Source: a virus (taxonomy: Duplodnaviria; Heunggongvirae; Uroviricota; Caudoviricetes). Taken from it: DNA of 40,804 nt. A model generated the notes under the pieces. The model was not told where the DNA came from. It was given only the letters and a program-made list of their open reading frames with translations, and did no database searches. A program made the position numbers and the translations under genes. How positions within the stretch are numbered: position 1 is the first letter of the stretch; the number at the start of each line of letters is the position of its first letter. This document shows positions 1 through 40,804 of the stretch, one piece after another. Where the stretch lies: positions 1-40,804 of the IMG/VR virus record IMGVR_UViG_2687453522_000003; one strand, written 5' to 3'.

Positions 1-981
1 TTAGAAAGGAATATCATCGTTCTTAACGGCATCATCAGAGATGAGAGCACCTGTTGGCAGAGGTACATTACTTACAGTATATAAATTAAGAATGTCTTCC
101 CGGTCCATAAATATTATCTGGCTTCTTTTGCTGGCATCAAGTTTCCCGCCCAGCCAGTTCCTCGCCTGTTTAGTAATTTCTCCGCCAGCAACGATAAAGG
201 CATGATCTACCAGCACCTTTCTATTTGTTTCTGGGTCAAATATTTCATGGCCAAGCATCATCAGTACCTGGTTGAAGATTTCTGCCACGTTTGAATTCGT
301 AGATTTGCTGGCACCGGACGCATCCAACTTACCTTTTTTTGCCTGAATGCCGAAATAAAGAACATGCTGAGTTGGCAGTGTGAACTTCATCCAGATGTCT
401 TTCCCGTATTCCAGCGCTTTATCTTTATGTCCCACTGCTGTTATCCGGTGAAAACCAAGTTGCCGGAATAAAGGAAGGAGAATATCTTCTATTAACTCAT
501 CTTCTGAGCAGGTATCAAGAAACGCGGTCAGTAACCTTCTGCATTCTACTTCGTGAGGCGTTAAGGGCCGATGAGGGTTATTACTGACTGAAACCGTTTT
601 GGTATCGGTATGGCGTATATACAAAAGGCGATCGTCACCATAGAATGCCTCATAGCCTTCCCGCATCAAAGGCTTGTTCAGTTCTTCAAGCGCCTTTAAT
701 CTTCCTGGATCGTCATCCATTGCATCTTCTTTTAACATTAAAGTTCTGAGCACATGAACAAACCTTTCCGGCAAAGTATGTGGCTTTGACTGTGGCTCAT
801 AAAGAAGTTCTTCAAGCCTCTGGGCCGTCCATTTCCACCGAGTGGATCCGTCATGAGTAACATCCATGCCGCAGTCCTGGAAAAATTCAGTGATGTGACT
901 GCTTGAACGATACAGAAATGCCTTATTATCTCCTATGATACATTCCGCGAGAGCCTTAAGGTTCTTGTCCTTAAATTTCAT
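1..981 (-). CDS. Hypothetical protein (326 aa), possible nuclease-like C-terminal region
   Basis: Complete ORF in track, stop codon at 1-3; no family recognised with certainty; segment GKDIWMKF...HVLYFGIQAKKGK loosely resembles a D...(E/Q)xK restriction-endonuclease-type motif (by eye only). Confidence 0.5.
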   Translation of the reverse strand: MKFKDKNLKALAECIIGDNKAFLYRSSSHITEFFQDCGMDVTHDGSTRWKWTAQRLEELLYEPQSKPHTLPERFVHVLRTLMLKEDAMDDDPGRLKALEELNKPLMREGYEAFYGDDRLLYIRHTDTKTVSVSNNPHRPLTPHEVECRRLLTAFLDTCSEDELIEDILLPLFRQLGFHRITAVGHKDKALEYGKDIWMKFTLPTQHVLYFGIQAKKGKLDASGASKSTNSNVAEIFNQVLMMLGHEIFDPETNRKVLVDHAFIVAGGEITKQARNWLGGKLDASKRSQIIFMDREDILNLYTVSNVPLPTGALISDDAVKNDDIPF

Positions 982-1454
982 GTGTAATAATCTCCCCCTC
1001 GTTTAGAATATAGAATTAATTGCAGGCACCGATTGTTCGGGTGACTGTTAGCGATTCACTACTCATTACCACTTATTCATACAAAGAAACACCCGAGGCA
1101 GTTGTTGGACAGGTATAAGTGGCGGAACCTTCATACATTAAGTGTCTCCCCATCATAATGGTGTCAAAACGTCACGGCAACAGGATTAACAAACTCCCGT
1201 TAAGCAGGCTTGAACCGACGCGCTTTTATCATTTCCTGAGAACAGAAAAAATCAAGTGCCCCTTTATCTGTTGAACAACACTGATAGTTGTTAAATACTT
1301 CCGCTTATGGCACATAGCAGTCCTAGAGACACTGGCGTAAAGCCATGGAGGATCGGTGGGAGGAGACGCTAATCCTTTCATACAAAAAATATGTAAAATC
1401 AATAACGGCTGTAAATCATTCAATACTCGCCCTATCGGAAGTTCACCAGCCAAC

Positions 1455-1492
1455 CGCAGCACGTTCTTGCATACGACGTGGCTGCGGTTTCA
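1455..1492. repeat. Hairpin repeat copy A (AACCGCAGCACG-TTCTTGCATACGACGTG-GCTGCGGTTTCA)
   Basis: Near-identical to 5620..5662 in direct orientation; about 13-bp stem with one bulge. Confidence 0.7.
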
Positions 1493-1641
1493 ACTCCCGC
1501 AAGCTCCACCAATCATGATTGAACGGTGTAAGGACAACACCAACGAAAACAGGAAGTTAGCAGTCTCAGCAGGACACCGACCAGACGGTGAGGAGACAAA
1601 AAAGGATACGCAAAGGAGCCGCGGCTCTCGAGTGACACAAA

Positions 1642-1669
1642 AGCCCGCTTATGCGGGCTTTTTGTTTTT
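1642..1669 (+). terminator. Rho-independent terminator-like hairpin (AGCCCGC-TTAT-GCGGGCT followed by TTTTTGTTTTT)
   Basis: GC stem plus T-tract read directly; preceded by a second palindrome GAGCCGCGGCTC. Confidence 0.6.
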
Positions 1670-1739
1670 CCCTTAAGTTCCTAGCCGCTTATCTATAACT
1701 ATGGAAAAATGTTAACCCTGACTGTATGTTAACAAAGGG

Positions 1740-2954
1740 ATGTATATGTCGGTTTTTCATAACTGGCTGCTTGATATCGCAAGCGGGAATTACTTTATCT
1801 ACATCAAACGCCTTTCTGCAAACGACACAGGCGCAACAGGTGGCCATCAGGTCGGACTTTATATCCCCTCAAATATCGTTGAAAAGCTTTTTCCATCTAT
1901 CAATCATACTCGCGAACTGAACCCTTCAGTCTTCCTTACTGCGCATGTATCATCCCATGATTGCCCTGATACCCAAGCACGCGCAATTTATTACAACAAC
2001 CGTTATTTTGGTAAGACCCGAAACGAAAAAAGAATTACGCGCTGGGGGAGAGGAAGTCCATTACAGAACCCTGAAAATACAGGAGCCCTCACAATTCTTG
2101 CTTTCAGGTTAAACGAACAGAACACTGACTGTTCCGAGGTAGATATATGGGTCTGCGTCAATCCCGATGAAGAGGATCTCATCGAGTCTGCTATTGGCGA
2201 AATCATACCTGGAACCCTAATTTTCGGCCCAGCCGGACAAATTTTGGGCGGATTGTCTCTTCAGCAAACTCCAGTAAATCATAAATATGTTATTCCTGAA
2301 GACTGGAAGAAGCGTTTTCCTTCTGGAAACGAAATTATTCAATATGCTGCTGGCCATTATGCTAAAAACTCCAAGGATCCAGATGAGCAACTGATTGACC
2401 GTCGGCGTGTCGAGTATGATATTTTTCTACTCGTCGAGGAATTACATGTTCTTGATATTATTAAGAAAGGATTCGATTCTGTAGATGAGTTTATTGCATT
2501 AGCCAACTCTGTCAGTAATCGACGTAAATCAAGGGCAGGTAAATCACTTGAACTTCACCTAGAGAAGCTTTTTATCGAGCACGGACTACGGCATTTCTCC
2601 ACTCAGGCAGTTACTGAAGGTAATAAAAAACCAGATTTCCTGTTTCCTTCAGCAGAGGCATATCATAACGCTGAATTTCCTGTAGAAAACTTACGTATGC
2701 TGGCAGTAAAGACCACCTGCAAAGATCGCTGGCGTCAGATACTGAATGAAGCAGATAAAATCCATCAGGTACATTTATTTACACTGCAAGAAGGTGTTTC
2801 TTCAGCACAATACCGAGAAATGAAAGATGCGGGTGTCAGACTCGTTGTACCATCAACTTTACATAAAAAATACCCAGAAGCAGTTAGAGAAGAATTAATA
2901 ACGCTCGGAGCATTCATTACTGAGCTGATAGAACTTTACACTGAACTATCATAG
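1740..2954 (+). CDS. Type II restriction endonuclease, EcoRII-like (predicted CCWGG specificity)
   Basis: 404-aa ORF convergent with a Dcm/M.EcoRII-family methyltransferase; length and arrangement match the EcoRII system as I recall it; second ATG at 1746 has better spacing to the AAGGG ribosome-binding site. Confidence 0.7.
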   Translation: MYMSVFHNWLLDIASGNYFIYIKRLSANDTGATGGHQVGLYIPSNIVEKLFPSINHTRELNPSVFLTAHVSSHDCPDTQARAIYYNNRYFGKTRNEKRITRWGRGSPLQNPENTGALTILAFRLNEQNTDCSEVDIWVCVNPDEEDLIESAIGEIIPGTLIFGPAGQILGGLSLQQTPVNHKYVIPEDWKKRFPSGNEIIQYAAGHYAKNSKDPDEQLIDRRRVEYDIFLLVEELHVLDIIKKGFDSVDEFIALANSVSNRRKSRAGKSLELHLEKLFIEHGLRHFSTQAVTEGNKKPDFLFPSAEAYHNAEFPVENLRMLAVKTTCKDRWRQILNEADKIHQVHLFTLQEGVSSAQYREMKDAGVRLVVPSTLHKKYPEAVREELITLGAFITELIELYTELS

Positions 2955-2988
2955 GCTGACTCCCGGCTTAAAAGGCCGGGAGGTGTTC

Positions 2989-4422
2989 TCAAGGCTGCCC
3001 AGTCTTACCAGCATCAGCAGAAACAGCTTTGAGGATATAGGGTTCCAGAAGTCTGGCAACGGCTTCAAATACTGGCACCACAACGGAGTTACCGAACTGC
3101 CGATATGACTGAGTATCTGAAACCGGAATACGGAATGGTTTCCCTCCAGGTTTTTCAAACCCCATAAGGCGTGCGCACTCTCGGGGAGTCAGCCTGCGTG
3201 GTCGACGAGCCTGGTTACTCTCATTCATAAAGTCAGCCTCTCCCGTTGCCATATCCCAACCACGATCAATAAGAATTTCTGATCCGTCTTTGTGATATCT
3301 GGCAGAAAGTGTGCGTGCAATGCTTTCCTTATTCTCAGGATTGACCAACCCAAAGCCAAAACCATTCCCCTTGGCTGCATGCTTTTTGGCGTAGTTATAA
3401 AGGTACTCCCATAGTTTTGGCGTAAGTATATATTTACTGTCGACTACAGGCTCCAGCAATTCACCAAATGATGGGCGGTGTTCCGGATAAAAACGACTGA
3501 TATCACGCAAGGTAAACCCCTTGTGAATATTCAGATCTCGTCTAAATCCGACCAGAACAATGCGTTCACGATGCTGAGGCAAAAAATGCTTCCCATCGAT
3601 AATCTTTGGATCGTTTTTTCCCATTTCTGCAGCATCGGCAACTTCGTAGCCCAGCTCGTCAAGGGTCTCCATAATGACTTTGAAAGTTTTACCCTTATCA
3701 TGGCTCTTCAGATTTTTGACATTTTCCAGCACAAAAATTGCCGGTTTTTTTGCTCGTATAATACGTGCCACGTCAAAAAAAAGTGTTCCTTGTGCTTCAC
3801 ATTCAAAACCATGCGCACGACCAAGTGAGTTTTTCTTACTAACACCAGCAAGGCTAAATGGCTGGCACGGGAACCCCGCAAGAAGCACATCATGATCCGG
3901 CACATGCTCATCAATATATGCATAAGCATCCGTTTCCAATATATCGGTTTTATCACTCAGCGTGACTTCCCGAATATCGAGATTGAATTTATGCACCTGT
4001 TCATCGTTAAACCAGTTGGCCTTGTATGTACGCACAGCATCTTTATTCCATTCACTGGTAAAAACACACTGGCCTCCAATGGCCTCAAAACCTTTCCGTA
4101 TCCCTCCAATTCCAGCAAATAAGTCAATGAAGCGGAAAGCATATTCCGGATGGTTTGCAGGTGGTTCTGGTAGCATCTTACGCAGAAGAGACTCTTCTAC
4201 TGAAGTCAACGATTTTGGTAAACACTTGCCATTAATCCAGCGGTTAATGGTTTCACGGCTCCACTCATTTCTTCCGACTTTTCTCAGTAATTCAGCCACA
4301 TACTTCTGATCATAGATTTCCAGCACTTTCTCGATAAGCTTTTTATCATTTTCCTGTCGCAGCTTTTCTTCCGCCTCGGCTTCCTTCAGCAGATGCTGTG
4401 CCAACACTTCAAATTCAGACAT
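2989..4422 (-). CDS. DNA-cytosine C5 methyltransferase, Dcm/M.EcoRII family
   Basis: Motifs FAGIGG (motif I), FPCQPFS (catalytic Cys), ENVKNL, QFGNSV; near-colinear with E. coli Dcm from memory; start set at internal ATG (MSEFEV...) preceded by GGAGGA, giving 477 aa; the track ORF extends to 4464. Confidence 0.9.
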
Positions 4423-4729
4423 AATTCCTCCAAGGGGTCTAATGGGTGAAACTTTATCACTCATTTAACCCAGAAGGAAATGTTTTATCTGGATATTTAA
4501 ACAGTGACTGCAACGTAATCTAGCACTGGTGATGCTTTGTTAGGCATAGAGAATCATTCTATATACGACTAATGACAGAAAAACAGCAGACAAGTAGTTT
4601 GTTCATAAATTAACGCATACTACGTGCCTACGGTTTTCGAGACCGGTCCAATCATCAAACGAAACATAAAATTAGCTCACATTATGAGGAAAAGTATCTT
4701 TTTTGTACTATGTAAATTCAAAGGCTTAG

Positions 4730-5551
<822 letters not shown>

Positions 5552-5619
5552 GAAAAAAAGGAGCTATGTCCCCGGTCCGTTACTCACCTAATTTTTGAGT
5601 CTTTAAGTGATAAGCATAA

Positions 5620-5662
5620 ACCGCAGCACGATCTTCTTGCATACGACGTGCTACGGTTTCAT
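5620..5662. repeat. Hairpin repeat copy B, immediately 3' of the invertase gene (probable invertase terminator)
   Basis: AAACCGCAGCACGATCTTCTTGCATACGACGTGCTACGGTTTCA; direct repeat of 1455..1492. Confidence 0.7.
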
Positions 5663-6213
5663 TTATCTCCGACCGGAAACTTCTTATACAGTGTCGATAT
5701 ACCAACATCATAGATGATCGCCACCTTCTGGCAAGGAACGCCTGATGCAATTAATCGTCCGGCCTGCTCCCATTGTTCTGGTGTAAGTTTGGGGCGACGT
5801 CCACCAATTCGTCCCTGTGCGCGAGCTGCTTCCAGTCCAGCTTTTGTTCGTTCAACAATCAGTTCACGCTCCATTTCAGCCAGGGCACCCATCACATGAA
5901 AGAAAAAGCGCCCCATTGGGGTACTGGTATCAATTGAATCCGTCAGACTACGAAAGTTGATGCCTCGTTCACGCAACTCCTCCAGCAGCACGACAAGATG
6001 CCGCATACTGCGCCCCAGTCGGTCCAGTTTCCAGACCACCAGCGTGTCACCTGCCGATAATGTCCTGAGCAGCTTTTTCAGTCCTGGTCTGTCGGACTTT
6101 GTACCGCTTATCTTGTCTTCAAAAATCAGCTCGCATCCTGCACAGTTCAACGCATTACGTTGTAGATCGGTGTTCTGGTCATTTGTTGATACGCGAACAT
6201 AGCCAATAAGCAT
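5659..6213 (-). CDS. Serine DNA invertase (Pin/Gin/Hin/Cin family)
   Basis: MLIGYVRVSTNDQ... catalytic-serine N-terminus and C-terminal HTH; start set at the internal ATG preceded by AGGAGG, giving 184 aa; lies next to the tail-fibre segment. Confidence 0.9.
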   Translation of the reverse strand: MLIGYVRVSTNDQNTDLQRNALNCAGCELIFEDKISGTKSDRPGLKKLLRTLSAGDTLVVWKLDRLGRSMRHLVVLLEELRERGINFRSLTDSIDTSTPMGRFFFHVMGALAEMERELIVERTKAGLEAARAQGRIGGRRPKLTPEQWEQAGRLIASGVPCQKVAIIYDVGISTLYKKFPVGDK

Positions 6214-6242
6214 GATAGCTCCTCCTGACAAAAACAGGAACG

Positions 6243-6749
6243 ATGCCATTTGCGCGCTATTTCTGCATTTTCATAAACGTTGGTTTGGGCGAAACGATAA
6301 ATAAAGCCTCCGGAGCTATGCAGAAATCGGCTAATGGAGCTGATATTTCTGATGTATCAGCCTTCCGAAATGCGCTCCAGTTAGGGACCGCCGCAACACG
6401 AGATGTTGGAGCAGATAATGCCTCGAAGTTACTGGGTTTAGACAGCTTCAGGTCAATGATGTCAGGGAATGGCTACATCTACATTCCATGCATTGCGACG
6501 ACAGGAAACCCGGTGAAACTTATGTTGCAGTGGGGAACGGTGGCAACACAAAAGGGAGCTGATGCTGGATATGCCTTACCATTTGCTTTTCCCTATGCAG
6601 GCTTATTTGCGACCGGAAACCGTGGAACATCTGGCTACAATGCCGCGATGAATGTGCGTATTGCCAGCAGAACGCATATCAGTATTCAGAACTGGTCGCC
6701 ATCCGGAGAGGGCACCGAAGATTGTTGTTTTATCGCGCTGGGGTATTAA
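6243..6749 (+). CDS. Alternative tail-fibre C-terminal (receptor-binding) segment, currently in the silent orientation
   Basis: Contains the LQLGTAATRDVG tail-fibre motif; no independent start context; would fuse to the fibre constant region after inversion. Confidence 0.6.
   Translation: MPFARYFCIFINVGLGETINKASGAMQKSANGADISDVSAFRNALQLGTAATRDVGADNASKLLGLDSFRSMMSGNGYIYIPCIATTGNPVKLMLQWGTVATQKGADAGYALPFAFPYAGLFATGNRGTSGYNAAMNVRIASRTHISIQNWSPSGEGTEDCCFIALGY
6268..6293. other. Candidate invertase crossover site (gix/pix-like), left end of invertible segment
   Basis: TTTTCATAAACGTTGGTTTGGGCGAA has the AAACnnnnGGTTT palindromic core of Gin/Hin-type sites (compared by eye with gix from memory); about 55 bp from the invertase start. 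Confidence 0.45.
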
Positions 6750-6751
6750 GA

Positions 6752-7162
6752 ATGAATAAATTTTATAAAGGCTCTTTCTATCCGAAAGCACTAAAAGAGG
6801 TATATATCAGCGCCGGTTCATGGCCTGAAAATGGCGTTGATGTTGATGATGAAACAATGGCAATTTACACAGGCGTAGCGCCACAAGGCAAAACGCTGGG
6901 GGCTGATAAAAATGGTAATCCTGCGTGGATTGATATCCCGCCACTCTCCGCTGAACAACAGATTATTCAGGCTGAACAGAAAAGAACGGTATTGCGTTCT
7001 ATGGCTGATAAGGAAATAGCCTGGAGACAGGATGCTTTTGATGCGGAAATCGCGACGGCAGAAGAAACCGCCGCGTTATCTGAATGGAAAAAATACCGGG
7101 TCTTGCTGATGCGCGTTGATACAGCAAAACCCGTATGGCCTGTCAATCCGCAGGATATTTAA
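6752..7162 (+). CDS. Tail fibre assembly protein (partner of the silent fibre segment)
   Basis: MNKFYKGSFYP... N-terminus typical of Tfa chaperones; start 3 bp after the upstream stop. Confidence 0.65.
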   Translation: MNKFYKGSFYPKALKEVYISAGSWPENGVDVDDETMAIYTGVAPQGKTLGADKNGNPAWIDIPPLSAEQQIIQAEQKRTVLRSMADKEIAWRQDAFDAEIATAEETAALSEWKKYRVLLMRVDTAKPVWPVNPQDI

Positions 7163-7376
7163 CGGGGGCGTTGTAGGTGGTGACATATTCAAGCAGTTCT
7201 GTTGGATATGTCACCGTTGCTGCATCTCGCTCTACGTTAAATGTATCCGCTCCCCAGATAACACACTCCCTCAAAAATGCCTCCACCTCTGGCGAGACTT
7301 CAACCGCATCATCAGGTCGCTCTTGTTCAGAAACATAAAAACCAACGGTCGTTGGGCTGAAATAGATATTCTCCAT
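7143..7376 (-). CDS. Tail fibre assembly protein, short (77 aa)
   Basis: MENIYFSPTTVGFYVS... Tfa-like N-terminus; follows the active fibre gene; overlaps the opposite-strand tfa tail-to-tail by 20 bp. Confidence 0.55.
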   Translation of the reverse strand: MENIYFSPTTVGFYVSEQERPDDAVEVSPEVEAFLRECVIWGADTFNVERDAATVTYPTELLEYVTTYNAPVKYPAD

Positions 7377-7378
7377 AT

Positions 7379-8104
7379 TTAGTACCCTATTGATTCAAAA
7401 TGCACTGTCGGTATTTCGCCGAGATTGGGTGTCGTATACGCCACAGTGAATCGCGTTCTTGATACGTCAGCGCCAGAATCAGTATCGCGATGCGTTGACA
7501 GTGATTTTCCGGCCATTGTTGTCTGTTTCGAAAACTCTGAGCTCGCTAGTGTTGCCAGCGTTGCTATTTGTGCATTTGGGAATTGTCTGGGGAAATTAAC
7601 CCTGTAGTAATGGGTGTAGTACGTCACCCCACCAAGCACCTGCGAGTTGAAGTTACCAACTGGTGTCAGTGTCACAGTACCAGCCTGTCGAATCATACCA
7701 TTTGGGAGAATATCCCAGGCAGTTTGTCCGTTTCGCGACATACCAAATGCGGACATGTCCGGGAGTTGATTATTACCGGTTCCGACATCCCGTTTTGCCG
7801 CTTCTCCCAATTGAAGGTTTTCGAGAGCCGTTTGCACAGTGCCATCCGATTTGATATCGCCAAACGGATTCTTGCGGCTTAACAGCAGCGCACGAAGTGC
7901 GGTAAGCAGCTGGTCATGCCGCCCTTTCTCCAGGCTGGCACCGGAGGCCTCCACCACGCTACAAAGTTCTTCCTGCAACATGTCAAAGTAGTCATCATCC
8001 AGATCGGTGGCAGGTGTGCCGGTCTGGGGGTTACCACGGGTAAAACCGTTTTTACCCGCGCCGAACTTATCCTTCTGCGCGGTTTTCGTGTCTATACGAT
8101 GCAT
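7379..8104 (-). CDS. Tail fibre protein (constant N-terminal part plus currently expressed variable C-terminal part)
   Basis: [14 protein letters not shown] motif; position after the baseplate genes. Confidence 0.75.
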
Positions 8105-8107
8105 GGA

Positions 8108-8692
8108 TTACTCCGGATATTTAAAAATTACGTAGGTATGCGAAGGGCAGAGTTTGTTAAGCACGCACTCGACAACGGTGTCACCCCAGATACGCAGTGC
8201 GGAATCACAGGGATCACCACATGTCATCCAGGTGGTGTTGGTGGCGGCTGGCATGTTGACCTGCCAGTAATACCGCCATTCCGGCGCATTCACCGCGTCA
8301 GTACAGGCCGATGAGCAGGTGAACGTGCTTTTATCGTATCGCGTGATAGTGGCGTCTGGTCTGCCCAGGGCAGCAAGCTGTGCAAGGTAAAAATCCTCAT
8401 TGATGCCGCCCGCCAGATTAACCTTCGCATCCAGCCGTTGCTGACGCTGGCGAAGGGTCTGTGTCCCTGCGGGAATACATTCATCCGGCAGACCGCACAA
8501 ACGCTCCCAGCGGTTTATCAGTTCAGTGGTGGTGCGCGGATCCAGCTCCCGCATCAGGGCATCCGCACGCTGATGAACACGGGTTAATGACGGTGCCGCA
8601 CCTGCAATCGCCGGATCGCTGGCTGACCACGCCGGACCGGGCGGCAGCAGTGCCGACAACAGACGGATGTAATCATCGTTTGTCACGTCCAT
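8108..8692 (-). CDS. Tail/baseplate protein (Mu gp48-like, DUF2313-type)
   Basis: Position between baseplate J and tail fibre; family assignment from memory. Confidence 0.55.
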
Positions 8693-9741
8693 GAAATCGT
8701 CCCCAGAACCGCCAGTTCATTTTTTGCAATGGAGATATTGTCCGCCGGTGCAAGCAACTGATGGCTGTATTCCCCGTTCGCACCGGAAATCGCTTCACTG
8801 ATACGTGACACCTTCAGTTCTCCCTGCGGATAACCATCACGCAGCAGGAACGAACGCAACTCGGCGGTGATGGCAGCCCGTATTTCCGGTGTGTCCGGCG
8901 TCACGCGGATATGAAAATCCACTTTATGCGCCACCGGCCTGAACACATACAAATCAGAGCCTGCCACCGGGGCCAGTGGCCCGATATGTTGTCTTGCCGC
9001 CGTTTCCGTTGATTCTTCCGGAATGGGATTAATCAGGTCACTGCCGGCAATCATCACACCGACAGTTCCCGTTCCCATCCAGTGACGGTATGTCCATGCG
9101 CGGGTAATGCCGGGCACTTCTTTAGCCCAGACGACATAGTCCCCGTCAGCCCCGCCCTGCGGCGTCCAGTAATACCGCTCAATGACGCGGGCGCGCCACG
9201 TTTCCAGATCTTCAGTATCGAATCCGCCAGTCAGGGTATCTGCAACACCGGAAGACGGCAGACCATTCACCGGCGTGACCAGGATTAATGCCGTACCGTC
9301 GTCAGCGTTACCGACCGCGCCTGCACTTGAGCAGGCGATCGGCACGCGCAGGACACCACCGGAGCTGGTTGCATCAGCAGTTGCCGTGTACTTAACCAGG
9401 TCATCGCGCTGAATCACGCTCCCAGCGGTCACCTTCAGGCCATCGCTGACACCTTCCCAGCGCATATACCCGCTGGCAGCCGTGGCCCCCTTGCGCGGAC
9501 ACCGTTTCATCGCAGCATGTCGCGCCAGCCAGGACTCATCGCACAGGTCAGGCAGCATGTTCATTGCCAGATAATCGATGTAACCGTAAACCGTATGCAG
9601 CGCCGCCGCATACACCTTTGCCCGCACGTCTTCATCCATGCGCCGGAGCGTGTCGCTGACGTCCAGCCTGGCGAATAAATCGTTACGGAGCATACTGATA
9701 TTTTCTGCCAGCGTCGGGCGCTGAAATTCACTGTCCGCCAT
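8683..9741 (-). CDS. Baseplate J-like protein (Mu gp47-like)
   Basis: Size (352 aa) and position in the baseplate cluster. Confidence 0.7.
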
Positions 9742-10156
9742 GCGTTATCGCACTCCACAGATCATCAAAAGAAATCATTACCGGTCCGTCACGACGCCAG
9801 AGAGTGATACTGTGACCCAGTTCATTAATCCCGGTGCGGCGGATATCCAGATCAATACGGGACACCACGCCGTCATCAATCATCCATTGCAGGCATTCGC
9901 GGATATACCCCCTTACCGTCTGCACCAGCTGATTGGTCAGTTTGCTGCGCTGAAGCAGCCACAGTCGGGAGCCGTAACGGTCATTCTGTACCGCAGGCCA
10001 GGTATCCCCCCACCATCCCATCGGGACGTCGGCGTTGTCATCAGGCTCCGCCCGCCGCCAGGTAAACAGGGAAATCACCACGGCGCGGGTCAGCGGATCC
10101 AGCGGTGCGCTGGCGCAGGTGCGTTTACCGTTCACCGTCAGCCACAGTTCCATCAT
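9728..10156 (-). CDS. Baseplate protein (Mu gp46-like)
   Basis: Size and position. Confidence 0.6.
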   Translation of the reverse strand: MMELWLTVNGKRTCASAPLDPLTRAVVISLFTWRRAEPDDNADVPMGWWGDTWPAVQNDRYGSRLWLLQRSKLTNQLVQTVRGYIRECLQWMIDDGVVSRIDLDIRRTGINELGHSITLWRRDGPVMISFDDLWSAITHGGQ

Positions 10157-10701
10157 GCCTCCATCGCTTTATCAGGTTTGTCGGTGTTACTGCCCTGACC
10201 GTTCTCTCTGTGACGATGCCCGTTATAGGCAAGCCGCATCGCTGACATGGTGGTGCCGCCGGAGTCGCACAGGTCTTTCACCTGTCCTGTCACTTCCAGG
10301 TCCATTTCAAAACGTGCTTTAGGTGAATTGCGAAACGTGATCGTTTTACCTGCACCGTCCACCACGATCCCCTCCCGGGTCAGCGTCACGGACTGCCCCT
10401 GATCGTCATAGACAGCCACCTCACCCGTCTGCAGCCCTTTCAGGCGGTAGCGCCGGTCCGACACCGTAACAACCACCGCATGAGAACGGTCGCCATCCGG
10501 AAACAACACCACCGCTTCCGCACCGCTGTTTGCCCTTGCGGTAAAACCGTAGGGTTCAAGATGTTCAACCCCGGCTTTGGGTTCACCGGCAATCAGGGAC
10601 ACATCCACGGTCTGACATTTCGTGGCGGCACTGATGCTTTTCACCACTGCCCGCCCAATCAGGCCGAGAAGTTGTCGCTGCATGGCTTCAATCGTCCTCA
10701 T
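10153..10701 (-). CDS. Baseplate assembly/spike protein (Mu gp45 / gpV-like)
   Basis: Size and position. Confidence 0.6.
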   Translation of the reverse strand: MRTIEAMQRQLLGLIGRAVVKSISAATKCQTVDVSLIAGEPKAGVEHLEPYGFTARANSGAEAVVLFPDGDRSHAVVVTVSDRRYRLKGLQTGEVAVYDDQGQSVTLTREGIVVDGAGKTITFRNSPKARFEMDLEVTGQVKDLCDSGGTTMSAMRLAYNGHRHRENGQGSNTDKPDKAMEA

Positions 10702-11780
10702 CAGAACGGGTCCTCCTGTACTCTGGCTTTTTTCTTTTTCCGCGCGCCGGGGTCTTCGGGTTCAGGCAGATAAGCATCAGGCGGGCCGACACGGATTTCC
10801 GTCAGGGTGCCGTTCTGGTCCTGAGTAAACGTGACTTCCGAAACAAGCAGTTCGGTATTGTCGAAACCACAGACCGGATCAAAGACAATCACCCGCTGGT
10901 TGGGCTGCCACAGCATACCGTTACCCTGTCGCCAGCCCTGCACCACATAAGTGGTTTCATCCGTCCGCGCCGCCCGTTGCCGGGCTTCAAAGTCAGCACG
11001 CGCAATACAGCCAGCCCCCGTGGCCTGCCCTGTCTGCCTGATATACATCGGACGGTAACGGGCAATAAATGCGTCCTCTGTGCGGGCCCGCAGCGCGGTG
11101 GTGGTGGCCTCACCGAAATCATCGTCGTTTCCGGCACGCTGCCCCGCCACCTGGTAAACTGAAAACCGCTCCCGGATACTCTTCTCCGTATCGCAGGAAA
11201 GGATGTTTTCCCCAAGTACCAGCGCGGTATGTGCCCGCGTTGAGCCAATACCGCCAATCACCAGCCTGCCGTGCGGATCGTCGTAAGCCAGTACCTGCTG
11301 CTGACCGAGTATTTTGTTGATTACCTCAATCACCGTTTCACCGTGATCAGGCTGAACATCAGGAATAACACCCGACGGCGCACCGCTGTTCACCACCTCA
11401 ATGCCGAAAGGCACAGCAAGCGCCTGCGCAATCTGCACCAGCGAGCGTCCGTTAAACTGTGTCGGTTCGGCTGCACAGTCAATCAGGTCAGCGGTCAGAC
11501 TACGCCCGGCAATACCGGTGCTGACCGAACGGGCATCGTAACGAACGGGCGTCGCCTCCACCCAGCCGGTGATCACCAGCTCATCACCAATCAGCACTTC
11601 CACTTTTGAACCGTTTTTAATGCGCGGCTGAAGCGTGGTGATACCCTCATCTCCCGGCCACTGGCGGGTGATCTCCACACTGAAATCCCGCGCCAGCCGT
11701 TCAATACCGGCACCGATGCGCACCGATGTCCAGCCATTCCACTCCCGGCCATTTACCCGTAGCGTGACATTGTCGTTCAT
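10701..11780 (-). CDS. Tail protein, Mu gpP / P2 gpD-like
   Basis: 359 aa, downstream of the DNA-circulation protein, Lys-rich C-terminus. Confidence 0.65.
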   Translation of the reverse strand: MNDNVTLRVNGREWNGWTSVRIGAGIERLARDFSVEITRQWPGDEGITTLQPRIKNGSKVEVLIGDELVITGWVEATPVRYDARSVSTGIAGRSLTADLIDCAAEPTQFNGRSLVQIAQALAVPFGIEVVNSGAPSGVIPDVQPDHGETVIEVINKILGQQQVLAYDDPHGRLVIGGIGSTRAHTALVLGENILSCDTEKSIRERFSVYQVAGQRAGNDDDFGEATTTALRARTEDAFIARYRPMYIRQTGQATGAGCIARADFEARQRAARTDETTYVVQGWRQGNGMLWQPNQRVIVFDPVCGFDNTELLVSEVTFTQDQNGTLTEIRVGPPDAYLPEPEDPGARKKKKARVQEDPF

Positions 11781-13153
11781 TGCACTGGCACCTTCAGAGG
11801 GATCACCGGCACAAAGCCGGGATGCGTAATGGCATTACGCCGGATAATGTCCGCGTCACGCGCCGCGTTATCAAACCAGGTCGCCGCCAGCACCAGCGCG
11901 GGTAAAACCTCATCCGGTGTGCGCTGAATGATCCGAGCAGACTGTTCAAGGCGCGTGTTGATATCCGCATTCAGATCTGCTTTCACCCGGCGCAGCGCCA
12001 GAAACAGCGCATCACTGGTTGTACGGGACAACTCCTTATCAATTGCCGTATTCAGTGTGTCGCGAATGTCAGTCAGTTCTTCCCACGTCGGCAGGTCAAC
12101 CGTGTTTTTCACCGCCGGTGCATTGTTCAGTGCCGGATGCGTGACGGAAGGCCAGCCAGTGCTCTGCGCGGGTGTTGTTGCCTGCCCCACTGCGGAATTC
12201 TGCATCACCGCGGAAGTTGTTGGCGCAGGCAATCGGGTGACGGCATACGCCGCTTCGCTGATTGCGGTCGTACGAAGGGTGCTGGCAACCACGTTACGCT
12301 GCTGCGTCGCCGTGGCGGTGGTTTTACTGTCCGTTTTCCAGACGCCGCGCGGTTGCAGATCGCTGCCGAGGCTGACACCGGAAAGCGTTTTGATCATGGT
12401 GACCAGGTCGCTGGCGTTACCATAAAGGCGTTTCCCGGTACGCCACATTTTCTGCACCTGCTCAACGAAATTTTTGCCTGACGATGGCGGCGGCAGAAGT
12501 ACCGAGATATCCCCCTGCAACAGCCTGGCGGCATCCGATACGGCAGAATCCACCACTTTCATCGCATCAGAAACATACCCAAGCATTGTGCTGGCATTAC
12601 CGATAACGTCGTTCTGCACAAAATCCGCCACGCCATCGATACTGAAACCACTGAAACTGTCACTGATGCAGTCATCCAGTGCAGAACAGGATGACATCAG
12701 CGTCTGCGCCGTCGCCGCACCTGATGTGGGGTAAGAGAGTTCTCCCGCTTCGACAAACTTCAGGTCAAAGCGGACAATACGCCCTTCACTTTTCGATGTG
12801 CTGACCCGAACTTCCCCGTCAACACAGACTTTCAGCTCACCGTATGTCGGATGGACAAGCGTGCCGGGACCGGGTTTATTCAGCGCATCAATCAGGCGAT
12901 CGCGCTGGTCAAAGCAGTCATCTCCCACCACATAAGCCGTGATGGACGGGCGGAAAGTAACTTTTCCCAGATCTTCGGTATAGGGCCTGTCGCGGTTCGG
13001 GTATTCGTGTGTTTCCACACGGCGACCGGTTCCCGCACTTTCTTCTTCAACCTTAAACGATACGCCGCGAAATGACGCGTCCTGAAGTCTGTCACGCCAG
13101 CCTGAAGACGACGAAAGTAATGAAGGTCGGGTGGGAAATGAGGATAAATCCAT
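11777..13153 (-). CDS. Mu gpN-like DNA circulation / tail protein
   Basis: Position immediately after the tape measure gene; N-terminus resembles the DNA-circulation family. Confidence 0.6.
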   Translation of the reverse strand: MDLSSFPTRPSLLSSSSGWRDRLQDASFRGVSFKVEEESAGTGRRVETHEYPNRDRPYTEDLGKVTFRPSITAYVVGDDCFDQRDRLIDALNKPGPGTLVHPTYGELKVCVDGEVRVSTSKSEGRIVRFDLKFVEAGELSYPTSGAATAQTLMSSCSALDDCISDSFSGFSIDGVADFVQNDVIGNASTMLGYVSDAMKVVDSAVSDAARLLQGDISVLLPPPSSGKNFVEQVQKMWRTGKRLYGNASDLVTMIKTLSGVSLGSDLQPRGVWKTDSKTTATATQQRNVVASTLRTTAISEAAYAVTRLPAPTTSAVMQNSAVGQATTPAQSTGWPSVTHPALNNAPAVKNTVDLPTWEELTDIRDTLNTAIDKELSRTTSDALFLALRRVKADLNADINTRLEQSARIIQRTPDEVLPALVLAATWFDNAARDADIIRRNAITHPGFVPVIPLKVPVQ

Positions 13154-13177
13154 AGACTGACCTCAAAAAGGACTGCG

Positions 13178-15085
13178 TTATCGTGGAAAACGAAAAGGGG
13201 AATACCCCACATCGTGCGTGATTTTCATCAGGGGATCGGCTTTGTCCGGTACATCAATTATCTTCATACCTGGCGGAGCATTCTCGAACGTGACTTTCAG
13301 CTCGCTGTGCTGTGTCATGGAAGAAGATGGATTCAACAGCGGAACATTGGGTTTGTACTGACTCAGGCTGGCCTGATATTGCTCGTACTCTTTACGATCA
13401 AAAAAAGGCGTCCAGTCTGAAGCCAGAAACAGCCCTTTATTATCCAGCCAGTTAACCGTATCTTCAGGAACAACACTTTCCAGAGTATCTTTAACCGGCT
13501 CATACATCAGGGTTCCCAGAAAACCATATACCCCGGCCTTCCCGATAAAGCCGCGGCCTTTCCCCATCAATCCCGTTTCTGCCGATACCTTCCCCAGCGT
13601 ACGCATCTCTCTGGTCACTGCGGTAATGGATTTGGTAACGTCAGCAACCCATTTGGTTGTCATAAACAGGGCGATCGCTTTCAGAACAGTTTCCCATCCC
13701 CCCATCGCCTGCGCCGTTTCATCCACCACGCGCCAGACTTTTTTTATGACAGGACCTACGGTTTCCCAGTTATCAATAATGAGGTAAGCGCCACCGACCA
13801 GAAGAGCAATCAGCCCCTTAGCAGGCGTCATATTCATCACACCGCCGAGAACTTTCATGATTCTGGACAAAGAGCCTGCAGCGGCCCCCACTGTCAGTAA
13901 AGCCAGACCGATTTTAGCAATGGTCTTAACGAGCTCCGGGTTTTCACGGACAAACGTTCTCACTTCCTCAAGGAGCGGTTTTACCGCTTCAAGACCATCA
14001 TTAACCTCAGGAAGAAACGTTTCCCCCAGAGTGGAAGAAATGGCATCAAGTTGATTTTGCAGAAGTAAAAGCTGGTTTTCCGTCGTCGCTGCCCTCGAAG
14101 CATATTCCTTCTGCATCGAACTGCCATACTGCTGGGAATCCGCAACCCGCCTGAAGTTGGTACGCAACAAATCAAGGTTAGTCAGCAGAGGTGCTATCGC
14201 GCCCAGAGACTCTTTCCCGAACAGGGCATTCAGCACAGCTGCCTGTTTTTCTTTAGGCACTTTAGCCATCGCATCCAGTACAGACAGCATGGTGCCCCGG
14301 GCATCTTTCTGCATATCAGCAGCTAATTTCTTCGGATTGATCCGCAGAAAACGCAATGCCTGTTTCTGCGATTTTGTCGCGGAATTTCCCGCAGTCAGGG
14401 AAAGCATGAAGTTCTTGATCCCTGTGGCGGCAATTTCTGACTCCACACCCATCCCGGCAATGGTTGCCCCCATCGCCGCGATTTCGCCGGAAGCCACACC
14501 AGCAACACCACCTAAAGGACCAATACGCGTAACAATATCGGAGATTTTCTTCGCATTCGCCGGGCCGGTATTACCAAGGTAGTTGATTTTGTCAGCCAGC
14601 CCGGCCACTTCATCCTGCGTCATATTAAACGCAGTACGCCACTGGGCCATCATCTGCCCGGACTCTTCAGCCGTGGTATCAAAGGCCACGCCCATCTTCA
14701 CCGCATCAGTGGCAAACTGCATCAGTTCATCACGTGCAATCCCGGCCTGACCGCCAGCCGCCACAATTTCCGCGATCCCGTCTGCAGACATGGGAAGCTC
14801 AGTAGACAAAGCGCGTACCTGCTCCGTCATGGCCTTAAACGCATCCGGCGTATCCAGACCGTCCACCACTTTGCGGACATCAGCCATCTTCGATTCAAGG
14901 GTGATGGCTGATTTTACAGGGAGTGCCAGTGCCCCCATTATTGCAGTACCCGCCCCGGCAGCGCCCAGAGCAAGGCTGGAGACTTCTTTTTGAAACCCCT
15001 TAAGCTGACGCTGCATACCTTTAAGCGGGCCGGATAGCCTGTCAACGGCGGTGATGATGGCTTTCAGCTGAAAATTATCAGCCAT
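13178..15085 (-). CDS. Tail tape measure protein
   Basis: 635 aa, Ala/Gly-rich helical repeats, position between chaperone and baseplate genes. Confidence 0.85.
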   Translation of the reverse strand: MADNFQLKAIITAVDRLSGPLKGMQRQLKGFQKEVSSLALGAAGAGTAIMGALALPVKSAITLESKMADVRKVVDGLDTPDAFKAMTEQVRALSTELPMSADGIAEIVAAGGQAGIARDELMQFATDAVKMGVAFDTTAEESGQMMAQWRTAFNMTQDEVAGLADKINYLGNTGPANAKKISDIVTRIGPLGGVAGVASGEIAAMGATIAGMGVESEIAATGIKNFMLSLTAGNSATKSQKQALRFLRINPKKLAADMQKDARGTMLSVLDAMAKVPKEKQAAVLNALFGKESLGAIAPLLTNLDLLRTNFRRVADSQQYGSSMQKEYASRAATTENQLLLLQNQLDAISSTLGETFLPEVNDGLEAVKPLLEEVRTFVRENPELVKTIAKIGLALLTVGAAAGSLSRIMKVLGGVMNMTPAKGLIALLVGGAYLIIDNWETVGPVIKKVWRVVDETAQAMGGWETVLKAIALFMTTKWVADVTKSITAVTREMRTLGKVSAETGLMGKGRGFIGKAGVYGFLGTLMYEPVKDTLESVVPEDTVNWLDNKGLFLASDWTPFFDRKEYEQYQASLSQYKPNVPLLNPSSSMTQHSELKVTFENAPPGMKIIDVPDKADPLMKITHDVGYSPFRFPR

Positions 15086-15169
15086 GCTTCATCTCCTCAT
15101 TTATACGGACGGCCTCTGCCTCCAGATCAGCAAAGTGGGAAATAGCCGTCCGGCGAAGTTCAAGGGGGT

Positions 15170-15493
15170 TTAATTTCCAGAACCACGCGACATTGTAGAA
15201 TCGCTTCCGGAGGTCTCTTCCGTCTCCAAGCCGGTAAAAAAACGCATTACAATCATGCCTGCCTTGAAAATATCCAGCTTCGTCATCTGCGCTGCAGACG
15301 AGCGCGGGATCCCGGCCAGAAGCGGGATATATTTCAGCGCCACCTGACTGTCCATTTTCATACCACCATCAGGCGAAACAGAGAAAGGGAACCCCAGCGC
15401 CTCAATCTCGTCATACGTAGGCTCACGTATTTCCAGCACATGCAGTGTTTCTTTGTGGGCGATGATCGGTTTTTTAAGTACAAGCTCAATCAC
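15170..15493 (-). CDS. Tail assembly chaperone
   Basis: Small ORF between tube and tape measure genes. Confidence 0.6.
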   Translation of the reverse strand: MIELVLKKPIIAHKETLHVLEIREPTYDEIEALGFPFSVSPDGGMKMDSQVALKYIPLLAGIPRSSAAQMTKLDIFKAGMIVMRFFTGLETEETSGSDSTMSRGSGN

Positions 15494-15846
15494 TGGTAAT
15501 CCCCTTCTTCACCGTGGAACTCAAGATCAACCGTGCCTTCTTCGGCATTATGGTTCGCTTCACCGTGCAGCCAGGCGGACGACAATACATAGACCTGACC
15601 GTTCGCCAGCTCGGCAGTGATGGTCATCTCATCAGACGAGGTGATTTTGCTCACCGGAAAATTCTTCGGCACCTTGAAGGTCCCTTTAACATAAGGCGCA
15701 CGGTGAGTTTCCTTGCGGTCCACTGAACCGTCCAGGCCGATGATGTCATCATTGACCGTCCTGTTCATGGGCACCTCAATGCCGCCGGTCAGCGATAGCT
15801 GCTGACCGTCAATTTTGAAATAACAGGTTCCCCCGATACGGGCCAT
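15490..15846 (-). CDS. Tail tube protein (Mu gpM-like)
   Basis: 118 aa, immediately downstream of the sheath gene. Confidence 0.75.
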   Translation of the reverse strand: MARIGGTCYFKIDGQQLSLTGGIEVPMNRTVNDDIIGLDGSVDRKETHRAPYVKGTFKVPKNFPVSKITSSDEMTITAELANGQVYVLSSAWLHGEANHNAEEGTVDLEFHGEEGDYQ

Positions 15847-17342
15847 TATGCGGACTCCTCTGAATACTGAAGACGGAACTGGTTAACCACGGCAAAGACA
15901 CGCAACTGGTTAACATAGTCAGGCGGGAACAGCGTGTTCAGGCGGTTCGGATCGCTGGCATCACGCTCCAAAACCAGGTACTGCTTAAACAGTTCGTAAT
16001 TTTCCACGATCCCCGCTCGCTCAAGCTGACGGTAGGTTGCCAGCAGTTCCCCTTTGATCACCGCCGGGGTGACAATCGCCTGACCGGGACCAAAGCGGGT
16101 ACCGTCACTGGCAAGCTTGTGACGCCCGTACTTACTGGTAATGACGGATTTCAGTTTGCGCAGTACATACGCGCTGGTATGCAGCGTCTCGCTGTCGAGG
16201 TAGCTGTTATCCGCAACCCCGTAAGCGTTTTTCCTGTACGTGGTGACATCACGCTGAATGCGCAGTACCCCGCTTTCGACATACGCCGTTGCCACGCCAT
16301 GAGACAGCAGGGTCTGTTGTTCGGTCATCGTGAACCGTTTCCCCTTCGGCGCAGGCAGCATCCCCACCAGCTCACCGGTCTGCGTGGGACGTGCCGGATC
16401 GTTGCGAATAAACACCGCTGCGCGGGCGGTACGGCTTGCCGCCAGCTCATCGGCAGGCGTCTGGGTGTCTTTTTCGTACCCCGCCAGGGTAATGTGCTGC
16501 TGGTTAAACTGGTCACCTGCGGTCACCAGTTCTGACAGCGTGCCGATCTTTGCCGTATACACATGACCATACAGCTGACGCGCATAGCTCCAGCGACCGC
16601 TGGTATCGTTCATCTCGGTCACCAGCGTGTTAACGGAGGCCGTGTCGTTGAACGGCAGGCCGATATAATCAAACGGCTCATCCGCCATTGCAGCCACCGC
16701 GCCGGTGAGAACCGGAGCACCCGTTCCGGCGGTACCCGTCGCCACGGCAATCTGTACGCCCGCTGGCAGCACTTCGCCCCCACCAAAGCCGTAGTAATTG
16801 AGGCTGACAGGAATTTCATTCCCGCAAAGCCCCTTATGACGCGCGGTCAGTGTGACCACGCCTGCCGAAGATGAAGCCGTAAACGGCAGGGCCGGAACGG
16901 CATTGATGGCATCTTTGATACTGCTGGCAATCGTCGTGACGTTATCGCCGTTGGTCACCGGAGCCTGCACGCGGGTACGTCCCACATAGACATTCACCGT
17001 GCCGCTTTCGGTTGCTTCCCCGGTCACCGTCAGCGTAACCGTTGCCGCCGCGCCTGTGGCTTCCGGAACGGCAATCACATACAGCTCACCAAACGGGTCG
17101 GTCTGGCGATAAGCCTCGACCATACGCGCCAGCTGACTTCCCGCACCACAAATCTGGCGTGCATAGTCTGCCGACGGCATCAGCACCAGACTGTTGGCAA
17201 CAATCTCTGCACCGTTATTGGCATGACCAATCAGCAGCGATGCTCCGCTGTCCTGTGCAGTATTCGCAGCCTGGTTATCCATTTCCGCATAAAACAGCGG
17301 AACCAGCGTATTCGACGGAATGGTGTTAAAGCTTATCGTCAT
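15846..17342 (-). CDS. Tail sheath protein (Mu gpL-like)
   Basis: 498 aa, contractile-tail sheath position and composition. Confidence 0.85.
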   Translation of the reverse strand: MTISFNTIPSNTLVPLFYAEMDNQAANTAQDSGASLLIGHANNGAEIVANSLVLMPSADYARQICGAGSQLARMVEAYRQTDPFGELYVIAVPEATGAAATVTLTVTGEATESGTVNVYVGRTRVQAPVTNGDNVTTIASSIKDAINAVPALPFTASSSAGVVTLTARHKGLCGNEIPVSLNYYGFGGGEVLPAGVQIAVATGTAGTGAPVLTGAVAAMADEPFDYIGLPFNDTASVNTLVTEMNDTSGRWSYARQLYGHVYTAKIGTLSELVTAGDQFNQQHITLAGYEKDTQTPADELAASRTARAAVFIRNDPARPTQTGELVGMLPAPKGKRFTMTEQQTLLSHGVATAYVESGVLRIQRDVTTYRKNAYGVADNSYLDSETLHTSAYVLRKLKSVITSKYGRHKLASDGTRFGPGQAIVTPAVIKGELLATYRQLERAGIVENYELFKQYLVLERDASDPNRLNTLFPPDYVNQLRVFAVVNQFRLQYSEESA

Positions 17343-17496
17343 CGGTGTTCACCTTTTTATTCACGCGCCGGATATCACCCGCTGCTTCACGGCGCAGCCA
17401 GTAGTTGTTCTCGTCAACATTTCGCCCTTCGGCGGGCAAAAGGTCGCCGCGGGCAGGGTCAGGAACTGACCGCCCTTTAACAGGTTTGATAAACAT
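17326..17496 (-). CDS. Small conserved phage protein (DUF2635-like), not in the ORF track
   Basis: Hand-translated 56 aa MFIKPVKGRSVPDPARGDLLPAEGRNVDENNYWLRREAAGDIRRVNKKVNTDDDKL; overlaps the sheath start by 17 nt. Confidence 0.5.
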   Translation of the reverse strand: MFIKPVKGRSVPDPARGDLLPAEGRNVDENNYWLRREAAGDIRRVNKKVNTDDDKL

Positions 17497-17504
17497 GAGG
17501 ATCC

Positions 17505-18065
17505 TCAGGAAGGAAGGGTTATTTCGGTGTGATGTTCGATATCGCCGTCAGGCCCGTTACCGGGCTCGAGATAATCAACATCAATCGCCAGCGTTTGCAG
17601 TTCATCCAGACTATTCAGATCATCCTGCTGGCGGGTATCGTCTTCAGTCAGCTCGCTGATGACCGAAAAATCGAACTGATAAATCAGCTCATGACGATTC
17701 AGATCCAGCAGCGTGCCGCCGTCATAGGTAATCGGGTTACCGCACGCTTCCGGGTTCCAGCCCAGCAGGGCCTTAAAGAGCATCTGCCGGACATCGTCCA
17801 CCACATCATACGAGGCAAACTGACCGCGCTCATCACGCCCGTTACTCAGTATGACAACCACGGAGAAGCCCTCTTTCAGCTCCTGCCAGTAGTCGGTCTG
17901 GCTTTTGTTTTCTCCCGGAGAGTCATCACCCGGTACCACATACGCCGCCGGGAGTCTCAGCTTTCCGACCTCCGGCAGATTTTTGAACTGTGCCGCGCCT
18001 GCAACCCGGTTTTCAAAATACGGACAGCGGGCACGCAGTGCAGCAATAACAGGCGTCAGTTTCAT
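17505..18065 (-). CDS. Virion protein, possible tail terminator / Mu gp37-like
   Basis: Position between head-completion genes and sheath. Confidence 0.4.
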   Translation of the reverse strand: MKLTPVIAALRARCPYFENRVAGAAQFKNLPEVGKLRLPAAYVVPGDDSPGENKSQTDYWQELKEGFSVVVILSNGRDERGQFASYDVVDDVRQMLFKALLGWNPEACGNPITYDGGTLLDLNRHELIYQFDFSVISELTEDDTRQQDDLNSLDELQTLAIDVDYLEPGNGPDGDIEHHTEITLPS

Positions 18066-18568
18066 CTGTGTCGTCGCTCCGGCTTCAGTGATTTACGCAA
18101 TTCCCGCGCCAGAAAATAGCGTGTCCAGCTGCGGTTCTTTTCAAGAGTTTCCACCATGAAGTTATTACGTGGAGCCAGTCGCCAGCCGCTGCCACCGGAT
18201 GCACCACGATGATGACTACGACGACGTTTTGCTCCTCCCCGGACACCAAAAAACAGAAACGCCGGATAGAAGTCACCAGAGATCATCCGGTTCCCCTTCC
18301 CATTGCGCTGGTTAGGGGCAATGCGTGTCATAAAACCGGCTCGCTTTTTACTGGCTCTCGGCACCATATAACCAATCGAACGAGCCAGGCGTCCGGACTG
18401 ATAACCGGGGTTTTCACCCGGTGCCGACCGCGCACGGCGCATCACCAGCCGACGGGCATCACGCATATGACGCTGCCCAATCGTGACAAACGCCCGCCGG
18501 ACACGGGCGCGGTTAAAGCGCATCTCGGCGGGCTGCTGAACATCAACGTGAAAAAAGGGAGTCGCCAT
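18062..18568 (-). CDS. HK97 gp10-like neck/tail-completion protein
   Basis: Basic protein in the head-tail joining cluster. Confidence 0.45.
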   Translation of the reverse strand: MATPFFHVDVQQPAEMRFNRARVRRAFVTIGQRHMRDARRLVMRRARSAPGENPGYQSGRLARSIGYMVPRASKKRAGFMTRIAPNQRNGKGNRMISGDFYPAFLFFGVRGGAKRRRSHHRGASGGSGWRLAPRNNFMVETLEKNRSWTRYFLARELRKSLKPERRHR

Positions 18569-18953
18569 TGCTGCCTCCGTGACTCTGCCTACATTCGCCC
18601 AGCTCCGTACACTCCAGCAGCAGAAAGCGCCGCGCCCCGTTCAGATCACGCTGACGTTTCACCAGGTACACACTGTCATCACAGACCACCTCATAATCAG
18701 CAGTGATCCCCCGGCGGTAACGAATGGTGATGTAATGGGTGATGGCGTCCCCGGTCTGCGCGGTTTCCTGCCAGGTGGTGGCACTGGTCTGGATAACCTT
18801 CGCCCATGTCCGGAACGTAACCGGGTATTGAGGCTCCACGCCAAAGTTATCCGCGGGCATATCCACCCGCTGGCGGATCAGGACGCGTTTATTCAGTTCA
18901 CCGGGGTCCGGCAGAATGTAGGTTGCGCTGGTCTGCGCCTGACGAATTTTCAT
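18543..18953 (-). CDS. Head-tail adaptor / head closure protein
   Basis: Position after the gp6-like connector. Confidence 0.5.
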   Translation of the reverse strand: MKIRQAQTSATYILPDPGELNKRVLIRQRVDMPADNFGVEPQYPVTFRTWAKVIQTSATTWQETAQTGDAITHYITIRYRRGITADYEVVCDDSVYLVKRQRDLNGARRFLLLECTELGECRQSHGGSNGDSLFSR

Positions 18954-19273
18954 TGCGGAAAGTACCTGTACGGGCCGACAAGCCAGCCAAAACTCTGCGG
19001 CATGTCGAGTTTCTCCACTTCCGTAACCGACGAGCGGTTTTCGTAAAAATGGCTGATAAGCATCAGCATCCCCAGACGAATATCATCCGGCAGGTGCAGC
19101 CCGTCCGGATCGCTGTCCGGAATGGTTTCATCCGGTGCATAGAGCTTCCGGTTCAGATACGTTTCCGTCCGCTTTTGTGCCGCACAGGCCAGCAGTTGCA
19201 GATGGCGGTCATCAGCATCGAAATCCTCATCCAGCCGGAGTTGGGCTTTAATCTCTTCCATTGTCAGAAGCAT
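18950..19273 (-). CDS. Head-tail connector protein (gp6-like)
   Basis: About 107 aa acidic protein directly after the capsid cluster. Confidence 0.55.
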   Translation of the reverse strand: MLLTMEEIKAQLRLDEDFDADDRHLQLLACAAQKRTETYLNRKLYAPDETIPDSDPDGLHLPDDIRLGMLMLISHFYENRSSVTEVEKLDMPQSFGWLVGPYRYFPQ

Positions 19274-19275
19274 AC

Positions 19276-19476
19276 TCAGCCCTCTTTACTGGTCGTGGCT
19301 TTTTTCTCTTTTGTCGCTTTACTGCTTTTTGCACTGGTTCCGCGCTCTGCTAACCCGGCCTGAAGTGCAATCTCCTGCACCCGGGCAGGAAGCGCCCCGT
19401 CGTCATACTCACCGGCCCGAATGACCTCAACACGCATACCGTCCAGTGACCATTTCAGATCTTGTTTCAGGATCAT
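19276..19476 (-). CDS. Small hypothetical head-associated protein
   Basis: 66-aa ORF just after the capsid gene, Lys/Ser-rich tail. Confidence 0.4.
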   Translation of the reverse strand: MILKQDLKWSLDGMRVEVIRAGEYDDGALPARVQEIALQAGLAERGTSAKSSKATKEKKATTSKEG

Positions 19477-19524
19477 GATTCTTCACCCGTCAGAACAGGG
19501 GCGCGGTTCCGCGCCCCTGAGTGA

Positions 19525-20730
19525 TTACGCCACTGCAATCTTCAGCAGTTTGATGGCCTGCGAATCGACCAGCATGCCGCCGGTGCGTTTGGTGGTATAA
19601 AAACCGACAAACGGTTTATTGGTGTACGGGTCGCGCAGAATGCGGGTGCCGATACGGTCAACGATGGTGTAACCCCGTTTGAAGTTACCAAATGCAATGG
19701 CTTTCGCATCAGCGGCGATATCCGGCATCTGTTCGTTTTCAGCGATACCGTAACCCGCCAGAGAGGACGGCTGCCCCAGCTCCAGCCCCGGACGCCACAG
19801 ATAGTTACCCTCGCTGTCTTTCAGCAGACGGATGGCAAACAGGCTGTTGTTGTTCATCATGAACTTCGCGCCTGTGCGGTGTGCCTTACGCAGCGTGTAA
19901 ATCAGTTTGATAATGGCGTCTGCGGTCACCGCCGTCGCGTCGCCGGATACAATATGCTGAAGTTTGCCGAACGCCCGGACCTTATCGGTTTCATCCGTGG
20001 ATTCATACGCCAGGAACCCTTTCGGCTTCTTGGTACCATCGCCGGTGGTAAAGGCAATTTCTTCCTGTTCGGCAAATTCGGTTGCCAGCTCGCTGTTGAT
20101 CCATGCTTCCACGTTGAAAAAGGCATCATCCAGCATTTTCTGGGTGGCCTGCGGGTTACCGTAGATTTCCCCCATGAAAGGTTCAATCAGGCCCAGTTTT
20201 GAGGTGGCAGTCTGGGAGCGCGCGTCAGTCTCGCCAACCCATCCGGAAGCCGTGCCGCCCAGATTCACCAGTTTTTTGTAGTCGGAACCACCAACGGTGA
20301 TCACCGTGGCTTCCTGGCGCATCACCACTTCATCTTTCAGCAGGGTGAGAATGTTGCGATCCAGTGCTTCCGGCACGGCATAGCCGCCGTCTTCATCGGT
20401 GCCCACCTGTAATGCCTTGCGCTCCAGATCGCGCAGACCATCTTCACGGCCTTTACGCAGGAAGCCCACAAACGCTTCTTTATGCTCGGTGGCCAGTTTA
20501 TTTTGCGCACCACCTGCCGGACGTTTCAGCTCAAGCAGCTCTTTTTCAAGATCGCTTTTGAGGTTTTCCAGCTCGCTGAGTTTCCCGTTCAGGGTTTCCA
20601 CCTGCCCGGCAAGCTTGCCTTTTTCCTGCTCAATCGCATCCACGCGCTTGTCGTTCTTTGCTTTGAAGTCGTCAAACTTCTGCTGCAGCTCCTGCGCGAC
20701 CTGTTCGACATCTTTAATATCAACCGCCAT
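19525..20730 (-). CDS. Major capsid protein, HK97 family
   Basis: 401 aa with N-terminal coiled-coil-like delta region followed by capsid domain; follows the prohead protease. Confidence 0.85.
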   Translation of the reverse strand: MAVDIKDVEQVAQELQQKFDDFKAKNDKRVDAIEQEKGKLAGQVETLNGKLSELENLKSDLEKELLELKRPAGGAQNKLATEHKEAFVGFLRKGREDGLRDLERKALQVGTDEDGGYAVPEALDRNILTLLKDEVVMRQEATVITVGGSDYKKLVNLGGTASGWVGETDARSQTATSKLGLIEPFMGEIYGNPQATQKMLDDAFFNVEAWINSELATEFAEQEEIAFTTGDGTKKPKGFLAYESTDETDKVRAFGKLQHIVSGDATAVTADAIIKLIYTLRKAHRTGAKFMMNNNSLFAIRLLKDSEGNYLWRPGLELGQPSSLAGYGIAENEQMPDIAADAKAIAFGNFKRGYTIVDRIGTRILRDPYTNKPFVGFYTTKRTGGMLVDSQAIKLLKIAVA

Positions 20731-20744
20731 CGTATTTCTCCTGA

Positions 20745-21431
20745 TTAGAAGTTCAGATTTTTCAGTGCATTCAGTGCAGAGCCCACATCCTCAGCGTCGC
20801 GCAGGGACAGTGCGCCATAGCCCCCAGCCATGAATGCTTTGGCCTGGGTACGGGAGAGTCCGACATCACGCAGGACTCTTTCGATTTTTTTCTGTTCGGG
20901 GATTTCCCCGCGGGCCAGTGCGTTCTTGACGTCGCTGATCCGCGCCTCGTCGTTAGACGGGAACGTCACCAGGCTGACTTCCCAGAGGTCGATTTCTTTC
21001 AGCAGAAAGGCTTCTTTGCTCCGGTCGTATTCCCAGTCTTTCAGGACGTACCCAATAGAAAGGCCGGTTAACGAACCGGCCTTCATGTGTGCATGTGCGC
21101 GTTTTGCGAGGGGATCATCATCAATAAGCAACCGTCCCCTGACGTAAAGCCCGACATCGTCTTCCTTCATTTCAGTGTAAACACCGATGGGTTCATCCAT
21201 GCGGTGCTGCCAGAGCAGCGCAGGTAACGCTTTTCTGTCACTCCACGCCCGCAGGGAAGCAGCAAATGCCCCGGACATCACCACATCATCGTGGCTGTCC
21301 TTTACACCAAAGACGGAGCCATACCCTTCAAACTCACCGGAGTCACTGACAGATTTCAGACTCAGCGGTACATCAAGACGTTGTTTCGTCTGCATTGGCG
21401 TTATCCTTCTGCTTACCGGCTTTACTGCCAT
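20745..21431 (-). CDS. Prohead maturation protease, HK97 family
   Basis: Position between portal and capsid; start ambiguous (overlaps portal end by 59 bp as drawn). Confidence 0.75.
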   Translation of the reverse strand: MAVKPVSRRITPMQTKQRLDVPLSLKSVSDSGEFEGYGSVFGVKDSHDDVVMSGAFAASLRAWSDRKALPALLWQHRMDEPIGVYTEMKEDDVGLYVRGRLLIDDDPLAKRAHAHMKAGSLTGLSIGYVLKDWEYDRSKEAFLLKEIDLWEVSLVTFPSNDEARISDVKNALARGEIPEQKKIERVLRDVGLSRTQAKAFMAGGYGALSLRDAEDVGSALNALKNLNF

Positions 21432-22614
21432 CGGAGGGTTTCGTGGTCATGTTCATCGGTGTGAGATAGACATCACCACCGGGTCGTGGATTCATATCTT
21501 CCAGGTCGCGGCAGTCATTGGGAGAGTAAATTCCCCAGTTGATCCCGGTGGCGTAGGCTTCAAAACGGGACTTCATATCCCCGCGCAGTAACGCCCCGGC
21601 GTTAAATTTGGCGTAATAAACGCCCTGCTTACTTTTTCGTACCAGTCCGGTGTTGATCCGCTGTTCGATGCGGGTCAGATACGGCACCAGTGAATAGTTG
21701 ATAAATCCCAGCCCCAGCTCTTCGATATTGTTGAAGGTGGCGCGATCGGTGTTCTGCACCATGTGCAACGGCACCCGGAACAGACGACAGATTTCTTCAA
21801 GCTGAAACTTGCGGGTTTCCAGGAACTGGCTGTCCTCGGCGTTCAGCGCCATCGACTTCCAGTCCAGCCCCATCTCAAGGATCATCGGGCGGTGAGCATT
21901 GCCAAGCCCGGTGTGACGCTCCTCAAAATCTTTCTTCAGGCGCTCATAAGCCTGATCTGACAGCGTCTGCTCTGTACGCAACACACCCGACGTCACCGCG
22001 CCATTGCTGAACAGTCTGGCCCCGTGCTCTTCGGTCGCTGCCGCCAGCGATATTGCCTCGCGGGCATAGGTGATGGGATTCAGCCCCACCAGTCCGTCCA
22101 GCGTCAGCGTGCGCACATGCCAGATATCCTCCTGGCTCAGTACATCCGTGGAGCCATCCGGGAATGTGACCTGATAGACCGGCTCCCAGCTACTGTTAAG
22201 CTTCGGTACCACACAGCCGGGATCGACGGGCAGCAGTTCAGCCACTTCGCCAAATGCTTTCACTTTGTAGGCGTAAAAGTTTCCCCGCAGGCACAGACAG
22301 GTGACCACCAGCTCCCAGAACTCCTGCGGCGTCATATAGCCATTGGGATGCGTGGAGATCAGCTTATGCAGACGTTCGCCAGCGGCTCTCTGCTTCAGAC
22401 TGCCGTTCAGGTGATACAGGTTGCAGGGCAACATCCCGACCGACTCCGCCAGCACCCTGACACAGGAAAAAACCGCCGTCAGTCGCATGGCCCGCTGGCT
22501 GCTGATCTGCTTTCCGGTATAGGTGTCGTAGGACAACCCGATAGCATCCGCCAGCTCTGCTGGCGTGGTCACCGGTGCGTTACTTTTTCGTTGAAATAAT
22601 CCCGAAAAGAACAC
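21373..22614 (-). CDS. Portal protein, HK97 family
   Basis: 413 aa, follows the terminase large subunit. Confidence 0.85.
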   Translation of the reverse strand: MFFSGLFQRKSNAPVTTPAELADAIGLSYDTYTGKQISSQRAMRLTAVFSCVRVLAESVGMLPCNLYHLNGSLKQRAAGERLHKLISTHPNGYMTPQEFWELVVTCLCLRGNFYAYKVKAFGEVAELLPVDPGCVVPKLNSSWEPVYQVTFPDGSTDVLSQEDIWHVRTLTLDGLVGLNPITYAREAISLAAATEEHGARLFSNGAVTSGVLRTEQTLSDQAYERLKKDFEERHTGLGNAHRPMILEMGLDWKSMALNAEDSQFLETRKFQLEEICRLFRVPLHMVQNTDRATFNNIEELGLGFINYSLVPYLTRIEQRINTGLVRKSKQGVYYAKFNAGALLRGDMKSRFEAYATGINWGIYSPNDCRDLEDMNPRPGGDVYLTPMNMTTKPSDGSKAGKQKDNANADETTS

Positions 22615-22796
22615 TATTTACCTCCGCCGACAGACGACTGTGTACGGTCGAGATATCGCGCCACCAGCCACGACCAGAACAGACACAACGCCCCGGCAAC
22701 AACAAACCCCGCCGGGGGATAAATCAGCCAGGCACCATACGCCAGCAAAAGCGCCCCCAGCACGCCCACCAGAGGCGCGAGAATCAGCATGATCAT
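22614..22796 (-). CDS. Small membrane protein (two predicted TM helices)
   Basis: 60-aa hydrophobic ORF filling the terminase-portal gap. Confidence 0.45.
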
Positions 22797-22807
22797 AATT
22801 ACCTCAG

Positions 22808-24541
22808 TTAAAGCGAGCGGATCCCATAGGACTCAATGTGGTCAGACAACGTGTCTTCTTTCTCGTACAGCATGGCTCTGCCAACCGCCATAATCAGCGC
22901 AACTGCACCATCGATTTTGTTTTCCGCCTGCTCTTTGACGGGCTTCACCACATCATCGTTACCCGGAATGGTTTTGCCGACCACGTTGCCGATACACCAG
23001 GTCATGATGGGATTGCCGTCATGATGAAAGCGCCCCGATTCAATCGCCGCTTCCAGTTCTTTCATCGGATCGGACATGTTGGTGTAGTTCTGAATGATGG
23101 TGATGGGGTTCAGGTCTTCATCAGCAAGGTCATGCGACAGCCCGGTCGCCCCGAAGGGGTCGATGGGTGACTCACTGACCGGGCTGATTTTGTTCGCCGC
23201 TTTGGCCTCCTCGAGGATGTAGCGATAATCCACCTCCGCACCATCGGTAACGGTCAGAACGCCCATTTCCACCCATTTCTGAAAGCGTTCGGCTGTCCGT
23301 CGATCTTCATTTTTCTCGACGCTGTACACCGTGTCATACGGTACCCAGAAGCGCGGAGCCACACTGTAGTAATGCGTTTTACCGTCAATCTCGCGGGTAT
23401 AAAGTCGCGCCATGCTGTTCATATCCAGCTTACGCGCCAGGTCAAAGGCCAGAATGCACGGCTGCCCCTCGAACTGCTCAAGAGTCAGTGATTTATCCTC
23501 GCAGCTCTGCCAGCTCACCAGGTTGAAATACGCCGAACGCGCCGACACCCAGATATTGAGGTGTTTTGTTTTAAAGACGTTTGCCAGACGGGCGTTATTT
23601 TTCGCACGCTGCTGCTGACTTAACAAAAATTCGCGATAAACCGACACGCCAATATTTGGATTGGCTTTTTCCAGCACCTGCGGGTCGGTCCAGTCGTCAC
23701 CTTCATCAACGGTATAGATGATCCCGAACAGTTCATCGTTAGGCACCGAGCCGTTGAGCATCTCGATGACTTCCCGCCGTTTGTCGTAGCACGGCCCCTC
23801 AATGTTGTACCCGGCGGTGGTGATGGCCCACATCAGTGGCTGACGTCGCGCCCCCATCCCGGTAAGCATTGTGGTATAAAGCGCATCGGTGGCATGCTCG
23901 TGATATTCATCAACCACGGCACAGTGGGGTGATGAACCATCACCTGGGTTGCCGATCAGCGGTTCAAACCGCGCGCCATCCTCCGGACGGTTCATGTTTG
24001 AGGCGTTAACCTCAATCCCGAACGCTTCTGTCAGCATGGGTGTGCGTTTACACATCAGTCGCGCCGGGCGAAAGACTTCCCACGCCTGTTTCTCTGTCGT
24101 GGCACCGGAATACACTTCCGCGCCAAACTCGTTATCACAGGCAAAACAATACAGGGCAACACCGGCAGAGATTGCTGATTTGCCGTTCTTACGGGGGATT
24201 TCGGTGTACACCTCCCGGAAGCGGCGCAACCGGGTGCCTTTATTGACCCAGCCAAACGCACAGCAGATCACAAATAGCTGCCACGACTCCAGCGTGATGG
24301 GCATCCGTTTGAATGCCCACTCCCCCTTGGTGTGCGGCAACAGCTGAATAAATTTCGCGGCCCGTTCAGCCAGGTCCTTGTCGAAGCGGTAACGAAACGA
24401 CTTACTTTTTTCCGCCATCAGGTCATCAAGATGGCGCTGGCAGGCCTGAATCACAAACTGGCAGGCAACAATCTTTCCGCGCACGACATCCCGGGCATAC
24501 TGATTGGCAGCATTTACGTTGGGGTAAGATTTCCGGCTCAT
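22808..24541 (-). CDS. Terminase large subunit
   Basis: 577 aa with a Walker A-like segment and nuclease C-terminal half. Confidence 0.9.
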
Positions 24542-25041
24542 GATTCGATAATTTTCAGAAACGGGTTAGTGGCTTTCTTCTGCCCCGCCAGGCCAATCAG
24601 ACGCTGGCGGCTGCTGGGGTCGAGTCCGAGCATTGCCCCCGTGCTGCTCATCTCGGACTCCTGTTCTTTTTTGGCGGTCAGCTCCGGATTTTTGACCCTG
24701 CCGCCCATTGCACCGGTGATAGTGTTGCCCTGTATGGCAATATTTTTCACGGCACGTCGCCAGAACTCATAGGCCACGCACCACCGCTCAAGTACCGCCA
24801 GGTCAGTCACGCACAGCAGGCCCTGACCGCAGAGTTCTTTGGTTGTCAGTTGCCACATGATCGTGGCGAGAGGGAGATCTTCTTCAGCGAACCACTCTGG
24901 TGGCTCAACACCTTTGATGGGCGTAAAAACAGGTTCATCTTTGTTCAGGGCTCGCTTGCCGGGGTTTCCGGCCAGCGCCTTGCGCGCCGTTGGCTTGGGG
25001 CGACGCCCGGAACGCCCCGCCGTTCCAGCCATATGCGGCAC
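24538..25041 (-). CDS. Terminase small subunit (P27-like)
   Basis: Basic N-terminus [18 protein letters not shown]...; overlaps the large subunit start. Confidence 0.8.
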
Positions 25042-25157
25042 TCCTGGTTAAATTTCATTTTTCGCGGGTATAAAAAAACGATGGGGCGGGCAGTCCGGAA
25101 GACGTCAGGTCACAGGGATTTGACCCGCCCCTCCCCTCTGGCAGTGGGAACTGGTTC

Positions 25158-25508
25158 TTACTTAATCCGTTCACGGGCCGTCTTCGCCTTATGACACGGC
25201 CAGCACAGACTCTGTAGGTTACTGTCTGCATCGGTGCCGCCATGCGCTTTAGGGATGATGTGGTCAACGGTTTTCGCCTCGCGCACCACACCGGCACGCA
25301 GGCACAACTGGCACAGGCCTTTGTCACGCTTCAGCACACGCGCGCGGATAACGTCCCACTTCGAACCATAACCGCGCTGATGACGGGACTGGCCAGACTT
25401 GTATTGCTTCCAGCCTTCGCTTTTGTGGCTTTCGCAGTAGCCTGATGGGTCAGTCGTGGTATGGCGGCAGCCGCGAACGCGGCAGGCTTTTGGGGTTCGT
25501 GGAGGCAT
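25158..25508 (-). CDS. HNH endonuclease (packaging-associated)
   Basis: Cys pairs plus DHIIP...HGG...N...CWPCH motif; adjacent to terminase as in HK97-type cos phages. Confidence 0.85.
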   Translation of the reverse strand: MPPRTPKACRVRGCRHTTTDPSGYCESHKSEGWKQYKSGQSRHQRGYGSKWDVIRARVLKRDKGLCQLCLRAGVVREAKTVDHIIPKAHGGTDADSNLQSLCWPCHKAKTARERIK

Positions 25509-25635
25509 CTATTATCCCTGTAGTTTTCGTTAAATATCTAACCATAACTGCAATCAGAAACCGCTTTAACACGGTTTGCTAAATAGACTTTTCAATCCAA
25601 TGAATAAACGGCAAGTAAATACTAATCGTTCATTT

Positions 25636-26070
25636 TCATTTGAATACAAACTGTTCTGAAAGAATATTATGACAAATATATTTCGCCTGAATACTATTAT
25701 CTCTCATTCTAATATATTCTTTGTGGGCAACAGATAAAGAACGACAACCGCTGTTTACACGTGGGTATTTTTCCAACATATGTTCGCATATCAAAAAAGC
25801 ATTATTAATAGCATTTAATTTATGGCTTAACTCTCGTAGCTCGGCCCTTTTTTCAATACGAACATTACGACTAAGAGATAAAGGTAGCTGTGATAATGCA
25901 TTTGAATAATCAGCCACTGCCATTTTCAGAGCCATTTTGGCCTTCAGAGCCTCCTGTCGCCGCCAAACATTCATTGCCCAAAAACCTAATGTAACAGTTA
26001 CAATTGAACCTAAAGCCGATACAGCTGACCACACAGTTCCCCAAGGCCAGTTAAGTAATGTATGCCACAT
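25636..26070 (-). CDS. Membrane-anchored hypothetical protein (AT-rich moron)
   Basis: N-terminal hydrophobic helix then Lys/Glu-rich soluble part; GGAGG precedes the internal ATG; low GC relative to flanks. Confidence 0.6.
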   Translation of the reverse strand: MWHTLLNWPWGTVWSAVSALGSIVTVTLGFWAMNVWRRQEALKAKMALKMAVADYSNALSQLPLSLSRNVRIEKRAELRELSHKLNAINNAFLICEHMLEKYPRVNSGCRSLSVAHKEYIRMRDNSIQAKYICHNILSEQFVFK

Positions 26071-26438
26071 CATAACCTCCACTGAATGAAAAGGTTAGTT
26101 TATCGTAAGTGAACATCACTGGCACTATCTAAAGATTAGCTGCTCTACTAGTTGTACTCTCGATAATCTAAACAAAATGATACGTAATAAACCTGTTCAT
26201 GACTAGCTCTACTAGACACATGTTTAATCATCTACAAACGATTTGTACAAACTTCCACTTTCATATTGGTCCAAAAGGTTGGACTAATAGTTAATCACGA
26301 TGCATATTTTATGTAAGCTGCTACATTACACTATAAAAACGCTGGCGTCTGAATTTAAGCCCATAAGTTTTATAAAATTATCATAATACACAGCTTTATT
26401 AGGCGCATTCGCACTGATAATGAAAAATATAACTCGAG

Positions 26439-26711
26439 CTATTTGTCTTTCGAATGCAAAATAGCGCGCCGTGATTCAATCTTTCTGATTCCAGTTTTAT
26501 CAAAATTACATTGTCCCAAGGCTGACAATAGAGCAACATTCAACTCCAGACTGGTACCATACGTCAGCGGATTGGGTATAAACGGTACAGGAGTATCAGA
26601 AGTCAGGCTGGCTGGCAGTGGTGCCACCGGAGCGCTCACGTAAACCGTTCGCGAATTTCCGCAACCGGTCAGCAGCGGCAGCAGGCACAGGACGTGAAGC
26701 ACAATCATCAT
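26439..26711 (-). CDS. Rz1-like o-spanin lipoprotein
   Basis: Alternative-frame ORF inside Rz with signal peptide and lipobox LLTGC, Pro-rich; extends past the Rz stop. Confidence 0.6.
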   Translation of the reverse strand: MMIVLHVLCLLPLLTGCGNSRTVYVSAPVAPLPASLTSDTPVPFIPNPLTYGTSLELNVALLSALGQCNFDKTGIRKIESRRAILHSKDK

Positions 26712-26988
26712 CCGCAACAGCCACTTTGATATCTTCCTGGGTTCTCTGTGACTCCAGTGCGATCTGCTGTTTTGCATGCTGGTTAACCTCTATAACTGTA
26801 TTGACGATTTGCAGTGATTGCAGGACGTTACGGGTAATGGCTGTTGCAGATTCAACATTTTGTACAGCCTCATCAGCACGTTTCTTTTCGTGCTGATATT
26901 TGCTGTAGTAGTGGTTGGCAGACCAGATGAAAGAACCGATGACAGTAAAGAAGAATGCAGCGATAACCAGCTTATAGCTCAACTTCAT
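26596..26988 (-). CDS. Rz-like i-spanin
   Basis: N-terminal TM helix then coiled-coil, directly after the endolysin. Confidence 0.75.
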   Translation of the reverse strand: MKLSYKLVIAAFFFTVIGSFIWSANHYYSKYQHEKKRADEAVQNVESATAITRNVLQSLQIVNTVIEVNQHAKQQIALESQRTQEDIKVAVADDDCASRPVPAAAADRLRKFANGLRERSGGTTASQPDF

Positions 26989-27448
26989 TTACCACCCCAC
27001 CAGCCTCTTTAAACCGGGAAATCAGGTCACCGATTTTATGTTCATACTGACCGTAACCTGCACCAGGTAACGACGCCCAGATATTGCTGCAACGATCGAT
27101 AGCCTGACGGATATCACCGCGATCAATCATCGGTAAAGCGCCACGCTCTTTAATCTGCTGCAATGCCACTGCGTCCTGGCTTTTGGGGGAGAAGTCTTTC
27201 AAACCAAGCTGTTTACGGTAAGCATCCCACCAGCGTGAAAGAAGCTGATAACGTCCGGCGGCTGTTGATTTGAGTTTGGGGTTTAACGTGACAAGTTTGC
27301 GAGGGTGATCAGAGTAATCAGTAAACAGTTCGCCGCCAACAATAACATCATAACCGTGATTACGTGTCGGTTGTCGCCCGTTATCCGTTCCTTCTGACCA
27401 AGCCACCATATCAAGGAAAGCTTTACGCTGGGGATTTAGCACCTGCAT
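26972..27448 (-). CDS. Endolysin, lambda R-like lytic transglycosylase
   Basis: Near-identical to lambda R as I recall it (FLDM.AWSEGTDNGRQ.TRNHGYDVIVGGELFTDYSDHP...). Confidence 0.9.
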   Translation of the reverse strand: MQVLNPQRKAFLDMVAWSEGTDNGRQPTRNHGYDVIVGGELFTDYSDHPRKLVTLNPKLKSTAAGRYQLLSRWWDAYRKQLGLKDFSPKSQDAVALQQIKERGALPMIDRGDIRQAIDRCSNIWASLPGAGYGQYEHKIGDLISRFKEAGGVVNEVEL

Positions 27449-27451
27449 AAA

Positions 27452-27778
27452 TTACTCCTTAGAACCACCAAACTTATTACCGATTACTCTCATTGCAGCC
27501 CCACGAATAGCATCGACACCGATCAACCCAACGCCACCACCAATGGCAACAGAAAGAGATTTAGGCCATCCGACATACTCAAGAGCGGATGCAAAAGTCA
27601 GCGTCAGAGCACCACAGAGCAAAATCTCGAGCGTTTTTCGTTTCCAGCCCCCACCACCGCCAAAATATGCAATGCGCAAGCCAGCCATAACAATCGACAT
27701 AATCACTGCGCCCAGCGGTGTGTCTCCACGCCACCAGCTCTGGACCAACTCCAACCAGGTATTTGGGTTATGAGGCAT
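27452..27778 (-). CDS. Holin, lambda S family
   Basis: Hydrophobic helices and basic C-terminus; AGLRIAYFGGGGGWKRK resembles lambda S (AMAYLRGRYNGGAFTK). Confidence 0.75.
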   Translation of the reverse strand: MPHNPNTWLELVQSWWRGDTPLGAVIMSIVMAGLRIAYFGGGGGWKRKTLEILLCGALTLTFASALEYVGWPKSLSVAIGGGVGLIGVDAIRGAAMRVIGNKFGGSKE

Positions 27779-27930
27779 TTGTAGTTATCTCTCACCTCGC
27801 TGATACAGCAGGTGCAAATTGAGGGAACATCATGTACCGCAAATCAGAAGCGGAAACGTCAAAGAAGCCGAACCAATGGATAACTGCGGAATAGGCCAGA
27901 ACCAACGAATCCCCAGCCCCAGAAACGACA

Positions 27931-27951
27931 AAACCCGCTCGACGCGGGTTT
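27931..27951 (-). terminator. Intrinsic terminator upstream of holin (candidate tR')
   Basis: Minus strand reads AAACCCGCGTCGAGCGGGTTTTGTCGTTTCT. Confidence 0.55.
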
Positions 27952-27996
27952 AAGCTGTGTGGCGAAGTAACCACTCTTAACACGATACAATACTTT

Positions 27997-28025
27997 TTGC
28001 GTACGCGTTAGCATTTGATTAGAAT
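27997..28025 (+). promoter_or_regulatory. Sigma70-like promoter for the two-gene cassette
   Basis: TTGCGT, 17-bp spacer, TAGAAT; ribosome-binding site AGGTGAAGG upstream of the ATG at 28058. Confidence 0.5.
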
Positions 28026-28057
28026 CCAATCATCAGAAAGCTAGGTGAAGGTTCAAA

Positions 28058-28879
28058 ATGAATTTTTCTTACACAAAACAGGATGGTCATACCAAACGCT
28101 GCCTTGTCAGAGCATTCAATGTTAATACAGCAACAACAGATATACTCTTCGACCAAATTTCAAATTCTGGTAAATTTATTGTTGACACTGTTTTTAAAAT
28201 AAACAATGAACAACATTTAATACTGAAAGAGTTTTCTACAAATAATAAAAGCCATTACTTACACTTTGCATTATATAATCCAAAAGAACAAGTATCGATC
28301 ACACCAAAAATAAAAACCGCAAGCGATCTTCTTGATGTTGAAAACCTTGACAATTTGCACGCTTTTTTATATGTAAAAGAAAATAAAATTGCATCTCTAA
28401 TGCAAATATCAACAAATTGGTGTGAGATTAAAATCGCTAAAATATTCGAGCAATTTGGTATAAAAATAACACCATCAGCAATTTTGCAAAAAAATGTCAT
28501 TCAACGAATTAAAGATGATAAACTTAGGGCTTTGCATCTTAATATTAGCGTTGATGCTTCTAATTTTGTGAAAACGCCCAGCTTTATAGACTCTATTTTT
28601 CAGAAAGAACCCAAACTTAAAGCTAGAGGTATTTCAGGACATTTAACTCTTGATGCAAAAGGAAATGCTGAACTAGCACAATCTATTGAAACCAACCCTA
28701 GTGGTTGGATAAATGATTTGGATTCTGATTTTTATATAGAAACAAAAAAAGGAGAGAAAATAACTAGTGACGACATTAAGTTAACAAAAGTTTATTATAC
28801 AGTCCCTTATGGTTCAAAATCTATTAATTCAAAATATGCGAAAGAAATTCTAGAGGACTTTGCTCAAAAAGAGCTATAA
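28058..28879 (+). CDS. Hypothetical soluble protein (273 aa), first gene of AT-rich cassette
   Basis: Clear ribosome-binding site; low GC; no family recognised. Confidence 0.75.
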   Translation: MNFSYTKQDGHTKRCLVRAFNVNTATTDILFDQISNSGKFIVDTVFKINNEQHLILKEFSTNNKSHYLHFALYNPKEQVSITPKIKTASDLLDVENLDNLHAFLYVKENKIASLMQISTNWCEIKIAKIFEQFGIKITPSAILQKNVIQRIKDDKLRALHLNISVDASNFVKTPSFIDSIFQKEPKLKARGISGHLTLDAKGNAELAQSIETNPSGWINDLDSDFYIETKKGEKITSDDIKLTKVYYTVPYGSKSINSKYAKEILEDFAQKEL

Positions 28880-28902
28880 TATACTAAAAAAAGGAGGCTA
28901 AC

Positions 28903-29388
28903 ATGTTAAAATCACTCAATTACTCAGGTATATTATTAACTTTGTTAAACATTTTAGCCTCAGTGTTATTTTCAATTTTCCTCACACATACTTTAACGAA
29001 CAATACTGACGCATTAAATTTGGTCGCCAATGTATTTTCTATCCTATCTGGTTTTCTTTTGTTGGTTATCACAATGTCTGGTGAAAACTCTACTCTGATG
29101 AACAACTTAAGCAAATTAGACGCTGCAAATCAAGAAATACGTTTCCTCATGCGTTTTAACAAATATTATGCTTTATTCTTGTTATATATTTTAACATTAG
29201 CTTTAATTTTTGTTTTTTATTTAATATCCAAGGATAAAGAAAACACATCTCAATACTTCATTCTGTTTAAGAAGTCAATTGGTTACATTATCTCTTTTTT
29301 AACTTGTTTTTCTTTTATACAATCAACATTCATCCCACTAAAAATAAAAGAATTATTTAAAGAGAAAAGACAACTTAATAAAAAATAG
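28903..29388 (+). CDS. Hypothetical integral membrane protein (161 aa, four predicted TM helices)
   Basis: AAGGAGG 8 bp upstream of the ATG; hydrophobic segments about 7-28, 41-59, 88-110, 125-145; Lys-rich C-terminus. Confidence 0.75.
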   Translation: MLKSLNYSGILLTLLNILASVLFSIFLTHTLTNNTDALNLVANVFSILSGFLLLVITMSGENSTLMNNLSKLDAANQEIRFLMRFNKYYALFLLYILTLALIFVFYLISKDKENTSQYFILFKKSIGYIISFLTCFSFIQSTFIPLKIKELFKEKRQLNKK

Positions 29389-29410
29389 GCCGCATAGCGG
29401 CCATTTTTTT
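29387..29410. terminator. Bidirectional intrinsic terminator between the cassette and Q
   Basis: AGGCCGC-ATA-GCGGCC flanked by A-tract and T-tract on both sides. Confidence 0.7.
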
Positions 29411-29772
29411 CATGTTAACAAAATACTTAAACAGCCATCGATGAATCCCATTGCAGTCTGTAATTCTTTTCGGATGGTCCCATCAGAACACTTCTGCTTC
29501 TTTGCGATAGTTCTTAATGAGATGCCGATAATAAAATGAGCAATAACCAACTCATACTCTTCGGGCTTATATTTACGCAATCGCGCAACACAGCTGTCAA
29601 TCATGATTCCTTCATCATCATCGCATTGTTGGCGTGTTTTCTTTCCATGAGGTAGTAAACCTTTAAACCCTGCAGCAACAGGCTGCCAGTCCACACCACT
29701 GTTATCTGCTGCAGCCCATGCTCCCCAGCGGTCCAAAACTTCATACATATCACGCATCAACTTTCTCCACAA
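29410..29772 (-). CDS. Late-gene antiterminator Q (phage 21/82-type)
   Basis: MRDMYEVLDRWGAWAA ... GFKGL ... CDDDEG pattern matches the Q family as I recall it; position after the nin region. Confidence 0.7.
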   Translation of the reverse strand: MWRKLMRDMYEVLDRWGAWAAADNSGVDWQPVAAGFKGLLPHGKKTRQQCDDDEGIMIDSCVARLRKYKPEEYELVIAHFIIGISLRTIAKKQKCSDGTIRKELQTAMGFIDGCLSILLT

Positions 29773-29774
29773 AA

Positions 29775-30770
29775 TCAGGCCAGCACACCAATTGCCAGTG
29801 CACGATCGATAAAACGAAATATCAGCTCCAGCTGGGAGCCATACTTCTCTTCAAATGCCACGGTATCCGCATGCAGCTCGTCGTGATGCTTTCTGCACAA
29901 AGGCAACACAAAGAGGTCATGCGCTTTTGTACCCATTCCCCCCTGACCGTGGCCTATCAGGTGGTGGGGATCATCAGCAGGCTTTCCACAACATGCACAC
30001 AGCTGCGTCTTAACCCAGCGCGTGTACTTTTCATTAACCCAGCGGCGACGTTTTGGGCGTAACATAAAAGACTCCGGCGACTCCGGATCCACTTCCAGCG
30101 CCAGCACTTTTTTCGCTTTATCCTGGATGATGCTGGTGGCAGGAACCGAAGGCACAAGGTCACTTTCCCGGGTAACAGACGGCACAACAGGCTTCGGTAA
30201 TCTAAGTGCCTTACGGGCTGCACTTTCCGGTAAGGCATCCGCCAGGTCATTACAAATCAGCCACCAGCACAGTTCCGGCATTGTCACAACGTGACTGTCA
30301 TCAAAACCGAGATCCCGACGCACAACAGACAACACCCAGCGGGCACAGTTATCCGTTGCCATTGATTCCAGCCGTTCCGTGAACTGATCGCGCAGCTGGT
30401 TATCGCAGTGCCAGCACAGACGGATTGCACCCGGAGCGTGTCGCATTGTGGTCATGTTCTCGCTGTGCCAGTCGGAATGAGGCCACTGGCAGCCTTTTTC
30501 ACGAAGTAACCAGCTTTCAAGACATTCCACGCCACCAGCACGACGGATCACTGCCTCATTGCGGAACACGGCCCGAACGGCAGGATCATCCGCCAGCGGT
30601 TGTGATGCCGCCGGAACGGCACCACTGGCGAAAGATGAATAACGTTCCGGCTCAGGCTCCAGCAGGATACGCCCCTGCATAAACAGGGGCATCAGCTCTG
30701 AACCTGGTCTGAACAATACGATCCCCATACGCGGGGCAATTTCAGGGGTCAGTAGTGCTCTCACGGTCAC
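29775..30770 (-). CDS. DUF968-type nin-region protein with HNH-like Cys/His motif
   Basis: C-terminal CACCGKP...HHLIGHG...HD...LPLCRKHH; family assignment from memory. Confidence 0.6.
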   Translation of the reverse strand: MTVRALLTPEIAPRMGIVLFRPGSELMPLFMQGRILLEPEPERYSSFASGAVPAASQPLADDPAVRAVFRNEAVIRRAGGVECLESWLLREKGCQWPHSDWHSENMTTMRHAPGAIRLCWHCDNQLRDQFTERLESMATDNCARWVLSVVRRDLGFDDSHVVTMPELCWWLICNDLADALPESAARKALRLPKPVVPSVTRESDLVPSVPATSIIQDKAKKVLALEVDPESPESFMLRPKRRRWVNEKYTRWVKTQLCACCGKPADDPHHLIGHGQGGMGTKAHDLFVLPLCRKHHDELHADTVAFEEKYGSQLELIFRFIDRALAIGVLA

Positions 30771-30771
30771 C

Positions 30772-31581
30772 TCAATGTACGGTATCGAGCAGCTTTAACA
30801 GCTCAGGGAATCGGGATTCGAAGAAATGCGGCTGCGTCTCGCGCGGATTTGCGGGACTGGTGATGTTCTTGCCGAACATGCAGCCTTTCGCTGTCAGCGA
30901 CCAGAATTTTTTGATGTTGTTAATCGCGGTACGGCTGTATCGTTCGCGCTGCTCGACGATCCCCAGCTTCGCCATCTGGTGATATACCTGATTAGCTGTC
31001 AGGCGGATACCATACTGTTTCAGCAGTGCACTCAGCGACAGCGTAGGGCGACTTGAGCCATCAGGCGCGTCAGCAGGAGCATCAATGGCATAGCGTGGTG
31101 CCAGATTCGGTAAGCCAACAGCCTCCTGGAGTTTCTGACAGGCCCCAAGCACAGATGAGTTAGACAGGTTTAACTCCCGGCGCATAAAGTCCAGCAGAAT
31201 CACGCCAGCCTGCATCTTGTCAGCAGCCTGCCCGGATAATTTTTCCGGTACGCTGGTTACCATATCGAAAGTACGGATCACCTTCAGATGGAATGACGGG
31301 CTGATCCACATTGCATAGGCATACACCAGTTCTTTGCAGACATACGTCCCCTGGTTATTTCCGCCATTAATGACGCTAACTGGTTGATTTTGTTCCAGAG
31401 GCGGAATTCCACCCTCGGTGAAAAGTTGTTCAATCAATTCACAGGTTTGCTTATTGGAGAGCCAGTATTTCGGGCGGTTTTTTTGTTCTCCCCCGGCTGC
31501 CCTGTGCAGATCGTTCAGGCTGTAACGCCCATAAGCATCACGACGAACTTCAATACCATCAATGACCATCAGATTATTCAT
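30772..31581 (-). CDS. KilA-N domain antirepressor-like protein
   Basis: N-terminal region around YSLNDLH typical of KilA-N; Ant-like C-terminal half. Confidence 0.6.
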   Translation of the reverse strand: MNNLMVIDGIEVRRDAYGRYSLNDLHRAAGGEQKNRPKYWLSNKQTCELIEQLFTEGGIPPLEQNQPVSVINGGNNQGTYVCKELVYAYAMWISPSFHLKVIRTFDMVTSVPEKLSGQAADKMQAGVILLDFMRRELNLSNSSVLGACQKLQEAVGLPNLAPRYAIDAPADAPDGSSRPTLSLSALLKQYGIRLTANQVYHQMAKLGIVEQRERYSRTAINNIKKFWSLTAKGCMFGKNITSPANPRETQPHFFESRFPELLKLLDTVH

Positions 31582-31600
31582 ACTTCGTTTCTCCTCTTAA

Positions 31601-31990
31601 TCAGGCGGCTGCACCCGCCGGTTTCTCATACTTACTGATAGTGATCTCGACCTTCCCTTTCTGGATAACCGGTCCCCACTCCACCAGCATTCTTTTCACC
31701 TGGCTGTCGTCTTCCCACACACCCGCGTGGGTCAGGGCGTCAAACAGCGCCTTGTTATAGTTGTCCAGATCGCGGATCCGGTTATCCGGAGGAAACAACA
31801 CGATCTCCACTGAAGCTGGTGCCGACGTTGGTTTCGGCAAACGACGTAACTGCTCAATGATGGCTGCACACGCTGCGCTCTGGAATTTTCGCCCCGCCGC
31901 GCTTATCAGGCTCTTACCTGCAAGCGCCCCTTTATTGGGGTGTCGCCAGTACGTGTTCACGCTGGGCGGAAAAGGCAGGATCAATTTCAT
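31601..31990 (-). CDS. rusA: Holliday junction resolvase RusA
   Basis: LPFPPSVNTYWR ... DLDNYNKALFDALT ... DDSQV motifs. Confidence 0.85.
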   Translation of the reverse strand: MKLILPFPPSVNTYWRHPNKGALAGKSLISAAGRKFQSAACAAIIEQLRRLPKPTSAPASVEIVLFPPDNRIRDLDNYNKALFDALTHAGVWEDDSQVKRMLVEWGPVIQKGKVEITISKYEKPAGAAA

Positions 31991-32313
31991 ACTTTCAGGC
32001 CCCTCTCATGTAACCAGTGGGCTGCACGCAGCCTGGCGTTTTCCTCACCGGCAAGCAGTGAGCGGATAATCCCGACCGCCTCGCTGTCGTCGTCCTTCAC
32101 CGCGGTATGAAGAGTGATACCCCGGGCCACGCCACGCTTTATCGTGATGACGCCTTTTTTCTCCAGTGCGCGGAGGTGCTCCACAGCTGCATTCACTGAA
32201 CGGTATCCCAGCATGGTTGCCACCTCCTGATTGGTTGGCGGAAAGCCACGCTCTTTCTGATAAGAAATCAGCATATCCAGCACCTGCTGCTGGCATTGAG
32301 TTAACGTCGTCAT
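31987..32313 (-). CDS. LexA N-terminal DNA-binding-domain-only protein
   Basis: LTQCQQQVLDMLISYQKERGFPPTNQEVATMLGYRSVNAAVEHLRALEKKGVI aligns with the E. coli LexA N-terminal domain; no S24 peptidase domain; start chosen at the ATG overlapping the upstream stop (TAATG). Confidence 0.7.
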   Translation of the reverse strand: MTTLTQCQQQVLDMLISYQKERGFPPTNQEVATMLGYRSVNAAVEHLRALEKKGVITIKRGVARGITLHTAVKDDDSEAVGIIRSLLAGEENARLRAAHWLHERGLKV

Positions 32314-32807
32314 TACGCCCCCACGTAATTCCCTGACAGATACCACTCTTCACCCGATGCAGCGCGCTTGCTGCTTTTCTGTAAGCACTGCTCACGACGC
32401 GCCAGAAAATTGTTTCGTTCTGGCTGGGAGTGGCTTTCACGGAATGCCGCCATCCACACGGTTGCAGCACGACGGTATAAGCCCCTTGACTCCAGTTCTT
32501 CAGCCTGGCGGGTCAGGCACAAAATCACCCGGGGCTCGTTAGTGCCGACATAGAAATTGCGCACAGGTCTGGTTTCACGAACTGGTTGTGGTTCCGGCTC
32601 CTGCGCTCTCTCAGTCAGGCGCGGGAAATGTCTGCGTGTATCTCCTTCACAACGGTGAGCCACACGCCCACTCTGACGTAACTTGCTTACAGACTGCAGA
32701 ACGCGCTGCCGTGAGTAACCTGCAAAAGCATCCGCAATGTCTCCGGAAGTACAGCCCGGATGGGCTTCAATGAATTTCTGAACGTCATTCAAAAGACTCA
32801 TGATCAC
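32313..32807 (-). CDS. Hypothetical protein with PerC/ANR-like motif
   Basis: AEELESRGLYRRAATVWMAAF resembles the PerC-family signature (from memory); sits where a helicase loader is normally found. Confidence 0.45.
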   Translation of the reverse strand: MIMSLLNDVQKFIEAHPGCTSGDIADAFAGYSRQRVLQSVSKLRQSGRVAHRCEGDTRRHFPRLTERAQEPEPQPVRETRPVRNFYVGTNEPRVILCLTRQAEELESRGLYRRAATVWMAAFRESHSQPERNNFLARREQCLQKSSKRAASGEEWYLSGNYVGA

Positions 32808-33745
32808 CCCCTGAATCCTGCCGGGATCTGGCTGTAGTCCACGTTGTCGTAACTGGCTTTGAAGTACGGGTCTTCACGTTTTTCTGTGTGCGTGCTGACG
32901 GACGGCGATAAGCGCAGGGAAAGCTCATCCCATTTTTCCCGCAACTTCGACGGGCTGAGCACGTTACGGCACCAGAACGGATCGCGGCTGACGCGGCTGT
33001 ACATCTCGCAGATTTGTTTGTGAGTACGACCATCCTGCACACACATCAGGCGAATTTCGTTTGCCCAGGCTGTCCAGTTCGGTTCTTTGGGACGAACCAC
33101 CTCGCCGTCACATTCGGCGGCCTGCTCGTACAGGGCAATGATTTTTTTCCAGAGCCACTGTGCGCAGGTCAAATCATCCTGCGTTCCCCACTGGCGCTTT
33201 TTAGGGCTGAATACAACCGCATCAGGATGGCGAGTTAAAAAATCCTGTTCAGCCGTCTGCGTGTCCGGTTGCGAAGCGTCCGGACGAGAAGGTTTTTTAT
33301 CTGACGGATCATGTTTTGATTTTACTGACGGATCCCCGCCAGATTCTGACGGGTGAAAACCCGCTTTTTTGCCAGATTTCGACGCATCAAATTTTGACGG
33401 GTCAGATTTTGATGCGTCAGATTTTGACGGGTCAGAATCTGACAGTTGAGAAAAAGCCGCAACCTGAAGCTTCGCAACGTTAAGCTGATAAACATTCGAC
33501 GCATTGCGGTTACCCTGGCGACGCGCCTTACGCGTTAACCAGCCTTCTGCTTCCAGCCGTGCGATAGCCGTTCTGACGGTACTCATCCCCGCGCCAATCT
33601 GGCGGGCAATGGTTTCAATTGATGGCCAGCACACACCTTCGTCATTACTGAAATCAGCCAGGCGTGCCATAATTGCCACGCTGGATAATTTCATGCCTGA
33701 TGCAGCGCAACCATCCCATACATAGCCGGTTAATTTAGTGCTCAT
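32804..33745 (-). CDS. Replication initiator, O-like (winged-helix N-terminus, repeat-encoded linker)
   Basis: HTH-like N-terminus, internal SKSD/SKFD tandem peptide repeats encoded by DNA iterons, position after cro/cII. Confidence 0.7.
   Translation of the reverse strand: MSTKLTGYVWDGCAASGMKLSSVAIMARLADFSNDEGVCWPSIETIARQIGAGMSTVRTAIARLEAEGWLTRKARRQGNRNASNVYQLNVAKLQVAAFSQLSDSDPSKSDASKSDPSKFDASKSGKKAGFHPSESGGDPSVKSKHDPSDKKPSRPDASQPDTQTAEQDFLTRHPDAVVFSPKKRQWGTQDDLTCAQWLWKKIIALYEQAAECDGEVVRPKEPNWTAWANEIRLMCVQDGRTHKQICEMYSRVSRDPFWCRNVLSPSKLREKWDELSLRLSPSVSTHTEKREDPYFKASYDNVDYSQIPAGFRG
33296..33448. repeat. Iteron array (probable replication origin) inside the O-like gene
   Basis: Repeated CAGATTTTGACGGGT-type units, four to five at 15-bp period from 33374 to 33448 plus more irregular copies from 33296. 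Confidence 0.65.
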
Positions 33746-33754
33746 GACCGACCT

Positions 33755-34093
33755 CTATTTCCCTGAATTTACGACGAAACTGTTCGAGCGGGCTGAAGCA
33801 CTCATGCTCATAGCCTTCGCGGAGGTAGATAACTCGTTGTGTTTCCGGCTCCCAACGAATGACTCTGACGGGCACTCCGTAGTGATCTTTGAACCAGCGG
33901 TTAACTTGTCGCAAAGGACTGTCTCCTTCTGCCGGTTGAAATCACCCACAGCCCACTCAGCAAAGCTGTGGGTTACAATTTCCCTGTCACCTGGTACATT
34001 AACTGCATAGCAATACTCCACCTTCGCTTTTCCACCCGGTACAGGAAGCGCAATCAGTTGCGAGCGACGGTAGTGTGTTGTTAAACTGTTCAT
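33755..34093 (-). CDS. Hypothetical protein
   Basis: ORF whose start overlaps the upstream stop (ATGA) within the rightward-operon analogue; C-terminal half low complexity. Confidence 0.4.
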
Positions 34094-34698
34094 GCGTTAG
34101 TTTCTCCACAGTCACGACACGCCACGGCGCCCGGAGCTGCACACTCGCGGGCGTCATTACTTTCTGAAATGCAAAAGATTTTGTAGACCAGTGCTGCATG
34201 CTCCTGCAGCTTCGAAATTGAGAGATACAGCTCGTCGTTAATTGCTGTCTTCTCATGCGGTTCCACCACACCGTCTTCGATTGCCGAACGAATCTGTCTG
34301 GAATAACTGCCAATCTGTTCAATGACTTCCAGCAGGCGCTGGTTAATATCGGCGTTGTCCACATCCTCGACGTCAGGAAGAGACACAAAGACGCCATTTG
34401 CAGACTGCGCCACAGCGTCAGCAATGAAGTGAGTTCCACCAGCACGTTGCAAAATCATTGCCCATCCCAGCGGGAAAATCTGATCGCCATCGGCACGAAG
34501 GCGGTTAAATAATGCGTTTTCTGTTACATCCAGCCAGTCAGCTGCTTCAGCGTAACCACCCGGCAACGCTGCGATAGTTTTTCTGACAGCTTTCACGTAC
34601 CACTCAGGCTGTTTTTCTACTTTCCAGTGATGCTTACCCACGGTTAGCCTCATCGTTCTGTGGTTTCTGTTAATCGATTTATCCATTAGATTTTTCAT
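34090..34698 (-). CDS. CII-like / YdaT-type regulatory protein (by position)
   Basis: Immediately downstream of cro; start ambiguous (34698, 34686 or 34653); track ORF extends to 34755. Confidence 0.4.
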
Positions 34699-34879
34699 AA
34701 AGCTCAGGTTTAAATGGCAACCGTCCGCAAGTTCTATATGCAGCTTCTGCTGCACGTCCTTTTGGAATTAACTGGCCCGGACGGTTTCGCCACTGATAAA
34801 CGGCTTCAGTTGTTATGCCGAAAAAAGCAGCAACTTTCTCAATACTGCCGAAGTAGCTTTCGATATCGTCAGTTGTCAT
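34679..34879 (-). CDS. cro: Cro-like HTH repressor
   Basis: 66 aa, divergent from cI, HTH region FGITTEAVYQW. Confidence 0.75.
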   Translation of the reverse strand: MTTDDIESYFGSIEKVAAFFGITTEAVYQWRNRPGQLIPKGRAAEAAYRTCGRLPFKPELYEKSNG

Positions 34880-34891
34880 ACGCCCTCCAAA

Positions 34892-34954
34892 CTAAGTTTT
34901 ATTAGATGCTAATTACAAATCTATCTTTGGTCAATAAAAACTAAGATTACTTAG
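34892..34954. promoter_or_regulatory. OR-type operator region between cro and cI
   Basis: Two 14-bp sites CTAAGTTTTATTAG (34892..34905) and CTAAGATTACTTAG (34941..34954). Confidence 0.55.
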
Positions 34955-34976
34955 CAATTCAAGAAATGGTGCTCCT

Positions 34977-35603
34977 ATGGAAACGGTTGGTCAGCGTATA
35001 AAAGCTCTGAGAAGAGTTACCGGAACGTCCCAGAAAGAATTGGGTAAATTTTGTGGAGTAAGCGACGTTGCTGTGGGGTACTGGGAGAAAGACATCAATA
35101 CCCCTGGTGGGGAGGCACTTTCGAAATTAGCGAAGTTCTTCAATACGTCAATAGATTACATTCTTTATGGTGCTGAGTTTGAAGGCAAACTCGTCACAAA
35201 CATGCGCAGAGTTCCTGTAATATCGTGGGTTCAGGCTGGGCAGTTTACTGAGTGCAGGGCAGCAGAAGTGTTTAGTGAAGTGGACAAGTGGGTAGATACA
35301 TCATTAAAGATTGGTGATAACTCATTTGCATTAGAGGTTAAAGGTGACTCCATGACTAACCCTAATGGCCTCCCAACAATACCAGAAGGCGCAACAGTGA
35401 TTGTAGATCCAGATGCAGAACCTCGTCATGGAAAAATAGTCATCGCTCGACTTGATGGAACAAACGAAGCTACAGTAAAAAAATTAGTCATCGATGGCCC
35501 TCAAAAGTTTTTAGTGCCATTAAATCCTCGGTATCCCAACATCCCTATCAATGGTAATTGCCTTATCATTGGTGTAGTCAAAGGAGTTCAATACGAACTC
35601 TAA
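34977..35603 (+). CDS. cI: CI-type repressor (HTH plus S24 LexA-like peptidase domain)
   Basis: N-terminal HTH, Ala-Gly (QAGQ) cleavage site, GDSM serine and downstream KK. Confidence 0.85.
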   Translation: METVGQRIKALRRVTGTSQKELGKFCGVSDVAVGYWEKDINTPGGEALSKLAKFFNTSIDYILYGAEFEGKLVTNMRRVPVISWVQAGQFTECRAAEVFSEVDKWVDTSLKIGDNSFALEVKGDSMTNPNGLPTIPEGATVIVDPDAEPRHGKIVIARLDGTNEATVKKLVIDGPQKFLVPLNPRYPNIPINGNCLIIGVVKGVQYEL

Positions 35604-35620
35604 GACCTCTCTTCTCTAAC

Positions 35621-35682
35621 TAAGGCACCGAACTAAGAAAAGTTTGGTGTTTTCTCTTGCCATAATAACTAAGTTAAGTTAG
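35621..35682. promoter_or_regulatory. OL-type operator region downstream of cI
   Basis: CTAAGTTAAGTTAG (35669..35682) matches the OR sites; additional CTAAG repeats at 35621..35637. Confidence 0.45.
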
Positions 35683-35809
35683 ATTTTATATCAAAGATAA
35701 CGAACAGGCAGGACGCCCACGAAGTAGCCGCCTGGGGCATATGAAGTCCAGGATGATTCGTTGAGTCATGTTGTGCCACCAGGCACTCATGTTAAAGCAG
35801 GTGTATGAA

Positions 35810-36085
35810 ATGAAAGTCCAGATTTTAAACAATAACTGTGAAGTCGTTTGGTCATACGACATAGCCGCCCCTGTAGATCAGAGCGGCGATAGCTGGACCA
35901 ATGGGAAACATCAGATTATGGCTGGAGTTGTGTTCTCTTTACGCCGTGCTTTGGAACAGGCTGAAGTATTTCCATCAGACCCTGAATGGAAATGGCCTTT
36001 TTCTATTTGTCCAAATTCGGAGAGCACATTTCAGAAAATTGGTCAGAAAGTCGCACTCGAAGAGCATCAGCCAACTGTTTCCTGA
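35810..36085 (+). CDS. Hypothetical protein, first gene of the leftward-operon analogue
   Basis: AGGTG 6 nt upstream of the ATG at 35810; track ORF begins at 35768. Confidence 0.5.
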   Translation: MKVQILNNNCEVVWSYDIAAPVDQSGDSWTNGKHQIMAGVVFSLRRALEQAEVFPSDPEWKWPFSICPNSESTFQKIGQKVALEEHQPTVS

Positions 36086-36248
36086 TTTTTTCAGGTAACT
36101 CGTCGGCATCGCAGAAACAACAACGCTCGATCATGTTGAAAGCCGATTCGTAGAACTGTTTCTGCTGAGTGTCGCTGAGACAGGAAAAGAGCGACGTTAC
36201 GATGATTTTATTAATTGCATTATCAAGTTCTTTTTCATCAAAAGTCAT
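36003..36248 (-). CDS. Hypothetical protein, convergent with and overlapping 35810..36085
   Basis: AAGGAAAA ribosome-binding site upstream of the ATG; 81 aa, acidic. Confidence 0.5.
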   Translation of the reverse strand: MTFDEKELDNAINKIIVTSLFSCLSDTQQKQFYESAFNMIERCCFCDADELPEKIRKQLADALRVRLSDQFSEMCSPNLDK

Positions 36249-36502
36249 TTGATTTTCCTTTTATGTATACGCGCTTAAAAGGATACCACCGAGCCTGAAG
36301 TGGTGAAAAGACAGGCACATAACAGCTAAGTATTTTCAACCAGAGAGAATTCTTAGCGTTGTGGTGAATGCGGCTCAGCGCACGCGGGTTAAGGTTGAGG
36401 CTGACAGTCGACCTTCTGTGGATACCCACCCGCCTGGTGTGCAACCTTCGCCAGGCACCGGGAGGCACCCGGCACCACAACTTTATGCTGTGTGTAGTCT
36501 TG

Positions 36503-36548
36503 GCGGTACCAGCTTGTACCCTTGCTTCCGGCTGGTACCGTCCTTTTT
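36503..36548 (+). terminator. Intrinsic terminator within the leftward-operon analogue
   Basis: GGCGGTACCAGC ... GCTGGTACCG stem followed by TCCTTTTTAC. Confidence 0.55.
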
Positions 36549-36761
36549 ACAAAACAGAGAAGAGCATCACCGGACGACGGGCTCATAACCCAATCCATCC
36601 GGGCGGCTGCCACCGCAGGTGTTCTTCTATGTTTTGTGGAGAAACTAACCGCCCCTACGGGGGCATTTATGGAAATGTAATTGACTCAATAATCGCCGGA
36701 TGGTGAGGGATTCTTTTTACCAGAATTCAGCGCGGTGCAGCGCATATACGTGGAGAACAAA

Positions 36762-37298
36762 ATGTCATTTATTAAAACTTTTTCCGGGAAGCATTTTTAT
36801 TATGACAGGATAAATAAAGACGACATCGATATTAACGATATCGCGGTTTCCCTTTCAAATATCTGTCGCTTTGCCGGTCATCTTTCGCACTTCTACAGCG
36901 TCGCCCAACATGCGGTTCTTTGCAGCCAGCTGGTGCCGCAGGAATTTGCTTTTGAAGCGTTAATGCATGATGCAACAGAAGCGTATTGCCAGGACATTCC
37001 CGCACCACTGAAACGCCTTCTTCCTGACTATAAACAAATGGAAGAAAAAATAGACGCCGTAATCCGTGAGAAATACGGGTTACCCCCAGTTATGAGTACG
37101 CCCGTGAAATATGCCGATCTCATCATGCTGGCAACCGAACGCCGCGATCTCGGGCTTGATGATGGCTCTTTCTGGCCTGTACTGGAAGGTATCCCGGCAA
37201 CAGAGATGTTCAACGTGATTCCACTGGCACCGGGCCATGCCTACGGGATGTTTATGGAACGCTTTAACGAGTTATCGGAGTTACGCAAATGCGCATGA
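36762..37298 (+). CDS. HD-domain phosphohydrolase-like protein (YfbR/YfdR-like)
   Basis: H...HD...E pattern (SVAQHAV ... LMHDATEAY); 178 aa from the ATG after GGAG. Confidence 0.55.
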   Translation: MSFIKTFSGKHFYYDRINKDDIDINDIAVSLSNICRFAGHLSHFYSVAQHAVLCSQLVPQEFAFEALMHDATEAYCQDIPAPLKRLLPDYKQMEEKIDAVIREKYGLPPVMSTPVKYADLIMLATERRDLGLDDGSFWPVLEGIPATEMFNVIPLAPGHAYGMFMERFNELSELRKCA

Positions 37299-37651
37299 AT
37301 GTTTTCGAAATGGAAGGGTTTCTTCGTGGGAGATGTGTACCGCGAGATCTGAAAGTAAATGAAACAGATGCTGAATACCTGGTGCGTAAATTCGATGCGC
37401 TTGAAGCTAAATGTGCAGCACAGGAAAACAAAGTAATACCAGTGTCAACTGAACTGCCACCAGCAAATGAAAGTGTTTTGTTATTCGATGCTAACGGAGA
37501 AGGCTGGCTAATTGGCTGGCGTTCTCTCTGGTACACCTGGGGACAAAAAGAAACCGGAGAATGGCAGTGGACATTTCAGGTCGGGGACCTTGAAAACGTC
37601 AATATCACTCACTGGGCAGTAATGCCAAAAGCACCGGAGGCTGGAGCATAA
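37289..37651 (+). CDS. DUF551-like phage protein
   Basis: Trp-rich C-terminal GWLIGWRSLWYTWG; family from memory. Confidence 0.5.
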   Translation: MRMNVFEMEGFLRGRCVPRDLKVNETDAEYLVRKFDALEAKCAAQENKVIPVSTELPPANESVLLFDANGEGWLIGWRSLWYTWGQKETGEWQWTFQVGDLENVNITHWAVMPKAPEAGA

Positions 37652-37956
37652 TGACCACTTTTACCGACAAAGAACTGATTAAAGAAATTAAAGAGCGTAT
37701 CAGCAGCCTTGACGTGCGAGACGATATTGAGCGCCGTGCTTATGAAATCGCACTCCTATCTCTGGAAGTAGAACCAGATGAACGCGAAGCTTATGAATTA
37801 TTCATGGAAAAGCGTTTCGGTGACTTAGTAGATCGTCGGAGAGCAAAAAACGGCGATAACGAATACATGGCATGGGATATGACTCTCGGTTGGATCGTCT
37901 GGCAGCAACGAGCTGGTATCCATTTTTCAACAATGTCACAGCAAGAGGTGAAATAA
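37651..37956 (+). CDS. Hypothetical early protein
   Basis: ORF directly upstream of xis. Confidence 0.5.
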   Translation: MTTFTDKELIKEIKERISSLDVRDDIERRAYEIALLSLEVEPDEREAYELFMEKRFGDLVDRRRAKNGDNEYMAWDMTLGWIVWQQRAGIHFSTMSQQEVK

Positions 37957-38306
37957 TGGAGCCATACAGCCTCACACTCGATGAGGCCTGTCATTTTCTC
38001 AAGATATCCAGACCGACTGCCATTAACTGGATACGCACAGGGCGTCTTCAGGCAACACGCAAAGATCCCACTAAGAATAAATCTCCTTACCTCACAACAC
38101 GACAAGCCTGCATTGCGGCTCTTCAGTCTCCGCTGCATACTGTCCAGGTGAGCGCGGGTGATGGCATAACAGAGGAAAGAAAATGTCACTCTTCCGCAGA
38201 GGTGAAATATGGTACGCCAGTTTCACATTGCCGAACGGTAAAAGATTTAAACAGTCTCTTGGAACAAAGGACAAAAGGCAGGCGACAGAACTCCATGACA
38301 AGCTAA
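37956..38306 (+). CDS. xis: Excisionase (P22 Xis-like)
   Basis: 116 aa from the ATG at 37956, overlaps the int start in another frame. Confidence 0.7.
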
Positions 38307-39346
38307 AGGCTGAAGCATGGCGGGTCAGCAAACTTGGTGAAATACCTGATATAACGTTCGAGGAAGCGTGTGTCAGGTGGCTTGAAGAGAAAGCACATAA
38401 AAAATCACTGGACGATGACAAAAGCCGGATCGGATTCTGGCTTCAACATTTCGCAGGAATGCAACTAAGAGACATTACTGAATCAAAAATTTATTCAGCA
38501 ATGCAGAAAATGACGAACCGGCGTCATGAGGAAAACTGGAGACTCAGGGCAGAAGCATGCAGAAAAAAAGGGAAACCTGTTCCAGAATACACGCCAAAAC
38601 CAGCGTCCGTTGCAACGAAGGCTACGCATCTTTCATTTATAAAGGCCCTACTAAGAGCCGCAGAGCGTGAATGGAAAATGCTGGATAAGGCACCAATTAT
38701 TAAAGTGCCTCAACCAAAGAATAAACGGATCCGCTGGCTGGAGCCCCATGAAGCACAAAGGCTGATTGATGAATGTCCGGAGCCATTAAAGTCTGTTGTT
38801 GAATTTGCACTGGCAACAGGCTTAAGACGCTCGAACATCATCAACCTTGAATGGCAACAAATAGACATGCAGCGCCGGGTGGCATGGATAAACCCGGAAG
38901 AGAGTAAATCAAACCGCGCAATTGGCGTTGCGCTGAATGATACTGCATGTCGCGTTTTGAAAAAACAAATCGGGAATCATCACCGTTGGGTATTTGTGTA
39001 CAAGGAAAGCTGTACCAAACCAGACGGAACGAAAGCGCCAACAGTAAGGAAGATGCGGTATGACGCAAACACAGCCTGGAAAGCGGCGCTGAGACGGGCT
39101 GGTATTGATGATTTCAGATTTCACGACTTGAGACACACCTGGGCAAGTTGGCTGGTTCAAGCCGGAGTCCCGTTGTCAGTGTTACAGGAAATGGGAGGCT
39201 GGGAGTCTATCGAAATGGTTCGTCGATATGCTCACCTTGCACCTAATCACCTTACCGAACACGCACGGCAAATAGACTCGATCCTGAACCCATCGGTCCC
39301 AAATTTGTCCCAGTCAAAAAATAAGGAAGGTACTAATGATGTGTAA
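38183..39346 (+). CDS. int: Tyrosine integrase, P22/Sf6-type
   Basis: 387 aa; N-terminus [34 protein letters not shown] matches P22 Int as I recall it; catalytic R...HDLRHT...Y region near the C-terminus. Confidence 0.9.
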
Positions 39347-39360
39347 CTTATTGATTTAAA

Positions 39361-39436
39361 TGGTGCCGATAATAGGAGTCGAACCTACGACCTTCGCATT
39401 ACGAATGCGCTGCTCTACCAACTGAGCTATATCGGC
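39361..39436 (-). tRNA. thrW: tRNA-Thr (anticodon CGU), thrW-type; prophage attachment site at its 3' end
   Basis: Reverse complement reads GCCGATATAGCTCAGTTGGTAGAGCAGCGCATTCGTAATGCGAAGGTCGTAGGTTCGACTCCTATTATCGGCACCA. Confidence 0.9.
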
Positions 39437-39550
39437 CCTGAAAGGACATGTTCACGAACGTGAATCACGGTGGGCAAGGTTAAAACTAACCGGGCGATGC
39501 GTCAATGGCCTTGTGAATCAAATGGCTACTTTTGCATCACCCGGTTTTAT

Positions 39551-40804
39551 TTACGCACGAATGGTGTAATCACCAATGCCGATCCACTTGTAAGTGGTCA
39601 GTGCTTCCAGCCCCATTGGGCCACGCGCGTGGAGTTTTTGTGTGCTTACCGCCACTTCCGCACCCAGACCAAACTGGCCGCCGTCGGTAAAACGCGTAGA
39701 GGCGTTAACGTAAACAGCGGACGAATCCACTTCGTTAACAAAACGCTGGGCGTTGCGCATATCGCGGGTCAGGATCGCATCGGAGTGTTGTGTGCCGTGT
39801 TCACGAATATGGGCGATGGCATCGTCAAGATCGCTGACGATTTTGACGTTCAAATCTAATGACAGAAACTCATCGTCATACTCTTCGGCTTTAACAGCAA
39901 CCACCTTCGCAGGGCCTGCCTGCAACTGCGCCAGTGCAGCTGCATCTGCGTGTAATGTCACGCCGCTTTCCGCCATTTGTTTGCTTAATGCGGGCAGGAA
40001 GCTATCGGCGATGTTTTTATTCACCAGCAACGTTTCAACCGTATTACATGTGCTCGGACGCTGAGTTTTCGCGTTGACGATCACTTTTAATGCTTCAGCG
40101 ATCTCTACACTTTCATCAACGTAAATATGGCATACGCCTATACCACCTGTGATCACCGGGATTGTCGACTGTTCACGGCACAGTTTATGCAAACCAGCGC
40201 CACCACGCGGGATCAGCATGTCGATGTATTTATCCATACGCAGCATTTCACTGACCAGCGCACGGTCAGGATTATCAATCGCCTGCACGGCACCCGCCGG
40301 TAAGCCGCAGGATTTCAGGGCGTCCTGAATCACCGCCACCGTTGCAGCGTTAGTGCGACACGTTTCTTTGCCACCGCGCAGGATCACCGCATTACCGGTT
40401 TTCAGGCACAGCGAAGCGACATCAACCGTCACGTTCGGGCGCGCTTCATAAATCACGCCAATAACCCCCAGCGGTACGCGACGACGCTCAAGACGCAGGC
40501 CGCTGTCCAGTACGCCGCCATCGATTACCTGCCCCACCGGATCGGCGAGGTTGCACACCTGACGTACATCGTCGGCAATGCCTTTCAGCCGTGCGGGCGT
40601 CAGTGCCAGACGGTCAAGCATCGCTTCGCTAAGGCCATTGGCTCGCGCGTCAGCAACATCCTGGGCGTTAGCGTTGAGGATGATTTCGCTTTGTGCTTCC
40701 AGTTCATCGGCGATTTTTTCCAGCACGCGATTTTTTTCGCGGCTGGAGAGTTGCGCTAATTTATACGAGGCTTGCTTCGCGGCAATGCCCATTTGTTCCA
40801 GCAT
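39551..40804 (-). CDS. proA: Gamma-glutamyl phosphate reductase
   Basis: 417-aa translation matches E. coli ProA ([21 protein letters not shown]...) from memory; start codon at the window edge. Confidence 0.95.

Follow-up and report, generated by a model that had tools for sequence, protein, structure and literature searches.

The C-terminal tip of SSB is among the most conserved protein-docking signals of bacteria, and more than a dozen enzymes of replication, repair and recombination depend on it. In E. coli, SSB ends with the hexapeptide DDDIPF, which constitutes the SSB-Ct (PMC5872125), and related variants are found in mycobacteria (DDEPPF) and in Rhodobacter and Halomonas (DDEIPF). So far the tip has been regarded as belonging to SSBs, those of phages and plasmids among them; the latter are true OB-fold ssDNA binders working for the phage and copy the host tip in order to reach SSB clients, as seen for HK620 SSB and for Bas52_0087 (FDDDIPF) (PMC5928155; bioRxiv 10.64898/2026.04.29.721553). 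The protein described here carries the tip on a restriction-type nuclease. In NucS/EndoMS, a C-terminal peptide of the nuclease binds the sliding clamp hub, whereas here the peptide imitates the bait of a hub itself, so that recruitment would operate between the nuclease and the clients of this hub, in either direction. Furthermore, the specificity of the defence systems Nhi, Hachiman, Retron-Eco8, Septu, AbpAB and DRT10 is linked to SSB biology (PMC12904381, PMC10732053). These systems sense phage SSB, none of them has been reported to possess an SSB tip, and they share no homology with the present protein.

With respect to the catalytic part, the closest described enzymes are Mrr and the Mrr-like Type IV enzymes (Mrr_cat, PF04471: E. 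coli Mrr and AF1548; catalytic domains of AspBHI, MspJI and LlaBIII). The same fold and D…QxK variant are found here, together with a corresponding layout of N-terminal recognition and C-terminal nuclease domains within about 300 residues and the lack of a cognate methyltransferase. Unlike the Mrr-like enzymes, however, the window protein is matched by no family of Pfam, NCBIfam, PHROGs or PADLOC (PADLOC-DB 2.0 at E≤1), its N-terminal domain differs in sequence from Mrr_N, and a dependence on modification is putative. The FokI cleavage domain and the BspD6I nickase subunits belong to Type IIS enzymes with sequence-specific domains and partner methyltransferases, and their identity to the window protein is only 9–13%. 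With SSB, the protein has in common the end peptide (over five to seven residues), the disordered linker preceding it and the phylum variants; in contrast to SSB, it is a nuclease devoid of an OB fold or ssDNA-binding domain, and its linker comprises 10–20 instead of about 50–60 residues. We neither know of nor found any Mrr-type enzyme that carries an SSB tip.

The gene and its predicted nuclease domain

The analysed window is a stretch of 40,804 nucleotides, at the very edge of which the gene is located. As stated in a preliminary description of this DNA, a complete ORF of 326 amino acids with its stop codon at positions 1–3 is present on the minus strand. It spans positions 1–981, from the ATG at 981–979 to the TAA at 3–1, and its product is identical to WP_023147794.1. 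A ribosome binding site (GAGGGGGAG, positions 992–1000, minus strand) is situated 10 nt upstream of the ATG within a stretch of non-coding DNA (982–1314, minus strand), which is mobile together with the gene, a 100%-identical block of 1,554 bp ending at position 1314. A promoter scan gave a weak sigma-70-like site at 1180–1152 (minus strand) as a consensus match only, and searches of the flanking DNA for non-coding RNAs and tRNAs (Rfam, ARAGORN) gave zero matches. At E≤1e-3, 3,877 homologues are found in a database clustered at 90%, and 1,162 representatives are obtained by clustering at 50%. The ratio dN/dS is 0.08–0.14 in close pairs; in cross-phylum pairs synonymous sites are saturated, with protein identity still at about 70%. 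The homologues and the signature of selection exclude a chance ORF: this is a real gene under strong purifying selection.

Residues 142–305 of the protein (positions 67–558, minus strand) are predicted to form a PD-(D/E)xK nuclease domain of the Mrr/FokI type. In the predicted structure the α-β-β-β-α-β core of this superfamily is present, and the structure-prediction check proposed in the preliminary description thus gave the fold of a PD-(D/E)xK restriction endonuclease, with FokI, AspBHI and the Mrr-like AF1548 as nearest matches in the fold search. Resolvases and the repair nuclease NucS are also among the fold matches of the nuclease model. The result depends on the alignment supplied: using the core family only (≥70% identical), the nuclease domain was modelled at pLDDT <50, and it was rescued by adding the divergent branch.

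The catalytic set of the superfamily is complete in an alignment of 150 sequences. Glu160 (CSEDELIE; positions 502–504, minus strand), with which the first core helix begins, is invariant. Asp195 of GKDIW (397–399, minus strand), the putative metal-binding aspartate, is at least 90% conserved and lies at the start of strand β2 (modelled strand 196–201), and the (E/Q)xK motif Gln213-Ala-Lys215 (337–345, minus strand), in which Gln213 and Lys215 are invariant, forms the end of strand β3 (modelled strand 207–215). The D…(E/Q)xK arrangement read from GKDIWMKF (residues 193–200, nt 382–405, minus strand) and HVLYFGIQAKKGK (residues 206–218, nt 328–366, minus strand) in the preliminary description is thereby borne out. 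Its assignment to the C-terminal third needs a small correction, since the motif covers 59–67% of the protein length and therefore sits midway through the C-terminal half.

The best-scoring relative, the divergent P0141, remains just under the threshold of Pfam Mrr_cat (18.4 bits against 21 bits; E = 2.5e-3, profile positions 4–112 of 115), and the window protein itself has zero matches to Mrr_cat at E≤10. Searches of PDB sequences with profiles A1 and A3 revealed nothing significant, and PDB matches of the N-terminal domain to FtsZ (E about 0.06) were dismissed as noise. The window protein is a distant relative of Mrr_cat outside the current definition of the latter. Based on the model, the protein is predicted to act as a DNA nuclease of the Mrr/FokI type with putative metal-dependent cleavage.

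The N-terminal domain (residues 1–130; positions 592–981, minus strand) consists of five helices and a β-hairpin, modelled with a pLDDT of 85–96, and contains the conserved motif F-x-YRSS...FF..C.....HDGSTR..W. Neither Pfam nor fold searches gave a match for this domain. Since it is exchanged for other domains in the relatives P0127, P0128, P0132 and P0140, it is probably a specificity or sensor module. In our reading of the model, the helix 95–107 together with the hairpin 110–124 could form a wing. The nuclease domain is followed by a flexible linker (residues 306–320; positions 22–66, minus strand), which starts with a conserved LPLP hinge and continues with about 10 residues that are variable in alignment A1. 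The linker is predicted to be disordered, and the pLDDT of the model falls below 50 from residue 315 onwards.

The C-terminal tip and its co-variation with host SSB

The most distinctive feature of the protein, which is missing from the preliminary description, is the C-terminal tip NDDIPF-COOH (residues 321–326; positions 4–21, minus strand), which mimics the tip of SSB. Together with the residues in front of it, the last 10–13 residues of the protein read ISDDAVKNDDIPF, and as in the SSB family a disordered linker ends with D-D-(D/E)-(I/L/P)-P-F-COOH. An OB-fold domain for ssDNA binding and tetramerisation is absent from the fold matches, and no SSB family of Pfam was matched. As the tip is the sole feature in common with SSB, the protein mimics the tip without being an SSB itself.

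The terminal PF is found in 116 of 120 close homologues and in 112 of 120 divergent ones (about 45% identical), DDDIPF being the mode in both sets, and 26 different codon strings are used to encode DDIPF. Moreover, the tip is retained in relatives with a swapped N-terminal domain, as in P0127 (DDKLPF) and P0128 (IDDLPF), which argues that the N-terminal domain is not the receptor of the tip.

The tail varies in parallel with the SSB of the host. In the actinobacterial clade, 111 of 120 copies end with PPF (mode S/GDEPPF) and 96 of 120 have a PW upstream, giving the pattern ...DPWxxxDEPPF; in the other clades PPF occurs once and PW not at all among 238 copies. Mycobacterial SSB tails read DDPWGSAP...D(D/E)EPPF (PMC7847540, PMC3575820; PDB SEQRES), and the actinobacterial tail copies both of their elements, DPW and DEPPF. 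All seven copies from Rhodobacterales end with DE[IVL]PF, corresponding to the LDDEIPF of Rhodobacterales SSB (PMC13490951), and the full E. coli heptapeptide FDDDIPF is held by 10 of the 21 copies from beta- and gammaproteobacteria. Judged from these sequences, whose counts are not phylogenetically independent, the tail seems to be tuned to the SSB of the host phylum. The switch to PPF may represent a single ancestral event; its direction and the match in two elements would be hard to obtain by chance. For host SSB, the comparison used the tails of representative taxa as given in publications and PDB entries; Bacillota, Deinococcota and cyanobacteria lie outside this calibration.

Mobility and genomic neighbourhood

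The gene forms a single-gene module of 1,554 bp, which is 100% identical in two unrelated E. coli contexts. In the window it adjoins the att end of a thrW prophage, near an EcoRII-like R-M pair and PD-T4-3, the GIY-YIG gene, and the preliminary description had grouped it with these genes as a possible third defence nuclease. The adjacency is real at this locus, but a functional cluster was rejected, because the junction with the R-M pair (positions 1–1740) occurs in only 6 of the 190 gene-bearing E. coli genomes, most E. coli copies reside in a different, Qin-type prophage, and the other contexts contain neither the EcoRII-like pair nor PD-T4-3. Elsewhere the neighbours are VapBC, OLD/Gabija/PARIS-type ATPases, MADS genes, Type I R subunits, DUF4062 and integrases.

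The preliminary description had also considered a partner gene upstream, beyond the edge of the window; none was found. Clustering of neighbours at 93 loci revealed no recurrent partner, the top family being present at 5 loci at most, and when the 148 ORFs lying nearest were scanned in bulk against Pfam and PADLOC the result was the same, with no methyltransferase among the 25 commonest Pfam families. Genes found to the left of the window were rejected as partners, because they are separated from it by the att repeat of the prophage at −543 to −495 and are part of another element. Upstream ORFs of 300–430 amino acids on the same strand are common at the loci, yet mutually unrelated. With a module of one gene and no such partner among these neighbours, the gene stands alone without a cognate methyltransferase, as in Type IV systems.

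The family is spread over many phyla, with at least 547 species genomes carrying it, and its members are found on plasmids and in prophages as well as next to defence genes. Within E. coli, 190 of 5,426 genomes (3.5%) carry the gene, and 25 of the 47 plasmids with the gene are conjugative. A phage origin was rejected, as zero matches were obtained in 50,697 phage genomes; among 2.9 million viral contigs only 20 loci were found, and the several that were inspected are prophage regions of isolate genomes. The gene is a solitary cargo of prophages, plasmids and defence islands.

Proposed role and alternative explanations

We consider the chances about even that the protein is a stand-alone, modular Mrr-type nuclease whose SSB-tail mimic docks onto SSB-client proteins. 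The tail would act like the tail of SSB itself, with the terminal (D/E)(D/E)(I/V/L/P)PF-COOH entering SSB-Ct pockets; in E. coli, the putative candidates are those of ExoI, RecJ, RecQ, PriA and the χ subunit of Pol III. Docking could either place the nuclease at replication or recombination intermediates, or bring exonucleases and helicases to the DNA after its cleavage. Since thousands of SSB tails are present per cell, a mimic of low copy number would need to compete with them.

Conflict with phages or plasmids is the probable setting of this function. The lack of a methyltransferase or immunity partner, in combination with the occurrence as cargo of prophages, plasmids and defence islands, makes it most likely that the nuclease, being Type IV-like or conditionally active in some other way, is directed against invading phage or plasmid DNA. 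The possible defence role put forward in the preliminary description is plausible from genomic context; the protein has no PADLOC match.

Alternatively, though this is unlikely, the tail might serve as bait. An immune nuclease impersonating the host SSB hub could be blocked by its acidic tail folded onto the basic DNA-binding surface, and phage proteins that hijack the SSB tip, such as RecT/Red-β-type annealases, Orf-type mediators or phage replication proteins acting as restart hijackers, would upon capture release or position the nuclease, resulting in direct immunity or abortive infection. Such triggers are conceivable because binding to SSB or to its tip is known from phage proteins, as described for the C-terminal domain of Red-β (PMC6393309) and for λ Orf (PMC4118853), and because the portability of RecT depends on the SSB tail (10.1101/2020.04.14.041095, PMC13490951). 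Intramolecular docking has a precedent in the SSB tip bound to its own OB domain (PMC3936761), and monitoring of the ssDNA metabolism of phages is known from several defence systems (PMC12904381). Moreover, a solitary nuclease without an immunity gene requires some off-switch, and a host-matched bait accounts equally well for the co-variation. However, in the model the tail is not docked on the body (pLDDT <50 at residues 315–326), host SSB clients would occupy the bait constantly, and the trigger is conjectural. Tether and bait are not separated by the computations.

Quite unlikely is a non-immune function, in which the protein would be an element-borne accessory of DNA repair, recombination or replication restart, i.e. 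a structure-specific nuclease marking a DNA structure and presenting an SSB tip in order to recruit PriA, RecQ, RecG or exonucleases to it, to the advantage of either the host or the element. The PD-(D/E)xK resolvases and NucS among the fold matches would fit such a function, as would the share of conjugative plasmids. Cross-phylum conservation as high as that observed is unusual for defence genes, and in combination with a constant length it resembles housekeeping genes rather than participants in an arms race. On the other hand, the distribution is patchy and accessory, as illustrated by the low carriage in E. coli; prophage ends and islands that also contain TA and defence genes carry it as single-copy cargo; the nearest folds are those of restriction enzymes, not of resolvases; and immune proteins of the sensor-effector kind typically have an N-terminal domain that can be swapped, as is the case here.

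It is very unlikely that the tail represents a degron or adaptor for a protease recognizing SSB-Ct, which would hold the nuclease at a low level until proteolysis is disturbed. A solitary nuclease demands tight control, but SSB-Ct is not known to serve as a general degron in proteobacteria. Mycobacterial ClpX is bound and activated by the C-terminal peptide of SSB (PMC7847540), but targeting to degradation was not seen there; furthermore, this reading would still involve mimicry of the SSB tail and is thus a sub-case rather than a true alternative. Finally, mere coincidence, with a generic acidic C-terminus lacking a specific partner or a catalytically dead DNA-binding regulator with a restriction-enzyme fold, is highly improbable: many proteins have acidic C-termini, position −6 of the window protein is N instead of D, about 5% of the members lack the PF end and the remotest relatives (P0235, P0254, P0150 and P0172) lack the tip, but the exact (F)DDDIPF is the mode of the family, PF-COOH is kept in about 95% of the members while the adjacent linker varies, a change of the tail to DPW...DEPPF is specific to Actinomycetota, whose SSB has exactly these two elements, and the catalytic residues are invariant.

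In conclusion, the family is widespread and strongly conserved, and it is described by no family library or paper searched; neither under its accession nor as an SSB-tip mimic or a DDIPF-bearing endonuclease was it found in the literature. If the tail binds SSB clients, it would provide a new mode of targeting or regulating an intracellular nuclease, the gene would represent an unannotated single-gene candidate for anti-phage or anti-plasmid activity in clinical E. coli and Klebsiella and on resistance-type plasmids, and nature would have supplied a probe of the SSB interactome that is tuned to the host. Should the tail instead function as bait, a hub decoy built into an effector would constitute a sensing principle so far undescribed in bacterial immunity.

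Extent, conservation and predicted fold of the nuclease

The minus-strand ORF begins with an ATG at position 981 and ends with a TAA at 3–1, encoding the 326 amino acids given in the preliminary description, and a strong ribosome-binding site (GAGGGGGAG, 992–1000) is situated 10 nt 5' of the start. Homologues number 3,877 in a 90%-clustered protein database (E≤1e-3) and 1,162 representatives at 50% clustering, and a relative is encoded in at least 547 GTDB species-representative genomes. Lengths are nearly uniform (324–329 aa), and about 70–75% identity to the E. coli protein is kept in Verrucomicrobiota, Cyanobacteria, Bacteroidales, Synergistota, Planctomycetota and Acidobacteriota. Synonymous sites are saturated between copies from different phyla (pS 0.85–0.94, versus pN 0.17–0.28), and closer pairs display a dN/dS of 0.08–0.14. 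The ORF is thus a real gene under strong purifying selection.

The protein has no match in Pfam, NCBIfam, PADLOC or PHROGs, and none was found among PDB sequences searched with family profiles. A first AlphaFold model, calculated from a shallow alignment of the close homologues (core clade), covered the N-terminal domain alone. Collection of a divergent branch, 38–64% identical to the protein, yielded an alignment of 150 sequences, and a second model (pLDDT 84.8) is confident in both domains. Known structures matched by the predicted fold include BspD6I, LlaBIII and MspJI; in agreement, the best PDB match in Foldseek is FokI. The best matches in BFVD are viral proteins (E ~1e-4), of which those with names are called 'Restriction endonuclease' or 'type IV Mrr domain'.

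An Mrr-type nuclease had been proposed from two peptides, which correspond to residues 193–200 and 206–218, and both model and alignment bear this out. The predicted fold is that of a FokI/Mrr-type restriction nuclease rather than of a non-nuclease family, and across the 150 sequences E160, Q213 and K215 never vary and D195 is conserved in at least 90%. In the model, the catalytic residues occupy the positions expected for this fold, namely the beginnings of the first core helix and of β2 and the end of β3. The protein very probably has a nuclease fold, and according to predicted structure and alignment it combines two domains with an Mrr/FokI-type active site that is intact. Fold and layout resemble those of stand-alone Mrr-type nucleases. 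However, the family stays below the formal threshold of Pfam Mrr_cat (one divergent member matches nearly the whole profile with 18.4 bits, the threshold being 21) and its N-terminal domain matches no known reader domain; it is therefore filed as a distant relative of Mrr, not as a member.

The N-terminal domain (residues 1–130) is modelled with confidence and matches nothing searched. In several relatives (P0127, P0128, P0132, P0140, P0150, P0172 and P0179) it is swapped for unrelated sequence. Since the nuclease domain is retained in these proteins, the N-terminal domain probably behaves like a specificity or sensor module. In the P0127 cluster, P0128, P0132 and P0140 it is replaced or cut to about 55 residues; the P0127 form has a length of 250 aa and its 90% cluster counts 40 members, and in P0132 a foreign N-terminus is joined to a tail of the actinobacterial type (...DPWGPPPF).

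An SSB-type tail that follows the host

In the first alignment, the C-terminal tail consists of a conserved LPLP hinge, about 10 unconserved residues and an acidic tip with the consensus DDDIPF-COOH. The protein itself ends in NDDIPF and is predicted to be disordered at the tip (pLDDT <50 from residue 315). E. coli SSB, too, ends in DDDIPF; this hexapeptide, termed 'SSB-Ct', docks many genome-maintenance proteins (PMC5872125) and also concludes the SSB peptide WMDFDDDIPF (PMC3575820). Since it has no OB fold, the protein is not itself an SSB. Core family members end in PF in 116 and in F in 119 of 120 cases, most commonly as DDDIPF (44) or NDDIPF (17); in the divergent branch, 112 of 120 end in PF, with DDDIPF (33) and DEDIPF (13) predominating. 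Nearly all copies in 80 genomes from many phyla terminate in [D/E][D/E][I/V/L]PF, and P0127 and P0128 retain an SSB-type tip despite their swapped N-terminal domains. Among the fetched loci, the pentapeptide DDIPF is encoded by 26 different codon strings, indicating that selection acts on the peptide and that recent DNA sharing is no explanation. The tip is likely to be a functional mimic of the SSB tip. Cyanobacterial copies at four loci (L034, L038, L040 and L055) deviate with EDEFPF, DNELPF, EDGLSF and DNELAF, respectively, which amounts either to host matching here too or to motif decay.

Plasmid copies of Actinomycetota end otherwise than in IPF: ...SPWALSNDEPPF in Rhodococcus rhodochrous, ...NPWTTTDEPPF in Mycobacterium lentiflavum, ...TWPDGPPF in Rhodococcus opacus and ...KPWSGNNELPF in Corynebacterium glyciniphilum. 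A query with the Mycobacterium copy retrieved a clade whose organism-named members are all actinobacteria (Mycobacterium, Streptomyces, Nocardia, Actinomadura, Saccharopolyspora, Cellulomonas, Kocuria, Rhodococcus and others). In this clade (n=120), 111 members end in PPF and none in [ILVM]PF, and 96 carry 'PW' within the last 20 residues; the corresponding numbers are 0, 114 and 0 in the core clade (n=120) and 1, 100 and 0 in the divergent clade (n=118). The full-length SSB sequences in the PDB terminate in ...SGDDPWGSAPASGSFGGGDDEPPF (M. tuberculosis), ...GDDPWGSAPTSGSFGVGDEEPPF (M. leprae) and ...KDDPWGSAPASGSFSGADDEPPF (M. smegmatis), and thus carry the same two elements, so that the nuclease tail of actinobacteria copies the local SSB in its DPW element as well as in its DEPPF tip. 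Experimental mycobacterial SSB peptides are consistent with both elements (PMC7847540, PMC3575820).

A finer trend is seen in Proteobacteria. The SSBs of Rhodobacter and Halomonas end in LDDEIPF and FDDEIPF, respectively (PMC13490951); all seven Rhodobacterales nuclease copies end in DE[IVL]PF, and beta- and gamma-proteobacterial copies end in DD[IVL]PF in 16 of 21 cases, 10 of the 21 carrying the whole E. coli heptapeptide FDDDIPF. Fisher tests gave p ~1e-80 and ~8e-4, values which overstate independence because members of a clade share ancestry. The weight of the host match lies instead in the direction of the changes and in the two-element match. Judged from these sequences, the tip co-varies with the SSB of the host phylum.

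A solitary accessory gene of mobile DNA

Comparison with the identical E. coli chromosome CRE1493 revealed that the window is a whole lambdoid/HK97-type prophage, at the right end of which the integrase abuts a tRNA-Thr adjacent to proA. A 49-bp exact direct repeat of the 3' end of this tRNA-Thr (thrW) is found within the tRNA gene (~39362–39437) and left of the window at -543 to -495 (14457–14505 in L001, the locus reaching left of the window), where it supplies the att copy previously listed as missing. The repeats are the two att sites of an element of about 39.9 kb, and the nuclease gene is therefore its outermost cargo gene.

Inward follow an ssrA fragment, an EcoRII-like enzyme with a Dcm-type methyltransferase, a GIY-YIG gene and a Pin invertase/tail-fibre switch. 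The ssrA (tmRNA) stretch (~1484–1666, plus strand) shares about 90% identity with the 3' portion of the E. coli gene and falls between the end of the nuclease module (1314) and the restriction gene. Rfam and ARAGORN make no call on it; it resembles an att-type remnant left by an element that integrates at ssrA and would now be cargo of the thrW prophage. The genes of the EcoRII-like Type II restriction endonuclease (1740–2954, plus strand; PADLOC REase_II, E 2.7e-233) and the methyltransferase (2989–4464, minus strand; NCBIfam PRK10458, 926 bits) are convergent, the latter encoding 491 aa from the first ATG versus a shorter 1,434-nt RefSeq CDS. The GIY-YIG ORF (4775–5551, plus strand; RefSeq 'LEM-3-like GIY-YIG domain-containing protein') matches PADLOC PD-T4-3 (E 2.5e-128), so that the prophage end carries at least the EcoRII-like restriction-modification pair, PD-T4-3 and the predicted nuclease in a row.

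The idea that the nuclease belongs functionally to the restriction-modification pair, or has a partner outside the window, finds no support. The 1–1740 junction is present in only 6 of 190 E. coli genomes carrying the gene. Other E. coli examined, such as IPCEC31, harbor a 100%-identical 1,554-bp block (window -239 to 1314) that is part of a Qin-type prophage, with hokD on one side and an integrase remnant on the other. This prophage is the commoner E. coli setting of the module. In IPCEC31 (L002 13341–17102), the ~1.55-kb module adjoins an integrase that is truncated and a pair of ORFs, of 450 and 315 aa, that lack annotation, and the cargo is inserted between hokD/rem (with Q-antiterminator and RusA beyond them) and replication/immunity genes (DUF977, YdaT-family, dicC/dicA). 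The genes left of the window (recombinase, HsdM-like methyltransferase, zinc-ribbon genes) lie past the att repeat and are part of a different element, and among 93 loci no family of neighbouring ORFs is shared by more than 5. In that separate integrative element (L001 8891–14296), one operon-like block encodes a tyrosine recombinase together with an HsdM-family methyltransferase and two proteins of 568 aa (zinc-ribbon) and 356 aa (hypothetical). An IS21 remnant and a YjhX toxin gene come next, and the element could represent one more defence system based on methylation.

Elsewhere, the Klebsiella copy is flanked by VapBC and an OLD/Gabija-like ATPase with a KAP NTPase near, a cyanobacterial copy adjoins a DUF1156/SNF2-PLD/DUF3780 cluster, the Rhodococcus opacus copy DUF4062, and a Mycobacterium plasmid copy an AAA-ATPase/helicase pair, a large ATP-binding protein and an HNH protein. 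The family is found on 47 plasmids, 25 of them conjugative. No copy occurs in 50,697 phage genomes; in viral contigs the gene is rare (20 loci), and the several inspected are prophage regions of isolate genomes. The 148 nearest neighbours are of mixed kinds, the commonest classes being integrases, resolvases, OLD/Gabija/PARIS/Septu-type ATPases and MADS components, and further Type I R subunits, SNF2, reverse transcriptases and caspase-like proteases. The gene is a solitary accessory gene of mobile DNA in defence-island company, the neighbour frequencies being raw counts. An ORF of ~1,043 aa directly upstream on the same strand in Paracoccaceae (L064, L073, L076 and L078; ~796–3927, plus strand) is lineage-specific and leaves this conclusion unaffected. 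In Ruficoccus (L003 6488–7777, plus strand), the gene just 5' of the Verrucomicrobial copy encodes 430 aa and hits PDC-M30A, a candidate defence family in PADLOC, at E 7.5e-26.

Possible roles of the tail

The tail probably acts as the SSB tail does, its terminal PF-COOH and the acidic residues before it entering the SSB-Ct pockets on proteins of genome maintenance. It would thereby either deliver the nuclease to intermediates of replication and recombination, or recruit exonucleases and helicases to DNA that the nuclease has bound or cut. Since neither a methyltransferase nor an immunity gene accompanies it, the nuclease would have to be modification-dependent (Type IV-like) or held inactive until triggered. 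A role in conflict or defence is slightly favored; for the complete proposal, tethering or recruitment directed against invading DNA, which is the reading we prefer, the chances appear evenly balanced.

As the main alternative, the tail could be a bait for phage proteins that must seize the SSB tip, and its capture would free an autoinhibited nuclease. Such proteins exist in the Red-beta C-terminal domain (PMC6393309), lambda Orf (PMC4118853) and RecT-type annealases (10.1101/2020.04.14.041095), and autoinhibitory use has precedent, as the SSB tip folds back onto its own DNA-binding domain (PMC3936761); still, we consider this unlikely. That mobile elements carry the protein as an accessory nuclease for repair or restart is a distinctly doubtful reading. 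Proteolytic control through the tail is very improbable, even though mycobacterial ClpX is activated by SSB-Ct (PMC7847540), and a coincidental likeness, hard to sustain given the actinobacterial tail switch, is just as remote.

Host-type tips occur on phage and plasmid SSBs and SSB-like proteins, e.g. Bas52_0087, and phage SSBs are sensed by several defence systems (Nhi, Hachiman, Retron-Eco8, Septu, AbpAB and DRT10). The literature searched, with most subscription journals outside the search, contained no report of a nuclease or defence protein bearing an SSB tip itself and no description of the family or accession; a prior description is possible. The nuclease NucS is tethered to the sliding clamp by a short C-terminal motif. 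This is the nearest functional analogy to tethering by the tail; however, the NucS motif binds the hub, whereas the present motif would imitate the bait of the hub instead.

The preliminary description thus stands in its nuclease interpretation, and the SSB-tail mimic is the unexpected part, beyond what it had seen. On present sequence evidence, the family represents widespread, strongly conserved, unannotated and solitary Mrr-type nucleases with a putative C-terminal mimic of the SSB tail that is matched to the host.

Follow-up and report, generated by a model that had tools for sequence, protein, structure and literature searches.

The window, the whole stretch of 40,804 nucleotides that was analysed (IMG/VR record IMGVR_UViG_2687453522_000003), covers a prophage of Escherichia coli, roughly 40 kb in size, located at the tRNA gene thrW and bounded by 49 bp thrW repeats. 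It carries a pair of convergent genes that appear to encode a restriction endonuclease (R) and a cytosine methyltransferase (M), arranged among the following features:

1..981, minus strand: solitary 326 aa gene for a putative PD-(D/E)xK nuclease with a D195/Q213/K215-type motif, outside the R-M pair, between the prophage end and the cassette described below
1297..1512, plus strand: left cassette edge, a relic similar to the tmRNA (ssrA) 3' end, placed by homology-block starts and an ssrA core match
1639..1672, plus strand: strong hairpin with a T-run, similar to an intrinsic terminator, 67 bp before the R start (terminator scan)
1740..2954, plus strand: R gene, EcoRII-type (type IIE) restriction endonuclease, 404 aa (Pfam, PDB 1NA6 match)
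2955..2988, no strand assigned: convergent spacer, 34 bp between the stop codons, holding a hairpin at 2960-2982
2989..4422, minus strand: M gene, M.EcoRII/Dcm-type C5-cytosine methyltransferase, 477 aa (Pfam, NCBIfam, plasmid and K-12 identity)
4423..4510, minus strand: M upstream region, presumed promoter and autoregulatory site, conserved with plasmid EcoRII
4826..5551, plus strand: PD-T4-3/CMoRE, GIY-YIG type IV nuclease (PADLOC, PDB 9U75)
5619..5662, no strand assigned: right cassette edge, where the hairpin sequence of 1451-1495 recurs as an imperfect direct repeat (D11 and D15; alignment)
5659..6213, minus strand: pin-type serine invertase, end of the tail-fibre module (Pfam Resolvase and HTH_7; RefSeq pinE)
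38228..39346, plus strand: prophage tyrosine integrase, marking the right prophage end (RefSeq annotation of a near-identical record)
39358..39406, no strand assigned: 49 bp att repeat, the 3' part of thrW (ARAGORN, Rfam, exact second copy)
39361-39436, minus strand: tRNA-Thr(CGT), thrW (ARAGORN, Rfam)

On the evidence of its sequence the R protein is a full-length EcoRII endonuclease, with cleavage activity and CCWGG specificity predicted by homology. The two-domain layout of the EcoRII class, an N-terminal effector-binding and a C-terminal catalytic domain, is present in the form of EcoRII-N (PF09217, residues 18-165, E = 4e-61) and EcoRII-C (PF09019, residues 229-393, E = 2e-71), and the crystal structure of R.EcoRII (PDB 1NA6) is matched end to end, over residues 1-403 (E = 1e-241). 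The catalytic PD-(D/E)XK residues of EcoRII, which we take to be E271, D299, K324 and E337, are all identical between R and 1NA6 in an ungapped alignment. R aligns with a plasmid copy without gaps at 86% amino acid identity, its identity to the crystallised enzyme is likewise about 86%, and its omega of 0.05 at a dS of about 1.6 indicates strong purifying selection. RefSeq places the start at 1746 rather than at the 1740 of the open reading frame. Candidate R promoters upstream match at consensus level only, no better than shuffled sequence; the terminator-like hairpin at 1639-1672 has a fold energy of -22.3 kcal/mol (z = -5.5).

M is read here from the ATG at 4422, which is preceded by GGAGG and coincides with the RefSeq start, rather than from an in-frame upstream ATG at 4464 that would extend the frame to 491 aa (2989-4464, minus strand). 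The 477 aa product matches DNA_methylase (PF00145, E = 4e-78), DNA_meth_N (PF18284, E = 1.5e-26), the N-terminal extension of the autoregulating class, and NCBIfam PRK10458 (926 bits). C5-methyltransferase motifs I (FAGIGG), IV (PCQ), VI (ENV), VIII (QxRxR), IX and X are present, GNSVVVPV among them, and the specificity-carrying region between motifs VIII and IX is nearly the same as in the plasmid M.EcoRII-type enzyme. Identity is 91% to the latter, without gaps, and 68% to K-12 Dcm, and from this identity across the variable region M is predicted to methylate the inner C of CCWGG. Its omega is 0.035 at the same dS of about 1.6, again indicating strong purifying selection. The ~88 bp immediately 5' of the M start codon are nearly identical to the plasmid copy, and farther upstream the similarity ends. 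M.EcoRII is reported to repress its own promoter, with autorepression depending on methylated substrate (PMC12707154).

The spacer hairpin consists of CTCCCGGC (2960-2967), a 7 nt loop and GCCGGGAG (2975-2982), forming an 8 bp stem. Folded in isolation it is only modestly more stable than shuffles on either strand (z about -1.9). A core of 6-7 bp is kept in five EcoRII-family loci despite diverged flanks, and the Pantoea copy carries one compensatory change (C-G to A-T); this single pair is not significant as covariation, being reached in 103 of 500 shuffles of the five sequences. The hairpin was also considered as a canonical intrinsic terminator and rejected, since it has no T-run and was not called in the terminator scan. 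The original prediction had described a 404 aa endonuclease candidate and a 477 aa Dcm-family C5 methyltransferase, convergent and separated by a 34 bp hairpin, as an EcoRII-like CCWGG pair; all of its sequence statements hold, the full-length alignment to 1NA6 keeps both domains and the catalytic residues, and the Pfam domains and plasmid identities agree with the family assignment.

The locus is an ordinary addition to the known EcoRII-type restriction-modification systems. Plasmid EcoRII likewise pairs a 404 aa two-domain type IIE endonuclease with a 477 aa C5-methyltransferase bearing an N-terminal regulatory domain, the genes convergent across a 33-34 bp spacer with the conserved hairpin, the region upstream of M conserved and vsr unlinked. 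It differs in that amino acid identities of 86% (R) and 91% (M) are accompanied by only 78-81% nucleotide identity, at the dS given above, and in that the allele described here resides in prophages, where CMoRE and ssrA-like repeats are linked to it. The prophage allele is a lineage that separated long ago, not a recent plasmid-to-phage transfer. With the chromosomal dcm-vsr locus of E. coli it shares an M of the same subfamily (PRK10458), with the same N-terminal domain and presumably the same CCWGG target, whereas dcm encodes an orphan methyltransferase and overlaps vsr at its 3' end, and the prophage M has a cognate endonuclease, no vsr, and a 3' end that faces R across 34 bp.

That the pair is prophage cargo, as had been proposed, is borne out by its position inside an att-bounded prophage and inside a closed 43.7 kb circular phage genome (NZ_CP081794.1). 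No second thrW att copy was found within the window; an exact copy lies at L001:18058-18106, some 543 bp beyond the left end of the window, and further copies occur in loci L003, L009, L010 and L011. A full phage gene set lies between the two thrW repeats, and the R-M pair occupies an att-proximal 'moron' slot with the tail-fibre/invertase module on one side and the prophage end on the other. A search for inverted repeats bounding a pin-invertible segment gave nothing clear under the settings used. The att-proximal slot is variable, holding AbiTii with DUF6650, an AraC-family gene, an acyltransferase or the 326 aa gene.

R and M are part of a 4.3 kb cassette of low GC content (window 1297-5660; 43%, against 51% for the remaining prophage) that also encodes PD-T4-3/CMoRE. 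On its left side, homology blocks with other prophages begin at 1297 or 1384, and the relic contains a hairpin (1452-1495) as well as a 29 bp ssrA 3' core (1484-1512) with 27 of 29 matches to K-12 ssrA; in the record of phage LLS the homologous stretch is annotated 'tmRNA pseudogene / attP'. The edge thus resembles ssrA by its 29 bp core match and by that annotation, while Rfam and ARAGORN return no tmRNA or other family in the region upstream of R, only sub-threshold noise. The right-edge repeat (5619-5662) lies just 3' of pin, and homology blocks to loci L002 and L010 stop at 5659-5661. The CMoRE gene is assigned by PADLOC as PD-T4-3 (E = 2e-128) and is near-identical to PDB 9U75 across 238 residues (E = 2.5e-157). 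In the window copy of the gene, a 1 nt deletion in the A-run at 5530-5536 shifts the frame close to the 3' end, with loss of the last 20 residues. CMoRE is specific for DNA containing 5hmC or glucosyl-5hmC and neither binds nor cuts 5mC DNA (PMC12923530). As a candidate Vsr substitute this GIY-YIG neighbour was dismissed, because it is CMoRE, an enzyme that binds neither 5mC nor unmodified DNA.

Of 5,426 complete E. coli genomes, 375 carry the cassette, at 97-100% identity, and it occurs in at least three phage backbones. It occupies the equivalent position in five other thrW prophages, and is also found in the circular phage genome and, in a further strain, beside lambda-like tail genes. Both R and M are intact in L002, L003 and L009, and a related O157 prophage lacks R-M and keeps CMoRE alone. 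Since IS elements interrupt R (IS100) or sit in the M promoter with R intact (IS1) in some strains, the R-M system is dispensable and sometimes inactivated. Counts of CCWGG in the prophage are model-dependent, with 79 sites observed where base composition predicts about 80, hence no avoidance, and a Markov estimate gives 130; they say nothing about activity either way.

As the original prediction stated, vsr is unlinked to M. No vsr-like ORF is present in the window, and tblastn with K-12 Vsr against the window and related loci yielded nothing (best E = 0.31). The significance that had been attached to its absence is not supported. Four plasmid EcoRII loci likewise lack a neighbouring vsr, so this is no special feature of the prophage pair. 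In the near-identical host strain CRE1493 the chromosomal dcm and vsr genes are both intact, and the same holds for 5,358 of the 5,426 complete E. coli genomes (98.7%). Because CCWGG in such a host is already methylated and Vsr already supplied, the elevated 5-methylcytosine deamination burden that had been expected of the lysogen unless its host supplied Vsr is not anticipated, the missing vsr is without consequence, and no new question on 5-methylcytosine mutagenesis is opened. The predicted gain of CCWGG restriction is correspondingly narrowed, to DNA arriving without Dcm-type methylation.

We consider it very probable that the locus is a diverged, functional-looking EcoRII R-M allele carried as cargo by a temperate phage at thrW. 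By homology to EcoRII, the endonuclease would need at least two unmethylated CCWGG sites: the N-terminal effector domain would bind one of them, relieving autoinhibition of the C-terminal PD-(D/E)XK domain, and the freed domain would then cut another copy. M would methylate the inner cytosine of CCWGG and repress its own promoter via its N-terminal domain. In a normal E. coli host every CCWGG would already be methylated by Dcm and the resulting T:G mismatches repaired by Vsr, and with both host enzymes already acting the phage M would be largely redundant and the absence of vsr costless. The endonuclease would accordingly restrict only DNA entering without Dcm-type methylation, for example from dcm-negative strains or species, or from a phage replicating too fast for methylation. 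Hypermodified T-even phages that escape the endonuclease may be covered by CMoRE.

Other readings were weighed against this one. The pair might act mainly as an addiction module, stabilising the prophage by post-segregational killing rather than defending against incoming DNA; EcoRII is an established post-segregational killer (PMC3874152), and a cassette at the very end of the prophage is easily lost by deletion. Chromosomal Dcm, however, attenuates EcoRII killing (PMC3874152), and dcm is present in the host and in the same 98.7% of complete genomes, which leaves addiction workable only in rare dcm-negative hosts. The IS1 copy in the M promoter, in a locus that keeps R intact, fits cross-protection by Dcm, and we regard a mainly addictive role as unlikely. 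It is improbable, too, that the R-M genes are a silent or decaying remnant, presently inactive. The IS insertions in some copies, the frameshift in the neighbouring CMoRE and the absence of a strong promoter call could be taken that way, but both ORFs are full length with intact catalytic motifs, omega stays at 0.035-0.05 over a saturated synonymous distance, and the cassette persists at 97-100% identity in 375 genomes and on several phage backbones.

A drift of specificity away from CCWGG, to a new specificity within the EcoRII fold, appears very improbable. Two related enzymes, Ecl18kI and PspGI, recognise other central bases, and the amino acid differences from plasmid EcoRII (14% in R, 9% in M) leave some room for such a change. 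These substitutions are nevertheless scattered, conservative and free of indels; the M variable region differs at a handful of positions that also vary in isospecific Dcm, and Ecl18kI and PspGI match R only at E of about 1e-4. The suggestion that the genes are part of an adjoining genomic island and not of the phage draws on a second integrase with an HsdM-type island just left in the source genome, on the foreign GC content of the cassette and on its own ssrA-like att relic. A thrW att copy separates the cassette from that island, which lies to its left, and the cassette is found inside the closed circular phage genome and at the same place in the five other thrW prophages; membership in the island is therefore extremely improbable.

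Beyond the identification of the locus as a phage-borne EcoRII allele, a broader and tentative proposal, which we think possible but would not favour, is that the 4.3 kb block is a self-contained, co-adapted defence cassette that may move between unrelated temperate backbones by recombination at its ssrA-like, hairpin-bearing flanking repeats. Its R-M and CMoRE arms would be complementary, and in a species that nearly always has Dcm the former would chiefly keep out DNA originating in dcm-negative lineages or in other genera. The block and the variable slot beside it, with the 326 aa gene, AbiTii and others, would make up a defence hotspot not described before, located in thrW prophages at their att-proximal end. 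Were this so, the EcoRII-type system would cut DNA with unmodified cytosine, and CMoRE would cut 5hmC and glucosyl-5hmC DNA and tolerate the 5mC made by M.

A CCWGG-type R-M system on a temperate phage has a precedent in the Burkholderia P2-like phage KL3, which encodes an EcoRII-C endonuclease, a Vsr and an EcoRII-type methylase (PMC3091744) and was the sole isolated phage with an EcoRII-like endonuclease among the 50,697 phage genomes searched; the prophage lineage described here was absent from that collection. The match of the KL3 endonuclease, however, is confined to the C-terminal domain (residues 171-397, 39% identity), and the three KL3 genes are co-directional with vsr between R and M, whereas the E. 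coli cassette encodes the full two-domain enzyme and no vsr. In its location the cassette resembles the cargo of e14, SfV and lambda-type prophages, which occupies a slot between the tail-fibre/pin module and the attachment site. That of e14 likewise holds a DNA-modification-related nuclease, McrA, downstream of pin; McrA is a solitary type IV enzyme, whereas the thrW prophage slot combines a type II R-M system with a type IV enzyme. Our literature search found no paper on this EcoRII allele of E. coli prophages. The locus shows that an R-M system known from textbooks as plasmid-borne has a long-separated lineage in temperate phages, in ~7% of complete E. coli genomes, and it is a concrete case of type II R-M and a type IV enzyme combined in one phage-borne defence cassette.

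The 326 aa nuclease-like gene that adjoins the cassette is unannotated and very highly conserved, and is more curious than the R-M pair itself.

The window very probably carries a diverged EcoRII restriction-modification (R-M) system as prophage cargo, one that would restrict DNA lacking Dcm-type methylation. Its endonuclease and C5 methyltransferase genes are convergent, with 34 bp between stop codons, and both the coordinates and the hairpin-bearing spacer sequence agree with the original prediction.

Features of the window:
1-981, minus strand: gene for a 326-aa protein, outside the R-M pair
1740-2954, plus strand: endonuclease open reading frame (ORF), 404 aa
2960-2967 (CTCCCGGC), 7 loop bases, 2975-2982 (GCCGGGAG): spacer hairpin
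2989-4464, minus strand: methyltransferase ORF, 491 aa (first ATG) or 477 aa (ATG at 4422)
4826-5551, plus strand: PD-T4-3/CMoRE nuclease, third gene of the block (PADLOC model, E 2e-128)
38228-39346: tyrosine integrase, right end of the window
39361-39436, minus strand: tRNA-Thr(CGT), thrW

The methyltransferase start at 4422 is preceded by GGAGG and is also the RefSeq start. The spacer hairpin folds at approximately -16 to -20 kcal/mol, just ~1.9 sd better than shuffled sequences; lacking a T-run, it does not qualify as a canonical intrinsic terminator. Its core is retained in five EcoRII-family loci despite diverged flanks, and the Pantoea copy contains one compensatory change (C-G to A-T); covariation across the five sequences was not significant. 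A separate hairpin, terminator-like, very stable (z = -5.5) and followed by a T-run, separates the ssrA-like relic from the endonuclease start (1639-1672, plus strand); it has only weak, sub-threshold matches in Rfam, and probably insulates the endonuclease gene against upstream transcription.

The 404-aa protein, proposed as EcoRII-like from the sequence, is an EcoRII endonuclease: it contains the Pfam EcoRII-N and EcoRII-C domains, aligns end to end and without gaps to crystallised R.EcoRII (1NA6; residues 1-403, E 1e-241), and is 86% identical to a plasmid-borne copy. Residues E271, D299, K324 and E337, catalytic according to the EcoRII literature, are identical at all four positions of the alignment to 1NA6. 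The methyltransferase contains DNA_methylase and N-terminal DNA_meth_N domains (Pfam), scores 926 bits against the NCBIfam Dcm subfamily model, and is 91% identical to a plasmid M.EcoRII-type protein and 68% to K-12 Dcm. By homology, the endonuclease would cut unmethylated CCWGG only with a second site in its N-terminal effector domain, while the methyltransferase would modify the inner cytosine of CCWGG and repress its own promoter. M.EcoRII autorepression acts via the N-terminal domain (PMC12707154), with which the ~88 bp conserved 5' of the methyltransferase gene in common with the plasmid EcoRII system fit.

Nucleotide identity to the plasmid genes is just 78-81% and synonymous sites are near saturation (dS ~1.6), which rules out recent import from a plasmid. 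Together with low dN/dS ratios (0.05 for the endonuclease, 0.035 for the methyltransferase), this points to an old EcoRII lineage evolving separately, with both genes under purifying selection; the same ratios make it improbable that the pair is an inactive remnant. Nor is a drift in specificity likely. The region separating motifs VIII and IX determines C5-methyltransferase specificity, and here it is nearly unchanged from the plasmid enzyme, its few differences falling at positions that also vary in isospecific Dcm. Natural disruptions do occur: strain 203740 (NZ_CP025913.1) has IS100 inside the endonuclease gene, at the homologue of window 2262-2268, and two pig isolates (NZ_CP062908.1) have IS1A directly 5' of the methyltransferase gene, in the promoter region (homologue of ~4430-4444), with both ORFs intact.

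Across the two stretches compared, the window and E. coli CRE1493 (NZ_CP019071.1, here L001) share 99.9-100% identity. The right end of the window also contains proA, and a 49-bp repeat comprising the 3' part of thrW (39358-39406) recurs exactly at L001:18058-18106, ~543 bp left of window position 1. Because the genes enclosed by these copies make up a full temperate phage (repressor/cro, replication, Q, lysis, P27-type terminase, HK97-type head, Mu-like contractile tail and baseplate, tail fibres, pin invertase), the R-M pair lies within an att-bounded prophage of ~40 kb. The same block recurs at 98% identity in NZ_CP081794.1, a closed circular 43.7-kb record that comprises an entire phage genome and encodes a different integrase. 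The pair is thus prophage cargo, as had been proposed, and is unlikely to belong to a neighbouring island. The invertase/tail-fibre module lies on one side and the prophage end on the other, a well-known type of cargo slot; it is occupied here by one of the best-known R-M families, represented by a diverged allele in a new vehicle. Directly beyond the left att copy, L001:12492-17897 contains a second integrase-bearing island encoding an HsdM-family methyltransferase, a zinc-ribbon/ORC-CDC6-type ATPase and one hypothetical protein; this is apparently a tandem insertion at thrW and a further candidate for a defence locus. Within the prophage helix-turn-helix replication gene, four tandem 15-bp repeats (33373-33447, CAGATTTTGACGGGT-like) resemble origin iterons such as those in lambda gene O.

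Searches found no vsr in the window, as anticipated, and none in the circular phage or beside the plasmid EcoRII genes; its absence is therefore normal for EcoRII systems and not peculiar to this copy. Phage-borne CCWGG systems are able to carry the gene: unlike the cassette here, the Burkholderia phage KL3 module has vsr between its endonuclease and methyltransferase genes (PMC3091744). The original prediction was of an elevated 5-methylcytosine deamination burden in the lysogen unless the host supplied Vsr; no such burden is expected here, since chromosomal dcm and vsr are intact in CRE1493 and the pair is present in 5,358 of 5,426 complete E. coli genomes. With its CCWGG sites methylated and Vsr provided beforehand by the host, the lysogen should acquire no new class of 5-methylcytosine site and no unrepaired mismatch load.

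This background also makes it doubtful that the system serves mainly as an addiction module. Post-segregational killing by EcoRII is reportedly weakened by Dcm (PMC3874152), so that addiction is expected to be blunted in a dcm-positive host, and IS1 in the methyltransferase promoter is tolerated alongside an intact endonuclease, which fits host protection by chromosomal Dcm. Under the favoured reading, restriction of DNA without Dcm-type methylation, the phage methyltransferase would be redundant in dcm-positive hosts, and in the rare dcm-negative ones would make carriage of the endonuclease safe for the phage.

The block has common limits in every case (left 1297 or 1384, right 5659-5661) and a GC content of 43%, versus 51% in the remaining prophage; in strain 203740 it adjoins lambda-like J/lom/stf/tfa tail genes. 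An imperfect, hairpin-forming direct repeat of ~45 bp (1451-1495 and 5619-5662) brackets the R-M and CMoRE genes, its two copies falling precisely at the points where homology with other phage backbones starts and stops. The left copy is continued by 29 bp that match the ssrA 3' end (1484-1512; 27/29 here, 29/29 in another thrW prophage), and in phage LLS the corresponding stretch bears the annotation tmRNA pseudogene/attP. These features suggest that the block may derive from an ssrA-targeted element, or from one end of a phage that integrated at ssrA, and that it may now move via recombination at the ~45-bp repeats. At least 80% of window 1400-4800 was found in 375 of the 5,426 E. coli genomes. 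Among 50,697 deposited phage genomes, EcoRII-like endonucleases occurred in no coliphage, matching only KL3, whose enzyme has the C-terminal domain alone (39% identity), and two faecal contigs.

The CMoRE product is near-identical to PDB 9U75 (238 residues, E 2.5e-157), a type IV GIY-YIG nuclease that binds and degrades 5hmC and glucosyl-5hmC DNA and spares unmodified and 5mC DNA (PMC12923530). It is therefore compatible with the adjoining C5 methyltransferase, and would cover T-even phages that escape the type II enzyme. CMoRE occurs in 815 genomes, more than have the R-M pair, and a related O157:H7 prophage has CMoRE without it; the R-M pair is thus a separable sub-module. The most novel proposal, tentative and rather unlikely, is that the R-M pair and CMoRE form a co-adapted defence cassette that is bounded by repeats and hops from one phage backbone to another. 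In the window, an A-run (5530-5536) is A7 in place of A8, a frameshift replacing the last 20 CMoRE residues with YQMN that may be a homopolymer sequencing error or a real variant.

The most curious nearby item is the 326-aa gene. Its product matched nothing in Pfam, PADLOC, NCBIfam, PHROGs or PDB sequences and has thousands of homologues, the best 120 of which are at least 70% identical, nearly all of the same length, and derive from Enterobacterales, Vibrio, Verrucomicrobia, Cyanobacteria and Omnitrophica. The gene is solitary and lies within variable islands.

Follow-up and report, generated by a model that had tools for sequence, protein, structure and literature searches.

The window (the whole 40,804-nucleotide stretch of caudoviral DNA that was analysed) is a complete prophage of the SfV/e14 family at thrW, and a near-identical copy is present in E. 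coli CRE1493. As context, ymfQ (8108–8692, minus strand), which encodes a Mu gp48-like baseplate protein (Pfam Phage_Mu_Gp48; RefSeq ymfQ), lies directly upstream of the tail-fibre gene stf and shows the latter to be the last gene of the tail operon. Four blocks follow one another along the window: pin (5659–6213, minus strand), a silent fibre tip with its tfa gene (6282–7162, plus strand), a 77-aa ORF with the expressed fibre tip (7143–7813, minus strand) and the constant N-terminal part of the fibre (7816–8104, minus strand). The two middle blocks make up a segment of 1,532 bp between core dinucleotides (6282–7813), a cassette that is seen inverted in relatives.

The pin gene encodes a serine DNA invertase of 184 aa, an orthologue of K-12 PinE according to RefSeq (pinE) and to a full-length alignment in which 174 of 184 residues (95%) are identical. 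The protein contains the Pfam domains Resolvase (E 2e-51) and HTH_7 (E 4e-12) and matches PHROG 125 (DNA invertase) with an E of 2e-96, so a small serine recombinase with a catalytic N-terminus and a C-terminal helix-turn-helix adjoins the segment. Pin retains the catalytic Ser in its RVS motif, and the PinE alignment shows conservation of the Fis-contact signature residues Q150, R153 and L154 and of the basic residues K46, K47 and R50, which are equivalent to Q151, R154 and L155 and to residues 47, 48 and 51 of Hin (PMC3798978). The ATG at 6249 in the ORF-finder list belongs to an upstream extension of pin.

A putative Fis-dependent recombinational enhancer may be located in the 5′ part of pin (6106–6168, minus strand; pin nt 46–108), where two Fis-like 15-mers are centred at nt 53 and 101, with a spacing of 48 bp. 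The motif is very degenerate, and a scan for it (G-N13-C, AT-rich centre, 48-bp spacing) returned several pairs in each of the invertase genes and has no diagnostic value. The two 15-mers align with a G..C pair at the same positions in Mu gin and are 100% identical to K-12 pinE. The proximal one lies ~120 bp from the centre of the pin-side crossover site; in Salmonella Hin the corresponding distance is ~100 bp (PMC3798978). A simple scan of the region upstream of pin detected no sigma-70-like promoter, and a promoter and terminator scan near pin and the crossover sites gave nothing above the shuffled expectation.

The expressed fibre gene, stf (7379–8104, minus strand), encodes a protein of 241 aa that matches phrog_1396 (tail fibre, E 6e-64) and Gp53-like_C. 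It is composed of a constant N-terminal part (7816–8104, aa 1–96), which agrees with K-12 StfP in every residue as far as the crossover site (...TALENL), and a variable C-terminal part (7379–7813). The silent alternative C-terminus (6243–6749, plus strand; variable part 6282–6749) carries LQLGTAATRDVG. It also matches Gp53-like_C, which bears out the earlier note's observation of two opposed fibre C-termini with a shared motif. The silent tip can also be read as a free-standing ORF of 168 aa that starts at an ATG in the pin-site spacer (MPFARYFCIFINVGLGE...) and whose N-terminus is homologous to that of K-12 StfE, MPFACYFFIFINVGLGE. In-silico inversion places the silent tip in frame with the constant part and yields an open fibre of 252 aa, and 248 of these 252 residues match the expressed fibre of a 98%-identical prophage in EC7. 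The constant N-terminus is outside the segment, while the alternative C-termini and their accessory genes are inside it, with both tips in frame.

The genes downstream of the two tips converge and overlap by 20 bp (7143–7162), as had been noted before. It had also been proposed that each tip is followed by its own tfa gene, which proved correct for one of them only. In the silent cassette, tfa (6752–7162, plus strand) encodes a tail-fibre assembly protein of 136 aa with hits to Caudo_TAP (E 2e-31) and phrog_188 (E 4e-42). The 77-aa ORF downstream of the expressed fibre (7143–7376, minus strand) is Tfa-like at its N-terminus only: residues 1–31 match phrog_188 (E 9e-5) and residues 5–28 match the Tfa encoded by SfV orf22 (E 2e-5). 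It had no match in Pfam (E up to 0.01) or NCBIfam, and its similarity to K-12 TfaE and to the neighbouring Tfa was not significant; the 136-aa neighbour belongs to Caudo_TAP, whose profile includes the conserved C-terminal region, whereas the 77-aa ORF does not. The ORF corresponds to RefSeq WP_001340317.1 and is found behind a QLGE-type tip also in CRE1493 and at three other loci (L003, L007 and L009).

The two crossover sites

The pin-proximal site (6268–6293, plus strand) consists of the outer half TTTTCATAAACG, a TT core at 6280–6281 and the inner half GGTTTGGGCGAA. It is the top consensus match in the entire window, with 17/24 positions and as the sole position scoring at least 16, and it is identical to the pin-side site of K-12 e14 at 25 of 26 bases, in agreement with the position and clean core given for it in the earlier note.

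The fibre-gene site (7802–7827, minus strand) was located by homology to K-12 and SfV and is made up of CTCTCGAAAACC (outer), a TT core at 7814–7815 and CAATTGGGAGAA (inner). On the plus strand it reads TTCTCCCAATTG-AA-GGTTTTCGAGAG, and it encodes L-E-N-L-Q-L-G-E. It is identical at 23 of 26 bases to both the stfP site of K-12 e14 and the orf21 site of SfV (K-12 site sequences were taken from the K-12 genome and PMC12529663), including the whole outer half and the TT core. The differences are confined to three core-adjacent bases, GGT to CAA, which give NLQLGE instead of NLGLGE, so the inner half is the natural variant CAATTGGGAGAA and not the canonical GGTTTGGGAGAA. Positions 4–12 of the variant half-site are unchanged, as are the positions that Hin contacts through its helix-turn-helix domain and minor-groove arm. 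The window thus has two inverted 26-bp sites with an identical 2-bp core and imperfect half-sites, one inner half being the CAA variant. An origin of the QLGE tip through a deletion between NLGLGE and a downstream ALQLGE motif was considered and rejected: in SfV, NLGLGE runs directly into AAKRDIG, and the change is therefore a single codon swap, GGT to CAA.

Because the three core-adjacent bases differ, with inner halves CAATTGGGAGAA on the fibre side and GGTTTGGGCGAA on the pin side, identity between the two sites is limited to 11 of 16 bases, whereas K-12 has a perfect 16-bp inverted repeat (PMC12529663). With so little shared, repeat finding is the wrong tool for these sites, and a generic inverted-repeat search of 5500–8800 found no repeat flanking the segment. 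The fibre-gene site is also not separable by consensus score, with seven window positions at 15/24, and its identification requires the K-12 and SfV homology together with natural junctions. The earlier note had placed this crossover at 7860–7893, which would make the invertible segment ~50–70 bp longer. CCAAACGGATTCTTGCGG is indeed present at 7860–7877, and a half-site-like CCAAACGG string occurs there; however, no more than 10 of 24 consensus positions are matched in this region, a score expected by chance and equalled or exceeded at ~2,400 other window positions. All natural recombinant junctions map to the TT at 7814–7815, the homologous site of K-12 and SfV aligns to 7802–7827, about 45–60 bp away, and BLAST mosaic breakpoints fall at 7785–7826, 7826 being the last position covered by hits to P2-like prophages and ~7785 the first covered by hits to SfV-like phages. 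A crossover at 7860–7893 is almost certainly wrong.

Comparison with known inversion systems

The P-segment of K-12 e14 shares with the window the gene order and orientation (ymfQ-stfP-tfaP-tfaE-stfE-pinE), outer half-sites and TT core that are identical, a fibre that is identical up to the crossover, and an ATG-initiated 'StfE-type' ORF that starts in the pin-site spacer. The two differ in both variable cassettes, the window having gp53-like C-terminal tips and the 77-aa ORF in place of one Tfa, in the inner half-sites and in the length of the segment, which is 1,797 bp in K-12. In addition, the e14 prophage is defective, whereas that of the window is complete. The Mu G segment with Gin, the P1 C segment with Cin and the Salmonella H segment with Hin are similar in recombinase family, in their 26-bp sites with a 2-bp core (PMC3798978) and in having the recombinase gene next to the segment. 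Mu and P1 also combine a constant fibre N-terminus with alternative C-termini and alternative chaperones. All these systems differ from that of the window in site sequences, segment size and fibre families, and Hin switches a promoter, not a fibre tip. Shigella phage SfV has a constant fibre part and baseplate genes that are ~96% identical to those of the window, and its orf21/orf22 (short tail fibre and Tfa) include the canonical site CTCTCGAAAACC-TT-GGTTTGGGAGAA followed by AAKRDIG; unlike the window, it lacks an invertase and a second cassette and therefore has a fixed fibre tip.

We therefore regard the locus as a probable (roughly 0.8) Pin site-specific inversion switch of the Hin/Gin/Cin/Pin family and of the e14 P-segment type, positioned at the end of the tail operon. 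This upholds the earlier proposal of an invertase-driven switch that swaps the fibre C-terminus together with an accessory gene, considering the e14 P-segment architecture, the shared outer half-sites and the 95% identity of Pin to PinE. It is an element of an already known kind, known from E. coli prophage e14, with a textbook mechanism and in a well-sampled species.

According to this model, Pin dimers would bind the two inverted 26-bp sites at 6268–6293 and 7802–7827, and a Fis-bound enhancer in the 5′ part of pin would probably join them to form the invertasome. Both sites would then presumably be cut at the shared central TT, and one 180-degree subunit rotation followed by religation would flip the segment 6282–7813 (1,532 bp), while the constant fibre N-terminus (aa 1–96) would stay in place. 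In the present orientation, the constant part is fused to the QLGE-type receptor-binding tip of 145 aa, and the accessory ORF of 77 aa comes next. Inversion would instead bring the alternative tip of 156 aa in frame behind the constant part, followed by a classical Tfa chaperone, and would thus change the host range of the virion.

Orientation of the cassette in related genomes

Inversion at the K-12 e14 sites has been shown experimentally (PMC4272514; PMC12529663), and among 562 genomes, 33% have the canonical e14 segment in the inverted state (PMC12529663). For the sites of the window, E. coli TL-14 (L002) offers a related case: window positions 6280–7820 are present there with 97.6% identity and lie the other way round with respect to pin. 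The pin-side junction has precisely the predicted sequence, TTTTCATAAACG-TT-CAATTGGGAGAA; at the fibre-side junction, the reciprocal inner half, GGTTTGGGCGAA, is combined with another outer half-site. P2-like E. coli prophages, for example those of 19KM1863, H32 and EM06-18-14, contain the same 1,532-bp cassette in both orientations, with 94–98% identity and the same inner half-sites, 77-aa ORF and Tfa. These prophages differ from the window in that the cassette belongs to a long P2 H-type fibre, in their outer half-site (TTCTC[GA]CATACC) and in Pin, which has 188 aa and ~85% identity to that of the window; inversion of the CAATTG/GGTTTGGGCGAA pair has accordingly been demonstrated with a related Pin and different outer half-sites. 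In the prophage of EM06-18-14, Pin (188 aa) is intact and the two junctions are those of the flipped state. When its 1,532-bp segment was re-inverted in silico exactly at the central TT, the resulting 3,535 nt aligned to H32 as a single uninterrupted match, with 100.0% identity and 100% coverage, and the inner half-sites at both loci match those of the window. Among complete genomes, the P2-like cassette is in one orientation in 47 and in the other in 15 (24% flipped), with a bias toward the orientation seen in the window, although these genomes are not independent events.

In IMG/VR, the non-canonical CAATTG half-site is joined to an outer half of the fibre side (...ACC) in 34 contigs and to one of the pin side (...AAACG) in 10, and more than 20 different outer halves occur next to it. 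It is also present at both ends of some invertible segments (L003 and L017). All six complete genomes with the exact prophage arrangement of the window have the same orientation, but since they represent only about three lineages, this comparison is without power either way. No copy of the window's prophage with its own cassette flipped was found in the genome collection searched; three genomes in which the constant part is joined to the silent tip have a different cassette, or none, beside pin.

The earlier note had suggested that the switch may be slow or locked in its present orientation, the fibre-side site having kept only one good half-site. The comparative data point the other way, given that the same inner half-sites flank the same 1,532-bp cassette in both orientations; from the 100.0%-identical flipped loci and the 47 versus 15 genomes, slow or locked switching is therefore not supported. 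An inner half-site that is non-canonical at three core-adjacent bases and sites that match at 11/16 bases would fit such a state, as would the uniform orientation in 6/6 genomes and the 47:15 bias, but half-site positions 4–12 are intact, otherwise identical loci differ by inversion alone and the exact predicted pin-side junction occurs in TL-14. Moreover, CAATTG is found at both ends of some segments and with more than 20 outer halves, and the proportion of flipped P2-like copies (24%) is similar to that reported for the canonical e14 segment (33%; PMC12529663). We thus consider a slow or locked switch unlikely. The right site looks able to recombine, not dead, and the variant inner half-site CAATTGGGAGAA is, as judged from these natural junctions, proficient for recombination; the switch is probably also active in the window's own lysogen.

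It would also be conceivable that the sites are competent but that the switch is a fossil in this lysogen, with the resident Pin not made or the enhancer unusable, so that flipping would need Pin-like invertases acting in trans. In K-12, the heterologous PinQ of Qin drives e14 inversion more strongly than PinE (PMC12529663), and four places on the CRE1493 chromosome match the query, so other related prophage loci do exist there. The result of the promoter scan upstream of pin and the truncated or frameshifted pin genes of relatives such as TL-14 and PEC178 would be compatible with a fossil as well. Nevertheless, the pin ORF of the window is intact, its product shares 95% of its residues with K-12 PinE, which is functional, the Fis-contact residues and aligned enhancer positions are conserved, and deletion of pinE locks the segment in K-12 (PMC12529663), which makes a fossil switch very improbable.

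Consequences for the prophage and its lysogens

In K-12, inversion in e14 creates a chimeric free fibre tip, StfE2, that blocks adsorption of phage T2 (PMC12529663). It is a tentative and rather doubtful idea that the switch of the window has a comparable second output, in which the free tip made by the lysogen would be toggled, and with it the receptor-masking (superinfection-exclusion) specificity, while CAATTG might bias the equilibrium (47:15). If so, each flip would change the receptor-binding tip that the lysogen makes in free form from the pin-proximal, ATG-initiated ORF (6243–6749, the StfE homologue).

The corrected anatomy is that of an intact switch, with the right crossover site 45–60 bp from its earlier placement. 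The result also shows that enzymes of the Pin family accept an exchange of three bases immediately beside the cleavage core. The variant CAATTGGGAGAA occurs widely and undergoes recombination in nature, which makes the working consensus used to find invertase sites in fibre genes slightly broader. The virions released by lysogens of this complete prophage are expected to be of two kinds, which differ in the receptor-binding tip.

The prophage and its fibre segment

Over its 40.8 kb, the window is identical to the genome of E. coli CRE1493 (NZ_CP019071) except for a single mismatch and an indel of one base. It is a complete prophage of the SfV/e14 family, integrated at tRNA-Thr beside proA (thrW locus), with integrase, repressor, Q, lysis, terminase, portal, HK97-type capsid, Mu-type contractile tail and baseplate genes. 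The attachment site (39361–39436, minus strand), at tRNA-Thr next to proA, and an HNH endonuclease gene (25158–25508, minus strand) adjoining the small terminase gene are both typical of this phage group. The tail operon lies on the minus strand, with ymfQ (8108–8692), the 241-aa fibre gene stf (7379–8104) and a 77-aa ORF (7143–7376); these are followed on the plus strand by a convergent tfa gene encoding a 136-aa Caudo_TAP protein (6752–7162) and a second fibre C-terminus (6243–6749), and on the minus strand by pin, which encodes a serine invertase of 184 aa (5659–6213).

The K-12 e14 P region has the same gene order (ymfQ-stfP-tfaP-tfaE-stfE-pinE), the window invertase shares 95% identity with PinE along its entire length, and the window fibre does not diverge from StfP before the crossover site (...TALENL). 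Flipping the segment in silico fuses the constant 96 fibre residues to the alternative tip without a break in the reading frame, and the predicted 252-aa fibre agrees at 248 residues with the fibre expressed from the prophage of strain EC7, which is 98% identical. The gene order, the relationship to PinE and the in-frame flipped fibre all uphold the earlier note's general reading of an invertase-driven fibre switch. The invertase, the two opposed tips (both with the motif described there, LQLGTAATRDVG in one of them) and the 20 bp shared by the convergent genes, at 7143–7162, were likewise found.

The proposal that each tip has its own tfa gene stands for 6752–7162 (Caudo_TAP) and fails for the 77-aa ORF, which we rejected as a Caudo_TAP protein, its resemblance to Tfa proteins being confined to the first ~30 residues. 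This ORF corresponds to RefSeq WP_001340317.1, a hypothetical protein by annotation, and lacks the Caudo_TAP part. It always follows a QLGE-type fibre tip, in the window, in strains TL-14 (near-identical protein WP_001619155.1) and PEC178 and in two further loci (L007 and L009), and may serve this gp53-like tip in particular, as a minimal chaperone or an accessory protein.

Between pin and the prophage end lies a cargo region (1740–5551) with a type II restriction endonuclease ORF (1740–2954, plus strand), a Dcm-like C5 methyltransferase (2989–4464, minus strand) and a LEM-3-like GIY-YIG protein (4775–5551, plus strand). The EC7 prophage instead carries, beyond the GIY-YIG gene, a retron Ec67-type reverse transcriptase (7759–8800 of its locus), and the region looks like a variable defence-gene slot. 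The sole indel relative to CRE1493 falls here, in a homopolymer at 5522–5529 (A7 in the window, A8 in CRE1493), and displaces the 3' end of the GIY-YIG gene: the ORF stops at 5551 here and at 5598 in CRE1493. Either a sequencing error or a genuine frameshift could account for it.

The crossover sites

The pin-proximal site lies where the earlier note placed it, at 6268–6293 (TTTTCATAAACG-TT-GGTTTGGGCGAA); no other position in the window fits the invertase-site consensus as well (17/24), and it is identical to the K-12 pin-proximal site at 25 of 26 positions. The right site proposed at 7860–7893 reaches at most 10/24 against the consensus, which is the chance level in the window. As read from the K-12 genome, the e14 sites are CTCTCGAAAACC-TT-GGTTTGGGAGAA in stfP and TTCTCCCAAACC-AA-CGTTTATGAAAA on the pinE side, and both contain the 16-bp inverted repeats mapped experimentally as the inversion points (PMC12529663). 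We located the right site at 7802–7827 (minus strand; CTCTCGAAAACC-TT-CAATTGGGAGAA), 23/26 identical to the stfP site. The outer half-site and TT core are those of K-12, and the three core-adjacent bases are changed from GGT to CAA, so that NLQLGE is encoded instead of NLGLGE.

The mosaic boundaries in BLAST matches fit this position, with P2-like prophages matching up to 7826 and SfV-like phages from ~7785. The TT cores (6280–6281 and 7814–7815) bound a segment of 1,532 bp. Of the 16 bases that make a perfect inverted repeat in K-12, the two sites have only 11 in common, and for this reason a repeat-finder search over 5500–8800 turned up no inverted repeat on either side of the segment.

A deletion was considered as the origin of the NLQLGE variant and rejected: in phage SfV orf21, NLGLGE at a canonical site runs straight into AAKRDIG, which makes the window change a single codon swap. 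This SfV site (~2518–2543 of its locus) is a 26-bp pix-type site, CTCTCGAAAACC-TT-GGTTTGGGAGAA, within the fibre gene of a phage that has neither an invertase nor a second cassette, and it is perhaps a fossil, perhaps a site on which trans-acting invertases could work.

Recombination at the variant half-site

Serine invertases need recombinase binding and identical cores, extended homology being dispensable. In the related Hin-hix system, the helix-turn-helix domain touches the outer GA(T/G)AA, and the arm reaches into the minor groove at the A/T tract. The right site keeps positions 4–12 of the half-site unchanged, and by analogy these contacts would be kept.

We assessed the function of the variant by comparison with other genomes. 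In E. coli TL-14, window positions 6280–7820 recur with 97.6% identity in the opposite orientation with respect to pin; the junction on the pin side, TTTTCATAAACG-TT-CAATTGGGAGAA, is exactly the one predicted, and the fibre-side junction has the reciprocal inner (segment-side) half GGTTTGGGCGAA on a different outer half-site. P2-like prophages carry the same cassette and inner half-sites beside an intact 188-aa Pin, and among complete genomes the in-silico flipped version of this locus matches 15 and the unflipped version 47. We re-inverted in silico precisely the 1,532 bp that lie between the cores in the flipped locus of strain EM06-18-14, and the 3,535 nt obtained matched strain H32 in one piece, with full coverage and 100.0% identity; the two loci thus differ by inversion alone. 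Among IMG/VR viral contigs, 34 have CAATTGGGAGAA attached to a fibre-side outer half and 10 to a pin-side one, with >20 different outer halves. The flipped fraction of the P2-like cassette (~24%) is near the 33% of the canonical e14 segment (PMC12529663). Together, the flipped fraction, the identity after re-inversion and the TL-14 and IMG/VR junctions show that CAATTGGGAGAA is a working natural allele. The suggestion that the switch is slow or locked is not supported, given the same inner half-sites in both orientations (47 and 15 genomes; the H32/EM06-18-14 pair). The right site is degenerate in that it shares only 11 of the 16 repeat bases with the left site and has a variant inner half, but it lies at 7802–7827, and the variant inner half recombines in other genomes.

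In TL-14, pin is cut down to 123 nt (3513–3635 of its locus; similar matches in NDM3-6 and strain 167), and the flipped cassette belongs to a side tail fibre gene of lambdoid type that carries a pseudogene annotation of its own; the copy in this lineage looks genuinely locked and decaying. The CAATTGGGAGAA variant is the inner half-site at both segment ends in PEC178 (3871–3896 and 5287–5312 of its locus), where the adjoining recombinase gene is frameshifted, and in a further locus with an invertible segment (L017).

Probable activity in the window's own prophage

The six complete genomes with the window's arrangement (~3 lineages) all have one orientation, and no flipped version of the prophage was seen among the genomes searched. 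The flips in P2-like loci involve a Pin ~85% identical to that of the window and different outer half-sites, whereas the outer half-sites used by PinE in K-12 e14 are exactly those of the window. Within pin, two Fis-like 15-mers at nt 53 and 101, spaced by 48 bp, line up with Mu gin and do not differ from their K-12 pinE counterparts; they form a putative Fis enhancer in the 5' part of the gene, and the residues proposed in Hin to contact Fis and the enhancer are conserved. From sequence, we infer switching activity in this prophage. The e14 segment of K-12 can also be acted on in trans by invertases other than its own (PMC12529663).

The silent cassette (6243–6749, plus strand) is also readable as a 168-aa ORF with its ATG in the pin-site spacer (MPFARYFCIFINVGLGE...), its start homologous to that of K-12 StfE. 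In K-12, StfE2, the inversion-generated chimera of this ORF, has been reported to block T2 adsorption (PMC12529663). By analogy, the ATG-initiated pin-side ORF may be a switchable receptor-masking protein of the lysogen.

We conclude that the window carries a real and intact switch belonging to a well-known type, the e14/Pin system, which was described in the 1980s and has recently been re-examined (PMC4272514; PMC12529663). To this it adds only a new combination of cassettes and a half-site variant that is tolerated.

What the first reader, a model, noticed from the sequence alone, without database searches (positions are those of the whole stretch)
25510..26440. Second AT-rich moron: single membrane-anchored 145-aa protein with an upstream repeat-bearing leader, between the spanin genes and the HNH/terminase genes
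Seen in sequence: GC drops sharply over about 0.9 kb. The ORF 25636..26070 has one N-terminal hydrophobic helix followed by a charged helical region. The 356-bp AT-rich upstream leader (26083..26438) carries two copies of AGCTCTACTAG about 60 bp apart (26144..26153 and 26204..26215). Inference: an independently regulated accessory gene, possibly superinfection exclusion, abortive infection or a lysis modulator, with the repeats as operator candidates.
Basis: partly seen in the sequence, partly recalled or inferred. Interest (0 to 1): 0.6.

Follow-up and report, generated by a model that had tools for sequence, protein, structure and literature searches.

The report
Prophage moron encoding membrane-anchored helical protein

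Summary
The AT-rich block (25510-26438, GC 0.32-0.41 against 0.50-0.61) is a genuine insertion. A related E. coli prophage has only 26 nt between the Rz1/LysC stop and the HNH start, and 26 of 5,426 complete E. coli genomes carry the block. The ORF (25636-26070, minus strand, 144 aa) is a real gene (dN/dS 0.09-0.37). It belongs to phrog_6169, which has no known function and no Pfam, NCBIfam, PADLOC or PDB relative. It is predicted to be a single-pass inner-membrane protein, N-terminus out, with a cytoplasmic four-helix bundle (AF2 pLDDT 84).

In 36 of 37 loci from Enterobacterales prophages, relatives sit directly after unrelated lysis cassettes and before unrelated packaging genes. They are always on the late strand and always AT-rich. 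That fits a mobile moron, not a partner of one lysis protein.

It is expected by chance (P about 0.14) and is not conserved in the closest variants.

The conserved cis element is the 35 nt before the start codon (26071-26105): a -10-like TAnAAT followed by an anti-SD that pairs with the SD. It is better conserved than the protein. I infer lysogen-specific translation by fold-back inhibition. Function is unknown; phage exclusion at the inner membrane is my best guess.

The parts
25510..26438 (-). AT-rich inserted block (moron) between the Rz1/LysC stop and the HNH start
   Evidence: GC is 0.32-0.41 against 0.50-0.61 in the flanks. The empty-site prophage L002 has 26 nt here. The full block is present in 26 of 5,426 E. 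coli genomes.
25636..26070 (-). CDS of 144 aa (PGAP: 145 aa from 26073, WP_225896238.1), a member of phrog_6169
   Evidence: ORF and translation. phrog_6169 E = 3e-57. dN/dS 0.09-0.37. No Pfam, NCBIfam or PADLOC hit.
25963..26049 (-). Codes for the N-terminal transmembrane helix (about residues 9-37), predicted N-out/C-in
   Evidence: AF2 predicts a continuous helix 11-61. K/R count is 5.35 in the 20 aa after the TM against 0.75 in the N flank, in 53 of 55 members. A conserved stripe with 3.5-residue period (S19, T23, T26, A30, A33, W37) runs through the TM.
25654..25962 (-). Codes for the cytoplasmic four-helix bundle (residues about 38-140)
26071..26105 (-). 35-nt block conserved across the family, directly upstream of the start codon
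   Evidence: Identity is 0.86-0.89 between lineages whose proteins are 35-44% identical and whose 4-fold sites are saturated. Neighbouring non-coding DNA is about 0.4-0.5 identical. Alignment A5.
26073..26097 (-). SD-masking hairpin: anti-SD arm 26090-26097 pairs with the SD arm 26073-26080
   Evidence: Minimum free energy -7.0 kcal/mol in the window. The same hairpin is predicted in all 18 unique leaders, -5.5 to -15.3 kcal/mol. It is the consensus structure in RNAalifold.
26076..26080 (-). Shine-Dalgarno GGAGG, 5 nt before ATG 26070
   Evidence: Read directly from the sequence.
26097..26102 (-). -10-like hexamer TAAACT (family consensus TAnAAT)
   Evidence: T44 is invariant and A45, A47 and T49 are at least 90% conserved in A5. 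The hexamer sits at -32 +/- 1 in all 15 unique leaders. Promoter activity is inferred, not shown.
26120..26125 (-). -35-like GTGCCA, 17 nt upstream of the -10-like hexamer
   Evidence: 4 of 6 matches in the window and 1-4 of 6 in relatives. Weak and inferred.
25554..25582 (-). Terminator-like hairpin 54 nt after the stop codon, with a poor U tract
   Evidence: -11 kcal/mol, z = -2.4, 6 of 200 shuffles fold as well. Relatives L015, L016, L029 and L031 carry canonical hairpin plus T-run terminators at the same place.
26106..26438 (-). Distal AT-rich leader, specific to the E. coli lineage, function unknown
   Evidence: No similarity in other lineages, in the phage collection or in Rfam. About 83% identical with indels in L027 and L028, while the CDS is 97% identical.
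26142..26151 (+).
   Evidence: Not conserved in L027 and L028.
26206..26215 (+).
   Evidence: Mutated in L024 and L025 and diverged in L027 and L028.

Best explanation
The block is a phage moron: a self-contained accessory cassette inserted between the last lysis gene (Rz1/LysC) and the HNH/terminase genes of an SfV/HK97-type lambdoid prophage.

Its one gene encodes a bitopic inner-membrane protein. A short N-terminus faces the periplasm. One transmembrane helix carries a conserved stripe of small and polar residues. A four-helix bundle lies in the cytoplasm. The protein belongs to an uncharacterised family (phrog_6169) found in temperate phages of Enterobacterales.

Because it lies co-oriented inside the Q-dependent late operon, it must be transcribed late (inference from lambdoid late-operon organisation). 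The 35 nt before the start codon are the best-conserved part of the cassette. They hold a -10-like TAnAAT followed at once by an anti-SD that pairs with the strong SD.

My reading is inferred and untested. A weak promoter of the cassette's own would start transcription inside the anti-SD arm, so prophage transcripts have a free SD and are translated. Read-through late transcripts contain the whole hairpin and are translated poorly. This is the logic of IS10 'fold-back inhibition'.

The protein would then act in the lysogen at the inner membrane. The most likely role is to exclude or abort superinfecting phages through its transmembrane face and cytoplasmic bundle.

My confidence by step:
- moron and real gene: about 0.85
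- topology and fold: about 0.7
- leader mechanism: about 0.35
- exclusion or defence function: about 0.3
For: Insertion:
- The empty site has 26 nt between LysC and HNH.
- 26 of 5,426 E. coli genomes carry the block, while 978 genomes match at least part of the flanks.
- The GC drop is present here and in every relative (gene 0.36-0.44 against flanks 0.45-0.57).

Real gene:
- dN/dS is 0.09-0.37.
- 67 cluster representatives were found in 1.84 billion proteins.

Autonomy from neighbours:
- The same gene follows at least five unrelated holin/endolysin/spanin sets. It precedes HNH + P27-type TerS, Nu1-like TerS + GpA, or ParB/TAGT/Terminase_2.
- In the temperate phage CobraSix it sits between TerL and portal instead.

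Transcription-unit features:
- A -10-like hexamer is fixed at -32 +/- 1 in all 15 unique leaders.
- Canonical terminators follow the gene in L015, L016, L029 and L031, and there is a hairpin in the window.

Leader:
- The SD-masking hairpin is predicted in all 18 unique leaders.
- The block is conserved far above the neutral rate.
- A transcription start 7 nt after the hexamer would fall at the 3' end of the anti-SD arm in all 15.

Topology and fold.

Precedents:
[quoted passage not shown] HK97 gp15 is a small inner-membrane exclusion protein (PMC3594210).
- Tab is a defence moron lying between the terminase genes (PMC10884400).
Against: - No transcript, start-site or protein data exist for this gene.
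- The -35 is poor (1-4 of 6). The window's -10 is only 4 of 6 (TAAACT), so the promoter scan did not report it.
- The window's hairpin alone is unremarkable (z = -0.78). 21% of other gene starts in these loci also have a fully paired SD in the minimum-energy fold.
- Only 2 of 7 stem pairs show compensatory changes.
- The window's terminator-like hairpin lacks a good U tract.
- No match to any of 5,027 PADLOC defence models for any of 55 family members.
- 36 of 37 loci place the gene right after the lysis cassette. That would also fit a lysis-related late function.
Confidence: 0.5

Rival explanations
1. It is a late-cycle accessory of the lysis module. The protein is made from the Q-dependent late transcript. 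The SD hairpin merely keeps the level of a potentially toxic membrane protein low. The protein tunes lysis timing or membrane events at the end of infection, in the manner of an antiholin or other lysis regulator.
For: - It is co-oriented with, and directly downstream of, the spanin genes in 36 of 37 loci.
- Gaps to the spanin gene can be as short as 78-82 nt.
- RNA hairpins at the start of lysis genes have a precedent in the lambda S sdi structure (my own knowledge).
- The transmembrane helix has a conserved interaction face.
Against: - Proteins 64-99% identical are paired with unrelated holins (Phage_holin_3_1, holin_2_1, holin_8 + 3_7), endolysins (GH104/24, GH19, GH108, T4-type) and spanins. 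A specific partner among them is therefore unlikely.
- Prophages matching the same LysC and HNH flanks (related lysis and packaging genes) lack it.
- In CobraSix it is separated from the lysis genes and lies between TerL and portal.
- Several relatives have terminators directly after the gene.
- The cytoplasmic location of the soluble domain excludes an RI-type periplasmic antiholin.
Confidence: 0.22
2. It is a lysogenic-conversion factor unrelated to phage exclusion. The membrane protein would change host physiology, for example stress tolerance, a transporter or a signalling protein, by binding a host inner-membrane protein.
For: - It has the same moron features as the best explanation.
- The conserved transmembrane face and the four-helix bundle are typical protein-binding modules.
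- No defence-model hit was found.
Against: - Nothing specific supports it.
- The family is confined to phage late operons. No chromosomal or plasmid context was seen in 37 loci.
Confidence: 0.15
3. One reading: the two GCTCTACTAG copies are operators of a regulator that controls an independent promoter in the 356-nt leader.
For: - Two exact 10-mers lie 64 nt apart.
- They bracket a promoter-like site (TAGTCA-17-TATCAT, 26205-26177). Its -10 is kept in L028.
Against: - The repeat is at chance level (P about 0.14).
- The distal copy is mutated in L024 and L025. Both copies change independently in L027, L028 and L004.
- This part of the leader does not exist in other lineages of the family.
- Promoter-like sites in the region are not enriched over shuffles (5 found against 3.5 expected).
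Confidence: 0.05
4. It is decaying junk: a remnant gene with no present function that hitch-hikes in the prophage.
For: - The E. coli copy has weaker matches in the conserved leader than other lineages. It has TAAACT in place of TAAAAT, G-U pairs in the hairpin and a poor terminator.
Against: - The ORF is intact in all 26 genomes.
- dN/dS is 0.13-0.37 even within the E. coli lineage. The CDS is 97-99% identical where the leader is about 83%.
Confidence: 0.03

Closest known systems
HK97 gp15 moron (superinfection exclusion; Cumby et al. 2012, reviewed in PMC3594210)
   Same: Both are small genes added inside a late operon of a lambdoid phage and co-oriented with it. Both differ from their neighbours in composition and are followed by a terminator-type hairpin. 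Both products have one N-terminal transmembrane helix followed by a charged helix.
   Different: There is no sequence relationship (hhalign probability 0.2%). gp15 is 62 aa and has no folded domain, whereas this protein is 144 aa with a four-helix bundle. The slots differ: tail operon there, lysis-packaging junction here. An exclusion phenotype has not been tested here.
Tab, the defence moron of Pseudomonas phage JBD26 (PMC10884400)
   Same: Both are small accessory genes inserted among the packaging genes of the late operon of a temperate phage. Tab is expressed from the prophage through its own promoter.
   Different: Tab has 83 residues and shows no similarity. Its paper mentions no transmembrane segment. 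The host and phage type differ, and its mechanism (tail-assembly block) is not implied here.
IS10/Tn10 fold-back inhibition (Davis, Simons and Kleckner 1985; my own knowledge)
   Same: In both, an inverted repeat pairs the ribosome-binding site with an upstream segment in transcripts that enter from outside. The element's own promoter is placed so that its transcripts would lack the upstream arm (geometry).
   Different: In IS10 the start site is mapped. Here it is only inferred from a conserved -10-like hexamer. The element here is a phage cassette, not a transposase gene.
Four-helix-bundle sensor domains (NarX/NarQ, Tar/Tsr ligand-binding domains)
   Different: Those domains are periplasmic and lie between two transmembrane helices. 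This one is predicted to be cytoplasmic with a single transmembrane helix. Sequence identity is 3-13%. De novo designed bundles score equally well, so the resemblance is generic.
Lambda bor and other cargo at the Rz-to-terminase junction of lambdoid phages (my own knowledge)
   Same: It occupies the same junction downstream of the spanin genes, which is known to hold accessory genes.
   Different: bor is an outer-membrane lipoprotein on the opposite strand. This gene is on the late strand and encodes an inner-membrane protein. No homology was detected in any library.

Membership tests
Phage moron (Juhala/Hendrix definition, PMC3594210) | Extra DNA present in some phages and absent from close relatives at the same position | tested here: met
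   L002 has 26 nt between the LysC stop and the HNH start. The block is in 26 of 5,426 E. coli genomes.
Phage moron (Juhala/Hendrix definition, PMC3594210) | Base composition differs from the surrounding genes | tested here: met
   GC is 0.32-0.41 against 0.50-0.61. The same contrast holds in all relatives.
Phage moron (Juhala/Hendrix definition, PMC3594210) | Own promoter | tested here: inconclusive
   A conserved -10-like TAnAAT lies at -32 in all 15 unique leaders, but the -35 is weak. The window's site scores 8 of 12 and the promoter scan did not report it. No transcript data.
Phage moron (Juhala/Hendrix definition, PMC3594210) | Own terminator | tested here: inconclusive
   The window has a -11 kcal/mol hairpin with a poor U tract. 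Canonical terminators are present in relatives L015, L016, L029 and L031.
Phage moron (Juhala/Hendrix definition, PMC3594210) | Expressed from the repressed prophage | not testable with these tools
   Needs RNA or protein data from a lysogen.
phrog_6169 (PHROGs v4, unknown function) | Significant full-length match to the family HMM | tested here: met
   E = 3e-57 over residues 7-148. All 55 family members match.
HK97 gp15-type superinfection-exclusion protein | Sequence or profile similarity to gp15 | tested here: not met
   hhalign probability 0.2%.
HK97 gp15-type superinfection-exclusion protein | Blocks DNA entry of superinfecting phage | not testable with these tools
   Needs plating and DNA-entry assays.
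Holin or antiholin | Match to a holin family, or fixed association with one holin type | tested here: not met
   No Pfam hit. The gene is found with Phage_holin_3_1, holin_2_1 and holin_8 + 3_7 cassettes alike.
i-spanin (Rz-like) | N-in/C-out type II membrane protein with a periplasmic coiled coil, paired with an o-spanin lipoprotein | tested here: not met
   The charge distribution predicts the opposite topology. The fold is a compact bundle. A separate Rz (DUF2570) and Rz1/LysC pair is already present.
Known anti-phage defence systems (PADLOC-DB v2.0.0) | Match to any defence-protein model | tested here: not met
   There are no hits for the window protein, and only isolated chance-level hits among 55 members. 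Newer catalogues were not available.
IS10-type fold-back inhibition | An upstream segment pairs with the ribosome-binding site | tested here: met
   The hairpin is predicted in all 18 unique leaders and in the consensus fold. The block is under purifying selection.
IS10-type fold-back inhibition | The native transcription start lies inside or beyond the upstream arm | not testable with these tools
   The geometry fits, because the seventh nucleotide after the hexamer falls at the 3' end of the arm in 15 of 15 leaders. The start site itself is unmapped.

The most novel reading that the evidence does not exclude
phrog_6169 would be a new family of prophage-expressed inner-membrane proteins that exclude or abort superinfecting phages. 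The family would carry its own built-in insulation. A 35-nt leader, better conserved than the protein, would allow translation only from the cassette's own promoter and silence it in the late read-through transcript. That would be a fold-back-inhibition switch acting as a general design feature of morons embedded in late operons.
Probability: 0.2. Interest if true: 0.65.

Novelty: new variant of a known kind. Interest (0 to 1): 0.4.

Why it matters
Morons are a main route by which prophages change their hosts, but most moron genes have no assigned function. This work defines a small, clean family with four useful properties:
- a fixed genomic slot
- a confident structural model
- a predicted topology
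- a cis element under stronger constraint than the protein

If the leader model holds, it answers a practical question. A gene embedded in a strongly transcribed late operon could be kept lysogen-specific without a repressor, which would help in recognising other morons. If the protein excludes phages, it adds a new inner-membrane defence family. If neither holds, this is an ordinary hypothetical prophage gene.

The module is 99.8% identical in the culture-collection strain NCTC11129 (H22), so the experiments are feasible.

Tried and rejected
- **Zinc site.** C96, C110, H117 and C134 are conserved in the close family, but the cysteines are not conserved in the wider family. Rejected.
- **Terminal inverted repeats.** A 15-nt inverted repeat flanks the block (25546-25560 and 26482-26496). 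One arm lies inside the LysC coding sequence, and the pair has 3 mismatches in variant L004. I treat it as chance.
- **Structured RNA or small RNA in the leader.** Rfam gave no match at E <= 1.
- **Related DNA in isolated phages.** blastn found none. tblastn found only CobraSix.
- **Remote homology.** No hit came from:
  - Pfam, NCBIfam or PADLOC
  - PDB sequences (best E 0.97)
  - Foldseek against BFVD and PDB
- **Collection scans.** The genome-contig scan returned a single locus.
- **Literature.** 'phrog_6169' gave no paper and 'CobraSix' gave nothing relevant. No open-access source for IS10 fold-back inhibition was found, so I cite it from memory.
- **A second upstream hairpin or palindrome.** CAGGCATTCACTGAGTGCCTG occurs in several lineages, but its left half is absent in the window lineage. 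I did not use it.
Full report
**Setting.** The window holds a lambdoid prophage with its late genes on the minus strand. In order they are:
- a Q-type antiterminator (about 29410-29772)
- a lambda-type holin (27452-27778)
- an endolysin (26972-27448)
- Rz (DUF2570, 26596-26988) and Rz1/LysC (26439-26777)
- the AT-rich block
- an HNH endonuclease (25158-25508)
- a P27-family small terminase (24538-25041) and the large terminase (22808-24541)

The flanks match SfV, SfIV and related phages, but the block itself is absent from 50,697 phage records.

**Checking the observation.** GC is 0.32-0.41 across about 25400-26600 and 0.50-0.61 on either side. The only sizeable ORF is 25636-26082 on the minus strand.
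- The start is most likely the ATG at 26070. GGAGG (26076-26080) lies 5 nt upstream of it. The ATG at 26073 that PGAP uses is ATT in close variants.
- The repeat is the 10-mer GCTCTACTAG at 26142-26151 and 26206-26215.
- A 10-nt exact repeat is found in 14% of randomised leaders.
- The distal copy is changed in L024 and L025. Both copies change independently in L004, L027 and L028.
- I see no evidence that the repeats are functional.

**It is an insertion.** In E. coli PigCaeca_1 (L002) the LysC stop and the HNH start are 26 nt apart.
- Of 5,426 complete E. coli genomes, 978 match at least part of the flanks and 26 carry the whole block.
- A variant about 91% identical (L004, L027, L028) sits behind a different holin/endolysin set.
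- In strain 1506 an IS5-family element truncates the block.

**The gene is real and belongs to a small uncharacterised family.**
- dN/dS is 0.09-0.37 both within and between lineages.
- Between the window and L027/L028 the CDS is 97% identical, while the leader is about 83% identical with indels.
- The protein matches phrog_6169 (unknown function, E = 3e-57). It matches nothing in Pfam, NCBIfam, PADLOC or the PDB sequences.
- A word-indexed search of 5.8 billion proteins found 22 relatives.
- A full HMMER profile search of 1.84 billion representatives found 67.
- A second profile search found 47. All are 'hypothetical', none has a Pfam domain, and they come from Escherichia, Salmonella, Enterobacter, Hafnia, Klebsiella, Serratia, Pantoea and Citrobacter.
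- All 55 aligned members fall in phrog_6169, and none matches a defence model.
- One genome per species across 185,579 species yielded a single locus, so the family is rare cargo.

**Protein anatomy.** AlphaFold2 with the 17-sequence alignment gives mean pLDDT 83.8 and pTM 0.68.
- One long helix spans residues 11-61, covering the membrane span and a stalk. It packs with three further helices into a four-helix bundle.
- Foldseek finds nothing significant in PDB or BFVD.
- The 20 residues after the hydrophobic segment carry 5.35 Lys/Arg on average. The whole N-terminal flank carries 0.75. This holds in 53 of 55 members.
- By the positive-inside rule the N-terminus is periplasmic and the bundle is cytoplasmic.
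- Conservation runs as a stripe with 3.5-residue spacing from S19 through T23, T26, A30, A33, W37, Q40/E41, K44 and K50 to P64.
- The membrane helix therefore has a conserved packing face of small and polar residues. I infer that it is more than an anchor.
- The cysteines conserved in close relatives are not conserved across the family, so a metal site is unlikely.

**Genomic context of relatives.** I collected 37 loci and labelled neighbours by similarity to Pfam-annotated proteins.
- In 36 loci the gene lies on the late strand directly after the lysis cassette.
- That cassette may be lambda-S holin + GH104/24 + Rz/Rz1, holin_2_1 + T4-type lysozyme + DUF2514, holin_8/holin_3_7 + GH19, or holin + GH108.
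- Downstream come HNH + P27 TerS, Nu1-like TerS + GpA, ParB/TAGT/Terminase_2, or further small genes.
- In the temperate lambdoid phage CobraSix it lies between TerL and portal.
- In every locus the gene is AT-richer than its flanks.
- Proteins 64-99% identical combine with unrelated lysis proteins. Prophages with related LysC and HNH flanks lack the gene. The protein is therefore unlikely to be a specific partner of any lysis protein.
- The pattern fits a mobile cassette with a preferred slot.

**The conserved cis element.** Aligning the upstream regions showed that the block just before the start codon is shared by all lineages. The consensus is TAAAAT-AACCTCCTTATTTCAAGGAGGTTTTC-ATG.
- AACCTCCTT is complementary to the SD AAGGAGGTT.
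- A hairpin that masks the SD is the minimum-energy fold in all 18 unique leaders (-5.5 to -15.3 kcal/mol; -7.0 in the window). It is also the RNAalifold consensus.
- On its own this is weak evidence. 21% of other gene starts in the same loci also have a fully paired SD. The window hairpin is not better than shuffles. Only 2 of 7 pairs show double changes.
- The strong evidence is the substitution rate. Between lineages whose proteins are 35-44% identical and whose 4-fold sites are saturated (identity 0.26-0.37), the 35 nt are 0.86-0.89 identical. The next 45 nt upstream and the 3' flank are at 0.38-0.53, which is background for this alignment method.
- The block is thus better conserved than the protein.
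- The hexamer TAnAAT (TAAACT in the window, 26097-26102) keeps the key -10 positions T, A and final T. It sits at -32 +/- 1 in all 15 unique leaders.
- A start 7 nt downstream would fall at the 3' end of the anti-SD arm.
- The -35 is weak: GTGCCA in the window (4 of 6) and 1-4 of 6 elsewhere.

**Ends of the unit.** Canonical hairpin plus T-run terminators follow the gene within about 15-45 nt in L015, L016, L029 and L031. They are probable in L005 and L030.
- The window has a -11 kcal/mol hairpin (25554-25582, z = -2.4) with a poor U tract.
- The distal 300 nt of the window's leader and its 127-nt trailer occur only in the E. coli lineage. They have no Rfam match.

**Mechanism proposed.**
- Shown: an inserted, compositionally distinct cassette; a selected protein-coding gene; a conserved 35-nt leader able to mask the SD.
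- Inferred from lambdoid late-operon organisation: the gene is transcribed with the late genes whatever else happens.
- Inferred from geometry: a weak promoter of its own starts inside the anti-SD arm. Prophage transcripts would then be translatable and late read-through transcripts would not. This resembles the way IS10 protects its transposase gene from outside transcription (my own knowledge).
- Guess: the protein acts in the lysogen at the inner membrane against superinfecting phages. This follows moron-encoded HK97 gp15 (PMC3594210) and Tab (PMC10884400). The protein is not related to gp15.

**Rivals.** They are, in order:
- a late lysis-associated role
- a host-physiology role
- decay

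The evidence for and against each is given in the Rival explanations section.

**Verdict.** The finding is a genuine moron with an uncharacterised membrane protein. That is an ordinary class of object. It carries one unexpected, testable feature, the highly conserved SD-masking leader.

Noticed in passing
window 27950-29400 (ORFs 28058-28879 and 28903-29388, + strand): A second AT-rich block (GC 0.28-0.33) lies between the Q antiterminator and the holin, on the opposite strand. It has two ORFs. The 273-aa product matches phrog_23561 (unknown function, E = 1e-114). The 161-aa product has only faint matches to SLATT_4 (E 0.078) and a PADLOC '4TM effector' (E 0.092). It may be a two-gene accessory or defence cassette.
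   Followed up: partly
L004 1737-2192; L027 313-768; L028 4604-5059: The 89-91% variant of the gene carries a 21-nt tandem duplication inside the transmembrane-coding part. It adds 7 residues (SALGSVV/SALGSIL) and lengthens the hydrophobic helix from about 29 to 36 residues, with the ORF still intact.
   Followed up: partly
L015, L029, L031, L032, about -75 to -55 from the start codon (alignment A5, columns about 17-40): A near-perfect 21-nt palindrome, CAGGCATTCA-C-TGAGTGCCTG, lies just upstream of the conserved leader in several lineages. L035 has one compensatory A-T to G-C change. Its right half overlaps the -35-like GTGCC. The left half is absent in the window lineage. It could be an operator or an RNA hairpin.
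   Followed up: partly
window 25546-25560 and 26482-26496: A 15-nt inverted repeat with 1 mismatch brackets the whole block, with one arm inside the LysC coding sequence. It is degraded to 3 mismatches in L004, so I judged it to be chance.
   Followed up: yes
window 26439-26508 against L002 1636-1700: The last 20 or so codons of Rz1/LysC differ completely between the window and the empty-site prophage. The replaced segment may therefore extend into the 3' end of lysC, giving an insertion boundary near 26508 and not 26438.
   Followed up: partly
L003 (E. coli strain 1506), locus 1873-3059: An IS5-family element (ISKpn26) sits in the leader and has removed the ORF and everything downstream of it. 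Only the distal leader and the lysis genes remain.
   Followed up: no
window 26270-26287 (GTCCAACCTTTTGGAC on the minus strand): A small hairpin lies in the distal leader. Its stem changes from GTCCAA/TTGGAC to GCCCAA/TTGGGC in L028, a compensatory pair of changes. There is no U tract and its meaning is unknown.
   Followed up: no
L001 215-397 (corresponds to window about 22614-22808): A 60-aa gene annotated ymfR lies between the large terminase and the portal gene. This is the same slot that the phrog_6169 gene occupies in phage CobraSix.
   Followed up: no

What the first reader, a model, noticed from the sequence alone, without database searches (positions are those of the whole stretch)
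27985..29410. Self-contained AT-rich two-gene operon (273-aa soluble protein plus 161-aa four-helix membrane protein) between Q and the holin: candidate undescribed defence or exclusion system
Seen in sequence: a roughly 1.4-kb block of much lower GC than the flanks, on the strand opposite to the late genes, with its own sigma70-like promoter (TTGCGT-17-TAGAAT), strong ribosome-binding sites on both genes, a 23-bp intergenic gap and a bidirectional terminator shared with Q. Gene 2 has four hydrophobic helices and a Lys-rich tail; gene 1 is soluble with no motif I recognise. Established knowledge: the Q-to-lysis junction is a classic moron hotspot, and a soluble sensor followed by a small four-helix membrane effector is the layout of lambda RexA/RexB (279 and 144 aa) and other abortive-infection modules. 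Inference: this is a RexAB-like or novel membrane-effector defence pair; I see no sequence-level proof of homology.
Basis: partly seen in the sequence, partly recalled or inferred. Interest (0 to 1): 0.85.

Follow-up and report, generated by a model that had tools for sequence, protein, structure and literature searches.

The report
Hidden RexAB-type phage-exclusion gene pair
An E. coli prophage carries two unannotated genes, a soluble protein predicted to fold like phage lambda's RexA and a four-helix membrane protein, that are most likely a sequence-divergent version of the RexAB system, which stops other phages by damaging the host membrane.

The parts
28058..28879 (+). Gene 1: a 273-aa soluble protein with a predicted RexA/RdgC-type two-domain fold. 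It is the proposed cytoplasmic sensor or activator.
28903..29388 (+). Gene 2: a 161-aa inner-membrane protein with four TM helices, an inferred N-in/C-in topology and a Lys-rich amphipathic C-terminal helix. It is the proposed membrane effector (RexB analogue).
   Evidence: The AF2 model (pLDDT 81) has helices 7-33, 35-63, 71-110, 117-142 and 144-160. Hydropathy peaks and the K/R distribution resemble those of lambda RexB. The family alignment has an invariant TM2 motif, DALNLVANxFSILxGFLLLVIT, and a conserved central loop, QxxRFxxRFxKYY. There is no sequence link to RexB.
27997..28025 (+). Candidate promoter of the pair, TTGCGT-17-TAGAAT. It is divergent from the probable late promoter.
   Evidence: The sequence is read directly. 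It falls below the scan threshold. A -10-like hexamer sits at the same 17-nt spacing in the Klebsiella variant (TACAAT) and in the unrelated E. coli 042 cargo (TAAACT, read). Function is inferred, not shown.
27995..28011 (.). A 17-nt block, TTTTGCGTACGCGTTAG, linked to the Q type rather than to the cargo. It is probably part of the late promoter or Q-binding region and overlaps the pair's -35.
   Evidence: The 15-nt core TTGCGTACGCGTTAG matches exactly in every locus carrying this Q type outside Lonsdalea, including those with two unrelated cargos. The Lonsdalea locus has 1 mismatch. The block is absent from the loci that lack Q.
27931..27992 (-). A conserved minus-strand segment downstream of the block. 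It has a -10-like TATTGT (27992-27987), the conserved GTTAAGAGTGGT(C/T)AC and a hairpin plus T tract (27951-27931). It is the probable start of the late transcript and its Q-sensitive terminator, ahead of the holin.
   Evidence: The alignment covers five loci with three different cargos. The terminator scan found the hairpin. The RNA fold gives -20.3 kcal/mol, z -2.0. No good -35 was found, so the promoter assignment is an inference.
29388..29402 (.). Bidirectional intrinsic terminator shared by gene 2 and Q.
   Evidence: It has a 6-bp all-GC stem and a 3-nt loop, with T runs on both strands.
29410..29757 (-). Q antiterminator (PF06530). It is convergent with the pair and forms one boundary of the cargo slot.
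   Evidence: Pfam E 1.9e-46. This Q type occurs in 682 of 5426 E. coli genomes. Identity to 95-97%-identical Q genes stops at query base 308-320 of 363, so the junction lies in the 3' end of Q.

Best explanation
This is a RexAB-type two-component phage-exclusion (abortive-infection) module carried as prophage cargo.

In the lysogen, the two genes are probably transcribed as one operon. The promoter would face away from the late promoter, and transcription would stop at the bidirectional terminator next to Q.

Gene 1 encodes a cytoplasmic protein with the RexA/RdgC fold: a split globular domain interrupted by a four-strand, four-helix domain that in RexA mediates dimerisation. By analogy with lambda RexA and P. 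putida RexApp, it would form a DNA-binding dimer that senses a cue from an infecting phage.

Gene 1's product would then activate gene 2's product, a four-TM inner-membrane protein. That protein would oligomerise into a channel or pore, collapse the membrane potential and ATP supply, and arrest growth, so the incoming phage fails.

Shown here: the ORFs, their base composition, the predicted fold, the TM architecture, strict pairing across the family, prophage and lambda-rex-slot contexts, and absence from current defence models.

Inferred: operon expression in the lysogen, dimerisation, DNA binding, sensing, activation of the membrane protein, membrane depolarisation, and the exclusion phenotype.
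For: Fold:
- Foldseek against the PDB ranks lambda RexA 8twq_B first (E 4.5e-5, probability 1.00, 294 aligned columns). Iml3 and CENP-L come next.
- This is the RexA/RdgC/IML3/CHL4 group described in PMC11077077.
- The order of secondary-structure elements in the model matches RexA's split globular, dimerisation and C-terminal helix plan.

Partner:
- A homologous four-TM protein of 151-194 aa follows gene 1 homologues in 26 of 26 loci, about eight sequence variants down to 17-24% identity, with gaps of -25 to +37 nt.
- Helix positions and the K/R-rich central loop resemble those of RexB.

Position:
- A 31-33%-identical pair sits directly after the CI repressor and before N, sieB, ral and cIII in an E. 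coli prophage, and a >99%-identical copy of that pair is present in 7 of 5426 complete E. coli genomes.
- The same arrangement occurs in the isolated phage Lambda_2G7b.

Autonomy:
- The pair also occurs outside prophages, as an AT-rich islet. In Aeromonas its GC is 0.315 against 0.658 in the flank.
- It therefore does not depend on Q or on the lysis genes.

Slot:
- The same Q-to-late-promoter gap holds other AT-rich, opposite-strand cargo in related prophages, as expected for an accessory or defence hotspot.
Against: No sequence similarity to RexA or RexB was detectable by any method tried:
- Pfam PF15969 and PF15968 and the PADLOC RexA and RexB models miss both proteins while hitting lambda's.
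- The A1 and A3 profiles against PDB sequences find nothing.
- hhalign of a 19-sequence gene 1 alignment against 28 canonical RexA sequences gives probability 0.2%.
- hhalign of the gene 2 family against RexB gives about 0.1%.

The gene 2 model has no significant structural match in BFVD (best E 0.069), and four-helix membrane bundles are generic.

RexA also shares its fold with RdgC, which is not a defence protein.

In the window the pair is not next to the repressor.

No expression or phenotype data exist. In one Rex-like system (Butters gp30/31) the roles of the two proteins are reversed.
Confidence: 0.65

Rival explanations
1. A RexA-like regulator rather than a defence system. The soluble DNA-binding protein, tempered by its membrane partner, mainly tunes the prophage's own lysogeny-lysis decision or its late gene expression. 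Lambda RexA does this when it biases the CI-Cro switch. Any exclusion of other phages would be a side effect.
For: PMC11077077 shows that lambda RexA acts independently of RexB on the bistable switch, and its authors question whether exclusion is the true function. Family members sit next to cI in 2G7b-type phages. In the window the pair abuts the probable late promoter.
Against: The pair occurs outside any prophage in Aeromonas and in another bacterium, where there is no switch to tune. The strict co-inheritance of a membrane protein fits an effector better than a regulator. Four of the five described Rex-like systems need both proteins for defence.
Confidence: 0.12
2. A Butters-type or toxin-antitoxin-like arrangement with reversed roles. 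The soluble RexA-fold protein is the toxic or antiviral effector, and the membrane protein only sequesters it until infection.
For: Butters gp30/gp31 works this way according to PMC12894663. Nothing in the sequence tells which partner is the effector.
Against: The most conserved parts of the pair are TM2 and the central loop of the membrane protein, which suggests an active role. Lambda, Sbash, CarolAnn and P. putida all use the membrane protein as effector.
Confidence: 0.1
3. A membrane-level superinfection-exclusion or other lysogenic-conversion function that does not involve abortive infection, for example blocking DNA entry. Gene 1 would be an accessory factor, and its RexA-like fold would reflect only a shared DNA-binding scaffold of the RdgC type.
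Against: RdgC is not known to be paired with a membrane protein (established knowledge, not tested here). The positional replacement of rexAB between cI and N is hard to explain this way.
Confidence: 0.08
4. A lysis accessory module, such as an antiholin or lysis-timing factor, that works with the adjacent holin.
For: It is adjacent to the holin and encodes a small membrane protein.
Against: The pair is on the opposite strand to the late operon and so cannot be expressed with it. It travels with at least five different holin types (Phage_holin_8 plus Phage_holin_3_7, 3_1, 2_1 and 3_3). It also occurs beside cI and outside prophages.
Confidence: 0.03

Closest known systems
Phage lambda RexA/RexB (Pfam PF15969/PF15968; PDB 8TWQ)
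   Different: No sequence similarity is detectable for either protein. In the window the pair lies between Q and the late promoter, on the strand opposite the late genes, and apparently has its own promoter; in lambda, by established knowledge, rexA and rexB are transcribed with cI from pRM. Gene 2 has a longer TM2-TM3 loop (31 residues against about 18) and an extra Lys-rich C-terminal helix.
Pseudomonas putida prophage P1 RexABpp (PP_5643/PP_5644; PMC12894663)
   Different: RexApp was still linked to RexA by HHpred (98% probability). The profile tests available here found no link for this family. RexABpp lies downstream of a CI-like repressor. No direct comparison was possible because its sequence is not in the collections.
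Actinobacteriophage Rex-like pairs: Sbash gp30/31, CarolAnn gp44/43, Butters gp30/31
   Same: Each is a soluble protein plus a four-TM protein expressed from a prophage and excluding unrelated phages. In Sbash gp31 the central cytoplasmic loop is essential (R70A, D73A). In gene 2's family the same loop carries conserved residues: Q77, F81, R84, F85, Y88 and Y89 are invariant, and R80 and K87 are nearly so.
   Different: The host phylum is different and no sequence relationship was tested or seen. A 165-aa Sbash protein appeared only at rank 38 (E 1.4, TM 0.58) in the BFVD search, and its identity as gp31 was not verified. In Butters the roles are reversed.
RdgC recombination-associated protein (PDB 2OWL)
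   Different: RdgC is a housekeeping DNA-binding ring with no membrane partner and no prophage context. Gene 1's family gives no Pfam hit of any kind.

Membership tests
RexAB-type exclusion systems (as used in PMC11077077 and PMC12894663) | The soluble component has the RexA two-domain fold: a split globular domain plus a four-strand, four-helix dimerisation domain. | tested here: met
RexAB-type exclusion systems (as used in PMC11077077 and PMC12894663) | A four-TM membrane protein is encoded immediately downstream and co-inherited. | tested here: met
   Four TM helices are predicted. A homologous partner is present in 26 of 26 loci, with gaps of -25 to +37 nt.
RexAB-type exclusion systems (as used in PMC11077077 and PMC12894663) | Carried by a temperate phage or prophage and placed near the immunity repressor. 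| tested here: inconclusive
   Prophage carriage is met. In the window the pair lies between Q and the holin, not near the repressor. Family members at 31-33% identity lie directly after cI.
RexAB-type exclusion systems (as used in PMC11077077 and PMC12894663) | Both genes are needed to exclude a heterologous phage, and the membrane protein causes depolarisation or growth arrest when activated. | not testable with these tools
   This needs plaque, centre-of-infection and membrane-potential assays.
RexAB-type exclusion systems (as used in PMC11077077 and PMC12894663) | The RexA-like protein dimerises and binds DNA non-specifically. | not testable with these tools
   This needs SEC-MALS and EMSA. 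Only hints exist: invariant K230 and K231 in the last hairpin of the middle domain, and a near-invariant G134 with an invariant P139 at the predicted hinge.
Pfam RexA (PF15969) / PADLOC RexA | A significant match to the family model. | tested here: not met
   There is no hit at E<=1 for gene 1 and none at E<=10 for 19 diverse family members. Lambda RexA as a positive control scores 1.4e-96 and 1.3e-108. hhalign of A3 against 28 RexA sequences gives probability 0.2%.
Pfam RexB (PF15968) / PADLOC RexB | A significant match to the family model. | tested here: not met
   There is no hit for gene 2. Lambda RexB as a control scores 8.2e-92 and 8.6e-61. The A2 HMM against four RexB sequences gives E 0.14-4.6. 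hhalign gives probability about 0.1%.
RdgC family | RdgC fold, RdgC sequence signature and a stand-alone housekeeping context. | tested here: not met
Other catalogued defence systems (PADLOC-DB 2.0.0, including Kiwa, CBASS/Pycsar 4TM effectors and SLATT) | A significant match to any model. | tested here: not met
   The best PADLOC E-values are 0.0064-0.092, all short and partial. NCBIfam SLATT_4 gives E 0.078, far below its cutoff.

The most novel reading that the evidence does not exclude
The gap between Q and the late promoter may be a dedicated cargo slot with built-in self-immunity.

The -35 of the cargo promoter (TTGCGT) is embedded in the 17-nt element that follows the Q type. If that element is the Q-binding or late-promoter core, Q loading at late times would switch off the Rex-like abortive-infection pair just when the prophage itself goes lytic. 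Antiterminated transcription running antisense through the pair from the Q side would add to this.

In parallel, this pair would define a third lineage of Rex systems with no detectable sequence similarity to the others. Its membrane effector would be unrelated in sequence to RexB and could use a different pore architecture.
Probability: 0.15. Interest if true: 0.7.

Novelty: new member of a known kind. Interest (0 to 1): 0.55.

Why it matters
RexAB is the oldest known abortive-infection system, yet how it is triggered remains unresolved. A 2026 paper counts only five Rex-like systems described.

This would be a sixth family, found in E. coli and its relatives. It has no detectable sequence similarity to lambda RexAB, yet it sits in the same cI-N slot in a lambda-like phage. 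That gives a natural comparison in a tractable host for finding what is essential to Rex function: the fold, the hinge, the central loop of the membrane protein.

It also shows that current defence finders (PADLOC and Pfam-based) miss Rex-type systems that only structure and context reveal. Finally, it points to the Q-to-late-promoter gap of this Q type, present in about 12% of complete E. coli genomes, as a place to look for more cargo of this kind.

Tried and rejected
Searches that found nothing:
1. Sequence-family searches of both proteins in Pfam, NCBIfam and PADLOC gave nothing significant. Gene 1 matched only phrog_23561, of unknown function.
2. The faint SLATT_4 (E 0.078) and 8xMP/DUF hits for gene 2 were rejected as far below their cutoffs.
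3. Profile searches against PDB sequences with A1 and A3 did not find RexA.
4. Profile-profile comparison of the gene 1 family against lambda RexA alone, against 5 RexA sequences and against 28 RexA sequences gave probability 0.2-0.3%.
5. The same comparison for gene 2 against RexB gave about 0.1-0.25%.
6. Scanning 19 diverse family members for a bridging Pfam RexA or RdgC hit found none.
7. Foldseek of the gene 2 model against BFVD gave no significant hit. The Sbash 165-aa protein at rank 38 could not be verified as gp31, because the accession I recalled turned out to be phage Cosmo.
The viral-contig scans returned only 10 canonical RexA loci.
9. A megablast of the block against phage records gave no match.
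10. Rfam found only the tRNA-Thr in the window.

Ideas rejected:
11. The lysis-accessory idea was rejected because of strand, the variety of holin partners and the non-phage contexts.
12. The idea that TTGCGTACGCGTTAG is an operator of the pair itself was rejected. It is present with unrelated cargo and absent from copies of the pair that lack Q.

Left open:
13. I could not find a convincing -35 for the putative late promoter, so that assignment stays an inference.

Full report
**1. What is there**

The window is an E. coli prophage, identical to one in strain CRE1493. It is integrated beside tRNA-Thr and proA, and its late genes are on the minus strand.

Between Q (PF06530, 29410..29757) and a lambda-family holin (27452..27778) lies an AT-rich block. 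Its GC is 0.27-0.32, against 0.45-0.55 in the flanks.

The block holds two plus-strand ORFs separated by 23 bp: 28058..28879 (273 aa) and 28903..29388 (161 aa). Gene 2 is preceded by AAGGAGG and gene 1 by GGTGAAGG. A 6-bp all-GC hairpin at 29388-29402, with T runs on both strands, separates gene 2 from the Q stop codon and scores as a terminator in both directions.

It matches only 3/6 + 5/6 of the consensus and fails the scan. The scan found no more promoter-like sites here than in shuffled sequence.

**2. The ORFs are genes and form a fixed pair**

Gene 1 has 68 clusters of homologues in the 5.8-billion-protein set and gene 2 has 138. All come from Enterobacterales or Aeromonas, all are called hypothetical, and nearly all are 273 aa or 160-161 aa long. 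The aligned sequences are 48-89% and 56-89% identical to the window proteins.

The family is small. An exhaustive profile search of 1.84 billion representatives found only 23.

I fetched 26 loci that carry a gene 1 homologue, representing about eight sequence variants down to 17-24% identity. In every one, a gene 2 homologue follows on the same strand, with a gap of -25 to +37 nt.

The window's exact pair is rare. It occurs in 5 of 5426 complete E. coli genomes and in no phage record by megablast.

**3. What gene 1 is**

Pfam, NCBIfam and PADLOC give nothing. PHROGs gives phrog_23561, of unknown function.

An AlphaFold2 model built on 41 sequences has pLDDT 80.7 and pTM 0.74. Two structure searches gave the same answer:
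- Foldseek against the PDB produced one hit below E 1e-3: lambda RexA 8twq_B (E 4.5e-5, probability 1.00, 294 columns). Iml3 and CENP-L followed.

The model's element order also fits the published RexA topology. It has a strand-rich N-terminal half with two helices (1-132), a middle domain of four strands and four to five helices (145-240), and then a strand and a long C-terminal helix.

**4. Sequence tests are negative**

Lambda RexA and RexB hit their Pfam and PADLOC models strongly. The window proteins do not. Nor do 19 diverse gene 1 relatives at E<=10, nor the pair that sits next to cI.

Profiles of the gene 1 family do not find RexA among PDB sequences.

hhalign of the family against 28 canonical RexA sequences gives probability 0.2%. 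For gene 2 against RexB the figure is about 0.1%.

So the family is not a member of Pfam RexA or RexB. The relationship is at the level of fold, architecture and position.

**5. What gene 2 is**

The AF2 model (pLDDT 81) has four long helices and a fifth, Lys-rich C-terminal helix.

Hydropathy peaks fall at 9-27, 40-58, 90-108 and 126-144. In lambda RexB they fall at 8-26, about 45-66, 84-102 and 116-134. In both proteins the TM2-TM3 loop is rich in K/R, which suggests an N-in/C-in topology.

The invariant residues cluster in two places: TM2 (DALNLVANxFSILxGFLLLVIT), and the central loop just before TM3 (QxxRFxxRFxKYY). In Sbash gp31 the equivalent loop is essential for defence.

The BFVD search gave no significant match. 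The RexB analogy therefore rests on architecture and pairing. This is the same basis on which the P. putida authors named RexBpp.

**6. Context**

Across Escherichia, Enterobacter, Klebsiella, Yersinia and Lonsdalea, the pair lies on the strand opposite the late genes. It sits between a PF06530 Q and the lysis genes, and those lysis genes include at least five different holin types.

It also occurs outside prophages:
- In Aeromonas it lies between an ABC-transporter/AttH cluster and lactate-utilisation genes. Its GC is 0.315, against 0.658 in the flank.
- In another bacterium it lies between metH-type genes and an AAA_14 ATPase gene.

The most informative context is a 31-33%-identical pair that sits directly after the CI repressor and before N, sieB, ral, cIII, kil and gam. 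This arrangement occurs in an E. coli prophage, and a >99%-identical copy of that pair is present in 7 of 5426 complete genomes. It also occurs in the isolated phage Lambda_2G7b, where the 163-aa partner ORF is intact but unannotated. That is the lambda cI-rexA-rexB-pL-N layout.

**7. The slot and the promoter**

This Q type occurs in 682 of 5426 E. coli genomes. In related prophages the same gap holds other AT-rich, opposite-strand cargo:
- E. coli 042 has a 308-aa soluble protein plus a 182-aa membrane protein with a K/R-rich tail.
- Strain 164 has a TIGR04255-family protein plus two hypothetical proteins.

Five loci with three different cargos share a module of about 95 nt that reads towards the holin. 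Its parts, in order, are CTAACGCGTACGCAAAA, then TATNGT, then GTTAAGAGTGGT(C/T)AC, then a hairpin with a T tract.

The core TTGCGTACGCGTTAG is exact in all of these Q-linked loci. It has one mismatch in Lonsdalea, where Q is 76% identical, and it is absent from copies of the pair that lack Q.

I read this module as the late promoter, Q-utilisation site and terminator of this Q type. That is an inference, because I found no good -35.

In the window, the Klebsiella variant and the 042 cargo, a -10-like hexamer sits 17 nt from it on the cargo side. The cargo promoter is therefore plausibly a divergent partner of the late promoter rather than a part of the cassette.

**8. Mechanism and confidence**

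The best-supported reading is a RexAB-type exclusion module. A RexA-fold cytoplasmic sensor or activator would gate a four-TM membrane effector that collapses membrane energetics and aborts infection by another phage.

My confidence is about 0.85 for the fold and pairing claims and about 0.65 for the functional claim.

The rivals are a switch-tuning role like that of lambda RexA, a Butters-type reversal of roles, non-abortive exclusion, and a lysis accessory. The evidence for and against each is set out under rival explanations.

**9. Novelty**

A 2026 paper counts five described Rex-like systems. The searches made here found no description of this family. The defence and family models tested do not detect it.

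It is a new, sequence-orphan member of a known kind. It is not a new kind of system.

Noticed in passing
window 27931-28011 (minus strand); L038 4890-4990; L039 5281-5385: A conserved module of about 95 nt (CTAACGCGTACGCAAAA, TATNGT, GTTAAGAGTGGT(C/T)AC, then a hairpin with a T tract) follows this Q type whatever lies between Q and the holin. It is probably the late promoter, Q-utilisation site and terminator, though no good -35 was found. Its core overlaps the -35 proposed for the Rex-like pair.
   Followed up: partly
L038 3370-4831 (E. coli 042, same slot downstream of a 96%-identical Q): Alternative cargo in the same slot. It is an AT-rich (GC 0.31), opposite-strand pair: a 308-aa soluble protein and an overlapping 182-aa protein with three or four hydrophobic segments and a K/R-rich tail. 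Neither has a Pfam or PADLOC hit. It could be another soluble-sensor plus membrane-effector system.
   Followed up: partly
L039 3386-5113 (E. coli strain 164, same slot): A third cargo type in the same slot: a TIGR04255-family protein (249 aa) plus hypothetical proteins of 114 and 204 aa. It is on the opposite strand, has GC 0.33 and gives no Pfam or PADLOC hit.
   Followed up: partly
window 25636-26073 (minus strand): A second AT-rich stretch (GC 0.32-0.40) lies between the lysis cassette and the HNH/terminase genes. It encodes a 145-aa hypothetical protein with an N-terminal hydrophobic helix and no Pfam hit. It may be another moron.
   Followed up: partly
window 1745-5598: Near the tail-fibre end of the window there is a type II restriction endonuclease, a DNA cytosine methyltransferase and a GIY-YIG (LEM-3-like) protein, as annotated in RefSeq. 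The window therefore carries at least one further defence-type cargo region.
   Followed up: no
window 5659-7162: A pinE-type invertase sits next to tail-fibre and tail-fibre-assembly genes. This suggests an invertible host-range segment.
   Followed up: no
L041 4390-4881 (phage Lambda_2G7b, NC_049954 about 35481-35972): The 163-aa four-TM partner gene is intact but not annotated in the RefSeq phage record. A 43-aa ORF on the other strand is annotated there instead.
   Followed up: yes
window 29410-29772 compared with other E. coli genomes: Q genes 95-97% identical to this one match only up to query base 308-320 of 363. The recombination junction of the cargo slot therefore lies inside the 3' end of Q, not after its stop codon.
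   Followed up: partly
L013 6001-7334 (Aeromonas): The pair keeps a GC of about 0.31 inside a 0.66-GC chromosome, and is about 0.28-0.35 GC in all hosts sampled. This points to recent horizontal spread or a constraint on composition.
   Followed up: partly

Follow-up and report, generated by a model that had tools for sequence, protein, structure and literature searches.

A stand-alone LexA-type DNA-binding protein from the early-right operon of an Escherichia coli prophage related to SfV

The window analysed here is the whole of a 40,804-nucleotide stretch of DNA, IMG/VR record IMGVR_UViG_2687453522_000003, and consists of an SfV-like lambdoid prophage of Escherichia coli integrated at tRNA-Thr adjoining proA. 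The early-right operon lies on the minus strand and comprises, in order, the genes for Cro, a CII-like protein, a DUF4222 protein, an O-like initiator, a PerC-like protein, a stand-alone LexA-type DNA-binding-domain (LexA-DBD) protein, RusA, a KilA-N protein, a DUF968 protein and Q (Table 1). The gene for the LexA-DBD protein, the subject of interest here, extends from an ATG at 32313 to a TGA at 31989..31987, and translation of this reading frame gives the 108-residue sequence MTTLTQCQQQVLDMLISYQKERGFPPTNQEVATMLGYRSVNAAVEHLRALEKKGVITIKRGVARGITLHTAVKDDDSEAVGIIRSLLAGEENARLRAAHWLHERGLKV. Its strand is the only item missing from the description given in the original prediction.

The gene is tightly packed between its neighbours. 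The TAA stop codon of the PerC-like gene overlaps the LexA-DBD start codon in the sequence TAATG at 32311..32315, as had been pointed out from the sequence, and the LexA-DBD stop codon overlaps the rusA start codon in the sequence ATGA at 31987..31990. At the PerC/LexA-DBD junction, a predicted RNA hairpin that covers the ribosome-binding site is marginal (z=-2) and specific to this one junction. No minus-strand terminator was predicted between the pR-like promoter and the LexA-DBD gene, so that the gene is probably transcribed from this promoter and would then be expressed together with the early lytic genes. The TAATG overlap and this uninterrupted path from the promoter support the earlier proposal that the protein is produced by coupled translation within a replication/nin operon. 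The same proposal described the cI repressor of this prophage as retaining an Ala-Gly site and an S24 domain, and both are present.

Table 1. Positions in the window of the LexA-DBD gene, the parts of its product and the associated genes and sites
Feature	Position	Strand	Basis and remarks
Gene for stand-alone LexA-DBD protein, 108 aa	31987..32313	-	ORF, PF01726, phrog_362, WP_000210164.1, pN/pS 0.05
Residues 1–69, LexA-type winged helix-turn-helix DNA-binding domain	32107..32313	-	AlphaFold, Foldseek, pN/pS 0.01
Residues 39–52, recognition helix SVNAAVEHLRALEK	32158..32199	-	Translation
Residues 70–108, linker and two amphipathic helices	31990..32106	-	Translation, AlphaFold model
PerC/YfdN-like gene, 164 aa, upstream	32313..32807	-	PF06069 PerC, E=6.7e-9
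rusA, Holliday-junction resolvase, downstream; usual downstream partner across the family	31601..31990	-	PF05866, synteny
KilA-N protein	30772..31581	-	Pfam; part of conserved downstream block 29410..31581
DUF968/HNH-like protein	29775..30770	-	Pfam; conserved downstream block, same order in divergent loci
Antiterminator Q	29410..29772	-	Pfam; conserved downstream block, same order in divergent loci
pR-like promoter TTGACC-17-TAGCAT, between cI and cro	34906..34934	-	Consensus scan
cI	34977..35603	+	HTH_3 and Peptidase_S24 (E=9e-28), VQAG motif at Ala87-Gly88
SOS-box-like site ATCTGGATATTTAAACAGTG, the sole good one in the window	4487..4506	.	PWM score 18.6; highest score among 200 shuffles, 18.1

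Residues 1–65 of the protein cover the entire 65-position Pfam model PF01726 (LexA_DNA_bind), with an E-value of 2.9e-19 and a score of 69 bits, compared with a cutoff of 23.7. The match to TIGR00498, the NCBI lexA equivalog model, is limited to model positions 1–91 of 203, and its score of 70.8 is below the cutoff of 110.95. A BLASTP comparison with E. coli LexA aligns residues 1–90 at 43% identity; there is no match in the catalytic region and none past LexA residue 86. Pfam likewise reveals no Peptidase_S24 match in the 108 residues. The closest solved structures are those of E. coli LexA (1lea, 1jhh and 3jso; E approximately 1e-15), to whose sequence the segment GFPPTNQEVATMLGYRSVNAAVEHLRALEKKGVI aligns. 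Two AlphaFold models were obtained, with mean pLDDT values of 78 and 85, and the first can be superimposed on LexA from the LexA–DNA complex 3jso with an rmsd of 1.5 Å over 66–67 residues, 51–52% of which are identical. The Foldseek rmsd values to 1lea and 3jso are 1.5–1.7 Å. Both models have a winged helix-turn-helix in residues 1–68, and the domain is made up of helices spanning residues 6–22, 28–35 and 40–52 and strands at residues 56–58 and 66–68, with pLDDT values of about 88–90. The original prediction, that the protein aligns along the LexA winged-helix domain through a characteristic conserved segment and stops short of any S24 catalytic domain, is therefore borne out.

The residues that follow are modelled as a flexible or disordered linker (71–74), with pLDDT below 50, and two helices (75–88 and 93–102) with pLDDT of about 90. 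A structure search with the first AlphaFold model found no specific match for this tail. An assignment to the MarR, Rrf2 or Crp-like families was considered and rejected: the sole match of this kind is to HTH_Crp_2, at 18.9 bits and thus under the cutoff of 27, and the label 'Rrf2 family' carried by some public records is unsupported by the profile matches.

Comparison with E. coli LexA defines both the kinship and its limits. The amino-terminal domains share the same winged-helix fold, with about 51% identity and no insertions or deletions over residues 1–69. The phage protein, however, lacks the S24 peptidase/dimerisation domain and with it the Ser119/Lys156 dyad, and it has instead its own two-helix tail, a nin-region location, and valine in place of both Pro40 and Glu44. 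In HMMER and BLASTP alignments, its residues A88-G89 fall opposite the A84-G85 cleavage site of LexA (..LLAGE compared with ..VAAGE). We do not regard Ala88-Gly89 as a retained cleavage site, since the dipeptide is conserved in neither close nor distant relatives: close relatives have asparagine or valine substituted (LLANEE, LLVGEE), and Ala-Gly is absent from distant members. Moreover, the segment is helical in the AlphaFold model and does not form an extended cleavage loop. With neither an S24 domain nor a conserved cleavage site, the 108-residue protein is not a member of LexA proper. It is instead a member of phrog_362, a family of stand-alone phage LexA-DBD proteins annotated as 'transcriptional repressor', to which residues 1–108 align over positions 1–106 of 106 with an E-value of 1.4e-59. 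The absence of an S24 domain places the protein beyond inactivation by activated RecA.

The family is already well represented in databases. The E. coli locus with 100% identity is RefSeq WP_000210164.1, named 'LexA family transcriptional regulator' by PGAP, and 50 phage records contain the gene at 95–99% nucleotide identity. The phages concerned include SfV (orf42, 'unknown'), SfII, SfIV, mEp460 (gp46, 'LexA DNA binding domain protein') and the cdtI phage, together with Stx2a- and Stx2c-converting phages; at the protein level, tblastn finds 100% identity in several phage records, among them Stx2a_1447 and 1720a-02. Of 5426 complete E. coli genomes, 2232 (41%) have the gene intact, in up to four copies per genome, and it is also found in at least 576 IMG/VR contigs. 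A scan of the genome collection using a close alignment returned mostly genuine lexA genes. Stand-alone LexA-DBD proteins of 65–150 residues are annotated in many unrelated phages too. In identifying the protein, we are repeating an existing database annotation of a very common prophage gene, and this much is already known. No functional study of the family was found in the literature searched, nor do the family's database and phage records report a function established by experiment; the contribution made here is a definite hypothesis, and an inexpensive one to test.

Selection on the gene is strongly purifying: among 52 distinct alleles, pN/pS amounts to 0.05 for the whole gene, 0.01 for the DNA-binding domain and 0.15 for the tail. 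An exhaustive profile search recovered relatives at 39–49% identity that retain both domain and tail; those with a source name are all from Enterobacterales (Cronobacter, Kosakonia, Enterobacter, Cedecea, Klebsiella and Salmonella). Residues L4, Q8, V11, P26, E30, S39, L50, K53, G54, I56, G61, R64, G65 and I66 of the domain are invariant across the family, as are A97 and L101 of the tail, down to 39% identity; N41 in the domain and L86 in the tail are nearly so. That the protein is a RecA-insensitive DNA-binding protein of LexA origin, maintained by selection, is well supported.

The setting of the gene is conserved as well. An order common to the contexts examined has an optional methyltransferase (Dam, C5 or fused) followed by LexA-DBD, RusA, an optional KilA-N/Ant protein, DUF968 and Q, and relatives down to about 40% identity are likewise followed by RusA, DUF968 and Q. 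In the homologues from SfV, mEp460, the cdtI phage and the Stx2a and Stx2c phages, which belong to this same family (PHROG 362, the NCBI 'LexA family transcriptional regulator'), the gene lies between Dam or PerC and RusA; its upstream neighbour in the window is PerC rather than Dam. RusA is absent from a Klebsiella locus (L114), in which DUF968 and Q still follow, and in another locus (L002) the gene comes directly after the replication initiator. In all six of the aligned junctions, whatever the upstream gene, the LexA-DBD start overlaps the upstream stop.

In LexA, DNA is contacted through Ser39, Asn41, Ala42, Glu44 and Glu45 of helix III (PMC3091678, PMC13416735). Four of these five residues, S39, N41, A42 and E45, are retained in the phage protein, in which the fifth is V44, and the proline at position 40 of LexA is also replaced by valine. 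Pro40 is among the positions changed in LexA mutants of altered specificity. Across the whole family, S39, K53 and R64 are invariant, whereas position 44 is acidic in no member, and positions 42–46 vary strongly among subfamilies, as seen in the sequences SVNAAVEH, SQNTVFIH, SSNAVLLH, SPNAAATV and SPNAATDM. The Enterobacterales that serve as hosts to these subfamilies are generally taken to share one LexA and one SOS box.

A search of the prophage for LexA boxes, as advised in the original prediction, yielded no exact CTGT-N8-ACAG site in the window. Sites with one mismatch number 22, compared with 13 expected, which is not a significant excess. A position weight matrix (PWM) was built from 21 E. 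coli operators, and the one good site that it identifies (Table 1) lies some 20 bp upstream of a cargo gene for an EcoRII-type cytosine methylase with a DNA_meth_N domain. This site is a possible target of the LexA-DBD protein; the cargo methylase may have its own regulator. Exact and PWM scans reveal no SOS box in the prophage regulatory regions of the window, its KilA-N gene included, and the PWM scan finds none upstream of the LexA-DBD gene, whether in the window or among loci of the E. coli clade. Here the phage gene differs from lexA proper, whose autoregulatory box is missing from the window; a canonical box is nevertheless found at the start of the operon in three distant subfamilies (see below). 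In an unbiased search of the prophage for palindromes with 5-mer arms and a spacing of 2–12, none recurs three times or more. The pattern CTGT-N19-ACAG occurs five times in the window, compared with 0.5 expected. We rejected it as an operator: the sites are scattered in coding sequence, have no common interior and are shared between phages via gene homology only, and we judge the excess to be a product of chance or codon bias.

SOS boxes are abundant in related loci. Among 80 viral loci with a 99–100% identical gene, 47 contain a total of 61 boxes scoring at least 16, where shuffled sequence leads one to expect about one or two in 1.28 Mb; the other 33 have no strong box within reach. The boxes are perfect sites for the host LexA. 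Several classes can be told apart by location: one is internal to cI, in its 5' third (TACTGTTTTTACATACAGTA in mEp460), another is at the start of a late-region methylase gene (TACTGTAAAAATAAACAGTG in SfV), a gene that in Stx phages closely precedes stx, and a further one, found in five loci, is in the promoter of the KilA-N gene directly after rusA (TACTGTATTTATGAACAGTG). In three divergent subfamilies, from Enterobacter/Cedecea-type (L108), Salmonella (L111) and Klebsiella (L114) sources, the LexA-DBD operon is itself headed by a canonical SOS box over -10/+1; the first gene of the Klebsiella operon is dinI. Boxes adjoin family members with LexA-like recognition helices and members with divergent ones alike, so that host LexA may be the only protein for which they are targets.

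The association of these boxes with the gene was examined in the phage collection. All 13 of the full-length matches to the box-bearing cI type also carry the LexA-DBD gene, as does every record among the matches listed for the SfV-type methylase allele (at least 25 of 29). A second methylase allele is present in 22 records, mostly phages without the LexA-DBD gene; in phiP27, the one checked, the late-methylase box is present, and this phage is not among the tblastn matches to the LexA-DBD protein. We treat the co-occurrence as linkage and not as proof, because the box-bearing elements lie within about 5 kb of the gene and because phiP27 has the box. The sequences thus link phages carrying the family to SOS circuitry; it does not follow that the LexA-DBD protein is what binds.

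A precedent for a LexA DNA-binding domain acting alone is provided by the natural cleavage fragment LexA(1–84). The isolated amino-terminal domain retains some SOS-box binding and repression, and it is for this reason that the fragment has to be removed by ClpXP (PMC10584840). Cleavage exposes ClpX signals, by which the fragment is quickly degraded (PMC3159453, PMC10584840). The prophage-encoded protein, in contrast, ends in ...ERGLKV after a tail that is modelled as folded, and would not expose such a degradation terminus. In LexA, dimerisation, catalysis of self-cleavage and the interface with activated RecA (RecA*) all reside in the C-terminal domain (PMC3159453). The conserved amphipathic two-helix tail of the phage protein is a candidate for a replacement module serving dimerisation or partner binding, although pairing through the tail is suggested by a monomer model only.

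We infer the operator sequence and the physiological role of the LexA-DBD protein. Its conserved contact residues, the behaviour of the LexA fragment and the many SOS boxes around the family together point to a RecA-proof surrogate of LexA, which would close SOS-type operators again once the LexA of the host is gone. It is the best-supported specific mechanism, and we assign it a probability of roughly 40%; judged from sequence and by analogy with LexA, a non-cleavable repressor acting at SOS boxes is plausible. Counting against it are the absence of an exact CTGT-N8-ACAG site from this prophage, the lack of a strong box near the gene in 33 of the 80 loci, the replacement of Glu44 in every family member, and recognition helices that diverge between subfamilies whose hosts are generally taken to share one LexA. 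In such a mechanism, the protein would be made with the early-right genes on derepression of the prophage or infection of a cell and, in some other lineages, from the SOS-box promoter of its own operon. Having no S24 domain, it would not be open to inactivation by activated RecA, and it would lack the cleavage-exposed C-terminus that marks the natural LexA fragment for degradation. The two-helix tail (residues 75–102), standing in place of the protease/dimerisation domain, would pair two copies, which would then occupy SOS-type operators, that is, CTGT-containing palindromes. Repression would in this way be restored at LexA-controlled promoters, whether these belong to SOS genes of the host or are SOS-box promoters of prophages.

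The main competing explanation is that the protein is a sequence-specific regulator with a non-SOS phage operator of its own, the LexA fold having been borrowed as a scaffold and its specificity having drifted as in immunity repressors. Such a regulator would control a phage function, for example the timing of nin, Q or late expression. We consider this possible, and the recognition helix speaks for it: position 44 is never acidic, positions 42–46 differ strongly between subfamilies that are all found in Enterobacterales, and Pro40 is replaced by valine in the window protein. The regulatory regions of the window's prophage, moreover, are free of SOS boxes. The operator that such a protein would need is, however, not apparent in the prophage, where the palindrome search brought out no repeated element, whatever the half-site or spacing, and the excess of CTGT-N19-ACAG is dispersed over coding sites with no common interior, and the E. 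coli clade retains four of the five LexA contact residues under very strong constraint. A role outside transcription, as a DNA-binding accessory to the DNA-transaction genes with which the gene is coupled (an orphan methyltransferase, RusA and the DUF968 HNH-like nuclease), acting on recombination, replication or methylation, is possible, with a low probability. Its appeal lies in position: in every context examined, the gene is placed just upstream of RusA and/or DUF968, and then Q; its translation is in many cases coupled to that of the gene immediately before it, which encodes a Dam, C5 or fused methyltransferase, and once it adjoins the replication initiator. Overlapping starts and stops are, however, usual across compact nin regions, so that a physical partnership need not follow from them; the upstream partner varies (PerC, Dam, C5 methylase, a replication protein or a small ORF), and the Klebsiella locus keeps the gene without RusA. 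RusA, moreover, is not known to need a specificity subunit and is found in many phages that have no LexA-DBD gene.

The alignments with LexA run on through the linker, and LexA-type proteases can cleave substrates in trans. These observations bring to mind a protein decoy that would titrate LexA, RecA* or a protease, for example through Ala88-Gly89. We think this very improbable: the C-terminal domain in which LexA dimerises, catalyses cleavage and meets RecA* (PMC3159453) is absent from the phage protein, and the Ala-Gly pair is modelled as helix and not conserved even in close relatives. Titration of LexA, which the original prediction had offered as a possibility, is for want of that domain not supported. 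A resemblance to truncated lexA, and the frameshifted copies in several public records (P0024, P0030), might suggest the decaying, functionless remnant of a captured lexA. Such a reading is effectively refuted by the low pN/pS over the 52 alleles, by the intact copies in 2232 complete E. coli genomes and by the conservation of the family, tail included, down to 39% identity with its place in the genome unchanged; these selection and conservation data exclude a dead remnant.

Other phage systems provide partial parallels to a LexA surrogate. The gp7 protein of Bacillus phage GIL01 is described as a LexA co-repressor that keeps SOS-box promoters repressed and RecA-resistant, by binding host LexA, strengthening its DNA binding and blocking its cleavage (PMC4551915). 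Compared with gp7 by this description only, the LexA-DBD protein differs in that it would itself bind DNA. AriS of a Listeria phage belongs to an early-lytic module and reduces SOS gene expression (PMC9043618), and in this it resembles the role proposed here; it is nevertheless unrelated in sequence to the LexA-DBD protein, acting through an ANT/KilAC domain and probably on RecA. Gifsy-type antirepressors are controlled by LexA from SOS-box promoters in prophages (PMC3121763), as the KilA-N gene appears to be placed in the five related loci with a promoter box. They are a model for a possible target and not for the LexA-DBD protein, and the KilA-N gene of the window has no such box.

The gene is among the commonest prophage genes of E. 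coli and is carried also by Shiga-toxin phages. If the protein has its own operator instead of SOS boxes, it is one more small phage regulator. If it is an uncleavable LexA surrogate, these phages could shut the SOS response down inside the induced cell, with possible effects on induction kinetics, Stx release, prophage interference and antibiotic-induced mutagenesis. More tentatively, the protein may stand in for LexA on the host chromosome and on co-resident prophages alike, re-closing their SOS boxes once LexA has been cleaved. The boxes that it might close in that case, an equally tentative suggestion, include those of LexA-controlled antirepressors and dinI-like genes, those inside cI and those of late methylase genes beside stx. 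Were this so, the SOS response would become a pulse and the induction of competitors would be suppressed, and, since 41% of complete E. coli genomes have the gene, as do Stx2a and Stx2c phages, Shiga-toxin release and SOS-dependent mutagenesis could be shaped by it.

In three relatives, from Klebsiella, Enterobacter/Cedecea and Salmonella, the gene for the LexA DNA-binding domain lacking the S24 peptidase (LexA-DBD) is a member of an operon with an SOS-box promoter (table). The gene order is (dinI), an ORF of 75-82 aa, LexA-DBD, (a 67-aa ORF and RusA), DUF968 and Q, where brackets denote optional members, and both small ORFs are conserved. Taken together, the promoter and this gene order suggest that LexA directly controls a block including the late antiterminator in these relatives. 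Immediately ahead of the Enterobacter/Cedecea operon's SOS-box promoter, the nin region carries an insertion on the opposite strand (L108, 3863..5232): a gene for a bacterial RNase-A-like toxin and, beside it, a faint immunity match of the CdiI_2 type.

SOS boxes were found at three further places in related phages. Downstream of Q, a canonical box lies at or overlaps the annotated start of a late-region DNA methylase gene, which in Stx phages immediately precedes the tRNAs and stx; phiP27 has this box, and no LexA-DBD homologue was detected in it. The late region of the Salmonella prophage, which carries a LexA-DBD family member, also contains an AcrVA2-like protein gene adjoining a solo Cas1-like gene (L111, 9794..11390). 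In five phages, the KilA-N gene that follows rusA has an SOS-box promoter of its own, with the box TACTGTATTTATGAACAGTG about 100 nt upstream, as is the case for LexA-controlled antirepressors. The KilA-N homologue of the window (30772..31581) begins 19 nt after rusA, and no SOS box is present at this gene. The third location is within the coding sequence of S24-type cI repressors, where the boxes are very strong, scoring 24-28 on a position-weight matrix built from 21 E. coli operators. They lie some 165-230 nt from the start codon in the genes checked, and the cI genes concerned belong to two or more allele groups. A search around the box in mEp460 cI gave no convincing promoter, and we found no published description of SOS boxes inside cI.

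Coordinates of SOS boxes in related phages and of features in the window
Feature	Locus	Position (nt)	Remarks
Near-perfect SOS box, operon-head promoter	L114	513..532	Klebsiella
	L108	5560..5579	Enterobacter/Cedecea
	L111	5561..5580	Salmonella
SOS box, late methylase start	L006	34170..34189	SfV
	L007	41021..41040	mEp460
	L008	15934..15953	Stx2a_1447
	L113	16067..16086	phiP27
	L111	8739..8758	Salmonella
SOS box, KilA-N promoter	L057	974..993	
	L074, L077, L084	10765..10784 (each)	
	L076	3755..3774	
Canonical SOS box inside cI	L007	31970..31989	mEp460
	L008	6408..6427	Stx2a_1447
	L115	836..855	
	L089	5103	
	L091	1865	
SOS-like box ATCTGGATATTTAAACAGTG	window	4487..4506	~20 bp upstream of EcoRII-type methylase start
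EcoRII-type restriction-modification pair	window	2989..4464 (-), 1740..2954 (+)	prophage distal end
326-aa ORF	window	1..981 (-)	no Pfam match
LEM-3-like GIY-YIG nuclease-domain protein	window	4775..5551 (+)	cargo, same end
Pin/Gin-type invertase	window	5659..6249 (-)	same end; adjoins tail-fibre genes
CTGT-N19-ACAG	window	51, 26841, 31015, 37177, 38793	
ATTACG-N6-CGTAAT	window	32312..32329	minus-strand mRNA

The window itself contains a single good SOS-like box, a candidate either for a LexA site or for the operator of the methylase beside it. The latter, a C5 enzyme that carries a DNA_meth_N domain, is paired with an EcoRII-N/EcoRII-C endonuclease. Further cargo at the same end comprises the GIY-YIG nuclease-domain protein, the invertase and the 326-aa ORF; this ORF begins at base 1 of the window, and its gene may therefore extend beyond it. 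The more widely spaced motif CTGT-N19-ACAG is over-represented (5 observed versus 0.5 expected, z = 7), the excess being weaker in SfV and Stx2a_1447. Its sites fall mostly within annotated coding regions and their interiors have nothing in common; the excess is probably due to chance or codon bias. At the PerC/LexA-DBD junction, an inverted repeat takes in the stop codon of the PerC gene, the start codon of LexA-DBD and the ribosome-binding site. The hairpin predicted here, which may tighten translational coupling, is marginal (z = -2; 7 of 200 shuffled sequences fold equally well or better) and is absent from other junctions.

Public records name the LexA-DBD protein variously as 'Rrf2 family transcriptional regulator', 'LexA repressor', 'RecA-mediated autopeptidases' and 'SOS-response repressor and protease LexA'; to call it a protease or an Rrf2 member is incorrect, given that its only domain is the DNA-binding one. 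Four proteins from the profile search (P0128, P0129, P0138 and P0141) have two LexA DNA-binding domains in tandem, with no S24 region evident in their sequences. These proteins could act as covalent dimers, which would represent another protease-free use of the LexA domain.

Follow-up and report, generated by a model that had tools for sequence, protein, structure and literature searches.

In the O-P replication module of phage lambda, which is positioned after cro/cII-like genes, four iterons lie inside the initiator gene O, where they encode the linker between the domains of the protein, and the P gene follows. The module at positions 32313-33745 of the window, as we call the whole 40,804-nt stretch of viral DNA analysed here, likewise comes after cro/cII-like genes and has its iterons in the linker-coding part of the initiator gene. 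It differs from lambda in that no P gene lies immediately downstream of the initiator gene, that place being taken by a PerC-family gene, and in the end of the initiator, where about 25 residues are DnaT-like, whereas lambda O ends in ..DLTNTDWIYGVDL. A second group of described systems comprises the host dnaT-dnaC pair, Rac ydaU-ydaV, and phage pairs of an initiator and a DnaC-like gene, in all of which the motif RD[VI]NxxSxPDxxIPxGFRG is encoded directly upstream of a DnaC-type loader. In comparison, the window has no DnaC-like gene, and the globular domains of its initiator bear no relation to either DUF1376 or the DnaT domain (PF17948). The Rep proteins of iteron plasmids, such as RepA of pSC101 and pi of R6K, are winged-helix initiators that act on iterons and use host DnaB-DnaC with no loader of their own, and in these respects the window module would resemble them, as well as replication modules made up of an initiator only. 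It departs from them in having an initiator that is a lambda O homologue, and a proposed recruiter that is a DnaT-mimicking C-terminal peptide.

The stretch 32313-33745 is the replication module of a lambdoid prophage of the SfIV/SfII/SfV type, with the initiator gene (32804-33745) and the yfdN-type gene (32313-32807) both on the minus strand. Prophages of the SfIV/SfII type match its sequence at 97-100% identity, and more than a quarter of complete E. coli genomes (about 1550 of 5426) contain the module. Of the serotype-converting Shigella phages SfV, SfII and SfIV, the last two have an essentially identical module, with 97-98% DNA identity to the window, and the complete genome of SfIV provides a 97.7% identical relative. 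SfV and mEp460 carry a different initiator allele, about 31% identical to that of the window outside the common tail. The order initiator, yfdN, (dam), LexA-DBD gene and rusA is shared by SfV, SfII, SfIV, mEp460, and the CPS-53 remnant of K-12. In many relatives yfdN is followed by dam, a gene missing from that place in the window, and the K-12 CPS-53 copy is shortened to yfdO (122 aa), yfdN, and a yfdM fragment. When YfdN and its neighbours were compared with known defence proteins in PADLOC, the sole matches were two weak partial ones, to the LexA-DBD and KilA-N proteins, and these were not taken as meaningful. The module type is a very common replication unit of E. coli and Shigella prophages, and the sequence itself is ordinary, having been known since the sequencing of phages SfV, SfII and SfIV and of yfdO-yfdN in K-12. 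What is new here is the homology of the initiator C-domain to that of lambda O, the copy of the DnaT tail, and the correlation of tail class with partner.

The initiator gene encodes a 313-aa protein of the lambda O type, which matched PHROG 391 ('replication initiation O-like') over its full length (3e-135) and lambda O itself by BLASTP (E=1e-25). The N-terminal part is a winged-helix origin-binding domain (residues about 23-92; 33470-33679, minus strand), with Pfam matches to HTH_36 (4e-11), GntR (6e-7) and, weakly, DnaD_N (1e-3). The Phage_rep_O domain (PF04492) was absent from the N-terminus in the Pfam search, and the BLASTP alignment with lambda O covered the C-domain alone. In allele B (330 aa), the N-terminal domain is swapped and the C-domain retained. 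The C-terminal helical domain (residues 131-277; 32915-33355, minus strand) is 36% identical to residues 139-270 of lambda O over 149 aa (BLASTP E=1e-25; tblastn 3e-23). Judged from this alignment, it is truly homologous to the lambda O C-domain, beyond mere likeness of architecture, so that the O-like identity proposed in an earlier note on this DNA was borne out. Its AlphaFold model (pLDDT 76.6) has an all-helical core. Foldseek revealed no PDB fold match for this model (none with E below 2), and its matches in BFVD are phage replication proteins. The DnaT domain (PF17948) was not found on the C-region by Pfam at E up to 10, in comparison with 3.7e-21 for DnaT itself. A DnaT-like or DnaD-like fold of the C-domain was ruled out, since Pfam gave no DnaT match, a confident model had no counterpart among PDB folds, and the tail alone is common to the initiator and DnaT. 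PDB sequence searches with the initiator, YfdN, or the tail peptide gave nothing useful.

Between the two domains, the initiator has an SKSD-repeat linker, DPSKSDASKSDPSKFDASKS, which is encoded by an iteron array. This putative origin (33299-33447) consists of about 8 copies of the partly palindromic TYTGACGGRTCA, with a core spacing of 15 nt. Tandem Repeats Finder reported a 15-nt period at 33373-33436, a repeat search found 5 in-register copies plus two further copies at 33296-33334, and the consensus, with up to 2 mismatches allowed, gave 7 plus-strand matches within 33300-33434. Exact matches in the 40.8-kb window number three, all inside the array. Over the whole window, 25 matches to TYTGACGGRTCA were observed against 10.0 +/- 3.5 expected, and none of 100 shuffles reached 25. 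The repeat searches thus agree with the earlier description of iterons within the initiator gene that encode the linker as in lambda O. Two other initiator alleles have different repeats at the equivalent place. The most A+T-rich stretch of the initiator gene (33284-33334; 67.5% A+T in 40-mers) overlaps the promoter-distal iterons, and may be considered a candidate unwinding region.

We searched the window and the complete SfIV genome by tblastn for a helicase or a loader, taking as queries DnaB, DnaC, YdaV, two P proteins and a phage protein resembling DnaC. Neither these searches nor the annotation of SfIV revealed a P-, DnaC- or DnaB-like gene. With neither a helicase nor a loader to be detected in these two sequences, replication must rely on host DnaB/DnaC, as had been proposed. 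The literature searched contained no explanation of how the helicase is loaded in these widespread, viable phages that lack P, DnaC and DnaB, and nothing relevant on YfdN function, 'initiator-solo' modules, SfV-type replication, or a DnaT tail in phage proteins.

We then examined the C-terminal tail of the initiator, REDPYFKASYDNVDYSQIPAGFRG (32807-32878, minus strand), which is predicted to be disordered (pLDDT below 50) and which we propose as a docking peptide for host DnaC-DnaB. The initiator ends in ..SQIPAGFRG and E. coli DnaT in ..SQIPPGFRG, with 8 of 9 residues identical and both at the extreme C-terminus. The good match of the window tail to DnaT is confined to these last 9 residues; in closer relatives that share its C-domain, the protein ends, CVNHISEPDTEIPPGFRG or DVNAISEPDNTIPEGFRG, are nearer to the DnaT tail. 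In DnaT itself the tail is nearly invariant across 107 orthologues. An identical tail is found on three otherwise different initiator alleles in E. coli, inside a block of 95.5% DNA homology that moves together with yfdN. The identity of the tail on these three alleles is therefore explained by one recombining DNA block that carries yfdN, and the tail and YfdN may accordingly be linked in function. IMG/VR was scanned with a DNA pattern for IPxGFRG* that covered CGN arginine codons followed by TAA or TGA stops; the window's own tail has an AGR arginine codon. True C-termini of initiator-like proteins of 200-364 aa accounted for 66 of the 80 matches, and the tail-bearing proteins had Phg_2220_C, DnaT-domain or O-type C-domains. 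By this distribution, the tail is portable between protein families.

Whether a loader gene follows was compared with the class of tail at 80 loci, from different species, that encode homologues of the O C-domain. Where the initiator ends in a WNxxEAWE tail, the next gene encoded a Pfam Phage_lambda_P protein in 28 of 28 cases; a P gene was also next for the lambda-type NTDW tail (13/13) and in three other cases (3/3), so that it followed all 44 of the lambda-type-tail initiators combined. With a DnaT-like tail, the next gene was P in none of 20 loci (Fisher p=5e-17, with shared ancestry ignored); three of these had a DnaC/IstB-like gene and 17 had no loader. Two single-locus predictions on tail and partner, made beforehand, were both confirmed. 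Conversely, a protein ending in the tail preceded 78 of 78 YdaV-like and 79 of 79 other DnaC-like phage loaders (157/157 with a readable upstream gene), although shared ancestry inflates the tail and loader counts, many IMG/VR loci being close relatives. The proteins upstream of these loaders belong to at least five unrelated initiator families. The phage DnaC-like loaders are about 50% identical to DnaC, and in the host, dnaT lies directly upstream of dnaC. On the evidence of these gene neighbourhoods, it is the initiator's own C-terminal tail, and not YfdN, that alternates with P.

The gene downstream of the initiator (32313-32807, minus strand) is named yfdN in RefSeq ('PerC family transcriptional regulator'), and encodes a 164-aa protein with a winged helix and a PerC domain (PHROG 1324, 1e-77). 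The N-terminal winged helix (residues 1-62; 32622-32807, minus strand; AlphaFold pLDDT 77-89) has a weak Pfam MarR_2 match, and in Foldseek it superimposed on ArsR/SmtB/MarR/DsrD winged helices at an rmsd of about 2 A over about 60 residues. Against the PDB, the model matched winged-helix repressors only. The PerC domain (residues 100-151; 32355-32510, minus strand) lies in a predicted three-helix bundle (helices 92-107, 111-124 and 128-146). The protein contains AEELESRGLYRRAATVWMAAF and exceeds the Pfam cut-off for PerC (PF06069; 6.7e-9, 36.3 bits against 22.6). The earlier note had recognized the 164-aa protein as PerC/ANR-like; the PerC part of that assignment stands, whereas the NCBIfam ANR model NF033650 gave 22 bits, under its cut-off of 32 bits. 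At the C-terminus, the motif WYLSGNYVG (32319-32345, minus strand) is predicted to be disordered (pLDDT about 31-33), and its columns are invariant or nearly invariant in 12 homologues. YfdN shares the LYRRAATVW core of the PerC/Pch proteins of EPEC and EHEC (PF06069), and its gene is phage-borne. In contrast to PerC, a single-domain protein of about 80-100 aa that activates LEE1/ler, YfdN has the extra winged helix and the C-terminal motif. Pch counteracts H-NS and displaces it at A+T-rich DNA (PMC4764244). By analogy, YfdN is probably a DNA-binding regulator or an H-NS counter-silencer, and regulation of host genes, as by Pch/PerC, is plausible. A study in K-12 called yfdN 'the K12 unique PerC homologue' and deleted it as a precaution only (PMC5931665).

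The initiator and yfdN genes meet in AGG GGG TGA TC ATG (32799-32812, minus strand), in which the final Arg and Gly codons of the initiator gene double as the Shine-Dalgarno sequence of yfdN. Translation of yfdN would start at a GTG overlapping the initiator stop codon or at the ATG two codons later; homologues begin with MSL. No similarity of YfdN to lambda P (by BLASTP) or to Ren was found, and the idea that it is an analogue of either by sequence was dropped. Pfam, PHROG and NCBIfam gave no helicase or loader match, whether to lambda P (PF06992), DnaC/IstB (PF01695) or DnaB, and a PDB sequence search with YfdN gave none at all, in agreement with the previous view that the protein is not P-, DnaC- or DnaB-like. 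Elsewhere, small winged-helix genes (DUF1627, DUF977 and others) come directly after DnaC-like loaders. A 108-aa protein that looks DUF977/winged-helix-like by eye, with no Pfam match, is found after P, and PerC-only proteins occur after P or in modules with a WxxIW tail. Some initiators with a DnaT tail have no PerC gene nearby. Judged from these gene orders, YfdN fills a generic small winged-helix slot, which exists also after P and after DnaC-like loaders, and is not the slot of P. The suggestion that a PerC protein stands in place of a loader is thus right in that the loader is absent, but not in the position that it assigns to YfdN. In the species-level sample, DnaT-tail initiators were the only ones accompanied by two-domain YfdN-like proteins (6/20 versus 0/60, p=1.3e-4), and in the viral survey such proteins were present in 37 of 66 cases. 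Taking the slot as unrelated to the tail leaves this association unexplained.

On balance, we think it probable that the tail recruits host DnaC-DnaB and so replaces P, and that YfdN, a DNA-binding regulator in the small winged-helix slot, stands outside loading. The lambda-O-type initiator of 313 aa carries allele-specific iterons within its own gene as the putative origin, and with no P-, DnaC- or DnaB-like protein encoded, the helicase must be that of the host. The DnaT-copy tail would have replaced the P-associated tail of lambda O, as the comparative data suggest. This disordered tail would mimic DnaT and dock host DnaC-DnaB at the unwound origin, with DnaC as the most likely point of contact, and would make a loader of the phage's own unnecessary. 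YfdN, translationally coupled to the initiator, would take no part in helicase loading. It would most likely be a DNA-binding early regulator whose PerC domain could, like Pch, displace H-NS from A+T-rich DNA, and its slot directly after the replication genes would be common to all lambdoid module types. A wider proposal, which we put forward tentatively, is that the extreme C-terminal tails of initiators, both of the lambda O type and from other enterobacterial phages, form an exchangeable 'loader code', in which WNxxEAWE or NTDW would dock P and ..RDxNxxSxPDxxIPxGFRG would dock DnaC-type loaders. In this view, the final 10-20 residues of host DnaT would serve to pass DnaB-DnaC on to restart forks, and loader-less phages would have copied the peptide.

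An unlikely alternative to recruitment by the tail itself is that YfdN is the counterpart of lambda P, an adaptor that binds the initiator tail or C-domain and delivers host DnaB through its winged helix or PerC domain. Such a role would suit its constant, translationally coupled position directly after the initiator in three alleles and in relatives from Salmonella, Hafnia and Citrobacter, and the synteny of its 25-38% identical relatives behind other tail-bearing initiator families. The movement of tail and yfdN as a single DNA block, the confinement of two-domain YfdN-like proteins to DnaT-tail initiators, and the conserved disordered motif WYLSGNYVG point the same way. Yet no PerC gene lies in the retrieved flanks of 14 of the 20 species-level loci with a DnaT tail, nor in those of loci L097, L112, L131, L156 and L158, and DnaT, YdaU and the DnaT-domain phage proteins bear the same tail, none of them with a YfdN partner. 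Similarity to P, DnaC or DnaI was not found in sequence or fold, and comparable small winged-helix genes come after P and DnaC-like loaders. The tail might instead have no loading role, its last codons serving as a ribosome-binding and coupling signal, with DnaB recruited by the globular C-domain in the manner of plasmid Reps. The use of the Arg-Gly codons AGGGGG as the Shine-Dalgarno sequence of yfdN, and an ATGA overlap with the next gene in most tail-bearing genes, agree with this. We regard it as very improbable, since the 18-20-residue motif is kept as protein despite CGN versus AGG arginine codons and differing DNA, is kept where the next gene begins 121 nt away and in host DnaT orthologues, and shows perfect anticorrelation with P on the same C-domain.

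Another account, about as unlikely as an adaptor role of YfdN, accepts that the tail recruits, but has it contact PriA and/or PriB of the restart primosome rather than DnaC, with PriA-PriB-DnaT-dependent loading as in Mu or ColE1-type replicons. The tail (IPPGF) is hydrophobic and conserved. SSB's C-terminal tail binds PriA, and the acidic-IP-F pattern of the DnaT-like tail is loosely similar to it. The preprimosome structure has the C-terminal domain of DnaT docked on PriA, the interface being small and hydrophobic, and the linker of DnaT resting on PriB. The same 2026 study named the N-terminal domain of DnaT, rather than its tail, as a possible recruiter of DnaB/DnaC (PMC13377028), so that PriA, PriB or ssDNA could be what the tail binds instead. 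Also against recruitment of DnaC-DnaB by the tail, removal of DnaT residues 154-179 lowered ssDNA binding and cooperativity only modestly (PMC4132743). The PriA contact was not assigned to residues 154-179, however (PMC13377028). That the tail is paired strictly with loaders of the DnaC type, and not with those of the P type, finds a simpler explanation in a contact between tail and loader. That the module has decayed to a non-functional remnant of a prophage, with its loader gene lost, is hardly credible. A shortened copy does exist in K-12 CPS-53, but the genes of the window are intact and 97-98% identical to those of phages deposited as complete (SfIV, SfII, vB_EcoM-689R6 and others), which are also loader-less, and the arrangement recurs in the about 1550 complete E. 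coli genomes.

The correlation of tail and loader offers a concrete proposed answer to how a helicase is loaded by phages with no P, DnaC or DnaB. It bears also on replication restart, where the way in which PriA-PriB-DnaT recruits DnaB-DnaC 'remains unknown' according to recent structural work (PMC13377028). From the analysis, a conserved slot beside the replication genes of lambdoid phages holds PerC-type regulators, which are kin to the virulence activators of EHEC and EPEC. If the tail is a DnaC-docking peptide, it would be a natural case of phage mimicry of a short host peptide motif, a marker that predicts the loader dependence of prophage replicons, and a handle to dissect DnaT function.

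The two genes of the replication module were both called on the minus strand: the initiator gene (32804..33745, 313 aa) and the yfdN-type gene (32313..32807, 164 aa), whose start overlaps the initiator stop. The earlier note had described an O-like initiator with internal iterons followed by a PerC-type protein, with no P, DnaC or DnaB; this observation was confirmed, and its interpretation proved largely right. The whole length of the initiator matched PHROG 391 (replication initiation O-like, 3e-135), and BLASTP aligned its residues 131-277 with residues 139-270 of lambda O (36% identity, E=1e-25). Its N-terminal winged helix matched Pfam HTH_36 (4e-11) and, weakly, DnaD_N and RP-C. In the AlphaFold model, the last 152 residues form a helical domain, predicted with confidence, and then a disordered tail. 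This C-domain resembles phage replication proteins in BFVD; it had no fold match in the PDB, and a DnaT- or DnaD-type domain was therefore ruled out. The initiator is thus a true lambda O relative, with a different end.

The iterons lie inside the initiator gene, as in lambda. A 15-nt period was detected at 33373-33436 by Tandem Repeats Finder, and a repeat finder placed further copies, with partial dyad symmetry, back to 33296. The consensus TYTGACGGRTCA, with up to two mismatches, has seven plus-strand matches within 33300-33434, and its total of 25 in the window exceeds that of each of 100 shuffles (mean 10.0). The 40.8-kb window has three exact matches, all of them inside 33300-33434. The iterons are real. 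Their array encodes the SKSD-rich linker, and the 40-mers with the highest A+T content in the gene (67.5%) overlap the promoter-distal copies. The repeats at this position differ in other initiator alleles, as they should if every allele has an origin of its own to recognise. A short tandem repeat just promoter-proximal of the array (CGCAACCTGAAGCTT, 1.9 copies, 85% matches, 33458-33486) may be chance.

The end of the initiator resembles that of DnaT. Eight of the last nine residues are identical to those of E. coli DnaT, at the extreme C-terminus in both proteins. The tails of some C-domain relatives are nearer to DnaT than that of the window (CVNHISEPDTEIPPGFRG, DVNAISEPDNTIPEGFRG), and Rac YdaU, an unrelated DUF1376 protein, ends in LRQVNTVSLPDSAIPPGFRG. 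The motif [KR]RD[VIL]NxxS[EQ]PDxxIPxGFRG is nearly invariant in 107 DnaT orthologs (71-100% identical overall). When IMG/VR was scanned with a degenerate DNA pattern for IPxGFRG-stop, at least 80 loci were found; among the matches listed, 66 of 80 were the true C-terminus of an initiator-like protein of 200-364 aa, from the Phg_2220_C, DnaT-domain, O-type C-domain and YdaU-like families. The occurrence of the tail as a true C-terminus in several families therefore shows it to be a portable peptide. In one IMG/VR initiator-like protein (L167:9311-10180, +) a DnaT-like tail occurs twice in tandem, KRDINQLPGPDKQIPAGFRG ARQERDINQISEPDSTIPPGFRG. Other phage proteins (L107, L109, L110 and others, 271 aa; L438) combine the tail with a genuine DnaT domain (Pfam PF17948, 3.9e-18) fused to a different N-terminal region, and are phage-borne DnaT relatives; the genes after them encode a RuvC-like protein or nuclease in some and a DnaC-like loader in others (L438 type).

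The same tail was found across alleles. Upstream of near-identical yfdN at 80 IMG/VR loci there was always an initiator, of three types: A (313 aa, as in the window), B (330 aa, with a different N-terminal domain from A) and C (268-280 aa, the SfV/mEp460 type, only ~31% identical to A). All three share an identical last 24 residues, REDPYFKASYDNVDYSQIPAGFRG, and the block of DNA homology common with mEp460 runs from yfdN through 75 nt of the initiator 3' end. The tail motif also persists, with some residues substituted, in more distant initiator-yfdN pairs from Salmonella, Hafnia and Citrobacter.

Tails and loaders were compared at 80 loci from a C-domain alignment scan of one genome per species (Enterobacterales and one Aeromonas), with P called by Pfam Phage_lambda_P (cluster representative 1e-60). 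Among the 20 loci with a DnaT-like tail, none had P next, three had a DnaC-like gene nearby (IstB/DnaC-type ATPases, ~49% identical to DnaC) and 17 had no loader. P was next, with no DnaC-like gene nearby, at every locus with a ..WNxxEAWExxL tail (28), a lambda-like ..NTDWIxG.. tail (13) or another tail (3). The negative association of the DnaT-like tail with P gave p=5e-17 by Fisher's exact test, shared ancestry ignored. Two tail-less homologs, P0211 and P0172, both had P next, as predicted before the survey. Conversely, the protein upstream of YdaV-like loaders had a DnaT-like tail in 78/78 readable upstream ORFs, and that upstream of a second DnaC-like group in 79/79; at least five unrelated initiator families are represented among these proteins. 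The gene immediately upstream of host dnaC is dnaT. These results show that tail class predicts loader class, and the converse also holds. The remaining 16 loci form a fourth tail class on the lambda-O-type C-domain, ..WxxIW.. (L254-L291, e.g. L257, L272, L287; RKAWAGIWQQAAEQAA, RQAWNSIWKQA), from Providencia, Proteus, Edwardsiella, Morganella, Sodalis and Acerihabitans. At all 16, P-, DnaC- and DnaB-like genes were absent within 3.5 kb, and this class may be another loader-less route.

No helicase or loader is annotated in the complete SfIV genome, and tblastn of the window and SfIV with E. coli DnaB and DnaC, Rac YdaV, another phage DnaC-like protein, lambda P and a second P protein gave no match. 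The simplest reading is that the extreme C-terminus of the initiator would be a loader-docking element, the DnaT-type tail pairing with DnaC-type loaders, phage-encoded or host. With a tail and no loader, the window would then recruit the host DnaC-DnaB complex directly. The mechanism by which DnaT recruits DnaB-DnaC 'remains unknown' in the published view; the DnaT N-terminal domain has been proposed as a candidate recruiter, and the C-terminal domain was seen on PriA (PMC13377028). PriA/PriB, not DnaC-DnaB, therefore stays a live rival as the target of the tail. The proposal of a PerC protein instead of a loader stood as to the absence of a loader beside the initiator, but the contrast was misplaced: the stand-in for P is the initiator tail, not the PerC gene, with docking as its putative mode of action.

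YfdN scored 36.3 bits against Pfam PerC (gathering score 22.6; residues 100-151), and its N-terminus had a weak MarR-like match. The NCBIfam ANR model was sub-threshold. AlphaFold predicted a winged helix (1-62), a disordered linker and a three-helix bundle (92-146) with the PerC motif; the conserved C-terminal end, WYLSGNYVG, is predicted disordered. All Foldseek matches were winged helices of the ArsR, MarR and DsrD types. Clustering at 50% identity leaves this small family with about 25-30 full-length clusters among 1.8 billion representatives. Relatives 25-38% identical, sharing the PerC domain or, in two groups, the whole length, sit behind initiators of other families that bear the tail; the two genes usually overlap by ATGA.

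A loader role for YfdN is argued against by the many DnaT-tail initiators without a nearby PerC gene, and by the small winged-helix gene that directly follows the replication genes in DnaC-type modules (DUF1627, DUF977 and unnamed types after the loader) and loader-less ones (YfdN, DUF977 or DUF1627) alike. In P-type modules a 108-aa protein after P, with no Pfam match, resembles these winged-helix types by eye. PerC-only proteins of 81-82 aa, found after P or in WxxIW-tail modules, likewise speak against a loader role. YfdN is therefore the occupant of a generic slot, adjoining the initiator only because the loader gene between them is absent. The restriction of the two-domain form to DnaT-tail initiators (6/20 vs 0/60, p=1.3e-4) remains unexplained by a generic slot. 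On the model of Pch, a protein that removes H-NS from A+T-rich DNA (PMC4764244), YfdN is probably an early regulator that binds DNA, or a counter-silencer. Of two PerC-only proteins just after lambdoid replication genes (second downstream ORFs of L255 and L240; similar loci exist), one matched Pfam PerC (5e-9) and the other has a PerC-like motif without a Pfam match; their location suggests that PerC/Pch-type virulence regulators derived from this conserved phage early-gene slot.

The surrounding early-right operon is ordinary lambdoid. After a plus-strand cI-like S24 repressor gene, the minus-strand run has Cro-like, CII/YmfL-like, 112-aa ORF and DUF4222 genes before the initiator, and LexA DNA-binding-domain-only, RusA, KilA-N, DUF968/HNH and Q genes after yfdN. 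The DUF4222 gene (33735-33914, -) overlaps the initiator start by 11 nt and is overlapped by the 112-aa ORF (33755-34093, -; PHROG 1170, function unassigned); relatives have an anti-repressor-like Phage_pRha/ASH gene and a 74-aa ORF there instead. The gene after yfdN (31987-32346, -; RefSeq start 32313) codes for nothing of LexA beyond its N-terminal DNA-binding domain (Pfam LexA_DNA_bind 3.7e-19; TIGR lexA residues 1-91). Its domain matches include no S24 protease domain, which makes it a candidate non-cleavable LexA mimic. A dam methylase gene, absent from the window, separates it from yfdN in many relatives. Between the Q antiterminator and lysis genes, two opposite-strand ORFs (28058-28879 and 28903-29388, +) with no Pfam or PADLOC family occupy a position typical of morons; the second looks membrane-like from weak DUF matches.

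Over 31900-34200 the identity is 100% with E. coli CRE1493 and 97-98% with the Shigella phages SfIV and SfII and with several phages of E. coli. Of 5426 complete E. coli genomes, 1548 contain at least 80% of this region. RefSeq names the second gene yfdN, 'PerC family transcriptional regulator', and some phage records name the initiator 'primosomal protein (I)'. K-12 CPS-53 holds a decayed copy, yfdO-yfdN-yfdM (L099, E. coli K-12 2472112-2473246), in which yfdO (122 aa) is a C-terminal remnant of the initiator and yfdM a dam fragment; identical copies of yfdO in IMG/VR and in genomes still bear the DnaT-like tail. The module sequence is old and common. In mechanism the module is a variant, not described before, of the lambda O/P scheme, and what merits experiment in it is the mimicry of the DnaT tail and the correlation of tail with loader.
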